A stretch of DNA of 32,000 bases from Xanthomonas campestris pv. campestris str. ATCC 33913 (lineage in GTDB: Bacteria > Pseudomonadota > Gammaproteobacteria > Xanthomonadales > Xanthomonadaceae). The stretch covers positions 250,325 to 282,324 of the forward strand of contig NC_003902.1 in assembly GCF_000007145.1 (NCBI RefSeq). The letters are read 5' to 3'. The translations under genes were made by a program, and so were the position numbers. The notes beneath the pieces are model-generated. The model had not been told where the DNA came from. It saw nothing but the letters and a program-made list of their open reading frames with translations, and searched no databases. Positions 1-32,000 of the stretch are shown here, piece by piece (the stretch's first letter is position 1; the number at the start of each line of letters is the position of its first letter).

Positions 1-19
1 AATATCTTTTACCGGGGAC

Positions 20-477
20 GCCGCCTGACCGATAACGCCTCATGGGGCGAGCGCGCTCCTACCAGTGTCTTGGCGGCTCACGAGCCGACGGCGGCGATGC
101 ACTCAGCAACCTGCGCATCAACAGGGCGACCGCTTGCTATCGCACACCATGGGTGTAACGCGATGCCTGCAGAACACGTAGCACCGTAGGAGCGCGCTAG
201 CGCGCGATGAAGCTTCACCGAAGGCGCAGCCTCCCGGTAACGCTTCATCGCGCGCAAGCGCGCTCCTACCAGTGTCTTGGCGGCTCACGAGCCCACGGCG
301 GCGATGCACTCAGCAACCTGCGCATCGACAGGGCGACCGCTTGCTATCGCACACCATGGGTGTAACGCGATGCCTGCAGAACACATAGCACCGTAGGAGC
401 GCGCTCGCGCGCGATGAAGCTTTACCGAAGACGCACCTCGCCGATAACGCCCCATCGCGCGCAAGCGCGCTCCTACG
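20..477. repeat. Tandem ~207-bp repeat: two full units (51-257 and 258-464) plus partial units at each end. Each unit holds an inverted pair of REP-like palindromes (GTAGGAGCGCGCTnGCGCGCGATGAAG ... CTTCATCGCGCGCAAGCGCGCTCCTAC).
   Basis: The string GCGCGCTCCTAC recurs at 51, 258 and 465, a period of 207. The two full units differ at only a few positions. The array may continue past the left edge of the window. Confidence 0.85.
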
Positions 478-657
478 CGTGCAATGTTGACTCGCGCGCC
501 GAAGACCGAGATGCATTCAAACGGCTGGCGCGTAACGTGACTGCCGCCTGCTCACCAAGCCAGTTGAATCGGTCTGATGACGCGCGTTCTTGATCCCATG
601 CGCAGCACACAGCACACAGCACGCCGCGATAGGCGCACCGCACCAATTAAAAACGCC

Positions 658-1095
658 TCAATAATTAGGCCAAAGCCCCGGTGTCGCCAATTCGACCAGA
701 TGGTCGTCGGGATCGCGGAAATACATGCTCTGGCCACCGCCCGGCCATTGCGTGCGGCCTTCGATGGCGACATCGCACGCGTGCAAATGCGCTTCCCAGG
801 CCGCCAGCGACTCGGTGGCGATCGCCAACGCGTAATGGGTGTGCCCGTGGCCGTCGTGCGGCGGAATGGTGCCGCCTGGCAGGCGGACGGTGGTGGTCGT
901 GCTGCCTTGCAGAAACAGCAGCAACACCTGCGCAGGCGCAATCGCATAGGCAGCCATGCGTGCATCGCGGTGCATCGGCTGCAAGCCCAGCACCTGCGCG
1001 TAGAACGCACAGGCGCGGTCGAGATCAGCCACGTATACTCCGGTCTCCAGCATCCCGCGCAGGGCGGGTGCGGTGGAGGCCGGCGCCGAGGTCAT
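658..1095 (-). CDS. VOC/glyoxalase-bleomycin-resistance family protein (145 aa)
   Basis: The ORF track protein has a typical VOC fold signature (GVYVADLDRACAFYAQVLGL ... HYALAI ... MYFRDPDDHLVEL). Its start overlaps the stop of the upstream gene by 4 nt (ATGA at 1092-1095). Confidence 0.8.
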   Translation of the reverse strand: MTSAPASTAPALRGMLETGVYVADLDRACAFYAQVLGLQPMHRDARMAAYAIAPAQVLLLFLQGSTTTTVRLPGGTIPPHDGHGHTHYALAIATESLAAWEAHLHACDVAIEGRTQWPGGGQSMYFRDPDDHLVELATPGLWPNY

Positions 1096-1994
1096 GCGGC
1101 GAGCGCCTGCCGCGGATCCTGGCCAGGCTCCACATGCACGTACAGCACCGGCAAGCCGTGGGCTTCCAGCACGGCAGCCATCTGCCGCTGACGGGCGAGG
1201 TATTGCTCATAGACGCCGCGCAGGCGTTCGCAATTTTCGCGTTCGTGCGCGTAGTGGTCGCACCAGCCAGCCGGGTCGAACAGGGCAATGCGCACTTCGC
1301 CGCCGACATAGCGCAGCACCGGCTCGGGTGCCTGATCCAGCCACTCTTCAGTTTGCGGGGCGAGAAGCGCCGCTTCGATCAGCGGCCACAGCGGCGCCAG
1401 GCCCTGGTTGTCGTACTGCATCGACATCATCGCCGCCAGGTCGTGCCCGGTGAGATAACGCGCGTGCTCGATACGCGCACCGAAGCTTTCCTGTGCCAAC
1501 AACGCGGTATCGGCCTGGGCCATGCCCTGCGCCAGCAGCACTTCTTCCATGGCATCGGCCACGGTCGCCAGCGTCTGCGGATCACCGGAGAACAGGAACG
1601 GCAGCACCCGCAGGCCGCCGCCGGTGAGCTGCGCATCGGCCTGAAACGGCAGCGGAATCTCGCCGTGCGCATCGGCACCGAATGCCAGCACGCGCGGGCC
1701 TTCATCGCGGCCCGGGGCGCGTGCATGCAGTTCTTCCAGGCGGCGGTGCAGCGGCCAGCCCGGCCGCAGCACTTCGGCGGGATCGAAATGCGCCATCGCC
1801 ACGCTGAGCTCCAGCGCGCGCACTTCAGGGATCCACTGGGCCAGGTCGCGGCCGATGCGCTCGGCCAGCATGCCGGCCTGCGCAGGCGCCAGCGCCCCAC
1901 GCGTGGGGGCGGTCCCGCCCGTCAGTTCCAGCGCCAGGACACCCATGGCGGTCATGCCGTGTTCGGTCGTACTCATGATTCGCGGTTGGCCCAT
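1092..1994 (-). CDS. Conserved hypothetical protein (~295-300 aa), translationally coupled to the VOC gene
   Basis: This is a long ORF with host-like codon usage and no motif I recognise. The start is uncertain: GTG 1997, ATG 1994 or ATG 1976. Confidence 0.55.
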   Translation of the reverse strand: MGQPRIMSTTEHGMTAMGVLALELTGGTAPTRGALAPAQAGMLAERIGRDLAQWIPEVRALELSVAMAHFDPAEVLRPGWPLHRRLEELHARAPGRDEGPRVLAFGADAHGEIPLPFQADAQLTGGGLRVLPFLFSGDPQTLATVADAMEEVLLAQGMAQADTALLAQESFGARIEHARYLTGHDLAAMMSMQYDNQGLAPLWPLIEAALLAPQTEEWLDQAPEPVLRYVGGEVRIALFDPAGWCDHYAHERENCERLRGVYEQYLARQRQMAAVLEAHGLPVLYVHVEPGQDPRQALAA

Positions 1995-2079
1995 CACAGG
2001 GTCGAAGCTACACTGCGGCCATTATGCCTGCCGGCCCTGTGCAGGCCATGTCCCCGAGTCCCTCATGCAAGGTCAGCCG

Positions 2080-3360
2080 ATGCCCGCAGCCCGTCCCGTC
2101 GCCATCCTGGGCGGCGTTCGTATCCCGTTCTGTCGCCAGAACACCGCATACGCGGACGTGGGCAACCTGGGCATGTCGGTGCGCACCCTGGGCGCGCTGG
2201 TCGAACGCTTCGGGCTGCATGGCCAGCAACTGGGCGAGGTGGTGATGGGGGCGGTGATCAAGCATTCCTCCGACTGGAACCTGGCCCGCGAAGCCGCGCT
2301 GTCGTCGGGCCTGTCGCCGCTCACGCCGGGCATCACCCTGCAGCGCGCCTGTGGCACCAGCCTGGACTCGGTGATCACCATCGCCAACAAGATCGCGCTG
2401 GGGCAGATCGACTCGGGCATCGGCGGCGGCTCGGACACCACCTCCGAGGTGCCGATCGTCTACGGCAAGAAGCTGCGGGCGCGCCTGCTGGCCGCCAACC
2501 GCGCCAAGGCCACCGGCGACAAGCTCAAGGCGCTGCTGCGCGGTTTCAAGCTGGGCGAGCTCAAGCCCGAGTTCCCCGGCGTGGCCGAGCCGCGCACCGG
2601 CAAGAGCATGGGCGAACACTGCGAAGACATGGCCAAGGAATGGAACATCTCGCGTGATTCGCAGGACGAATGGGCAGTGGCTTCGCACCACAAGTTGGCC
2701 GCCGCGTATGAGCGCGGGTTTTTCGATTCGCTGATTGCCCCGTTCCGTGGCGTGTCGCGCGACAACATCCTGCGCGCCGACACCTCGCTGGAAAAGCTGG
2801 CCACGTTGCGCCCGGCGTTCGACAAGACCTCCGGCCGCGGCACGCTCACCGCCGCCAATTCCACCCCGCTCACCGATGGCGCCGCCGCGGTGCTGTTGTC
2901 CAGCGAAGCCTGGGCGCTGGCCCACGGCCACACGCCGATGGCCTACCTGCGCGATGCACAGGTCTCGGCGGTGGATTTCGTGCATGGCGAGGGCCTGCTG
3001 ATGGCGCCTACGGTTGCAGTGCCGCAGATGCTGGCGCGGCACGGGCTGACCTTGCAGGACTTCGACATCTACGAGATCCACGAAGCCTTCGCCGCGCAGG
3101 TGCTGTGCACGCTGCGCGCCTGGGAGAGCGAGGATTACTGCCGCAATCGCCTGGGACTGGACGCGCCGCTGGGCCGCATCGACCCGGACAAGATCAACCC
3201 GCTGGGCTCCTCGCTGGCCACCGGCCACCCGTTTGCCGCGACCGGCGCACGCGTCGTGGCTACCGCAGCCAAGCAGCTGGAAGAACGCGGCGGCGGACGT
3301 GCCCTGATTTCGATCTGCACCGCCGGCGGCATGGGCGTGGTGGCGATCGTGGAACGCTGA
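2080..3360 (+). CDS. Thiolase family acetyl-CoA C-acyltransferase
   Basis: Thiolase motifs are present: RACGTSLDSV (nucleophile Cys), NPLGSSLATGHPFAATGAR (His) and ISICTAGGMG (C-terminal Cys). The ORF is open from 1855, but homology starts at PAARPVAILGGVRIPF. ATG 2080 has AGG 7 nt upstream; ATG 2065 is the alternative. Confidence 0.85.
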   Translation: MPAARPVAILGGVRIPFCRQNTAYADVGNLGMSVRTLGALVERFGLHGQQLGEVVMGAVIKHSSDWNLAREAALSSGLSPLTPGITLQRACGTSLDSVITIANKIALGQIDSGIGGGSDTTSEVPIVYGKKLRARLLAANRAKATGDKLKALLRGFKLGELKPEFPGVAEPRTGKSMGEHCEDMAKEWNISRDSQDEWAVASHHKLAAAYERGFFDSLIAPFRGVSRDNILRADTSLEKLATLRPAFDKTSGRGTLTAANSTPLTDGAAAVLLSSEAWALAHGHTPMAYLRDAQVSAVDFVHGEGLLMAPTVAVPQMLARHGLTLQDFDIYEIHEAFAAQVLCTLRAWESEDYCRNRLGLDAPLGRIDPDKINPLGSSLATGHPFAATGARVVATAAKQLEERGGGRALISICTAGGMGVVAIVER

Positions 3361-3450
3361 CGCTGCTGTGCAGCGTGGGAGTGGGCATTCGGGATTGGGG
3401 ATTTCGCAAAAGCAGACGCGGACTCCTGATTTTACGAATCCCCAATGCCC
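3361..3450. repeat. Post-gene hairpin (CGCTGC-tgt-GCAGCG, 3361-3375) followed by an imperfect long inverted repeat of GGGATT/AATCCC-type motifs (3383-3406 vs 3435-3450)
   Basis: Read directly: GGGCATTCGGGATTGGGGATTTCG ... CGAATCCCCAATGCCC. It probably acts as a terminator or intergenic repeat element after the thiolase gene. Confidence 0.6.
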
Positions 3451-3483
3451 AATCTCCAATCCCAAACCTGCAAGGACGCATGG

Positions 3484-4026
3484 ATGTCGACGGACGAGTT
3501 CCGCGAGCCACCCAGCCTGTACCTGCCGCGGGCGAACGGCGATGTGTGGCGCGAGGGCGACGTGCTGGTGTGTACGGCGGGCGCCAATCTGCCGCCACGA
3601 TGCGTCAAGTGCAACGCGCCGGCCGACATGCCGCCGCGCCGCTACATCTTTCATTGGCACCATCCGGTGATCTATGCGGCGCTGCTGCTGGGCGTGCTGC
3701 CGTACGTGATCCTGGCCATCGCGCTACGCAAGCGCAGCGCGCACGTGCTCACCCTGTGCGCGCAACACGAGCGCCGCCGCGTGCGTTATGTCGCGGTGGC
3801 GATGGCATCGGTGTTGGCATTGCTGGTGTGCGGGCTCTCGATCGATAGCCAGTTCCGGTGGCTGATCGGTGCCGGCGTGATGGCGGTGATGCTGTTGATC
3901 GGCCGCCTGGGGTCGCGCGTGTTGTCGCCGACGCAGGTCGACCACGTGCAGGCACGGTATCTGGGTGCCTGCGATGCATTCCTGAGCGATCTGCCGCCAC
4001 TGCCGCAGGCAAAGCGCCAGCGTTGA
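3484..4026 (+). CDS. Hypothetical membrane protein (~180 aa) with an N-terminal CxxC segment and hydrophobic helices
   Basis: The ORF is 3445..4026, and the likely start is ATG 3484 (MSTDEF...). It contains PPRCVKCNAP followed by hydrophobic stretches (VIYAALLLGVLPYVILAIAL, VAVAMASVLALLVCGL, LIGAGVMAVMLLIG). Confidence 0.5.
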   Translation: MSTDEFREPPSLYLPRANGDVWREGDVLVCTAGANLPPRCVKCNAPADMPPRRYIFHWHHPVIYAALLLGVLPYVILAIALRKRSAHVLTLCAQHERRRVRYVAVAMASVLALLVCGLSIDSQFRWLIGAGVMAVMLLIGRLGSRVLSPTQVDHVQARYLGACDAFLSDLPPLPQAKRQR

Positions 4027-4037
4027 TGCAACGTGGC

Positions 4038-4060
4038 GCAGCCGTGGCGTGCGCGGCTGC
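4038..4060. terminator. Hairpin between two convergent genes (GCAGCCG-n9-CGGCTGC)
   Basis: A perfect 7-bp inverted repeat lies in the 55-bp gap between the 3484..4026 gene (+) and hemY (-). There is no clear U-tract. Confidence 0.3.
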
Positions 4061-4081
4061 AAGGCCGAACAATTGCATCGA

Positions 4082-5347
4082 TTACACGAGGCGATCATCC
4101 GGCGTGATCGGGCCGGATGGTGGGGTTTCATGGGCCACCACGATCGGGCCGCGGATGGATTGCTGCGGCATGATCTCCAGCACCGGTTCGCCGCGCGCGG
4201 CGCGCAGTGCGTTGGCGTAGCAGTGCTGCGCGGAGAGCAGGTCACCGGCCGCCGCAAACCCGTGGCCCAGTTCTTCCCAGGCATCGGCACCGGCGCCATT
4301 GGCCAGTGCGCGGTGCAGGAATTCTTCGGCCTGCGACCATTGTTGCTGATGGCGCGACAGGCGGGCCAGGGTGAGCAGCAGTCCGGGGCTGTCCGGATGC
4401 TGGGTCAGCCAGCGCTGGGCACTGGCACGCCGCGAATCGTATTTTTCCAGCGGCAACACGCCGTACAGGCGCACCAGCGATTCGTCCCACTGCGTATCCA
4501 GCGCCTGTTCCAGGCTGTGCACCGCAGCATCGTCCCAGTGCAGCACGGCTGCGCGTTGGGCATAGGCGCCAACGACGGCCGGGTAGGTGCGCAGCGCTTT
4601 CGGCAAGGCTTCCCAGCGTTCGGCCAGGGCGTTGGCATCGCCGGCCTGCAGCAAGGTCTGCTCGGCCAATGTGGCCTCCAGTGCACTGTAGGCCTCCGGC
4701 GCCAACACCGCCTGCTGACGCAGGGCGCCGAGTTGGCCATAGGCCTCGTCGGCGCGTCCGATCTGCGCCAGTGCATGCGTGCGTAACAGCAGGCCGCGGG
4801 CCGGCAGCGGCTGGGCGGCGGCGCTGTCGAGCGCATTGATCGCATCCACCGGGCGCTGCTGCGCCAGATGCCGCTCGCCCTGCAGCAGTGCGTGTGCGGT
4901 GGGGTCGCGCTCGGCCAGCTGCTGCGCCAGCGCCGTGGCCGAGGCCACGTCACCGCGCGCATCGGCCACGCGCACGGCGCTGGCCAAGGCAATGCCGCTG
5001 ACTTCTTCGTCCTCGCTGGCGTTGACCAGCAGGCGCTCGGCACGCTGCCACTGGCCGTGATCGGCAGCGCGCAGGCCTTCGATCAGGCGCGCACGGCCCT
5101 TCTTGCGGCGGTACTTGCCCCACACCCGGAACGGCAGGCTGATCAGCGTCCACAACAGCCAGAGCACCAGCAGCGCGATGACCAGGATCAGCACCGCCTG
5201 CGGCATGGCGGCGCGGTAATCGTTGCCGCCCACGCTGACCACCACATTGCCCAGGTCGTAGCTGTTCTGGTGCGACAGCCATTGCGCGCCCAGCACGCCC
5301 AGCGCCACGGCAACCAGCAGGATCAAGACGGTACGCAGCACTTTCAT
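4082..5347 (-). CDS. hemY: HemY-type heme biosynthesis-associated TPR membrane protein
   Basis: It has two N-terminal TM helices and then a long TPR-like Ala/Leu-rich region. It sits directly downstream of hemX and hemD, with an ATGA overlap with hemX at 5344-5347. Confidence 0.8.
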   Translation of the reverse strand: MKVLRTVLILLVAVALGVLGAQWLSHQNSYDLGNVVVSVGGNDYRAAMPQAVLILVIALLVLWLLWTLISLPFRVWGKYRRKKGRARLIEGLRAADHGQWQRAERLLVNASEDEEVSGIALASAVRVADARGDVASATALAQQLAERDPTAHALLQGERHLAQQRPVDAINALDSAAAQPLPARGLLLRTHALAQIGRADEAYGQLGALRQQAVLAPEAYSALEATLAEQTLLQAGDANALAERWEALPKALRTYPAVVGAYAQRAAVLHWDDAAVHSLEQALDTQWDESLVRLYGVLPLEKYDSRRASAQRWLTQHPDSPGLLLTLARLSRHQQQWSQAEEFLHRALANGAGADAWEELGHGFAAAGDLLSAQHCYANALRAARGEPVLEIMPQQSIRGPIVVAHETPPSGPITPDDRLV

Positions 5348-6321
5348 TGTGTGGATCTCCCTTCACGCATGGCCTGCAGTTGCAGCAGGGTGGTGCCCAG
5401 TTCCGGCAGGCGCGGACGCAGTGGCGCTTGTTGCAGTTCGCGCAGGCGCGTGCGTGCCTGGCGGCGTTGCGGCGAGTCTGGCCACAGCCGCGTGGTCCAG
5501 GTGTCCACGCGCCGTAAGGCGTGCGCGAACCCTTGCGCATCACCGCGCTCGGCTGCTGCACGCGCCAGGCTGACTTCGATCTGCAGCGCATCGCACGCGG
5601 CTGTGCGCTCGCCGCCGGTGATCAAGGCATCGCCACGGCTCGGACGGATTTCCACCAGGGGCGAGAGGGCCTTCTGCCACCAGGGCAGTGCGGCCTCGCT
5701 GTCCTGCGCGCTCTGCTCGGGCAGGCGCTGCAGGTCCGTTGCCAGGCGATCCAGCCCTTCACCAACCTGCGCCTGCGGGCCGGGACCCAGGCGATCAAGG
5801 GCGTCGCGCTCCTGCACCAGCGCCTGGCGCAGATTGAGATAGCCCGGGTCGTCGATGCCGTTGAGCGCGCCATTGGCCAGGGCGTAAGCGCGTCGTGCGC
5901 CATCGGCATCGCCGGCGATGCTCAGCCGCTGCTGGCCAAGCCGCAGCAGCAATTCCACCTCGTCCAGCCGCAGCGCCTGGGCGCCATGCCGGTTGGGATC
6001 GGCCAACTTCTGCACAGTGTCTTCGAGCAATGCGCTGCGCTGGCTCAGCCCAAGCATTTCATCGCGCAGCACGCGGTTGGTGGCGGCGGCATCCTGCAGG
6101 CGTTCGTTGGCCAGGCGCTGGTCGCGGCGCAGGGTGTCGAGCAGTTGCTGGGTCCCGTCCCAGCGTTGCTGCTGCGCCTGGGCGGCCTGGATCTGGGTGT
6201 CCTGGTAGCTCTGCCATGCGCGCCACCCGAGAAACAGCGCCACGCCCACGGCCACGATCGCCACGACGAGCAGCAGCCAGGCCAGGGGGAAACGTCGCGC
6301 AGGAGCGGGCATGTCGGTCAT
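5344..6321 (-). CDS. hemX: HemX-like membrane protein (often annotated as uroporphyrinogen-III C-methyltransferase)
   Basis: It has a single N-terminal TM helix (LAWLLLVVAIVAVGVALFLGW) followed by a Q-rich coiled-coil. The position between hemD and hemY fits. Confidence 0.75.
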   Translation of the reverse strand: MTDMPAPARRFPLAWLLLVVAIVAVGVALFLGWRAWQSYQDTQIQAAQAQQQRWDGTQQLLDTLRRDQRLANERLQDAAATNRVLRDEMLGLSQRSALLEDTVQKLADPNRHGAQALRLDEVELLLRLGQQRLSIAGDADGARRAYALANGALNGIDDPGYLNLRQALVQERDALDRLGPGPQAQVGEGLDRLATDLQRLPEQSAQDSEAALPWWQKALSPLVEIRPSRGDALITGGERTAACDALQIEVSLARAAAERGDAQGFAHALRRVDTWTTRLWPDSPQRRQARTRLRELQQAPLRPRLPELGTTLLQLQAMREGRSTQ

Positions 6322-6424
6322 TCGGGCATCCTCGGGCGGTCACGACAGGCGCAGGCGCCGCAGTCATCCGCCACAGCATGGCGTGTGGCCACAGACACCT
6401 GCAAGCTGTGCTTGAGTCCGCAGT

Positions 6425-7201
6425 TCAGCAAGGTGGCGGCGGCGTCATGATCGCAGCGGCGGCGGCCGCCAACTGCGCAGGCAGTGGGCCTTCGGAGCGA
6501 TGGACCTGCACGAAGCCCGCAGCGCGCGCAGCCTCCAGCATGCGGTCGCTGGAGGCGACCACCGGGCGGGTCTTCAATGCAGTGGCCAATGACGGCGGCA
6601 GCTGCTGCACGATCAACGTCAGCGCTTCACTGCTGCTCAAGGCCATCACGCTGCGTGGCAGCGCGCTCTCCAGCGCATGCAGCGTCGACGCACGCAGCCG
6701 GAGCGCAACACGCTGATACACATCTGCGCGCAGGATCTGCGCACCGCGCTGCTCCAGCGCCGGCGACAGCGTGCCGCGGCCGCCGGGCGCGGTGATCAGG
6801 CCCACGGCGTGTAGCGGGGCATCGAACACCGGCAGTGCCAGCAGGCCTTCGCTGTCCATGCGCGCCGGGCGCACCACCGCGTCGATCCCGCAGGCCTGCA
6901 GCGCCCGCGCCGTGCCTTCGCCCACGCTTGCCCACTGGGCCGGTCCAGGCCGCTGCAAGGGCAGCAGCCGGTGCGCCGCGTGCACGGCGGCCGGGCTGGT
7001 GAACACGACAATCGGCGCGCCCAGTGCCTGCCGCAGCGCATCGCGTGCCTGCAGCGTGTCGTTGATCTGCAGGCGCCATGGCGACACCGCCAGCAACTGG
7101 CCGCCATGCCGGGCCACCGCACGCCGCAGTGGCGCGTGCTCGCCGCTGGGACGCAGCGACAGCAGGGTCCAGGACGTGGCAGTTGTGCGCGTGTGGGTCA
7201 T
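6425..7201 (-). CDS. hemD: Uroporphyrinogen-III synthase
   Basis: The call rests on HemD-like length and on sequence and context upstream of hemX-hemY. Start is ATG 7201, or alternatively GTG 7225. Confidence 0.7.
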   Translation of the reverse strand: MTHTRTTATSWTLLSLRPSGEHAPLRRAVARHGGQLLAVSPWRLQINDTLQARDALRQALGAPIVVFTSPAAVHAAHRLLPLQRPGPAQWASVGEGTARALQACGIDAVVRPARMDSEGLLALPVFDAPLHAVGLITAPGGRGTLSPALEQRGAQILRADVYQRVALRLRASTLHALESALPRSVMALSSSEALTLIVQQLPPSLATALKTRPVVASSDRMLEAARAAGFVQVHRSEGPLPAQLAAAAAAIMTPPPPC

Positions 7202-7409
7202 CTCGGGATTATGCGAGAGCAGCACGTAGACCGGGTCGGGTCGGCTGCTGTCGATGTCGTCCTTTGCGTATGGAACCAGCGGGCCTTCCGCCGATGCAGT
7301 GCGAGTCCGCCGCGCACTCCCAAGTAAGACATCAGTCTCATTTCGTAACTACTTGCAAATACTGTGAATCACGACACGCTTTGGGGCACCAAAAACCCGG
7401 AACGGTGCC

Positions 7410-8219
7410 GTGATCAAGTCCTACTTCATCAACATGCAGCGGTGCGACGACCGATTGCGCGCCATGTCGGCCCGCTTCCAGGCGTTGGGTGTGCCCTTCG
7501 AACGCATTGCGGCGGTCGATGGACGCACCCTCACACCCGAGCAAATTGCCGACTTCGCGCGCCAGCGGCCGCTGGAAGGTTCCGGCGATGCCTTCAGCAC
7601 CGGCCCGCGTACGTGGACCGCGTCCAATATCGGCTGTTTCCTGAGCCATCAGGCAGCGTGGCGCATTGCGGCCAACTCCGACGACGCCTACACCGCGGTG
7701 TTCGAAGACGACATGCATCTGTCCGACGCGTTGCCGGCTTTATTGCGCACGACCGATTGGTTGCCTGGCGGCAGCAGCATCGTGCGGCTGGAACCCTCCT
7801 ACAACCGCATCAAGCTCGAAGGCAAGGTCACCGCCGTGGCGGGCCGCCAGTTGCGGCGGGTGCGTCCGTCGACGTACCAGCATTGCTGGCCGGTCTGCGC
7901 CGGCGCGCTGATCATCAGCCGCGATGCGGCACGGCTGCTGCTGGCTGCAGAAGCGCGCTGGCACACGATGGCCGACATCTTTATGTTTGGCTGGAACGAG
8001 TCACCGGTGGCGCAGCAATTGTCGACTTACCAGCTTTCGCCGGCGGCCTGCATCCAGGACAAGTTCTTCCACACGGCGCCCGAACAGATCGTGTTCACCA
8101 GCACCATCGATGCACCGCTGACACAGGCACAGAAGCAGCGCAGCGCGCAATGGAAGGCCAAGGCGACCGCATTGCTCCGTGTAGCGCAAGGCTATCGGAA
8201 GGTCACCTTCGTACCCTGA
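7410..8219 (+). CDS. Glycosyltransferase family 25 (LPS/LOS biosynthesis type)
   Basis: The GTG start is followed by IKSYFINMQRCDDRL ... ERIAAVDG ... GCFLSHQAAW ... VFEDD, the characteristic GT25 N-terminal pattern. Confidence 0.75.
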   Translation: MIKSYFINMQRCDDRLRAMSARFQALGVPFERIAAVDGRTLTPEQIADFARQRPLEGSGDAFSTGPRTWTASNIGCFLSHQAAWRIAANSDDAYTAVFEDDMHLSDALPALLRTTDWLPGGSSIVRLEPSYNRIKLEGKVTAVAGRQLRRVRPSTYQHCWPVCAGALIISRDAARLLLAAEARWHTMADIFMFGWNESPVAQQLSTYQLSPAACIQDKFFHTAPEQIVFTSTIDAPLTQAQKQRSAQWKAKATALLRVAQGYRKVTFVP

Positions 8220-8323
8220 GTGCGGTACTGCATGAGAGCAGTTTTACCATGCGGTACCGCATGTCATTTAGGTGCACAAGACGCTCGCAGGACATTGCGG
8301 CATGATGCCAACCCTTCGCCGTC

Positions 8324-8809
8324 TTGCAGCCTTTGCCGATGACCCTTCCGTGCACGCTCGCATCCGCCCTGCACTCGTTGCAGCAGCAGTTCGTCGCCAT
8401 GCCACCGGTGCTGTCGATGGGCATTGCCGTGGACGGGCTGCATGACGGGGCCTTGCGACTGCGCGCGCCGCTGCAGGCCAACGTCAACGACAAGGCCAAC
8501 GCCTTCGGCGGCAGTCTGGCCTCGCTGATGATACTGGCCGGGTGGGGATGGTTGACCTTGCAGCTGCAGTTGGCCGGGCACGATGCCGATGTGTACGTGG
8601 CCGACAGCCAGCTGCGCTATGTCGCACCGGTGTACGAAGAGCTGGTGGCAGACGCGGCGCCATCGGCGGCCGGCAACTGGGAGGTGTTTCTGGCCACCTT
8701 CCGCCAGCGCGGCAAGGCACGCATCGACATGCGCGCGCAGGTGGCGTTGGAGTCGGGTGCGGCGGCGGCGACGCTGAGCGGGCGGTTCGTGGCCTTTCCA
8801 AAACGGTAG
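8324..8809 (+). CDS. Hotdog-fold thioesterase, YiiD C-terminal-domain type
   Basis: NVNDKANAFGGSLASLMILAGWGWL resembles the YiiD_C thioesterase signature. The start could instead be ATG 8339. Confidence 0.55.
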   Translation: MQPLPMTLPCTLASALHSLQQQFVAMPPVLSMGIAVDGLHDGALRLRAPLQANVNDKANAFGGSLASLMILAGWGWLTLQLQLAGHDADVYVADSQLRYVAPVYEELVADAAPSAAGNWEVFLATFRQRGKARIDMRAQVALESGAAAATLSGRFVAFPKR

Positions 8810-8838
8810 GATGCGGGCCTGGTCCTTGGGGAAGGCGC

Positions 8839-9261
8839 ATGCGTGCAGTGATGGGAATGGTGGTCCTGCTGGGGTTGGCCTTGGTCAGCGGCCTGGCCAC
8901 CGCCGGCAGCCGGGCGCAGGCGCGTGCGCTGGAAACCACTCAGGCCGCCTACACGGCGGCGGTGCGCTGGAGCGATTTCGATGCCGCGCAGGGCTTCATC
9001 GAGCCGACCTATGCGCAGGCCCACCCGCTCAGCGAGCTGGAACGTTCGCGCTACGAGCAGGTGCAGATTTCCGGCTACCGCGAACTGCGCGTTGGCGAGA
9101 CCGACACCGGCGATCTGCGCCGGGAGGTCGAGCTGCGGGTGATCAACCGCAATACCCAGGCCGAGCGGCTGGTCCGCAGCATCGAGGTGTGGCACTGGGA
9201 TGCCGAGCGCAAACGCTGGTGGCTGACCACCGGCCTGCCGGACCTGTGGCAGGGCCAATAG
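8839..9261 (+). CDS. Exported hypothetical protein (140 aa)
   Basis: A signal peptide (MRAVMGMVVLLGLALVSGLATAGSRAQA) lies within the longer ORF 8542..9261. Confidence 0.55.
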   Translation: MRAVMGMVVLLGLALVSGLATAGSRAQARALETTQAAYTAAVRWSDFDAAQGFIEPTYAQAHPLSELERSRYEQVQISGYRELRVGETDTGDLRREVELRVINRNTQAERLVRSIEVWHWDAERKRWWLTTGLPDLWQGQ

Positions 9262-9310
9262 CCTTCCGCCTGTCCACCCAGCGTGGCAGTGGCCGTCGCG
9301 TACGCCAGCT

Positions 9311-9787
9311 GTGCGACAATTCCCGCCCGCTTCATCGACCGTGATCTCAGTGAATTTCGAAGAGCTGCAGGCCTTTGTGGGCCGCAACCCCATGCTGTCG
9401 CTGGCCCTGGTGGGCCTGACCATCGCCATCATCGTCACCGAGATCGCGCGCCTGTTCCGCGGCTATCGCGCGCTCAAGCCGGCCGAGCTGACCCGCCTGA
9501 TCAACAGCGAAAATGCGCTGGTGATTGATCTGTCGCCCACTGCCGATTTCGAAAAAGGCCACATCGCCGGCAGCCGCAACGTGGCGCTGGCCAAGTTCGA
9601 CCCAGCCGGCAAGTTGCTCGCCAATGCCAAGTCCTCGCCGGTGGTGGTGGTCTGCCGCAGCGGCAACGCCTCTGCCGGCGCTGCCAAGACGCTGAAGAAG
9701 GCCGGCTTCGAGCAGGTCTACTGGCTGGAGGGTGGCATTGCCGCCTGGCAGATGGCCGAGCTGCCGCTGGTCAAGGGCCGCGCCTGA
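9311..9787 (+). CDS. Membrane-anchored rhodanese-domain sulfurtransferase (YibN-like)
   Basis: It has a TM helix (LSLALVGLTIAIIVTEIA) and a rhodanese domain with the active-site loop VVVCRSGNAS. It lies upstream of secB, as yibN does in enterobacteria. GTG 9350 is an alternative start. Confidence 0.8.
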   Translation: MRQFPPASSTVISVNFEELQAFVGRNPMLSLALVGLTIAIIVTEIARLFRGYRALKPAELTRLINSENALVIDLSPTADFEKGHIAGSRNVALAKFDPAGKLLANAKSSPVVVVCRSGNASAGAAKTLKKAGFEQVYWLEGGIAAWQMAELPLVKGRA

Positions 9788-9896
9788 TCTGCCTTGTGAG
9801 GCGCCGCGCAAGCCCCCATTGCTTGCGTGAGATACTGCGTTTTCACGTCTGCATCACTCAACGTTGCATCCATCGAACTGTTTTCTGGAGTTAGGA

Positions 9897-10409
9897 ATGT
9901 CCGACGAAATCCTCAACGGCGCCGCTGCGCCGGCCGACGCCGCTGCTGGCCCCGCTTTCACCATCGAAAAGATTTACGTCAAGGACGTTTCTTTCGAATC
10001 GCCGAACGCCCCGGCCGTCTTCAATGACGCCAACCAGCCCGAGCTGCAGTTGAACCTCAACCAGAAGGTGCAGCGCCTCAACGACAACGCGTTCGAAGTC
10101 GTGCTGGCTGTGACCCTGACCTGCACCGCCGGTGGCAAGACCGCCTACGTGGCCGAAGTGCAGCAGGCTGGCGTGTTCGGCCTGGTCGGCCTGGAGCCGC
10201 AGGCGATCGACGTGCTGCTCGGCACCCAGTGCCCGAACATCCTGTTCCCATACGTGCGCACCCTGGTCAGCGATCTGATTCAGGCCGGCGGCTTCCCGCC
10301 GTTCTACCTGCAGCCGATCAACTTCGAAGCGCTGTACGCCGAAACCCTGCGCCAGCGTTCGCAGGGCGAAACCTCGCTGGCCGATTCCGAGCCGGCCGGC
10401 AACGCGTAA
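9897..10409 (+). CDS. secB: Protein-export chaperone SecB
   Basis: [21 protein letters not shown] ... [36 protein letters not shown] is a classic SecB sequence. A GGAG RBS lies 6 nt upstream of ATG 9897. Confidence 0.95.
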
Positions 10410-10426
10410 GCGTTGTTGCGCACCGG

Positions 10427-11452
10427 ATGAGCGATCCGACACAGAAAATCGCCGTTCTCGGCGCCGGTTCCTGGGGCACGGCCCTGGCGGCGCTGGTTGC
10501 CCGGCACGGTCACCCGACCGTGCTCTGGGGCCGCGATGCGGCGATGGTGGATGCCATCGACCGCACCCACGAGAACCCTCGCTATCTGCCAGGCATTGCC
10601 CTGCCGGACAGCCTGCGCGCGACCACCGACCTGCAGCAGACCATCGCCGGCGCCAGCTGGATCCTGGTGGTGGTGCCGTCGCACGCGTTTACCGAAACAA
10701 TCAAGCTGCTCGCGCCGCTGCGCCCAGCTGGCGCGGGCATCGCCTGGGCCACCAAGGGCTTCGAGCCGGGATCCGGGCGCTTCCTGCATGAAGTGGCGCG
10801 CGACATCCTTGGCCCCAGCGTGCCGCTGGCCGTGGTGACCGGGCCCTCGTTCGCCAAGGAAGTCACCCTGGGCCTGCCGACCGCGATCACCGTGCACGGC
10901 GATGACGCCGCGTTTGCGCAGGTGGTGGCCGATGCCATGCACGGGCCCACTTTCCGCGCTTACACCGGCGATGACATGGTCGGTGCCGAACTGGGCGGCG
11001 CCATGAAGAATGTGCTGGCGGTTGCCACCGGCGTGGCCGATGGCATGCAGCTGGGCCTCAACGCCCGTGCCGGCCTGATCACGCGCGGCTTGAACGAGAT
11101 GCTGCGCCTGGCCGCGGTCATCGGCGCACGGCCGGAAACATTGATGGGCCTGGCTGGCCTGGGCGATCTGGTGCTGACCTGCACCGGCGATCTGTCACGC
11201 AATCGGCGGCTGGGTCTGGCGCTGGGACGCGGGCAGAGCTTGAGCGATGCCATCCGTGAGATCGGCCAGGTGGTTGAATCGGTGCAGACCGCCGACGAGG
11301 TCATGCGTCAGGCAGAGCAGCATGGCATCGAGCTGCCGATCTCCAACGCAGTGCGTGCAGTCCTGCATGGCGAGATCACCCCGGAAGCGGGATTGAAGGA
11401 ATTGCTGGCACGCGAGCGCAAGCCCGAGTATCCGCAGACCTTGTTTACCTGA
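10427..11452 (+). CDS. gpsA: NAD(P)H-dependent glycerol-3-phosphate dehydrogenase
   Basis: [15 protein letters not shown] Rossmann motif, the downstream GpsA motifs ([17 protein letters not shown]) and the position after secB. Confidence 0.95.
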
Positions 11453-11486
11453 GCCCTGCGTGCGTTGCGTACGTGATCCAAGACAA

Positions 11487-11516
11487 CAAAAAAGCCCGGC
11501 ATTGCCGGGCTTTTTG
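11487..11516 (+). terminator. Rho-independent terminator of gpsA
   Basis: AAAAAAGCCCGGCattGCCGGGCTTTTT: a perfect GC stem flanked by an A-tract and a T-tract, so potentially bidirectional. Confidence 0.9.
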
Positions 11517-11856
11517 TTGGTGCGGCGCGTTTCATGCTGCCGCTGCAGTGCAAACGAGGCCAGGCTGCTACCAGCGCTGACTGTGCAATCGTGTGCTGAG
11601 CAGTCTCGGGTTCTACATGCTCTTAGGGCCGTACGCCGGATTGGCGACGCGTGTCCATCGCAGAATCTCCGTGCTGCGCATTGCGCGCCAAGATTAGGGA
11701 GGCGTATCAGCAACACCGTGCTTTCGACCAGTGCGCCAGGGTGACGCGGCAGAAGCTGTCGTGTGCACACGTGTCAGCTTCGGCGCTGGGAAGCCGAGTC
11801 TGCGAAACGCGCCGGCTTGCACAGGCGCATGCATGCGCATGCAACTCCGACCGCAC

Positions 11857-11920
11857 AAAAGAAAGAAGCCCGGTCGGGGGACCGGGCTTCCGATGCAGCG
11901 CGGGAGAGAGTCGCGCTGCA
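11857..11920 (-). terminator. Two consecutive hairpins downstream of ax21, the second being a canonical rho-independent terminator
   Basis: The first is TGCAGCGCG-n9-CGCGCTGCA (11894-11920). The second is GAAGCCCGGTC-nnnn-GACCGGGCTTC (11865-11890), followed on the minus strand by TTTCTTTT. Confidence 0.8.
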
Positions 11921-11934
11921 GTCAAACGTGCGGC

Positions 11935-12531
11935 TTACCAGCTGAAGCGCGGGCCGACCGACCATTCCTTGTTGCCGTCGCCATCCATACGGATGTCGCC
12001 GTTGATGCCCCAGTTCTGGTTCAACTTCACCTGGGCGCCAAGGCGGCCGTAGAAGTTGTCGCCGAGGTCGACGCCACGCTTCTTGGAGAAGTCTTCGTAG
12101 CCAGCCAGGGCATAGACTTCGAAGTGCTCACCGAAGGCGTTACGCAGACCGGCTTCAACGCTGTAGCCATCGAAGCTAATGTTCGGGGTGTCCAGGTCCA
12201 GCTTGCGGTAGGCAACGCGGGCAACGAAATCGGTGCTCGTTGCGATCTCGTGGTTGTAGCCCACACCGACGCCCCACTGCTGGAAGTCGGAGTTCGAGCT
12301 CTCGAACACACTGTCGTTGTCGTCAGCGTTCTGCTTGCTGTAATCGCCGAACACATGGAAGTTCGGAGCGAAGGCATAGGACGCCTTCACGCCCCAACCA
12401 TCTGCATCGCGACCTTCGGTCGGGGTGCGCACGTAGTCGCCTTCGACGAAGTTGTAGGAGAGGTTTTCGGCAGCGGAGGCCGCAAACGGCAGGGCAGCGA
12501 GAAGGCCGAGGGCCAGCAGAGAAGTCTTCAT
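11935..12531 (-). CDS. ax21: Ax21 / Omp1X-family outer-membrane beta-barrel protein
   Basis: A signal peptide (MKTSLLALGLLAALPFAASA) is followed by AENLSYNFVEGDYVRTP, the peptide known as AxYS22. The sequence has alternating beta-strand character and a C-terminal aromatic residue (RFSW). Confidence 0.9.
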   Translation of the reverse strand: MKTSLLALGLLAALPFAASAAENLSYNFVEGDYVRTPTEGRDADGWGVKASYAFAPNFHVFGDYSKQNADDNDSVFESSNSDFQQWGVGVGYNHEIATSTDFVARVAYRKLDLDTPNISFDGYSVEAGLRNAFGEHFEVYALAGYEDFSKKRGVDLGDNFYGRLGAQVKLNQNWGINGDIRMDGDGNKEWSVGPRFSW

Positions 12532-12879
12532 GGTCGAGATACCTGTACTTATGGTTTGGGCCGGCGCTGAGGCGAATGCCGTTCGCTGCCGAGATGTAAA
12601 TTCTCCGTTATTCGATGGAACGCGACATGAATTTGGAACTGACCGGTTGATGAATCATCGCGCCAAGTTCAGCTGCGCTTTCTTGTGGCTGTCAGCGTAT
12701 GCGAGTAGCGCACGTGCAAAGCGTGACGCAGCGTTACGTGCATCCTAGCGATGTGATGATGGCGTGTAGGTTTCGCACAAAAACACTGCAAATCCTGCAT
12801 CGCGCTGTTGCAAGCGAGCACATCGCCGATACGCGCGCACTGGGAGCATAGGTGTCCCCAGAAGAAGCGGAGCAGCATC

Positions 12880-14607
12880 GTGGCGAAGAAGAAGACGGTG
12901 GCGCGGTTCATGGCCGAAACGCTGGAAAGTGCCGGGGTGGAGCGAATCTGGGGGGTGACCGGCGATAGTCTCAACGGGCTGACCGACGCATTGCGCGAGA
13001 TGCATAGCATCGAATGGATGCATGTGCGCCACGAAGAGGTGGCGGCATTCGCGGCCGGCGCAGAGGCCGCGGTGACCGGCAAGCTGGCGGTGTGCGCCGG
13101 CAGTTGCGGGCCGGGCAATCTGCATTTGATCAATGGGCTGTTCGATTGCCACCGCAGCCGGCAGCCGGTGCTTGCCATCGCCGCGCATATCCCCTCGTCC
13201 GAGATCGGCTTGAGCTATTTCCAGGAGACGCATCCGCAGGAGCTGTTCCGCGAATGCAGCCACTTCGTCGAGCTGGTGACCAACCCGGCGCAGTTGCCGG
13301 AGGTGCTGCACCGTGCGATGCGCACAGCGATCCTGCAGCAAGGCGTGGCCGTGGTGGTGATTCCCGGCGACATCGCGCTGATGGAGGTCGACAAACACCT
13401 CTCTGCCGCGTGGCCCGTGCTACGTGCACCGCGGCTGCTGCCGGCGGCCGAGGACGTGCAGCAACTGGCGGAGATCCTGCAGCAGAGCAAGGCGGTGACG
13501 TTGCTCTGCGGCAGCGGCTGTGCCGGGGCGCACGATGCGGTGGTGGCGCTGGCCGACACGCTGGGCGCGCCGATCGTGCATGCGCTGCGCGGCAAGGAGC
13601 ATGTGGAGTGGAGCAACCCGTTCGATGTCGGCATGACCGGCTTGATCGGCTTCAGCTCCGGCTATCACGCCATGCTCAATTGCGACACCTTGATCATGCT
13701 GGGTACGGACTTCCCGTATCGCCAGTTCTATCCGAAGGACGCCACCATTGTGCAGGTGGACCGTGACCCGGCTGCACTTGGGCGTCGCACGCCCTTGCAG
13801 CTGGGCATTGCCGCCGATGTGGGCGAAACCATCGCTGCGCTGTTGCCGCAGCTGGAGCGGCGCGAGGAGCGCGGCTTTCTGGACAAGTCGCTTGCGCACT
13901 ACCGCAAGGCGCGCGAGGGGCTGGACGAATTGGCGGTGCCGGCGGACGAAGGCGAGCCCCTGCATCCGCAATTCGTCACCCGCCTGATCAGCCAGATTGC
14001 CGACGAAGATGCGGTGTTCACTTGCGACGTGGGCACGCCGACGGTGTGGGCCGCGCGTTATCTGCGCATGAACGGACAGCGCCGCCTGCTGGGCTCCTTC
14101 AACCACGGCTCGATGGCCAATGCGATGCCGCAGGCGCTGGGTGTGCAGGCGGCCTGCCCGGGGCGACAGGTGATTTCGCTCTCCGGCGATGGCGGGTTTG
14201 CGATGTTGATGGGCGACTTCATCTCGCTGGCGCAATTGAACCTGCCGGTGAAGGTGGTGGTGTTCAACAACGCATCGCTGGGATTTGTGGCGATGGAAAT
14301 GAAGGCGGCCGGGTATCTGGATACCGGTACCGAGCTGCGCAATCCGGATTTCGCTGCGATGAGCAATGCGATGGGCATCCTGGGGCTGCGCGTGGAGACC
14401 TCCTCGCAGCTGGAGCGGGCACTGCGCCAGGCGTTCGCGCATTCGGGCCCGGCCTTGGTCGACGTGCGCATTGCCACGCAGGAGCTGGTGGTGCCACCGG
14501 CGATCAAGCTGGAACAGGCCAAGGGCATGGGCTTGTATCTGCTCAAGGCGGTGATGAGCGGGCGGGGCGATGAGGTGCTGGCGCTGGCCAAGACCAACCT
14601 GCGCTGA
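12880..14607 (+). CDS. poxB: Pyruvate dehydrogenase (quinone) / pyruvate oxidase, ThDP- and FAD-dependent
   Basis: [25 protein letters not shown] matches the PoxB N-terminus, and the ThDP motif [12 protein letters not shown]...NN is present. GTG 12880 gives a PoxB-like length of 575 aa. Confidence 0.9.
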
Positions 14608-14652
14608 CACCGCGCTGCGCGCACACTGCACGTCTCCTCTCGGATCGCACCC

Positions 14653-14907
14653 ATGCCCCGTTCGTTGTTGCGGCAACTGTTGCTGATCTGGATCGTGATC
14701 GTGGCCGCCTGCATCGACGTGGCCAGCATGCTCTATGGGCTGTATCAGCAGACCGAAGGCGTGCGCCTGGACCAGGCACGCCAGCAACTGCAGGCGCAGT
14801 GCGGGCGCATCGTGCAGCGCTACACCGGTGCCAGCGAGGCCGCCCGCGCGGGCGATAACGGCGCGGGGCTGGCCGCGGTGGTGGTGCGCTGGTGGCCGCT
14901 TCGCTGA
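14653..14907 (+). pseudogene. N-terminal fragment (84 codons) of a membrane protein, possibly a sensor-kinase N-terminus
   Basis: One TM helix (LLLIWIVIVAACIDVASMLYGL) and a short periplasmic-like stretch are present. The frame then closes where a different frame opens with MFS-like sequence. Confidence 0.3.
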
Positions 14908-15221
14908 TCGAAGGCTGGGGCGTGTTTCCAGTGCAGATGCTCGATGGCCTGGGCGCCGGCTTGCAGAGCGTGGCGGTCCCCGCATTGGTCGCGCGGCTGC
15001 TGCATGGCACCGGCCGGGTCAACGTGGGCCAGGGCGCGGTGATGACCGTGCAAGGGATCGGTGCTGCATTGAGCCCGGCATTGGGCGGCTGGCTCAGCGC
15101 CGCCTTCGGCTACCGCACCGCGTTTCTGGTGCTGGGCGCTATCGCGCTGCTCGCGGTTGCGCTCTGGGCGAGCTGCCACACGGTGCTCAAACAGGCAGTG
15201 GCTGCCGGCGCGGCGAGGTGA
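14892..15221 (+). pseudogene. C-terminal fragment (~110 aa) of an MFS transporter
   Basis: FPVQMLDGLGAGLQSVAVPALVARL ... GQGAVMTVQGIGAALSPALGGWL ... AFLVLGAIALLAVAL look like the last 3 TM helices of an MFS protein. A stand-alone ~110-aa product is far too short to be a transporter. Confidence 0.5.
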
Positions 15222-15230
15222 TGCGCCTGG

Positions 15231-15707
15231 CTACTGCCCGCCTGTGAAGTTCCATTGTCGCCACGCCTCGAACACCATCACCGCCACGGTGTTGGACAGA
15301 TTGAGGCTGCGATTGTCCGGGCGCATCGGCAGGCGAAGCCGGTGCTGCGGCGGGATGGACTCCAGCACCTCTGCCGGCAGGCCGCGTGTTTCGGGGCCAA
15401 ACAGAAAGGCATCGCCATCGGCAAACTGCGGTGTGTCATAGCGCACGGTGCTGCGGGTACTCAGCGCAAACACGCGCTTGGGTGCGAGCGTGGCCAGCGC
15501 AGTGGGCAGGTCCGGATGCACCTGCAGACGCGCGTATTCGTGATAGTCCAGGCCGGCGCGCTTGAGCTGCTTGTCGCTGAGGTCAAAGCCCAGGGGCTCG
15601 ATCAGGTGCAGGCGCGCGCCGGTATTGGCGCACAAGCGGATCACATTGCCCGTGTTGGGCGGAATTTCGGGTTGGAACAGGATGACATCGAGGACGGGGG
15701 CTGACAT
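15231..15707 (-). CDS. trmL: tRNA (cytidine/uridine-2'-O-)-methyltransferase TrmL (SpoU/TrmH family)
   Basis: DVILFQPEIPPNTGNVIRLCANTGARLHLIEPLGF ... LFGPETRGLP ... LNLSNTVAVMVFEAWRQ is the TrmL/YibK signature. Confidence 0.9.
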   Translation of the reverse strand: MSAPVLDVILFQPEIPPNTGNVIRLCANTGARLHLIEPLGFDLSDKQLKRAGLDYHEYARLQVHPDLPTALATLAPKRVFALSTRSTVRYDTPQFADGDAFLFGPETRGLPAEVLESIPPQHRLRLPMRPDNRSLNLSNTVAVMVFEAWRQWNFTGGQ

Positions 15708-15761
15708 GCGCGCAGTGTAGCTGCGCCGCGCATGGGCCGGCCGGTAATGACCGGCCGGCAG

Positions 15762-16220
15762 TTACTGGCCCAGGGTGGCGCTGACCAGTGCTTCCAGCTC
15801 GACCGGGGTGGGCTGCAGCTGCGGCACCGGCAGGTTGACGATGACCTGGCCGACCAGCGCACCCAGTGCAGCAGCGGCGTGGCCGGTGGCAGCCTGCGCG
15901 GTGGCGGCAGCGGTATGCACCAGCAGGTCGGCGCGCTGTTCGGCGGTCGGACGCACCTGCACGGTGGCCAGGGTCACGATGCGCGGGCCGGCCTGTTCGG
16001 CGGCCAGGGCAGCCAGTTGCTCGGTCGAAGGGCGCACCTGCACTGCGTTCAAGGTGCGGATGCCGCTGCTGCGCTCCAGCGTCTGCTGGGCGATCTGGTC
16101 GACGGCCGGGCGGACCTGCACGGTGTCCAGCGTGGTGAGGGAAGCGGCATGCGCGTTGGCAAAGGAGGCGCCGGCAATCAGGGCGGCGGCGAGGGCGATG
16201 CGCAGGGTCTTGGTGGTCAT
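15762..16220 (-). CDS. Secreted protein with three VQVRP-x2-[DE]Q repeats (152 aa), function unknown
   Basis: A signal peptide (MTTKTLRIALAAALIAGASFANAHA) is followed by TLDTVQVRPAVDQ, TLNAVQVRPSTEQ and TLATVQVRPTAEQ at 26-27-aa spacing, then an Ala-rich tail. Confidence 0.6.
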   Translation of the reverse strand: MTTKTLRIALAAALIAGASFANAHAASLTTLDTVQVRPAVDQIAQQTLERSSGIRTLNAVQVRPSTEQLAALAAEQAGPRIVTLATVQVRPTAEQRADLLVHTAAATAQAATGHAAAALGALVGQVIVNLPVPQLQPTPVELEALVSATLGQ

Positions 16221-16606
16221 GGCGAGGTCTCTTGGTGTGGGTGATCAGTGGTGTGGTAGTAAGGTAGTACACCGTTTCGGTAGCTGCAAGAACTTTCGGT
16301 GCTGTTTTTATTTTGTTCAGCGTGCAGTCATATTTTCTGGCAGCGCACGGGGCGTTGGATGGCTGCGATAACCAGAGCAATCGCCGTGCCATCTTTAAGT
16401 CGTTGTTTTTGAAGGCGGCGGTGCCGCATGGGGCTGTCCGCATCCGGACAACCGGACACCGCCTCGGTCGGGCGGACGCGCCGGACCAAGGCCTGGGCGG
16501 GAGCGCAGCGCACACCGGGGGCCGCCGGTCGCCTCTCGGTAGCGCGCCTTATTGCCAATTCAGGCAGCTACGGCACAATCCGGCTTTGCCCTCAGGTGTC
16601 TGTCTT

Positions 16607-16927
16607 ATGCGCGTGATCCTGCTGTCTGTTCTGGTTGCCGCCACCACCGCGGCCTGCACCTGGGTTCCCATCGAACAGAGCGGCAAAGGCGTGCAGGTCC
16701 TGCCCGCAGGCCCTGTGCCAGCTGGCTGTCAGCAGCAGGGCGAAGTGGTGGTGACGGTCAAGAGCAAGGTCGGTTTCTACAATCGCAACCCGTTGCGGGT
16801 GCAGGAAGAACTGGAAACCCTTGCGCGTAACGAGGCGCCCGGCGCCAATGCCAACACCGTGCAGGCGCAAGGCCAGCCGCTTGATGGCAGCCAGCGTTTC
16901 AACGCGTTCCGGTGCCCGCCGCGCTGA
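16607..16927 (+). CDS. Small lipoprotein (DUF4156-like, 106 aa)
   Basis: A lipobox-like sequence (LLSVLVAATTAAC) starts the protein, and the end of the protein ...GANANTV... is typical of this family. The real start, ATG 16607, lies inside the longer ORF 16313..16927. Confidence 0.6.
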   Translation: MRVILLSVLVAATTAACTWVPIEQSGKGVQVLPAGPVPAGCQQQGEVVVTVKSKVGFYNRNPLRVQEELETLARNEAPGANANTVQAQGQPLDGSQRFNAFRCPPR

Positions 16928-17028
16928 ACCGTTGGGCTGGGGCGAGCGCGGGGCAAATGTAAAGATGCGGTAAAAGCGGCCAGCAGATAGAATGGCGCCC
17001 CCTCGCCTGACGCCATGGCGCTACTTCG

Positions 17029-18045
17029 ATGCTCTTCCAGAATGTCTCCATCGCGGGACTGGCGCATATTGATGCGCCGCACACGCTGACTTCCAAGGAA
17101 ATCAACGAGCGCCTGCAACCGACCTACGACCGTCTTGGGATCAAGACCGACGTATTGGGCGATGTTGCCGGTATCCATGCACGGCGCTTGTGGGACCAGG
17201 ATGTCCAGGCATCGGACGCCGCCACCCAGGCTGCCCGCAAGGCCCTGATCGATGCCAACATCGGCATCGAGAAGATCGGCTTGCTGATCAATACCTCGGT
17301 GAGCCGTGATTACCTGGAGCCGTCCACGGCCTCCATCGTGTCCGGCAACCTGGGTGTCAGCGACCACTGCATGACCTTCGACGTGGCCAACGCCTGTCTT
17401 GCCTTCATCAATGGCATGGACATCGCTGCGCGCATGCTCGAACGCGGCGAGATCGACTACGCCCTGGTCGTGGATGGCGAAACCGCTAATCTTGTTTACG
17501 AAAAAACCCTCGAGCGCATGACCTCGCCGGACGTCACCGAAGAAGAGTTCCGCAACGAACTCGCTGCATTGACGCTGGGCTGCGGTGCGGCCGCGATGGT
17601 GATGGCACGTTCGGAGCTGGTCCCCGACGCGCCGCGCTACAAGGGCGGCGTGACGCGCTCGGCCACCGAGTGGAACAAGCTGTGCCGGGGCAACCTGGAC
17701 CGCATGGTCACCGACACCCGCCTGCTGCTGATCGAAGGCATCAAGCTGGCGCAGAAAACCTTCGTGGCCGCCAAGCAGGTGCTGGGCTGGGCCGTGGAGG
17801 AGCTGGACCAGTTCGTCATCCACCAGGTCAGCCGCCCGCACACTGCGGCGTTCGTGAAGTCCTTCGGCATCGACCCGGCCAAGGTCATGACCATCTTCGG
17901 TGAGCACGGCAACATCGGCCCGGCCTCGGTGCCGATCGTGTTGAGCAAGCTCAAGGAGCTGGGCCGGTTGAAGAAGGGCGATCGCATCGCGCTGCTCGGC
18001 ATCGGTTCGGGCCTGAACTGCTCGATGGCCGAAGTGGTTTGGTGA
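17029..18045 (+). CDS. oleA: OleA: FabH-like thiolase catalysing head-to-head Claisen condensation of acyl-CoAs (olefin pathway)
   Basis: This is a 338-aa KAS-III-like protein with the nucleophile Cys in FDVANACLAF. The same neighbourhood encodes an alpha/beta hydrolase, an AMP-ligase and a 3beta-HSD-type reductase, which together form the oleABCD set known from Xanthomonas and Stenotrophomonas. Confidence 0.85.
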   Translation: MLFQNVSIAGLAHIDAPHTLTSKEINERLQPTYDRLGIKTDVLGDVAGIHARRLWDQDVQASDAATQAARKALIDANIGIEKIGLLINTSVSRDYLEPSTASIVSGNLGVSDHCMTFDVANACLAFINGMDIAARMLERGEIDYALVVDGETANLVYEKTLERMTSPDVTEEEFRNELAALTLGCGAAAMVMARSELVPDAPRYKGGVTRSATEWNKLCRGNLDRMVTDTRLLLIEGIKLAQKTFVAAKQVLGWAVEELDQFVIHQVSRPHTAAFVKSFGIDPAKVMTIFGEHGNIGPASVPIVLSKLKELGRLKKGDRIALLGIGSGLNCSMAEVVW

Positions 18046-18080
18046 TCCGTCGCTGATGACGTGTTAAGAAAATTGGATTT

Positions 18081-18118
18081 TTAGAACACGTTCCATCATC
18101 ATGTTCGTTCTAAGAACA
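18081..18118 (+). promoter_or_regulatory. Operator-like repeats immediately upstream of fic
   Basis: TTAGAAC (18081-18087) and GTTCTAA (18107-18113) form a perfect inverted repeat. AGAACA occurs at 18083 and 18113 with TGTTC (18102-18106) between them. All of this sits in the AT-rich 72-bp leader. Confidence 0.4.
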
Positions 18119-19281
18119 TGAGTGAGGCAGGCATGGAAAGCGTGTCGAAGTTCATCGCTGAGCTCCCCTACAACGATCTCCCGCTGCTTCCACCAGCGGG
18201 AGATATCGAGACGCGGAGCCTGCTCAAGGCTTGCATCAATGCGCGAACTGCGTTGGCGGAGCTAAAACAGGCAACAGCGTTGCTGCCAAATCCTACGGTG
18301 CTGATCAATACAATTCCGATGCTTGAGGCTCAGGCCAGTTCTGAGATCGAGAACATCGTGACGACGACGGACGAACTTTTCCGATACGCCGAAGATCAGG
18401 GCAAGGCACAAAAGCCTGCTACCAAGGAAGCGTTGCGTTACCGCAGTGCGCTCTACGAAGGATTTCAGTCGCTAAAGCAGCGGCCTTTGTGTACAGACAC
18501 CTCAGTTGTCGTCTGCAGCCGTATCAAGGCGGTGCAAATGCAGATCCGTCGCGTGCCCGGAACTGCTCTGGCCAACGACCAAACTCAGCAGATCATCTAC
18601 ACACCGCCGGTTGGCGAAACGCTGCTGCGCGACAAACTGGCCAACTGGGAACGCTTCATCCATGAAAACACCGACATCGATCCATTGATTCGCATGGCTG
18701 TCGCGCACTATCAATTCGAAGCGATCCACCCGTTCACGGATGGCAATGGCCGCACCGGGCGGGTACTGAACTTGCTGATGCTCATCGAGCAGGGCTTGCT
18801 TGATCTGCCAGTGCTCTATCTGTCCCGTTACATCATCCGCAACCGCAGCGACTACTATCGCCTGCTACTGGATGTGACGCGGCATGGGCATTGGGCCGAA
18901 TGGATTCACTACATGCTGGCTGCCGTTGCCGAAACCGCTGCATGGACGACAGCGAAGATCCAGGCGATTCGAGGACTGGAGGCGCAGGCCCGCGACCACA
19001 TTCGTGACCACGCTCCCAAGGCATATAGCCGGGAGTTGGTGGACGTGATTTTCAACCAGCCTTACTGCCGTATTCAGAATGTCGTCGACATGGTGGGGGT
19101 CACGCGCCAGACCGCCGCACGGCATCTCAAAGAGCTTGCGGATATTGGTGTGCTGCACGACCAGCGCCAGGGCAAGGAGAAGCTATTTCTACACCCGGCG
19201 TTTCTGCGCTTGCTGACAAATGACGACAACCAGTTACCCGCCTACCGCGTGCCTGCGCGGAACGTGGAACCGAACACATGA
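18118..19281 (+). CDS. fic: Fic family protein, class II (N-terminal inhibitory helix), with a C-terminal winged-helix DNA-binding domain
   Basis: The Fic active-site motif HPFTDGNGRTGR is at 18727-18762. The inhibitory motif SxxxEN (SSEIEN) is at 18337-18354. A C-terminal HTH-like segment reads VVDMVGVTRQTAARHLKELADIGVL. ATG 18133 is an alternative start, with GAGG 5 nt upstream. Confidence 0.9.
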   Translation: MSEAGMESVSKFIAELPYNDLPLLPPAGDIETRSLLKACINARTALAELKQATALLPNPTVLINTIPMLEAQASSEIENIVTTTDELFRYAEDQGKAQKPATKEALRYRSALYEGFQSLKQRPLCTDTSVVVCSRIKAVQMQIRRVPGTALANDQTQQIIYTPPVGETLLRDKLANWERFIHENTDIDPLIRMAVAHYQFEAIHPFTDGNGRTGRVLNLLMLIEQGLLDLPVLYLSRYIIRNRSDYYRLLLDVTRHGHWAEWIHYMLAAVAETAAWTTAKIQAIRGLEAQARDHIRDHAPKAYSRELVDVIFNQPYCRIQNVVDMVGVTRQTAARHLKELADIGVLHDQRQGKEKLFLHPAFLRLLTNDDNQLPAYRVPARNVEPNT

Positions 19282-20909
19282 CCAACAAATACGATCATCT
19301 CGACCGTCAAACCTTGATCGGTCTACTGCAGCGGCGCGATGCCGAGCGGCAGCTGGGTTTGGTATGGGAGCGCGACGAGATCGAGGCCGACCAGGCACTC
19401 AACGACGATTTTGTCGCGTTGTCATTGGACGCTGGTTTAAGCCATGGTGAGGCACCGTGGGACAACCTGATCATCGAAGGCGACAACTACGACGCGCTGC
19501 GTGCGCTGCGGATGACTCACAAAGGCGCGATCCGCTGCATTTATATCGACCCGCCTTACAACACCGGTAATAAGGACTTCGTCTACAACGACCGTTTCGT
19601 CGACAAGACTCACCGGTTCCGTCATTCGCTGTGGCTGGAGTTCATGTATCGGCGCCTGCAGCTGGCTAAAGAGTTGTTGGCTGATGATGGAGTTATTTTT
19701 GTCAGTATTGATGACAATGAGGTGTTTCGACTTGGAATGTTGATGGACCGTGTATTTGGAGAGAATAATTTTATTGCCAATGTTATTTGGCAAAAAGTCT
19801 TTTCCCCAAAAGGGACAGCACAACATTTCTCTGACGATCACGAGTATGTGATTATTTACGGGCGTGACAAAAATAAATGGCGACCTAACTTGCTTGCAAG
19901 AACGGCTGCTCAAGATCGCGCCTATAAAAATCCTGATGATGATCCCCGCGGCCTTTGGACTTCGGGAGATCTTTCAGCTAGAAATTACTATTCCAAGGGA
20001 GTCTATTCGATTGTCGGCCCAACTGGCCGAGTCATCGCAGGCCCGCCTGCAGGAACGTATTGGCGTTTCTCCGAAGAAAGATTTAAAGAGCTGGATGCGG
20101 ACAATCGTATTTGGTGGGGCAAAAGTGGCGATAATATGCCTCGACTCAAGCGGTTTCTAGCAGATGTCCAGCAAGGCACGGTTCCACAAACACTTTGGAC
20201 TTACGGCGAAGTCGGTCACACGCAAGATGCAAAGAAGCAGCTACTTGAAGTCCTCAATTTTAATTCTACAAATGATGTTTTCTCTACCCCTAAGCCCATC
20301 CAATTGATGGAGCGAATACTAAGCATCGCCAGCAAGCCGGGTGACACTGTCCTTGATTTCTTTGCAGGCTCGGGAACGTTTGCTCAGGCAGTTGCCAAAC
20401 TAAATGCTGAAGATGGCGGCAATCGTAAGTTCATCCTGGTCAGCAGCACCGAAGCCACCGAGGATACGCCTGACAAGAACCTCTGCCGCGATGTTTGCGC
20501 CGAGCGCGTGCGTCGTGTGTTGGGTGGCTACACCAATGCCAAGGGGCAACCGGTTGAGGGCCTGGGTGGCGGCTTCGCCTACTTGCGTACCCGTCGTATT
20601 CCGAAGCATCGGTTGGCGCTCAAGCTGGACCACGCGGAGGTTTGGCATGCGCTGCAGCTATTGCATCAGCGGCCGTTGTCGTTCTGGCCTGGCGGCGGTT
20701 TTGCCAGTGATGGCGAACTGGCCTATCTGGCGGATTTCCAGGCCGCACATGTAGAACAGTTACGTGAGTGGCTGCGGACCCGCACATCGGCAGTCGCTGC
20801 CGTCTATACCTGGTCGACGGAACGGCTGAACGGATTGCTGGGAGAGCCAGCGGCCGACTTGTCTTTGTTGCCCTTGCCGCACCACCTGCGCGAACGCTTC
20901 GGACGTTGA
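19278..20909 (+). CDS. mod: Beta-class N6-adenine/N4-cytosine DNA methyltransferase, Type III Mod-like (543 aa)
   Basis: NLIIEGDNYDALRAL, then IYIDPPYNTG (motif IV, 19548-19559), precede VLDFFAGSGTFAQA (motif I, ~20355-20378). That IV-TRD-I order is the Type III Mod arrangement. The start overlaps the fic stop (ATGA). Confidence 0.88.
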   Translation: MTNKYDHLDRQTLIGLLQRRDAERQLGLVWERDEIEADQALNDDFVALSLDAGLSHGEAPWDNLIIEGDNYDALRALRMTHKGAIRCIYIDPPYNTGNKDFVYNDRFVDKTHRFRHSLWLEFMYRRLQLAKELLADDGVIFVSIDDNEVFRLGMLMDRVFGENNFIANVIWQKVFSPKGTAQHFSDDHEYVIIYGRDKNKWRPNLLARTAAQDRAYKNPDDDPRGLWTSGDLSARNYYSKGVYSIVGPTGRVIAGPPAGTYWRFSEERFKELDADNRIWWGKSGDNMPRLKRFLADVQQGTVPQTLWTYGEVGHTQDAKKQLLEVLNFNSTNDVFSTPKPIQLMERILSIASKPGDTVLDFFAGSGTFAQAVAKLNAEDGGNRKFILVSSTEATEDTPDKNLCRDVCAERVRRVLGGYTNAKGQPVEGLGGGFAYLRTRRIPKHRLALKLDHAEVWHALQLLHQRPLSFWPGGGFASDGELAYLADFQAAHVEQLREWLRTRTSAVAAVYTWSTERLNGLLGEPAADLSLLPLPHHLRERFGR

Positions 20910-20910
20910 T

Positions 20911-23412
20911 ATGCCCATGCCACTGAAAGAGTTCCAAACCGTCATCTGCGACGGGATCGTCGCCCAGTTCGGTGAGGTGCGCGCGCTATACCGACAGATC
21001 GCCGCCGCAGCACCGGAACGCATTGACGAGGCGCGTCGCAAGGACGCTGCCATCGTATTGCAGGCACCGACTGGCGCTGGCAAGACGCGCATGGCGATCG
21101 AGGTGATGCGCCGCGTGTCGATCGAGGAACGGGTGTTGTGGTTCTGGTTCGCGCCCTTCACCGGGCTGGTCGAGCAATCGCGCAAGGTCTTGAGCAATCA
21201 AGCGCCAGAGCTGGCGCTGCTGGATCTGGATGCGGACCGGCAGCTGGACGCCGTGCGCGGCGGCGGCGTGTTCGTGGTCACCTGGGCGTCGTTGGCGGCA
21301 CGCAAGGCCGAGAGCCGGCGCGCGCGCCAGCGCGGCGATGCCGGCATGGCAATCGATGACGTGATCGCAATGGCGCGCGAGCAAGGCCTGCGTATCGGCT
21401 GCGTAGTGGACGAGGCGCATCACGGATTTCAGCGTGAGACTCTGGCACGGGCGTTCTTCTGCGATGTGCTGAAGCCCGATTACGCACTCCTGATGACCGC
21501 CACGCCACGCGACGCTGACATGAAGGCCTTCGAACGCACGACTGGCTATTCCGTCGGAGAGCCTGCGGAATGGGCTTCGGTCAGCCGTGCCGACGCAGTC
21601 GATGCGGGCCTGCTCAAGCGCGGCGTGCGGATGGTGCGTTTTATCGCCCGCGATGGCGATACCGCGCAGTTGGTGGATTTCGAACATCTCGCATTGCGCG
21701 AGTGCACACAGATGCATCGGACCATTCGCAAGAACTTGGCAGATGCGGATATCGCACTGACGCCATTGATGCTGGTGCAGGTGCCGGATGGCAAGGTTGC
21801 GCAGGAGGCGGCACGGACGTATCTGGTGGAGCAGCTGGGATTCGATGCGACCGCCGTTCGTGTACATACCGCTGCCGAACCTGATCCGGATCTACTGTCG
21901 TTGGCGCAGGATCCAACGGTGGAAGTGCTGATCTTCAAGATGGCCGTGGCGCTGGGGTTCGATGCGCCACGTGCATTCACCCTGGCAGCATTGCGCGGCG
22001 CGCGCGACCCGAGCTTCGGGGTGCAAGTGATCGGCCGCATCATGCGCCGCCACGCCCTTCTACAGGCGCAGGCGGTTGTACCGCCTGTTCTGGATCACGG
22101 ATATGTATTTCTTGCTAATTCTGAGTCACAAGAAGGTTTGCTGCTAGCCGGCGCCCAGATCAACACACTCACCACGCAAGCACCCGAGCTGGGGACGCAG
22201 ACGGTTGTCACCATGATCGGCGATGGTGCCTCGCTGCAGGTCGTGCGCAGCGGAGAGCCTCTGAGCCTGCTGGTATCGCGCGCAGGGGTGCACGTGTTGG
22301 ACGCCGAAGCAGAGAGAGATGCTGTCTCCTCGGCGGGCACTACGAGTGATGTGGCTGATGCGCTGGTGGGGACCCCGTTCGCTGGGATGGCGAATGCGAC
22401 CCAAGCCGCGCTGGAAATGTTCGGGGGCGAGGGTGCTTGGCCTGCTCGGGCCACAAGTGTCGCTGGTGCATTTGTGTTGGCTCAAGAGAGCATGTATCGG
22501 TATCCGCGTCGTCCCGATGCTCCGGATCGCTTGCGTGGAGAACAGTTACCGCCGGTGTCAGCTGATTTCGAGGCAGGCCTGGCTGCGCATGTCGATTTCT
22601 CACCAGAAGTGCTGGCCGATCGCCTACGTGGCAAGGTGCAGGTCCAGCGCTTGGACACAGACCTGTTTGCTGGTCATCGGGTCACAGAAGATGGAAGCGA
22701 CCTTTGGGCCAATCTTTCGCCGGAAGCTGTCGCCGAAAAAGCCGAACAGATCCGATTGCGGCTCGTAGAAGCCAACGACCGCGAGCTATACCGCAGACTA
22801 TTGGAGCGTTTCGTTCGTGCGATCGAAGCGTCAGGCGCAGAAGTGCCTGAAGACGAAGAGCTGCAAATGCGCCAGTTGGACCTCTTGCTGGTTAGACGCC
22901 CTCGGCTGCTGCGAGAGGCATTCAAAAGCCTGCGTCAGGGCCAAGTGCTCGATGTCGATGTGCTACTACCGGCCGAGTTGTTCAGCGATCAACCGCTGCG
23001 CTCAGCCAATCGCGGGCTTTATGGCGTCTTTCCAGCTGGTTTGAACCAGGATGAGCTAGCCATTGCGGAGCGCCTGGATGCGAGTGCCCAAGTGCGCTGG
23101 TGGCATCGCAATCAACCCAAATCAGGCATCGGTCTCTATCGCTGGGATGAGGGAGACGGCTTCTACCCTGATTTCGTGGTGTCTGTCGCAGAACGTTCCG
23201 CTCCAGGTATTGCGCTGCTGGAGTTGAAGGGCGAGCACTTGTGGGGCAAGCCCAGTGAAGTGGACAAGAGTGCGGCAATCCATCCCGATTACGGTGCTGT
23301 TTTCACGGTCGGCCGTAAGCGCGGCGAGCGTGATTTCTTCTATCTACGCGAGTTGGGTGGACGCCTACAACGCGCGGGTTCCTTTGATTTGGATCGGATG
23401 CGATTTACATGA
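20911..23412 (+). CDS. res: SF2 DEAH helicase with a C-terminal PD-(D/E)xK nuclease, Type III restriction Res-like (833 aa)
   Basis: Helicase motifs: LQAPTGAGKT (motif I, ~21064-21087), VVDEAHH (motif II), LLMTATP (motif III) and QVIGRIMRR (motif VI). The C-terminal nuclease motif is YPDFVV...LLELKG (23167-23229). The gene starts 1 nt after the mod stop, and its stop overlaps the oleB ATG. Confidence 0.85.
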   Translation: MPMPLKEFQTVICDGIVAQFGEVRALYRQIAAAAPERIDEARRKDAAIVLQAPTGAGKTRMAIEVMRRVSIEERVLWFWFAPFTGLVEQSRKVLSNQAPELALLDLDADRQLDAVRGGGVFVVTWASLAARKAESRRARQRGDAGMAIDDVIAMAREQGLRIGCVVDEAHHGFQRETLARAFFCDVLKPDYALLMTATPRDADMKAFERTTGYSVGEPAEWASVSRADAVDAGLLKRGVRMVRFIARDGDTAQLVDFEHLALRECTQMHRTIRKNLADADIALTPLMLVQVPDGKVAQEAARTYLVEQLGFDATAVRVHTAAEPDPDLLSLAQDPTVEVLIFKMAVALGFDAPRAFTLAALRGARDPSFGVQVIGRIMRRHALLQAQAVVPPVLDHGYVFLANSESQEGLLLAGAQINTLTTQAPELGTQTVVTMIGDGASLQVVRSGEPLSLLVSRAGVHVLDAEAERDAVSSAGTTSDVADALVGTPFAGMANATQAALEMFGGEGAWPARATSVAGAFVLAQESMYRYPRRPDAPDRLRGEQLPPVSADFEAGLAAHVDFSPEVLADRLRGKVQVQRLDTDLFAGHRVTEDGSDLWANLSPEAVAEKAEQIRLRLVEANDRELYRRLLERFVRAIEASGAEVPEDEELQMRQLDLLLVRRPRLLREAFKSLRQGQVLDVDVLLPAELFSDQPLRSANRGLYGVFPAGLNQDELAIAERLDASAQVRWWHRNQPKSGIGLYRWDEGDGFYPDFVVSVAERSAPGIALLELKGEHLWGKPSEVDKSAAIHPDYGAVFTVGRKRGERDFFYLRELGGRLQRAGSFDLDRMRFT

Positions 23413-24311
23413 CCTACCCCGGCTATTCCTTCACCCCCAAGCGCCTGGATGTGCGCCCCGGCATTGCGATGTCGTATCTGGACGAAGGTCCGAGCGATGG
23501 CGAGGTGGTGGTCATGCTGCACGGCAATCCGTCGTGGGGCTATCTGTGGCGGCATCTGGTGAGCGGTCTGTCTGATCGCTACCGCTGCATCGTGCCCGAC
23601 CACATCGGCATGGGCCTGTCCGACAAGCCCGACGACGCGCCCGATGCGCAGCCGCGTTACGACTACACGTTGCAATCGCGCGTGGACGATCTGGACCGCC
23701 TGCTGCAGCACCTGGGCATCACCGGGCCGATCACGCTGGCGGTGCACGATTGGGGCGGCATGATCGGTTTTGGCTGGGCGCTTTCGCACCACGCGCAGGT
23801 CAAGCGCCTGGTGATCACCAACACCGCCGCATTCCCGCTACCGCCGGAAAAGCCGATGCCATGGCAGATCGCGATGGGCCGGCATTGGCGGTTGGGCGAG
23901 TGGTTCATCCGCACCTTCAATGCGTTCTCCTCCGGCGCCTCGTGGCTGGGCGTGTCGCGGCGGATGCCGGCGGCTGTGCGCCGTGCCTATGTCGCCCCGT
24001 ACGACAACTGGAAGAACCGCATTTCCACGATCCGCTTCATGCAGGACATCCCGCTGTCGCCGGCCGATCAGGCCTGGTCGCTGCTGGAGCGCTCGGCGCA
24101 AGCGTTGCCGTCGTTTGCCGACCGCCCGGCCTTCATCGCCTGGGGCCTGCGCGACATCTGTTTCGACAAGCACTTTCTGGCCGGTTTCCGCCGCGCGCTG
24201 CCGCAGGCCGAGGTGATGGCGTTCGACGATGCCAACCACTACGTGCTCGAAGACAAGCACGAGGTGCTGGTGCCGGCAATCCGCGCGTTCCTGGAGCGCA
24301 ACCCGCTGTAG
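23409..24311 (+). CDS. oleB: OleB: alpha/beta-hydrolase (haloalkane-dehalogenase-like) beta-lactone decarboxylase
   Basis: MLHGNPSWGYLWR and the Asp nucleophile elbow AVHDWGG are present, with a C-terminal ANHYVLEDK. It lies within the ole cluster. Confidence 0.85.
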   Translation: MTYPGYSFTPKRLDVRPGIAMSYLDEGPSDGEVVVMLHGNPSWGYLWRHLVSGLSDRYRCIVPDHIGMGLSDKPDDAPDAQPRYDYTLQSRVDDLDRLLQHLGITGPITLAVHDWGGMIGFGWALSHHAQVKRLVITNTAAFPLPPEKPMPWQIAMGRHWRLGEWFIRTFNAFSSGASWLGVSRRMPAAVRRAYVAPYDNWKNRISTIRFMQDIPLSPADQAWSLLERSAQALPSFADRPAFIAWGLRDICFDKHFLAGFRRALPQAEVMAFDDANHYVLEDKHEVLVPAIRAFLERNPL

Positions 24312-24437
24312 GACAAGTTTCGCATCCGTGCGTGCGCGCGCCGTGTGCGAAGTGGATGCACCGGGTAATGCGTGCATCGCGCAGGTCCGGATTGGATCGC
24401 ACTGCGGCTGCGCCGTATGCGCTGCTGTGGCCAGGCC

Positions 24438-24821
24438 TTACAGCGTAGGCAGCGGGTTGCGTTGCGCGTCGTCCACGCCAACCCAGTCGGCTTCAGTGAG
24501 CGCGTGCAGGCCATGTGCCAGCCGCGACTTGTCGCATTGCGTGCTGCGCTCGCCGAACTCCAGCGATGCCGGCACCGCGGCACACGATGACGGGCGGCGG
24601 TCGTGGATGCTGCAACGGCTGTAGCGGCCGATGTCTGCGTCCAGCGCAATGCAGCGTGGCTGCGCTTGCGAGGTGCCACGCATCACCCGTTCGTGCGTAC
24701 GCAGTGCATCCGTCAACGCAATCGGTACCCTGCCGCCCAGCGCGGGATCGGCTTCGCTCCAGTGGAAACTGACGCGGAAGTAGGCGCAGCAGGCGCCGCA
24801 GGTAAGGCAGGGGTGTGCCAT
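24438..24821 (-). CDS. YkgJ/UPF0153-family CxxCxxCC cysteine-cluster (Zn/Fe-binding) protein
   Basis: The protein begins MAHPCLTCGACCAYFRVSF and has further Cys residues (RCIALD, SRCSIHDRRPSSC). The likely start, ATG 24821, lies inside ORF 24438..24899. It is antisense to the ole genes. Confidence 0.7.
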   Translation of the reverse strand: MAHPCLTCGACCAYFRVSFHWSEADPALGGRVPIALTDALRTHERVMRGTSQAQPRCIALDADIGRYSRCSIHDRRPSSCAAVPASLEFGERSTQCDKSRLAHGLHALTEADWVGVDDAQRNPLPTL

Positions 24822-25175
24822 GGATGCCGGGCCTTGCGCGGCGAAATAGCGTGGAGAGCGCGGCATTCTGACCGAATCACGGCGCGATACAAGGGGCACG
24901 CGTGCAGGCGGGTTAGCGGTTCATGCGGTGGCGGTTGCTGGTGGCCGGCGGATCACCGGACTTGCCAGAAAACGCGCGGTGGTGCGCCGCGTTTGCTGGC
25001 GATAGCGCGCGCTGTTCCAGTCGATATTTCCAGCGTGTTGACGCATCTGCAGCTGTGCATGCAGGCACGCTGCGAGCGGCCTGTCTGCAGCATTGCGAGC
25101 CAGCCAATGCATGCGACCGAACGTTGCAAGCGCAAGCGACCGGTGCCATAGGCACGCATGGGTGATAATGGACGC

Positions 25176-26828
25176 ATGACAACTCTCTGCAATATCGCCG
25201 CCTCGCTGCCGCGACTGGCGCGCGAGCGCCCCGATCAGATCGCCATCCGCTGCCCGGGCGGACGCGGTGCCAATGGAATGGCCGCCTACGATGTGACCCT
25301 GAGCTATGCCGAGCTGGATGCGCGCAGCGATGCGATTGCCGCCGGTCTGGCCTTGCACGGCATCGGTCGTGGCGTGCGTGCAGTGGTAATGGTGCGGCCA
25401 TCGCCGGAGTTCTTCCTGCTGATGTTCGCCTTGTTCAAGGCCGGTGCGGTGCCGGTGCTGGTGGATCCGGGCATCGACAAGCGCGCACTCAAGCAATGCC
25501 TGGACGAAGCGCAGCCGCAGGCCTTCATCGGCATTCCGCTCGCACAGCTGGCACGGCGCTTGTTGCGCTGGGCACCGTCGGCCACGCAGATCGTCACCGT
25601 GGGCGGCCGCTATTGCTGGGGTGGGGTGACGCTGGCACGCGTGGAGCGCGATGGCGCCGGTGCCGGCAGCCAGCTGGCCGATACCGCGGCCGATGACGTG
25701 GCGGCGATCCTGTTCACCAGTGGCTCGACTGGCGTGCCCAAGGGCGTGGTGTATCGGCACCGGCATTTTGTCGGGCAGATCGAGCTGCTGCGCAACGCGT
25801 TCGACATGCAGCCGGGCGGCGTGGACCTGCCGACCTTTCCGCCGTTCGCGTTGTTCGATCCCGCGTTGGGCCTGACCTCGGTGATCCCGGACATGGACCC
25901 GACCCGTCCGGCCACCGCCGATCCGCGCAAGCTGCACGATGCGATGACGCGCTTTGGTGTGACGCAGCTGTTCGGCTCGCCGGCATTGATGCGCGTGTTG
26001 GCTGATTACGGCCAGCCATTGCCGAACGTGCGCCTGGCCACCTCGGCCGGCGCACCGGTGCCGCCGGATGTGGTGGCCAAGATCCGCGCGTTGCTGCCGG
26101 CCGATGCGCAGTTCTGGACGCCGTATGGCGCCACCGAATGCCTGCCGGTGGCAGCGATCGAAGGCCGCACCCTGGATGCCACGCGCACGGCCACCGAGGC
26201 CGGTGCCGGCACCTGTGTCGGCCAGGTGGTTGCACCCAACGAGGTGCGCATCATCGCCATCGACGACGCGGCGATTCCCGAGTGGAGCGGCGTGCGCGTG
26301 CTGGCAGCGGGCGAGGTGGGCGAGATCACCGTGGCGGGCCCCACCACTACCGACACCTACTTCAACCGCGATGCGGCCACGCGCAACGCCAAGATCCGCG
26401 AGCGCTGCAGCGACGGCAGCGAGCGCGTCGTGCACCGCATGGGCGACGTTGGCTATTTCGATGCCGAGGGGCGCTTGTGGTTCTGCGGCCGCAAGACCCA
26501 CCGCGTGGAAACCGCCACCGGCCCGCTCTACACCGAACAGGTAGAGCCGATCTTCAACGTGCATCCGCAGGTGCGGCGCACCGCGTTGGTGGGTGTCGGC
26601 ACGCCCGGTCAGCAGCAACCGGTGCTGTGCGTGGAGTTGCAGCCAGGCGTTGCGGCATCGGCCTTTGCCGAAGTGGAAACTGCACTGCGCGCAGTGGGCG
26701 CTGCGCACCCGCACACCGCAGGAATTGCGCGTTTTCTGCGCCATTCCGGCTTTCCGGTGGATATTCGCCACAACGCCAAGATCGGCCGCGAAAAGCTTGC
26801 GATCTGGGCGGCGCAACAACGTGTGTAA
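25176..26828 (+). CDS. oleC: OleC: AMP-dependent synthetase family beta-lactone synthetase
   Basis: It carries the adenylate-forming motif ILFTSGSTGVPKGV plus YGATE and the later GDVGYFD...GR motifs. It lies upstream of oleD. ATG 25176 (MTTLCNIAA) lies inside ORF 25158..26828. Confidence 0.85.
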   Translation: MTTLCNIAASLPRLARERPDQIAIRCPGGRGANGMAAYDVTLSYAELDARSDAIAAGLALHGIGRGVRAVVMVRPSPEFFLLMFALFKAGAVPVLVDPGIDKRALKQCLDEAQPQAFIGIPLAQLARRLLRWAPSATQIVTVGGRYCWGGVTLARVERDGAGAGSQLADTAADDVAAILFTSGSTGVPKGVVYRHRHFVGQIELLRNAFDMQPGGVDLPTFPPFALFDPALGLTSVIPDMDPTRPATADPRKLHDAMTRFGVTQLFGSPALMRVLADYGQPLPNVRLATSAGAPVPPDVVAKIRALLPADAQFWTPYGATECLPVAAIEGRTLDATRTATEAGAGTCVGQVVAPNEVRIIAIDDAAIPEWSGVRVLAAGEVGEITVAGPTTTDTYFNRDAATRNAKIRERCSDGSERVVHRMGDVGYFDAEGRLWFCGRKTHRVETATGPLYTEQVEPIFNVHPQVRRTALVGVGTPGQQQPVLCVELQPGVAASAFAEVETALRAVGAAHPHTAGIARFLRHSGFPVDIRHNAKIGREKLAIWAAQQRV

Positions 26829-26924
26829 GTGCAGGCAGCAGGGCGATGCTGTCAGGCGCAGGCGTATCGCCAGCGCAAGTGTCTGCCGCTGTCGTGTGTT
26901 TCCTTCTGCAATCGGTGTGATGTG

Positions 26925-27935
26925 ATGAAGATTCTGGTAACGGGTGGTGGCGGCTTTCTCGGGCAGGCGCTGTGCCGTGGATTGGTGGCGCGTGGACACG
27001 AGGTGGTGAGCTTTCAGCGTGGTGACTATCCGGTGCTGCACACCTTGGGTGTGGGCCAGATCCGTGGCGATCTGGCTGACCCGCAGGCGGTGCGGCATGC
27101 GCTTGCCGGCATCGATGCGGTGTTCCACAACGCGGCCAAGGCCGGGGCGTGGGGCAGCTACGACAGCTATCACCAGGCCAACGTGGTGGGCACGCAGAAC
27201 GTGCTCGATGCATGCCGTGCCAATGGCGTACCGCGCTTGATCTACACCTCCACGCCCAGCGTGACCCATCGCGCCACCAATCCGGTGGAAGGCTTGGGCG
27301 CGGACGAAGTGCCGTATGGCGAAGACCTGCGCGCGCCGTATGCGGCGACCAAGGCAATTGCCGAACGCGCGGTGCTGGCAGCCAACGATGCACAGCTGGC
27401 CACCGTTGCGTTGCGCCCGCGCTTGATCTGGGGGCCGGGCGACAACCACCTGCTGCCGCGTCTGGCGGCACGTGCGCGCGCCGGGCGGCTGCGGATGGTG
27501 GGCGATGGCAGCAACCTGGTGGACAGCACCTACATCGACAATGCGGCGCAGGCGCACTTCGATGCGTTCGCGCATCTGGCGCCGGGCGCTGCGTGCGCAG
27601 GCAAGGCGTACTTCATCTCCAACGGCGAACCGTTGCCGATGCGCGAGCTACTCAACCGTTTGCTGGCGGCGGTGGATGCACCAGCGGTGACGCGCTCGCT
27701 GTCGTTCAAGACGGCGTACCGCATCGGTGCGGTGTGCGAAACATTGTGGCCACTGTTGCGTCTGCCAGGCGAAGTGCCGCTGACGCGGTTTCTGGTCGAG
27801 CAGCTATGCACGCCGCATTGGTACAGCATGGAACCGGCGCGGCGTGACTTTGGCTATGTGCCGCAGATCAGCATCGAAGAGGGCCTGCAACGGCTGCGAT
27901 CCTCATCTTCCCGCGACATCTCCATCACTCGATAA
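26925..27935 (+). CDS. oleD: OleD: NAD(P)H-dependent 2-alkyl-3-ketoalkanoate reductase (3beta-HSD/extended SDR family)
   Basis: [16 protein letters not shown] Rossmann motif, the catalytic YAATK, and the position after oleC. Confidence 0.85.
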
Positions 27936-27999
27936 AGACTGGCACATCCACAAGATACGCCTGCGCCGATTCGGCACGACAACTTCTGGACACATTGCC

Positions 28000-28158
28000 A
28001 TGCTGCATTACGCCATCATCTTTTTCGTCATCGCCATCATCGCCGCCGTGCTGGGCTTCAGCGGTATCGCCGGTGCGGCGACCAACATCGCCTGGATCCT
28101 GTTCGTGGTGTTCCTGATCCTGGCCGTGATCTCGATGTTCCGTCGCGGCAAGGTCTAG
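28000..28158 (+). CDS. DUF1328/UPF0391 small membrane protein (52 aa)
   Basis: [47 protein letters not shown] is the family-typical two-helix sequence. Confidence 0.75.
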
Positions 28159-28200
28159 TCCGCGGCACGTCACGGCAGCGGCGCTGCCGGTTGACGATCA

Positions 28201-28239
28201 CACGGCCCGCTTCCGCAAGGAGGCGGGCCGTGCGCTTTT
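28201..28239 (+). terminator. Rho-independent terminator after the DUF1328 gene
   Basis: CACGGCCCGC-n12-GCGGGCCGTG is a perfect 10-bp stem, followed by CGCTTTTG. Confidence 0.7.
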
Positions 28240-28260
28240 GCGGCACGCAGAATTTGCCAA

Positions 28261-28743
28261 TTACAGCGATCTTTCCAGGTATTGCACGCGTTTTCCGCTT
28301 TCCAACACGGACTCGCCGATCGGCTGAAAGCCCAACTGCCGGTGCAGCGCCAACGAGGGTGGATTGGCAGGCAATAGGTTGACTTCGCAGACCAGGCGCG
28401 CATGGCCTGCGGCGCGTGCGTCACGGATGAGTTCGTCATACAGCTGTGTTGCCAAGCCGCGTCGACGTGCGTGCGCGGCAACCACGATGCGGTCGACATA
28501 GACAAAGCGCGCGAAGCGTGCGGCCATCCAGGCGAAGTTCGCATTGGTGTAGATGGCGTGCTGATCCAGCGCGATGAGTAAGGCGTCGGCCGGATCCACC
28601 ACCCGTGCATGCCAGGACTGCTGCAACAGGCTGGCGAGCGCATCAGGCGTGAGCCACGACAAGGCGCTGGCATCGGCGTTGTTGAGTGCCAACAGTGCTG
28701 CGTGATCGTACGGATGCACTGCACGCAACTGTGCCGCGGTCAC
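28261..28743 (-). CDS. GNAT family N-acetyltransferase (160 aa)
   Basis: [23 protein letters not shown] is a motif-A-like acetyl-CoA-binding segment. The only plausible start, GTG 28743, overlaps the ddlA stop (GTGA). The rest of ORF 28261..29157 is antisense or out of frame relative to ddlA. Confidence 0.65.
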
Positions 28744-29846
28744 GCGTGCGTGACCACGCTGCTGTACAGGCGCCCATCGTCGGCATGCCGCTCCAGTGCC
28801 AGCTCGATCAAGCGCGTAACCAGGCTGCGATAGTCCAGCCCGCTTGCCTCCCACAACTTGGGATACATGCTGATGCGGGTGAAGCCGGGCAAGGTGTTGA
28901 CCTCGTTGATGACGATGCGCCCATCCGCGCACAGGAACACATCCACGCGCGCCATGCCGGCGCAGTCCAGCGCCTGATAGGCCTGTAGTGCGCACTGCTG
29001 GATACGGTGCTGGGTGTGGGCATCGATATCGGCGGGAATCACCGTCGCTGCGCCATCGTCGCGGATGTACTTGGTCTGGTACGAATAGAACGCGTCGTGC
29101 ACCACCACCTCGCCGCACACGCTGGCCTGCGGCGTGGCATTGCCCAGCACCGCGCATTCGATCTCGCGCCCGGCGATCGCCGCTTCCACCAGCACCTTGT
29201 GGTCGTAGCGCAGCGCGAGCTCCAATGCAGCGCTGAACTCCTCAGCGCTGCGGACCTGGCTGACGCCGACCGACGAGCCCTGGTTGGCCGGCTTGACGAA
29301 CAACGGCAGCCCGAATTGGGCAATCAGCGTCTGCACGTCGGCCTGCGCAGCGGTGTGGCGCGTGAAGCATGCGAACGGCGCCACCTCCAGGCCGGCATCG
29401 CGCAGCACCCGCTTGGCCATGTCCTTGTCCATCGCCACGGCCGACCCCAGCACGCCGGAACCGACGAACGGCAGGTTGGCCATGCGCAGCAGCCCCTGCA
29501 GCGAGCCGTCTTCGCCCAGCGTGCCGTGCACGATCGGGAACACCACATCGATCTGCGCCAACGCCTGTTCGGCATCCACCGCGCGCAGCTGCGCACTGGC
29601 GGCACCGGGCAGCACGGCCAGCCCGCGGCCGCTGTGGCGCAGCGCAATGCGGCTGGGGTCGTCGGCATCGAGCAGGAAACTCTCTTGTGCGCTGAGGTGC
29701 CACTGGCCCTGTTTGTCGATGCCGATCAGCACCGGCTCGAACCGCTGCGGGTCCAGCGCCTGCAGGATATTGCGCGCCGATTGCAGCGAGACCTCGTGCT
29801 CGGCCGACTTGCCGCCAAAGATGAGTCCGACCCGAATCCTGCGCAT
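28740..29846 (-). CDS. ddlA: D-alanine--D-alanine ligase (DdlA type, 368 aa)
   Basis: [24 protein letters not shown] ... [16 protein letters not shown] ... [13 protein letters not shown] ... [11 protein letters not shown] is the Ddl signature. The upstream part of the 986-aa track ORF is an artefact. Confidence 0.92.
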
Positions 29847-30018
29847 GCCTGCTCCTGTCATTGCTCCACGGAAGCGGCACAGGATGCCGCCGGCGCGGTG
29901 CCGAACGGAGGCGCCGGGTGCCTGCCCGAGCCGTGGCACATGCACCGGCCCACCGATGCAATGGCCCGGCCCGCGCCCGTCAAGCGGTTGCGACATGCGG
30001 GGACGGTAGAATGCGCCC

Positions 30019-30663
30019 ATGCCCGGATCACTCTTCAACTCACTCAAGCCGCTCGCCGGCCAGGCCCTGCAGGCCGCGCTCAACCGCGCGCTGGCGCTGG
30101 ACCCGGATACCCGCGACGCCCTGCTGCCGCTGGAAGGCCAGCGCATCGCACTGACCCTGGAGGCGCCGGCGCTGGCGCTGCAGATCCGCGTGCACGAGCG
30201 GCGGCTGCTGGTGGGCCCGGTGGATGCCAGCCAGGAGCCGGATCTGGCGGTGCGCAGCAGCCTGGCCGGCTTGCTCGGGCAGCTGCCGTTTCTGGCCAAT
30301 GCCCGCCGCAGCGGGGCGCCGGCCGGCCGGCTCAAGGTCTCCGGCGATGCCGAGCTGGCGCGCCAGCTGCAACAACTGGCCGGGCGTTTCGATCCGGACT
30401 GGCAGCTGCCGTTCGTGGCGGTGTTCGGCGAGATCCTGGGCGTGCAGATCGCCAGCGCCGTGCGCAGCGCCTTGCAGCAGGCCCGCCGCAGCGCCACCGA
30501 CCTGGCGCAGAGCGCAGCCGAATTCGTCACCGAGGAATCGCGCGACGTGGTGCCGCGCGCCGAACTGGAGGCCTTCCACGACGACGTGGATGAGCTGCGC
30601 GACGCTGTCGAACGCCTGGCTGCGCGCATCAATCGCCTGTCTGCGGCCGGAGGCACGCCATGA
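30019..30663 (+). CDS. ubiJ: Ubiquinone biosynthesis accessory factor UbiJ (SCP2 domain)
   Basis: [28 protein letters not shown] ... [15 protein letters not shown] is UbiJ/YigP-like. Its stop overlaps the ubiB start (ATGA at 30660-30663). Confidence 0.75.
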
Positions 30664-32000
30664 AGGCAATCCTGCGGGCAAGCCGCATTGGCCGGGTGAT
30701 CCTGCGGTATCGGCTGGACGCATTGCTGGAAGGCACCCCGGCCGAGCGCTGGTTGCGCCTGGCCAAGCCGTTCGTGCCGCGTGCCAGTGCCGAAATCGCT
30801 GCGCAATCGCGCGGTGCGCGGCTGCGTCTGGCGCTGCAGGAACTGGGCCCGATCTTCGTCAAGTTCGGGCAGATTTTGTCCACCCGCCGCGACCTGATTC
30901 CGCCGGACGTGGCCGAAGAACTCACCTTGCTGCAGGACCGGGTCAAGCCGTTCGACGGCGAGGCCGCGCGCCTGATCGTGGAGCGCGCGCTGGGCCTGCC
31001 GGTGAGCGTGGCGTTTGCCGCCTTCGACACCACGCCGCTGGCCTCGGCCTCGATCGCGCAGGTGCACGCGGCCACCTTGCCGCCCGATGCCAATGGCCTG
31101 CGCCGCGAAGTGGTGGTCAAGGTGCTGCGCCCGGACATCGAGCGCCAGATCGACGCCGACATCGCGCTGCTGCATTCGCTGGCCACGCTGGTCGAGCGCA
31201 CCCATCCGCGCGCCGACAAGATCCGCCCGCGCGAAGTGGTGGCCGAGATCGAAGGCACGTTGTCGGCCGAACTGGATCTGCAGCGCGAAGGCGCCAACGC
31301 CAGTGTATTGCGGCGGTTCTGGGAAGGCTCGGACGATCTGTACGTGCCGGAGGTGATCTGGTCGCACACCGCCGAGCGCGCGCTCACGCTGGAGCGCGTG
31401 TACGGCATCCCGTCCGATGACGTGGCCAAGCTCGACGCCGCCGGCATCGACCGCAAGGCGCTGGCCGCCAAGGGCGTGCGCGTGTTCTACACGCAGGTCT
31501 TCCGCGACAACTTCTTCCACGCCGATGCGCACGCCGGCAACATCTGGGTCGATTCGGACCCGGAGCGGCGCCTCAATCCGCGCTTCATTGCGCTGGATTT
31601 CGGCATCATGGGCCAGCTCTCGCAAGAAGATCAGTACTACCTGGCCGAGAACTTCATGGCGATCTTCCACAAGGATTACCGCCGCATGGCCGAGCTGCAC
31701 GTGGAGGCGGGCTGGATGCCGTCCAACGTGCGTATCGACGAGCTGGAAGCGGCCGCGCGTTCGGTGTGCGAGCCGTACTTCACCCGGCCGTTGTCGGAGA
31801 TCTCGCTGGCCGAGGTATTGATCAAGTTGTTCCGCGTGGCGCAGCGCTATGAATTGACGCTGCAGCCGCAGCTGATCCTGCTGCAGAAGACGCTGCTCAA
31901 CATCGAAGGCGTGGGCCGCCAGCTCGATCCCAAACTCGACATCTGGGCCGTGGCGCGGCCGGTGCTCGAACGCATCCTGCGCGAGCGTTACAGCCCGCGC
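30660..32000 (+). CDS. ubiB: UbiB (ABC1/ADCK-family ubiquinone biosynthesis kinase-like protein), 3' end outside the window
   Basis: My own translation from ATG 30660 gives [23 protein letters not shown]...[37 protein letters not shown]. The frame stays open to position 32000, so the ORF is missing from the track because it has no stop in the window. Confidence 0.9.

Follow-up and report, generated by a model that had tools for sequence, protein, structure and literature searches.

The locus considered here raises the question of whether three tightly packed genes that separate oleA from oleB in Xanthomonas campestris pv. campestris (Xcc) ATCC 33913 constitute a single composite defence system or are separate systems that have come to share one operon. 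In the 32,000-nt stretch of DNA that was analysed (the window), the list of open reading frames and the junction sequences gave the same order and packing of fic, mod and res as the preliminary description of this DNA, and all of the motifs quoted there were located in the three products.

Genes and their products

The features of the locus, in window positions, are:

17029–18045, + strand: oleA, OleA thiolase / 3-oxoacyl-ACP synthase III-like (NCBIfam PRK09258 at 2e-143), left border of the slot
18046–23392, + strand: variable segment (cassette), delimited by blastn against L086/L087 and by GC3
18059–18091, no strand assigned: inverted repeat 1 (ACGTGTTAAGAAAAT / ATTTTTAGAACACGT), from the repeat search, candidate SoFic operator/promoter element
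18099–18121, no strand assigned: inverted repeat 2 (TCATGTTC-N7-GAACATGA), 100% complementary, candidate SoFic operator
18118–19281, + strand: fic, 387 aa, SoFic orthologue by sequence, predicted class II Fic AMPylase with a C-terminal wHTH
19278–20909, + strand: mod, 543 aa, predicted Type III-type N6-adenine DNA methyltransferase
19725–20327, + strand: target-recognition domain (TRD) of Mod (aa about 150–350), a low-GC, horizontally shuffled block
20911–23412, + strand: res, 833 aa, SF2 (DEAH) helicase, with a putative PD-(D/E)xK-type nuclease motif at the C-terminus
23167–23229, + strand: putative PD...ELK nuclease catalytic motif of Res
23409–24311, + strand: oleB, alpha/beta hydrolase, right border of the slot

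The cassette begins directly after the stop codon of oleA. The fic TGA and the mod ATG overlap by 4 nt (ATGA, 19278–19281), the mod TGA (20907–20909) is separated from the res ATG by 1 nt, and the res stop overlaps the oleB ATG in a further ATGA (23409–23412), which is absent from the preliminary description and recurs in at least 14 related loci, Xylella among them. A better start for fic is the ATG at 18133, which is preceded by GAGG and yields a product of 382 aa. GC3 is 0.57–0.68 in the cassette segment vs 0.76–0.87 in the ole genes, and the match of oleA to X. campestris L086–L088 (100% identity in amino acids, 98.7% in nucleotides) ends at the stop codon, at 18045.

On sequence grounds the first gene is an orthologue of SoFic, a known single-gene anti-phage system. 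Its product comprises the Fic_N, Fic core and SoFic-like_C wHTH domains (Pfam PF13784, 4e-27; PF02661, 3e-15; PF21248, 6e-31), reaches 615 bits with NCBIfam NF046030, whose equivalog cutoff is 550 bits, and matches the PADLOC SoFic model at 5e-123 and the SoFic chains of the PDB at 1e-142 to 1e-144 with about 65% identity. The catalytic motif HPFTDGNGRTGR (aa 204–215, H204) fits HxFx(D/E)GNGRxxR, while SSEIEN (aa 74–79, E78) fits the N-terminal inhibitory (S/T)xxxE(G/N) of class II; both are kept in every orthologue examined. The three-domain architecture and the motifs HPFxDGNGRxGR (catalytic) and SxxxEN (inhibitory) are common to Xcc Fic and to the Shewanella oneidensis SO_4266 family (DefenseFinder/PADLOC 'SoFic'). 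The earlier assignment of the protein to the N-terminally auto-inhibited class II with a winged helix is borne out by the Pfam domains and SSEIEN. The match of gene 1 to single-gene SoFic in PADLOC, NCBIfam and the PDB speaks against the idea of a composite module that known systems leave unexplained. SoFic has been described as a standalone defence protein (bioRxiv 10.1101/2022.05.11.491447; PMC12249575) that targets EF-Tu and also binds its own promoter (bioRxiv 10.64898/2026.07.09.737422). The suggestion of an abortive-infection-type AMPylating effector agrees with this published function of the family and, by analogy, may be extended to Xcc Fic. In contrast to SoFic, Xcc fic stands first in a longer operon and shares the bases of its stop codon with the start of a Type III-like mod; unlike the SoFic of PMC12249575, it is not followed by an AS1-like small antitoxin ORF.

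Mod displays the motif order of the beta class (DPPY, TRD, FxGxG), with DPPY at aa 91–94 and FAGSG at aa 362–366. It matches PADLOC MTase_III at 4e-119, Pfam N6_N4_Mtase at 2e-41 and, in the PDB, the Mod of 6k0w at 1e-64 and EcoP15I Mod (4zcf_A) at 8.5e-39, as is expected of a Type III Mod, a beta-class m6A methyltransferase. It also possesses the swappable central TRD of Type III enzymes: identity to homologues falls to 20–30% in this domain vs 80–98% in the flanking parts, its GC content is 38–52%, and its alleles are out of step with phylogeny. The order mod-then-res with near-zero spacing is shared with the two-gene Type III systems EcoP15I and EcoP1I.

Res carries the helicase motifs TGAGKT (54–59), DEAH (167–170), TATP (196–199) and QVIGRIMR (372–379), and towards its C-terminus PDF (753–755, P753-D754) and ELK (771–773, E771-L772-K773). 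The helicase motifs together with E715, P753-D754, E771 and K773 are invariant across 78 homologues, and the pairing of an SF2 DEAH motor with a putative PD-(D/E)xK nuclease motif near the C-terminus resembles that of Type III Res. In the AF2 model (pLDDT 77 overall) aa 713–815 form an alpha-beta-beta-beta-alpha-beta core with pLDDT 85–96; Pfam gave no match for aa 661–833. Pfam ResIII was matched at 6e-11, and a single PADLOC model, REase_III PDLC03653, weakly (4.5e-16 over aa 295–407). Searches of the PDB sequences at E<=1, with the single sequence or a profile, returned no match, EcoP15I Res included; Foldseek placed SF2 helicases as the best matches of the model, and EcoP15I was missing from the top 50 structural matches. 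Since Res is only weakly like the curated Type III Res models and no resemblance in sequence to EcoP15I Res could be detected, we infer its Type III mechanism from the architecture, and the protein appears to belong to a divergent Res subfamily. Taken together, the gene calls, the motifs, PADLOC MTase_III and Pfam ResIII agree with the original description of mod/res as Type III-like.

Separability of fic and mod-res

The distribution of the genes bears directly on the idea of a composite three-component module. In a Res-centred scan with one genome per species (80 loci, 61 of them informative), mod was directly upstream of res in 70 of the 80 loci, the remaining ones being at contig ends. Fic preceded mod in 17 of the 61 informative loci, and all 17 lay between oleA and oleB in Xanthomonadales, while the 44 informative loci outside the ole cluster carried mod-res without Fic in every case (Fic in 0/44). 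No recurrent alternative upstream partner of mod-res was found among the Res loci. On these comparisons mod-res is a widespread, self-sufficient two-gene family of Type III-like R-M systems. At the ole site itself, Xylella has oleA-mod-res-oleB with no fic. The converse arrangement, in which oleA-fic-oleB lacks mod-res while both the catalytic and the inhibitory motif of Fic are intact, is found in X. oryzae, X. arboricola and further X. campestris strains, so that the synteny of Fic with mod/res, proposed as a check on the composite module, breaks down at the very same locus. In other genomes SoFic stands alone among housekeeping genes, away from ole, or has AbiD and a Type III R-M of another kind as its neighbours in an unrelated island. 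The comparative evidence suggests that SoFic orthologues work autonomously and that their neighbours are dispensable. The occurrence of mod-res without Fic and of fic without mod-res speaks against an obligate Fic-Mod-Res system.

Each module is thus found alone at the same chromosomal address, and tight packing with translational coupling is therefore insufficient to define a multi-gene system; this caution is the main value of the locus. We are probably dealing with two autonomous known defence systems, SoFic and a Type III-like R-M, arranged head to tail in a compact operon at a cargo hotspot. Both modules belong to known types of defence.

By analogy with the characterised SoFic, Xcc Fic would be a dimeric, N-terminally auto-inhibited AMPylase which, once unleashed, would AMPylate EF-Tu and halt translation, providing a defence of the abortive-infection type, and its wHTH would bind the palindromes of its own promoter. 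Mod is expected to recognise a short asymmetric site through its swappable TRD and to methylate an adenine within it, and in the Mod-Res complex the DEAH motor and the PD-ExK nuclease would cut unmodified incoming DNA. The two systems would act as independent layers, with restriction first and SoFic as the back-up, and not as one machine.

A closer relationship between the layers has a precedent. In PrrC-EcoprrI the gene of an anticodon nuclease lies within a Type Ic R-M operon; the R-M proteins keep the nuclease latent until a phage anti-restriction peptide sets it off. The Xcc cassette resembles it in having a suicidal effector gene within an R-M operon, and hence in the layering of defence. 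One could propose accordingly that Mod-Res restrains Fic or is monitored by it, and that Fic fires once a phage anti-restriction protein disables restriction. The translational coupling of a toxin-type gene to the R-M operon fits such a guard, as does the fact that in other lineages the same place ahead of mod is held by toxin-like genes, HipA and SLFN/AlbA_2. However, several species and strains still carry an intact fic after losing mod-res by deletion, which would be hard to tolerate if restraint by Mod-Res were required. SoFic, moreover, has an inhibitory helix of its own (SSEIEN), reportedly acts in defence as a single gene and is found alone among housekeeping genes. Unlike PrrC, Xcc fic seems from the comparisons to survive the loss of mod-res and has its own means of inhibition, so that its dependence on R-M proteins is unsupported, and we consider a guard of this kind highly improbable.

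Inverted repeats and the control of the operon

Upstream of fic, at most 75 nt away, is a pair of inverted repeats, the second just 5' of the GAGG ribosome-binding site and the ATG at 18133. They are kept in all related loci, the fic-only ones included, and across lineages their half-sites co-vary with the recognition helix of the wHTH. The second repeat could also fold into an RNA hairpin. A search inside fic-mod-res yielded no convincing promoter or terminator.

SoFic binds palindromes in its own promoter, and its relative CccR does likewise (bioRxiv 10.64898/2026.07.09.737422; PMC9755527). The Xcc palindromes lie, as in SoFic, not more than 100 bp upstream of the start, where binding of SoFic to its own promoter has been shown. 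CccR of Yersinia pseudotuberculosis is a Fic-wHTH toxin and autorepressor whose dimer represses its own promoter via an inverted repeat near the -35/-10 boxes (PMC9755527). Like Xcc Fic, it belongs to class II and carries a C-terminal HTH, and its model of autorepression fits the paired repeats upstream of Xcc fic. The sequence relationship between the two proteins is only distant, however; CccR is a T6SS-secreted effector targeting FtsZ, and its operator, AGATAATCAT-N26-ATGATAATCT, is unrelated to the Xcc repeats in sequence and spacing. By these analogies it is plausible that the Fic wHTH acts as a transcription regulator, and likewise plausible that mod-res is under SoFic control. The palindromes co-varying with the recognition helix provide a concrete candidate site for the recently reported binding of SoFic to promoters. 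We infer that fic, mod, res and probably oleB are co-transcribed from a SoFic-controlled promoter, in which case the autoregulation of SoFic would also set the levels of mod-res.

The ATGA overlap of fic and mod is present in 11 of 18 Fic-containing loci from several genera, with a 7-nt overlap in 2 more, and the divergence of Fic follows that of Res with a Spearman coefficient of 0.90, as compared with 0.54–0.59 for OleA. Such a conserved overlap and co-divergence are also expected under functional integration within the lineage, which counts against our preferred reading. Under such integration SoFic would have been co-opted as a C-protein-like controller whose wHTH represses a single fic-mod-res promoter, and the expression and safe establishment of mod/res would need Fic. 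The retention of stop/start overlaps across genera, the rho of 0.90, the lack of a recognisable promoter between fic and mod, the co-variation of the operator-like palindromes with the wHTH and the published promoter binding or autorepression of SoFic and CccR all speak for it. Nevertheless, the operator and promoter are also present where fic stands alone, and the control region therefore belongs to fic itself; mod-res exists without Fic in 44 other contexts and, in Xylella, even between oleA and oleB. On that view operon fusion would bring mod-res under regulation only as a by-product, not as a defining feature, and we regard the co-opted controller as rather unlikely.

In five lineages a far more divergent SoFic-like Fic (31–44% identity) adjoins mod, which could reflect selection for a Fic at that position. 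A related proposal, based on the conserved ATGA overlaps and on the presence of a Fic at this position even as a distant paralogue, is that in Xanthomonadales the SoFic promoter/operator became the only point of control over a fused fic-mod-res(-oleB) operon, with the toxin-type AMPylase as a C-protein-like regulator and the coupling selectively maintained. We hold this to be unlikely; if true, it would place restriction levels and abortive-infection capacity in one autoregulatory circuit.

The slot between oleA and oleB

The content of the oleA/oleB interval varies even within one species. Where Xcc has the cassette, the near-identical genomes of X. campestris L086/L087 have a 1.4-kb segment that carries another fic allele and lacks mod-res; in blastn against the window the flanks match at 98.7% and 97.9%, vs about 70% in the interior, over fic only. 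A res 3' remnant of about 45 codons, ending on the oleB ATGA, is still present in three loci with fic only (L115, L116 and L120), from which it follows that mod-res was deleted and fic kept. In other genomes fic is followed at the slot by other cargo, either EcoRII-Vsr-Dcm or a Type ISP/IIG-like enzyme. Among the OleA-centred metagenome loci, oleA and oleB are adjacent with the slot empty in 47 of the 66 informative ones, and the same sample contains 9 Fic-only loci and 1 locus with Fic and Mod.

These observations also bear on the proposal that the Fic/wHTH protein mainly regulates the ole (olefin biosynthesis) operon and that the R-M genes are incidental passengers. The repeated position of fic between oleA and oleB in Xanthomonadales would agree with it, as would the candidate operator within the oleA-fic spacer and the translational coupling of oleB to res. 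It is nevertheless extremely improbable, given the 47 loci with nothing between oleA and oleB, the SoFic orthologues located far from ole genes and the acceptance of unrelated cargo by the slot.

The slot behaves as a hotspot of defence genes. Like defence islands and hotspots, it has fixed core-gene borders, strain-variable content within one species and several defence systems side by side; unlike the usual hotspots, it is located inside a biosynthetic operon, its cargo is fused by overlapping start and stop codons, and one type of cargo, fic-mod-res, persists across several genera. No integrase, tRNA or flanking repeat was found at the slot. The oleA/oleB junction of Xanthomonadales is a well-delimited defence-cargo slot, useful for following how defence genes are acquired and lost within an operon, and the locus is found in Xcc ATCC 33913 and 8004, two reference strains amenable to genetics. 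Its states can be arranged in a decay series, from fic-mod-res through fic with a res stub and a fic stub to the empty slot. In a sister strain a further defence system, HEC-01, lies just past oleB.

The oleA–oleB cassette and its gene products

The three genes fic, mod and res lie between oleA and oleB, and their organisation in the window is as follows.

17029-18045: oleA, thiolase gene, left neighbour of the cassette
18059-18091: inverted repeat 1, in the oleA–fic spacer (73 nt)
18099-18121: inverted repeat 2, TCATGTTC-N7-GAACATGA, in the same spacer
18118-19281, + strand: fic (gene 1), ORF call
19278-20909, + strand: mod (gene 2), ORF call
20911-23412, + strand: res (gene 3), ORF call
23409-24311: oleB, alpha/beta hydrolase gene, right neighbour of the cassette

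All three ORFs of the preliminary description were found on the same (+) strand, with the fic TGA and the mod ATG sharing ATGA at 19278-19281 and 1 nt separating the mod TGA from the res ATG, and every motif quoted there is present at the implied residue, including Fic H204 and E78. The ATG at 18133, with GAGG in front of it, is a likelier fic start than 18118. Two features of the outer junctions had been missed: 73 nt separate the oleA stop from the start of the cassette, and the res stop overlaps the oleB ATG (ATGA, 23409-23412). The latter overlap recurs in at least 14 related loci besides the window, Xylella included (e.g. loci L002, L005-L012, L014, L018 and L056), which points to translational coupling of a biosynthetic gene to a restriction gene; oleC and oleD follow further downstream of oleB. 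The cassette segment is compositionally distinct, its GC content dropping to 0.49-0.58 and its GC3 being 0.57-0.68 versus 0.76-0.87 in the ole genes. The possibility of an AS1-like antitoxin ORF after fic was discarded, as the fic stop codon already contains the mod start. The three proteins have exact matches in X. campestris pv. campestris ATCC 33913 (AAM39532-34) and 8004 (AAY47310-12), annotated as a Fic family protein, a site-specific DNA-methyltransferase and a DEAD/DEAH helicase; nothing usable was found in the literature on the Xcc locus tags or on a Xanthomonas methylome assigning this Mod.

By sequence comparison, gene 1 can be assigned more specifically than to the generic Fic proteins and is an orthologue of SoFic. 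Its domains are Fic_N, Fic and SoFic-like_C; its score with the NCBIfam equivalog is 615 bits (cutoff 550) and with PADLOC SoFic 5e-123, and it matches the solved SoFic structures over its full length at ~1e-143 and roughly 65% identity. SoFic has been reported to act in defence on its own (bioRxiv 10.1101/2022.05.11.491447) and described as an abortive-infection toxin (PMC12249575); according to a 2026 preprint it AMPylates switch I of EF-Tu, and its dimer binds its own promoter at most 100 bp from the start codon (10.64898/2026.07.09.737422). The earlier guesses that Fic controls expression through its winged helix or acts as an AMPylating abortive-infection effector agree with these publications on SoFic itself.

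Gene 2 encodes a Type III-type Mod (PADLOC MTase_III, 4e-119; in the PDB, 6k0w at 1e-64 and EcoP15I Mod at 8.5e-39). Its target-recognition domain (aa ~150-350, 19725-20327) is a low-GC (38-52%) mosaic block with alleles discordant with phylogeny, common to distant lineages (e.g. Lysobacter sp. M15 at 78-90% identity) and variable among X. translucens pathovars (22-44% versus 62-78%), as commonly seen where R-M systems shuffle their specificity; mod showed no phase-variable simple repeats. Gene 3 encodes an SF2 DEAH helicase (Pfam ResIII, 6e-11). Residues E715, P753-D754 and E771-x-K773 are invariant across 78 homologues with identity down to 43% and fall on a confidently predicted alpha-beta-beta-beta-alpha-beta unit (AF2 pLDDT 85-96 there; the mean for the Res model is 77 with a deeper alignment and 59 with a shallow one). 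PADLOC REase_III gave one match (4.5e-16), sequence and profile searches of the PDB returned nothing relevant, and the C-terminal domain has no Pfam match even at E<=10. Foldseek of both Res models against the PDB retrieved generic SF2 helicases only, which neither confirms nor excludes a relation to EcoP15I Res. The tie to characterised Type III Res is weak, and we therefore call the mod–res pair Type III-like.

Association of fic with mod–res

The Res alignment was scanned over one genome per species, yielding 80 loci with 37-96% identity. The mod gene lies directly upstream of res in 70 of them, the remainder being at contig ends. Where the upstream sequence was long enough to judge (61 loci), Fic precedes mod in 17, each time between oleA and oleB and in a genome of the Xanthomonadales (Xanthomonas, Pseudoxanthomonas, Luteimonas, Cognatiluteimonas and related MAGs), and Fic is found at none of the 44 informative mod–res loci elsewhere (other Proteobacteria, Verrucomicrobia, Acidobacteria, Desulfobacterota). 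Fic is not co-conserved with Mod–Res across the family. No recurrent third partner was found upstream of mod–res outside Xanthomonadales, where the genes in this position are sporadic: HipA kinases, an SLFN/AlbA_2-HATPase protein, an integrase and unannotated proteins.

At five loci of other lineages (L043:5966-7822, L060:6699-8258, L018:6461-8380, L038:6207-7739 and L042:6841-8352) the gene directly upstream of mod is of three kinds, a HipA kinase, an SLFN/AlbA_2-HATPase_c_4 protein with a Fic-like_C wHTH or a 503-510-aa protein with no Pfam or PADLOC match, and it often overlaps mod by 4 nt.

Each module also occurs without the other. In Xylella fastidiosa the order is oleA-mod-res-oleB, fic is undetectable and no remnant of it can be detected in the 665-bp oleA–mod spacer. 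Intact Fic orthologues occupy the slot without mod–res in X. oryzae (84% identity), X. arboricola (86%) and X. campestris (71%), so that the synteny proposed as a check does not hold in these genomes. A further orthologue precedes an EcoRII-Vsr-Dcm system encoded on the other strand, one stands alone amid housekeeping genes, and one is on an AlpA-type element with DrmD-like, SoFic, AbiD, Type III MTase and Type III REase genes, the R-M pair being from different subfamilies. Since either module can be found alone at this same site, a composite three-component system beyond the known ones, as originally suggested, is not supported. The cassette is best read as a pair of autonomous defence systems, each of a known kind, fused into a compact operon at a long-lived cargo slot of the ole cluster.

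The AlpA-type element, a mobile island on metagenome contigs (L096-L099), carries in a row a DrmD-like SNF2 helicase, a 36-aa ORF, SoFic (69% identity), AbiD, a 1097-aa Type III MTase and a Type III REase; it is unrelated and represents a second, independent co-location of SoFic with Type III R-M. At five ole-embedded loci (L022, L026, L036, L055 and L056) the Fic ahead of mod is 31-44% identical to that of the window, under the SoFic equivalog cutoff, and Res is still 63-68% identical; either this Fic diverged fast in situ or a paralogue took its place.

Paired repeats upstream of fic

Paired palindromes equivalent to the two inverted repeats of the oleA–fic spacer are present upstream of fic at every related locus (L001-L089), including those with fic only, and their half-sites change in step with the recognition helix of the wHTH.

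Operator/helix types at the related loci
Recognition helix TRQTAARHLKEL: half-site CATGTTC/GAACATG
Recognition helix AKRETAARYLREL: half-site CATGTCGA/TCGACATG
Recognition helix SR(L/I)TAT(K/R)YL: half-site ACATG(T/C)ATA-type

This co-variation is consistent with the report that SoFic binds its own promoter (10.64898/2026.07.09.737422), for which the paired repeats are a candidate site, and fits the palindrome-dependent autorepression of the SoFic relative CccR (PMC9755527). Alternatively, the repeats could act as RNA hairpins; the region folds as two (z = -3.3). No convincing promoter or terminator was found between the cassette genes, and this, together with the operator-like repeats, makes a single fic-mod-res(-oleB) transcript from a SoFic-controlled promoter the likeliest arrangement. 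It may be asked whether the SoFic autoregulatory circuit has captured the regulation of mod–res in this lineage. Such a capture is favoured by the conserved overlaps and by the fact that a Fic gene still precedes mod where identity is only 31-44%; nevertheless, we consider it rather improbable and prefer the reading of two autonomous systems sharing an operon.

Turnover of the oleA/oleB slot

The oleA/oleB junction was also examined in an unbiased manner by an OleA-centred metagenome scan, which gave 66 informative loci (within L100-L179).

States of the oleA/oleB junction
oleA and oleB adjacent (63-145 nt apart): 47/66
Fic without mod–res: 9/66
Fic and Mod: 1/66
Unrelated inserts: 8/66
No oleB within reach: 1/66

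The unrelated inserts include UPF0149/SEC-C, HTH+HATPase+DUF4325 and unannotated genes, and the junction is a cargo slot in Xanthomonadales. The flanks of the cassette are 98.7% (14886-18045) and 97.9% (23393-24303) identical to the DNA of three X. campestris genomes (L086-88), which carry between these flanks 1.4 kb with a fic allele of 71% identity and no mod–res. The variable segment is therefore 18046-23392, in almost exact agreement with the cassette boundaries first proposed.

Three fic-only loci retain a degenerate res 3' fragment of ~45-50 codons ending on the oleB ATGA (L115:10131-10433, L116:10131-10433 and L120:10213-10419). The C-terminal peptide of Res belongs natively to the family, as its non-ole loci show; the three loci therefore descend from fuller ones that lost mod and most of res but kept an intact fic. 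A PrrC-like relationship, in which Fic would guard Mod–Res, is unlikely because fic persists after the loss of mod–res. Further decay is seen at L100 (9017-9466), where the fic operator and ~110 fic codons are fused to the res tail. In the fic–oleB spacers of L085, L087 and L089, local alignment against shuffles detected no res or mod remnant significant beyond ~20 nt.

Divergence of Fic from the window correlates tightly with that of Res (Spearman 0.90; 0.54-0.59 with OleA), a pattern to be expected of genes that are physically linked and move together. The cassette shows no signs of site-specific mobility (tRNA, Rfam family, tandem repeat, meaningful flanking direct repeat or integrase), and no near-identical plasmid copy was found; slot turnover probably proceeds by homologous recombination through the ole flanks.

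In sister X. campestris strains the candidate defence system HEC-01 lies between oleB and the CxxCxxCC gene (L087:9242-10983, CP155923.1; HEC-01A 9e-146, HEC-01B 1.5e-57). The window has nothing at this intergenic site neighbouring the slot, which is thus also a defence slot. The window diverges from L086-L088 a second time just past oleC, from 26820, where it carries oleD (26829-27935) and they carry a Trans_reg_C/TPR gene of equal length. On the left side, a 152-aa ORF at 15762-16220 (- strand), which is assigned to no family and recurs in neighbourhoods of this kind in Xanthomonas, has three repeats of the motif T(L/A)(D/N/A)(T/A)VQVRP(A/S/T).

Follow-up and report, generated by a model that had tools for sequence, protein, structure and literature searches.

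The window, by which we mean the whole 32,000-nucleotide stretch of DNA that was analysed, carries a gene for a Fic protein with a pair of candidate operators in its leader and the genes of a Type III restriction–modification system immediately downstream. The features are listed here by position in the window.

18062–18088, no strand assigned: candidate operator O1, a long dyad TGTTAA-N15-AGAACA within the extended palindrome ACGTGTTAA...TAGAACACGT (18059–18091).
18102–18118, no strand assigned: candidate operator O2, a short dyad TGTTCG-N5-AGAACA within the extended palindrome TCATGTTCG...AGAACATGA.
18124–18127, plus strand: Shine–Dalgarno-like GAGG, 5 nt 5′ of the ATG at 18133, read off the sequence.
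18133–19281, plus strand: open reading frame of the SoFic orthologue, 382 amino acids from the conserved start (earlier open reading frame 18118–19281, 387 amino acids).
18208–18282, plus strand: predicted N-terminal dimerization helix, amino acids 26–50 in the 382-residue numbering, running straight into the inhibitory helix.
18337–18354, plus strand: inhibitory-helix motif SSEIEN, S69-E73-N74 in the 382-residue numbering and S74-E78-N79 in the earlier count (amino acids 74–79).
18727–18762, plus strand: Fic active-site motif HPFTDGNGRTGR, H199–R210 in the 382-residue numbering and H204–R215 in the earlier count.
18982–19203, plus strand: C-terminal winged helix-turn-helix (SoFic-like_C), Pfam PF21248 at 6e-31 over amino acids 289–362.
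19278–20909, plus strand: Type III methyltransferase Mod, its start and the stop codon of the SoFic gene sharing 4 bp (ATGA); PADLOC MTase_III 4e-119, Pfam N6_N4_Mtase 2e-41.
20911–23412, plus strand: Type III Res-like helicase-nuclease, 1 nt after mod; Pfam ResIII 6e-11, PADLOC REase_III 4.5e-16.

Judged by its sequence, the product of the open reading frame at 18133–19281 is an ordinary orthologue of Shewanella SoFic, a well-studied AMP-transferase that has a DNA-binding tail and protects against phage as a single gene. Pfam identified Fic_N (4e-27), Fic (3e-15) and SoFic-like_C (6e-31) in that order, all above their gathering thresholds, and these scores place the protein in the family beyond chance. 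It scored 615 bits against the NCBIfam equivalog NF046030 (cut-off 550), 5e-123 against the PADLOC SoFic profile and approximately 1e-143 against the SoFic entries of the PDB. Full-length identity was 60% to a Shewanella protein that is itself 99% identical to SoFic, with all functional residues aligned. An AlphaFold model built from an alignment of 109 sequences (pLDDT 88.9) superimposed on SoFic with ATP (3zcn_A) with TM-scores of 0.91 and 0.94 and a root mean square deviation of 1.9 Å over 370 columns. A model from a 12-sequence alignment was poor (pLDDT 62.8) and was discarded; the larger alignment remedied this. A literature search on the gene name mloA returned solely the SoFic preprint cited below.

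The first-pass annotation had placed the gene at 18118–19281. The frame and the motifs were placed correctly, but the start codon, and hence the residue numbers, is probably off by five. The ATG at 18118 shares the last base of the conserved O2 palindrome, and in Xanthomonas sp. LMG 31884, whose gene is 97% identical, the ATG at the matching position falls outside the reading frame; for these reasons, the true start is probably the conserved ATG at 18133, which gives 382 amino acids. The 382-residue numbering matches that of SoFic to approximately residue 88, with the inhibitory glutamate being E73 in both proteins and the catalytic histidine H199.

The complete Fic motif that had been read at 18727–18762 is indeed there, as HPFTDGNGRTGR. 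It is invariant in both homologue alignments, and H199 and R207 align with SoFic H198 and R206, respectively. The SSEIEN segment lies 126 residues N-terminal of the catalytic histidine. As a short pattern, (S/T)xxxE(G/N) is weak alone, and the protein contains a second match (SALYEG, amino acids 110–115). Because SSEIEN aligns residue for residue with the inhibitory helix of SoFic (S69–N74), and because S69 and E73 are invariant across 109 homologues, we take SSEIEN to be the true inhibitory motif, in agreement with its earlier assignment to class II. Ahead of it, E26, L31, K32, I35 and L50 align with SoFic residues of identical number, and the model predicts a helix at amino acids 28–49. In SoFic, the substitutions E26A, L31D, K32A and L50D weakened or broke the dimer or led to loss of AMPylation (preprint 10.64898/2026.07.09.737422). 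At the other end of the protein, the SoFic-like architecture with a C-terminal helix-turn-helix that had been proposed is borne out by PF21248, NF046030 and the model superposition, all of which agree. The helix-turn-helix-like segment GVTRQTAARHLKELADIGVL covers amino acids 327–346 of the 387-residue count (nucleotides 19096–19155) and includes the recognition helix RQTAARHLKELAD; the model predicts a helix-helix-helix arrangement with a two-stranded wing for this domain. SoFic itself (SO_4266 or mloA of Shewanella oneidensis; PDB 3EQX, 3ZCN, 3ZEC and 9TCH, among others; listed as ‘SoFic’ in both PADLOC and DefenseFinder) has the same three domains, dimer residues, S69/E73/N74, Fic motif and winged helix, and its gene has the same kind of upstream dyads.

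In the literature, class II is represented by SoFic, in which E73G raises auto-AMPylation and permits competent ATP binding (PMC3667792). Its target is switch I of EF-Tu, its AMPylation activity needs the dimer, and E73 is the catalytic residue for de-AMPylation, a reaction that SoFic carries out efficiently and constitutively (preprint 10.64898/2026.07.09.737422). The E73G substitution did not raise steady-state AMPylation of EF-Tu. SoFic also binds the 100 bp that lie directly upstream of its gene, and the authors describe it as a regulator of both transcription and translation (preprint 10.64898/2026.07.09.737422). EcSofic of E. coli H397 (PDB 9VJC) is a dimeric AMPylase that is toxic as the wild type, with toxicity that depends on dimer formation as well as on the C-terminal domain (PMC12249575); its R25 corresponds to R28 of the window protein. 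Phage defence by SoFic acting as a single gene has been reported (Millman preprint), and toxicity and phage defence are also described in PMC12249575. The class II glutamate, the effects of E73G, toxicity, EF-Tu, own-promoter binding and phage defence are thus all published for orthologues, and the earlier observation is already known. The only fresh details here are the corrected start codon, the conserved pair of candidate operators in the leader and the tight linkage to Type III restriction–modification.

We consider it likely that the window protein works as a dimer, belongs to class II of the Fic enzymes, acts alone to arrest growth in defence against phage and binds its own promoter; the EF-Tu target, the defence and the repression would carry over from orthologues that are 55–60% identical. 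By homology, the dimer would move AMP from ATP to switch I of EF-Tu and translation would stop, and the same active site, with E73, would take the AMP off again, making the glutamate a switch between AMPylation and de-AMPylation and not a simple lock. Phage infection would shift the balance to AMPylation, which may abort the infection, and the two winged helices of the dimer would bind the dyads and autoregulate transcription. The earlier description of the enzyme as self-inhibited holds for the class II helix in cis but is too simple, as the same glutamate catalyses de-AMPylation, wild-type EcSofic is toxic and E73G brings no gain in EF-Tu AMPylation. GyrB and ParE, which had been suggested as targets, give way to EF-Tu switch I, the target reported for the orthologue. 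The expectation of a triggered toxin or an autoregulator has fared better, with both roles documented in orthologues (PMC12249575; Millman preprint; preprint 10.64898/2026.07.09.737422).

The candidate operators in the leader belong to a family-wide arrangement. We scored the upstream regions of 76 SoFic genes that span several phyla and found the dyad TGTCGA-N15-TCGACA, which has the same N15 geometry as O1, in 53 of the 76 loci, compared with 0.5 in shuffles; the N5 dyad was present in 58 of the 76, again compared with 0.5 in shuffles. The spacer profile of TGTCGA dyads has its maxima at 5 and 15 and nowhere else, save for a lesser rise at 26–28 that we attribute to pairs of half-sites from adjacent operators. 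The family half-site is A(C/T)(A/G)TGTCGA, and the N5 and N15 dyads are phased 40 and 30 bp apart. In the window, O2 begins exactly 40 bp after O1; this phasing is conserved, and all four TGT anchors were found in 45 of 77 upstream regions. The dyads are concentrated at the fic genes, with 124 in the 260 nt upstream of them and 23 in the remaining approximately 926 kb of the loci. Within the 32-kb window, the O1 pattern matched twice (0.15 expected), the other match lying in GC-rich coding sequence, and the O2 pattern also matched twice (0.20 expected). A search of the window and 81 loci for extra operator copies, which would give the restriction–modification genes sites of their own, found chance-level matches only. 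One xanthomonad locus (L002) has a symmetric substitution in both O1 arms, and the S. oneidensis fragment that SoFic binds best in vitro, F1, contains the same dyads.

In most family members, a −35 TTGACn and a −10 TAnnCT flank the 17-bp O2 dyad, which serves as the spacer between them. The hexamers flanking O2 in the window are degenerate (TCATCA and TGAGTG), and a sigma-70 promoter scan of 17900–23700 found no promoter-like site in the fic leader. It is possible that transcription reads through from the upstream fabH-like gene. The window half-sites TGTTCG, TGTTCT and TGTTAA agree with the consensus TGTCGA at TGT only, and the layout also differs from the usual one of SoFic, in which three operators are present and the last overlaps the start codon, whereas the window has two operators and a leader with a Shine–Dalgarno sequence and ATG. 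A comparable case is CccR of Yersinia pseudotuberculosis, which like SoFic is a class II Fic protein with a C-terminal helix-turn-helix and whose dimer represses its own promoter through a widely spaced palindrome around −35/−10, AGATAATCAT-N26-ATGATAATCT (PMC9755527). By analogy, CccR and the window SoFic probably work alike as autoregulators, although CccR is only approximately 29% identical to SoFic by the authors’ comparison and is a type VI secretion (T6SS) effector that targets FtsZ (PMC9755527). The SoFic half-site, its phasing and its role as a −35/−10 spacer were left undefined by the 2026 binding study and could be useful to SoFic researchers, as could the restriction–modification context and the correspondence between helix and half-site described below.

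The two downstream genes have, as read from their domains, the make-up of a Type III system, with an N6_N4 Mod followed by a Res helicase-nuclease. The Mod translation shows DPPY and FAGSG motifs, and that of Res ends in a PD-(D/E)xK-like YPD...ELK. A terminator scan of 17900–23700 found no terminator-like site at the fic–mod or mod–res junction. Because fic appears to be translationally coupled to mod and res and the operators have no copy elsewhere, any control by O1 and O2 probably reaches mod and res too. The linkage is a local one. In several Xanthomonas species, fic keeps one chromosomal site, between the fabH-like gene and an alpha/beta hydrolase gene, and X. euvesicatoria, X. arboricola and X. 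cucurbitae lack the mod–res stretch (approximately 19227–23390) at this position. In xanthomonads that lack mod–res (L002, L004 and L007), SoFic sits at the same site with its operators intact. Homologues of the window mod–res were found 3′ of SoFic in four Lysobacterales loci only, and we therefore rejected a general linkage of SoFic to this pair; elsewhere, other types of restriction–modification or other defence genes adjoin. Restriction–modification genes lie near SoFic in 17 of 81 loci. SoFic is directly followed by Type III genes in L001, L003 and L009, by Type I hsdM in L046 and L081, by hsdR in L025 and L030, and by methyltransferase fusions in L012, L020 and L024. The order hsdR–SoFic–hsdM–hsdS was found in Shewanella (with a gene 99% identical to the prototype) and in L046, and hsdS–SoFic–hsdR in L021, L025 and L055; the Shewanella gene is thus embedded in a Type I system, whereas that of the window is tied to Type III mod–res. 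Across loci, the neighbours form a defence patchwork of restriction–modification, NACHT, reverse transcriptase, deaminase and NOV_C genes. The G+C content of fic is 0.57, compared with 0.66 in its flanks, and there are 266 copies on plasmids.

How the Fic enzyme relates to the restriction–modification genes could be read in several ways. SoFic might be chiefly a transcriptional controller of the Type III operon, in the manner of the C proteins of Type II systems, with O1 and O2 setting the level of mod and res (for instance, by holding back res once the genes have been transferred horizontally) and Fic activity being secondary. The consecutive fic, mod and res genes, of which the first two overlap by 4 bp and the last two are 1 nt apart, with no terminator-like site at either junction, the confinement of the operators to the fic leader and the presence of a methyltransferase or restriction gene directly 3′ of SoFic in many unrelated loci are consistent with this. 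However, SoFic and its operators are retained in xanthomonads without mod–res and the protein protects as a single gene, so that it does not depend on a restriction–modification partner; moreover, just 17 of 81 loci have such genes nearby, and the invariance of the catalytic and inhibitory residues argues against a secondary role for the enzyme. We regard such a controller as unlikely. Membership of the C-protein class was rejected: C proteins are Xre-type helix-turn-helix proteins of approximately 80 amino acids that bind C-boxes located ahead of the C and R genes, whereas the window protein has 382 residues and a SoFic-like_C winged helix, so that any resemblance is hypothetical and would be functional only. 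It is very unlikely that SoFic serves as a guardian of the linked system in the style of PrrC in EcoprrI, held latent by the restriction–modification proteins until a phage anti-restriction protein disables them and AMPylating only then. The defence phenotype came from the stand-alone protein (Millman preprint), most SoFic loci have no restriction–modification neighbour, no interaction of SoFic with Mod, Res or Hsd has been reported, and defence genes cluster in islands irrespective of functional ties. Against these points stand the repeated occurrence of SoFic inside Type I operons (Shewanella and L046; L021, L025 and L055), its position upstream of the Type III genes in the window, the proposal that Fic/Doc toxins near restriction–modification genes form a multi-layer defence (PMC3710099) and the existence of the PrrC paradigm, in which translation is also stopped. 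PrrC and RloC are anticodon nucleases that disable translation from within Type I restriction–modification loci, a likeness to SoFic, but their fold (ABC ATPase plus HEPN) is unrelated.

Two further alternatives leave the restriction–modification genes aside. That AS1, encoded by a 47-amino-acid gene downstream of EcSofic, counters its toxicity (PMC12249575) and that several homologues are named ‘addiction module protein’ in database records would suit a two-gene toxin–antitoxin or addiction module, in which a small partner neutralizes SoFic and stabilization of the island is the main role. Unlike the EcSofic locus, the window has no such gene fitting between fic and mod, whose 4-bp overlap leaves no space for one; in L002, the next gene begins only 82 nt after fic, no small open reading frame is conserved downstream of fic across 80 loci, and the inhibitory helix is in cis. 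An addiction role is thus highly improbable. No convincing small open reading frame was found in L031, which is labelled Klebsiella but GC-rich and probably mis-binned. The class I Fic toxin–antitoxin systems (VbhT/VbhA and FicT/FicA) were ruled out on the inhibitory motif in cis and the absence of a small open reading frame between fic and mod. A housekeeping regulator that tunes translation under stress by reversible AMPylation of EF-Tu, and that has no special part in defence against phage here, would be in line with the efficient, constitutive de-AMPylation by SoFic, its framing as a regulator by the preprint authors and the fixed chromosomal site in several Xanthomonas species. The low G+C content of fic relative to its flanks, the patchwork of defence neighbours, the plasmid copies and the anti-phage effect shown in homologues make this quite improbable.

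The reading that we prefer remains a dimeric, stand-alone anti-phage SoFic that binds its own promoter. A broader role, in which SoFic is a promoter-proximal gatekeeper of downstream defence genes, serving as controller and translation-arrest back-up of restriction–modification and possibly as a PrrC-like guardian, seems to us rather unlikely. If true, a conserved operator array (O1, O2 and O3) would govern a toxin together with the genes behind it, which are Type III mod–res here and the hsdM/S or hsdR genes of Type I systems in Shewanella and in further phyla. The main value of the analysis is correct annotation, namely of a Type III restriction–modification system with a SoFic defence gene attached.

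Finally, the operator half-site co-varies across loci with the first residues of the recognition helix. Helices with K/T go with TGTCGA in 22 of 23 loci, and those with G or E with A go with TGTCGC or TGTCGT in 18 of 23, a correspondence that is partly confounded by shared ancestry. SoFic has the helix start AKRQTASVY and the half-site TGTCGA, whereas the helix of the window clade, VTRQTAARH, goes with TGTTCN. We hold a clean specificity switch for the TGTTCN half-sites only loosely, because the variants TGTTGA and TGTTTA occur beside TGTCGA in other loci. The correspondence between helix and half-site is testable through residue swaps.

Open reading frame calling and direct translation gave a 387-aa frame at 18118-19281 (+), and translation placed three motifs exactly where the first-pass annotation had located them:

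aa 204-215 (nt 18727-18762, +), Fic motif HPFTDGNGRTGR
aa 74-79 (nt 18337-18354, +), inhibitory motif SSEIEN
aa 327-346 (nt 19096-19155, +), HTH-like segment GVTRQTAARHLKELADIGVL

Since the product has two instances of the short inhibitory pattern, SSEIEN and SALYEG (aa 110-115), the pattern alone is weak evidence. SSEIEN aligns with the inhibitory helix of SoFic, and S69 and E73 (numbering of a 382-aa product) are invariant in 109 homologues, so that SSEIEN is the real inhibitory motif.

The fic product is orthologous to SoFic (SO_4266) from Shewanella oneidensis. Its matches to Pfam Fic_N (4e-27), Fic (3e-15) and 'SoFic-like, C-terminal domain' (6e-31) all exceed the gathering scores, it reaches 615 bits against a cut-off of 550 for the NCBIfam equivalog NF046030 ('protein adenylyltransferase Fic'), and it matches the PADLOC 'SoFic' defence model at 5e-123. 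The solved SoFic entries (3EQX, 3ZCN, 3ZEC, 9TCH and others) all match over the full length at about 1e-143, and BLASTP against a protein 99% identical to SoFic gave 60% identity over 367 residues. An AlphaFold model based on an alignment of 109 homologues (pLDDT 88.9, pTM 0.88) superposed on SoFic with ATP (3zcn_A) with TM-scores of 0.91/0.94 and an rmsd of 1.9 Å; the structures matched next were other Fic-wHTH proteins and FICD. The closest relatives are from Xanthomonas, the best being Xanthomonas sp. LMG 31884 (97% protein identity, about 90% DNA identity). At E<=1e-20 the family has at least 8000 members in the database, and homologues on 266 plasmid records, 161 of them from Salmonella, are already named 'protein adenylyltransferase Fic' by NCBI. 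On the IncFIC conjugative plasmid NZ_CP030222.1 of Salmonella enterica, a homologue about 55% identical (3486-4562 of the locus taken) is enclosed in a VirB-type type IV secretion operon, with virB4 on one side and more secretion genes on the other. The feature is thus already known, as the equivalog of a structurally and biochemically characterized protein and so named in public annotation; what remains of value is the correction of its start codon, the definition of its operators and its coupling to restriction-modification genes.

Three observations bear on the start codon. ATG 18118 overlaps a conserved palindrome, A18118 being the final base of the dyad O2, whose extended form reaches 18121; the counterpart ATGs of the LMG 31884 gene do not share the fic frame, which is interrupted by a TAA a short way upstream, and the equivalent of ATG 18133 is that gene's only start; and GAGG at 18124-18127 precedes ATG 18133. 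We therefore take the start to be 18133, which gives 382 aa and corrects 18118. With this start the numbering equals that of SoFic up to about residue 88 (E26, L31, K32, I35, L50, S69, E73, N74), and beyond a one-residue indel in the alignment H199, R207 and Y242 correspond to SoFic H198, R206 and Y241.

SoFic is a textbook class II Fic protein, and the wild type shows almost no auto-AMPylation, whereas E73G raises auto-AMPylation and permits competent ATP binding (PMC3667792). A July 2026 preprint (10.64898/2026.07.09.737422) reports that SoFic targets switch I of EF-Tu, that AMPylated EF-Tu inhibits translation, that AMPylation depends on an N-terminal-helix dimer, that de-AMPylation requires E73, and that the 100 bp directly upstream of the SoFic gene are bound by the dimer and not by a monomeric mutant. 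The wild-type E. coli Sofic is toxic in a manner that depends on the dimer and the C-terminal domain, and AS1, a 47-aa downstream product, counters this toxicity (PMC12249575). The preprint by Millman et al. includes SoFic among stand-alone defence proteins and reports it from a substantial share of genomes. Each experiment that the first-pass annotation had proposed has thus in essence been done on an orthologue, with the outcome in the predicted direction. Its observation is confirmed and its interpretation of a self-inhibited enzyme with a DNA-binding tail is supported, with two amendments from the orthologues: the glutamate is a lock but also a switch between AMPylation and de-AMPylation, and of the targets suggested the translation factor holds, as EF-Tu, but GyrB/ParE does not.

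The 87-bp leader of fic contains two operator-like dyads, whose starts are exactly 40 bp apart:

18062-18088, O1, TGTTAA-N15-AGAACA, extended ACGTGTTAA...TAGAACACGT
18102-18118, O2, TGTTCG-N5-AGAACA, extended TCATGTTCG...AGAACATGA

Each pattern has one further match in the 32-kb window, within GC-rich coding sequence (expected matches, 0.15 for O1 and 0.20 for O2). Among 76 SoFic genes (from Proteobacteria, Verrucomicrobia, Planctomycetes, Spirochaetes and others) whose upstream 200 nt we compared, TGTCGA-N5-TCGACA at 10/12 or better is present at 58 loci and TGTCGA-N15-TCGACA at 53; shuffles gave about 0.5 for each. Spacers of 5 and 15 are the only peaks in the profile, apart from a smaller one at 26-28 that probably arises from half-site pairs of neighbouring operators. 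At 11/12 or better, the 260-nt upstream regions hold 124 dyads and the rest of the loci (roughly 926 kb) 23. The usual layout is a long dyad, 13 nt, a short dyad, 13 nt and a second long dyad, in which the 17 bp between -35 TTGACn and -10 TA(T/A)(A/G)CT are the short dyad and the third dyad often ends on a base of the start codon. The S. oneidensis promoter (Table S2 of preprint 10.64898/2026.07.09.737422) carries the same dyads, with a perfect TGTCGA-TTGAA-TCGACA inside F1, its best-bound fragment; the preprint mentions no palindrome, inverted repeat or consensus.

Across the loci, the half-site changes together with the first residues of the recognition helix. Where the helix has K and T (AKRQTAS), 22/23 loci carry TGTCGA; where it has G or E with A (AGRQAAS, AERQAAS), 18/23 carry TGTCGC or TGTCGT. 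Both counts are inflated by shared ancestry. The window's clade (VTRQTAARH) has TGTTCG, TGTTCT or TGTTGC. Taken together with a symmetric substitution on both arms of O1 in one compared locus (L002), this covariation is best read as direct binding of the dyads by the winged helix. The distant Fic-HTH protein CccR likewise binds a widely spaced palindrome to repress its own promoter. In the window's leader a third dyad is absent, the hexamers flanking O2 are degenerate (TCATCA, TGAGTG) and a promoter scan found no promoter-like site. The consensus half-site TGTCGA stands at 18145-18150, within the first fic codons (GTG TCG AAG), perhaps a remnant of the third operator, which most family members have at the same distance from O2.

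Around fic, 17029-24311 is read from a single strand and, save for the leader, has almost no intergenic space:

17029-18045, fabH-like 3-oxoacyl-ACP synthase III gene, upstream flanking core gene
19278-20909, Type III methyltransferase gene mod (MTase_III, 4e-119), its start overlapped by the fic stop
20911-23412, Res-like helicase-nuclease gene (ResIII, REase_III), 1 nt after mod
23409-24311, alpha/beta hydrolase gene, downstream flanking core gene, its start overlapping the res stop

G+C is 0.57 in fic, 0.53 in mod and 0.61 in res, against 0.66 in the flanks. The Res protein is divergent, with no NCBIfam match and only partial REase_III matches, and keeps helicase motifs and a nuclease-like C-terminal YPD...ELK. 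X. euvesicatoria, X. arboricola and X. cucurbitae keep SoFic and its operators between the fabH-like gene and the hydrolase, and lack the stretch of about 19227-23390 at this site; by this comparison mod and res were together inserted here or deleted there. The junctions lie about 20 nt ahead of the res stop and inside the last ~55 nt of fic, and the SoFic C-terminal tail therefore differs between the forms with and without the pair. In Pseudoxanthomonas and in two MAGs, one each from Xanthomonas and Lysobacteraceae, mod-res accompanies fic. In Pseudoxanthomonas kalamensis (L006, 9128-11047) a gene for a 639-aa Schlafen/AlbA-type ATPase (Schlafen/AlbA_2, HATPase_c_4, Fic-like_C winged helix) overlaps the SoFic stop by 4 bp and precedes mod. 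In the Xanthomonas MAG (L003, 8001-9635) the SoFic frame lacks its usual stop and overlaps mod, out of register with it, for about 490 nt, so that either the C-terminus is truly extended or the assembly is faulty.

By tblastn, restriction-modification genes adjoin SoFic in 17/81 loci. Outside the loci with this mod-res, the gene directly 3' varies, and encodes HsdR, HsdM, a methyltransferase fusion, a NACHT protein, a reverse transcriptase, a deaminase or a NOV_C protein. In Shewanella sp. SP1S2-4 (L081, 4165-14957) a SoFic 99% identical to the prototype sits in a Type I system, in the order hsdR, SoFic, hsdM, hsdS, an ABC/SMC-like ATPase (527 aa) and a 287-aa protein, a setting not mentioned in the SoFic papers examined. 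The association itself is not new, because Fic/Doc toxins in restriction-modification neighbourhoods were noted in 2013 (PMC3710099).

The window's fic product probably works by a SoFic-like mechanism. Sequence and model show its architecture and fold, all of its catalytic, inhibitory and dimer residues, and also the operator-like dyads and the coupling of the genes. Judging from the orthologues, it would AMPylate EF-Tu as a dimer, reverse this through E73, arrest growth, defend against phage and regulate its own gene; from their context, O1 and O2 may govern mod-res too. All four alternatives rate below this mechanism. That SoFic controls the restriction-modification genes is compatible with it but unlikely; a purely housekeeping role is rather improbable, a PrrC-like guardian is more doubtful still, and a two-gene toxin-antitoxin module is the least probable. 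Elsewhere in the window, a 152-aa ORF at 15762-16220 (-) has a signal-peptide-like N-terminus and three T(L)xxVQVRP repeats.
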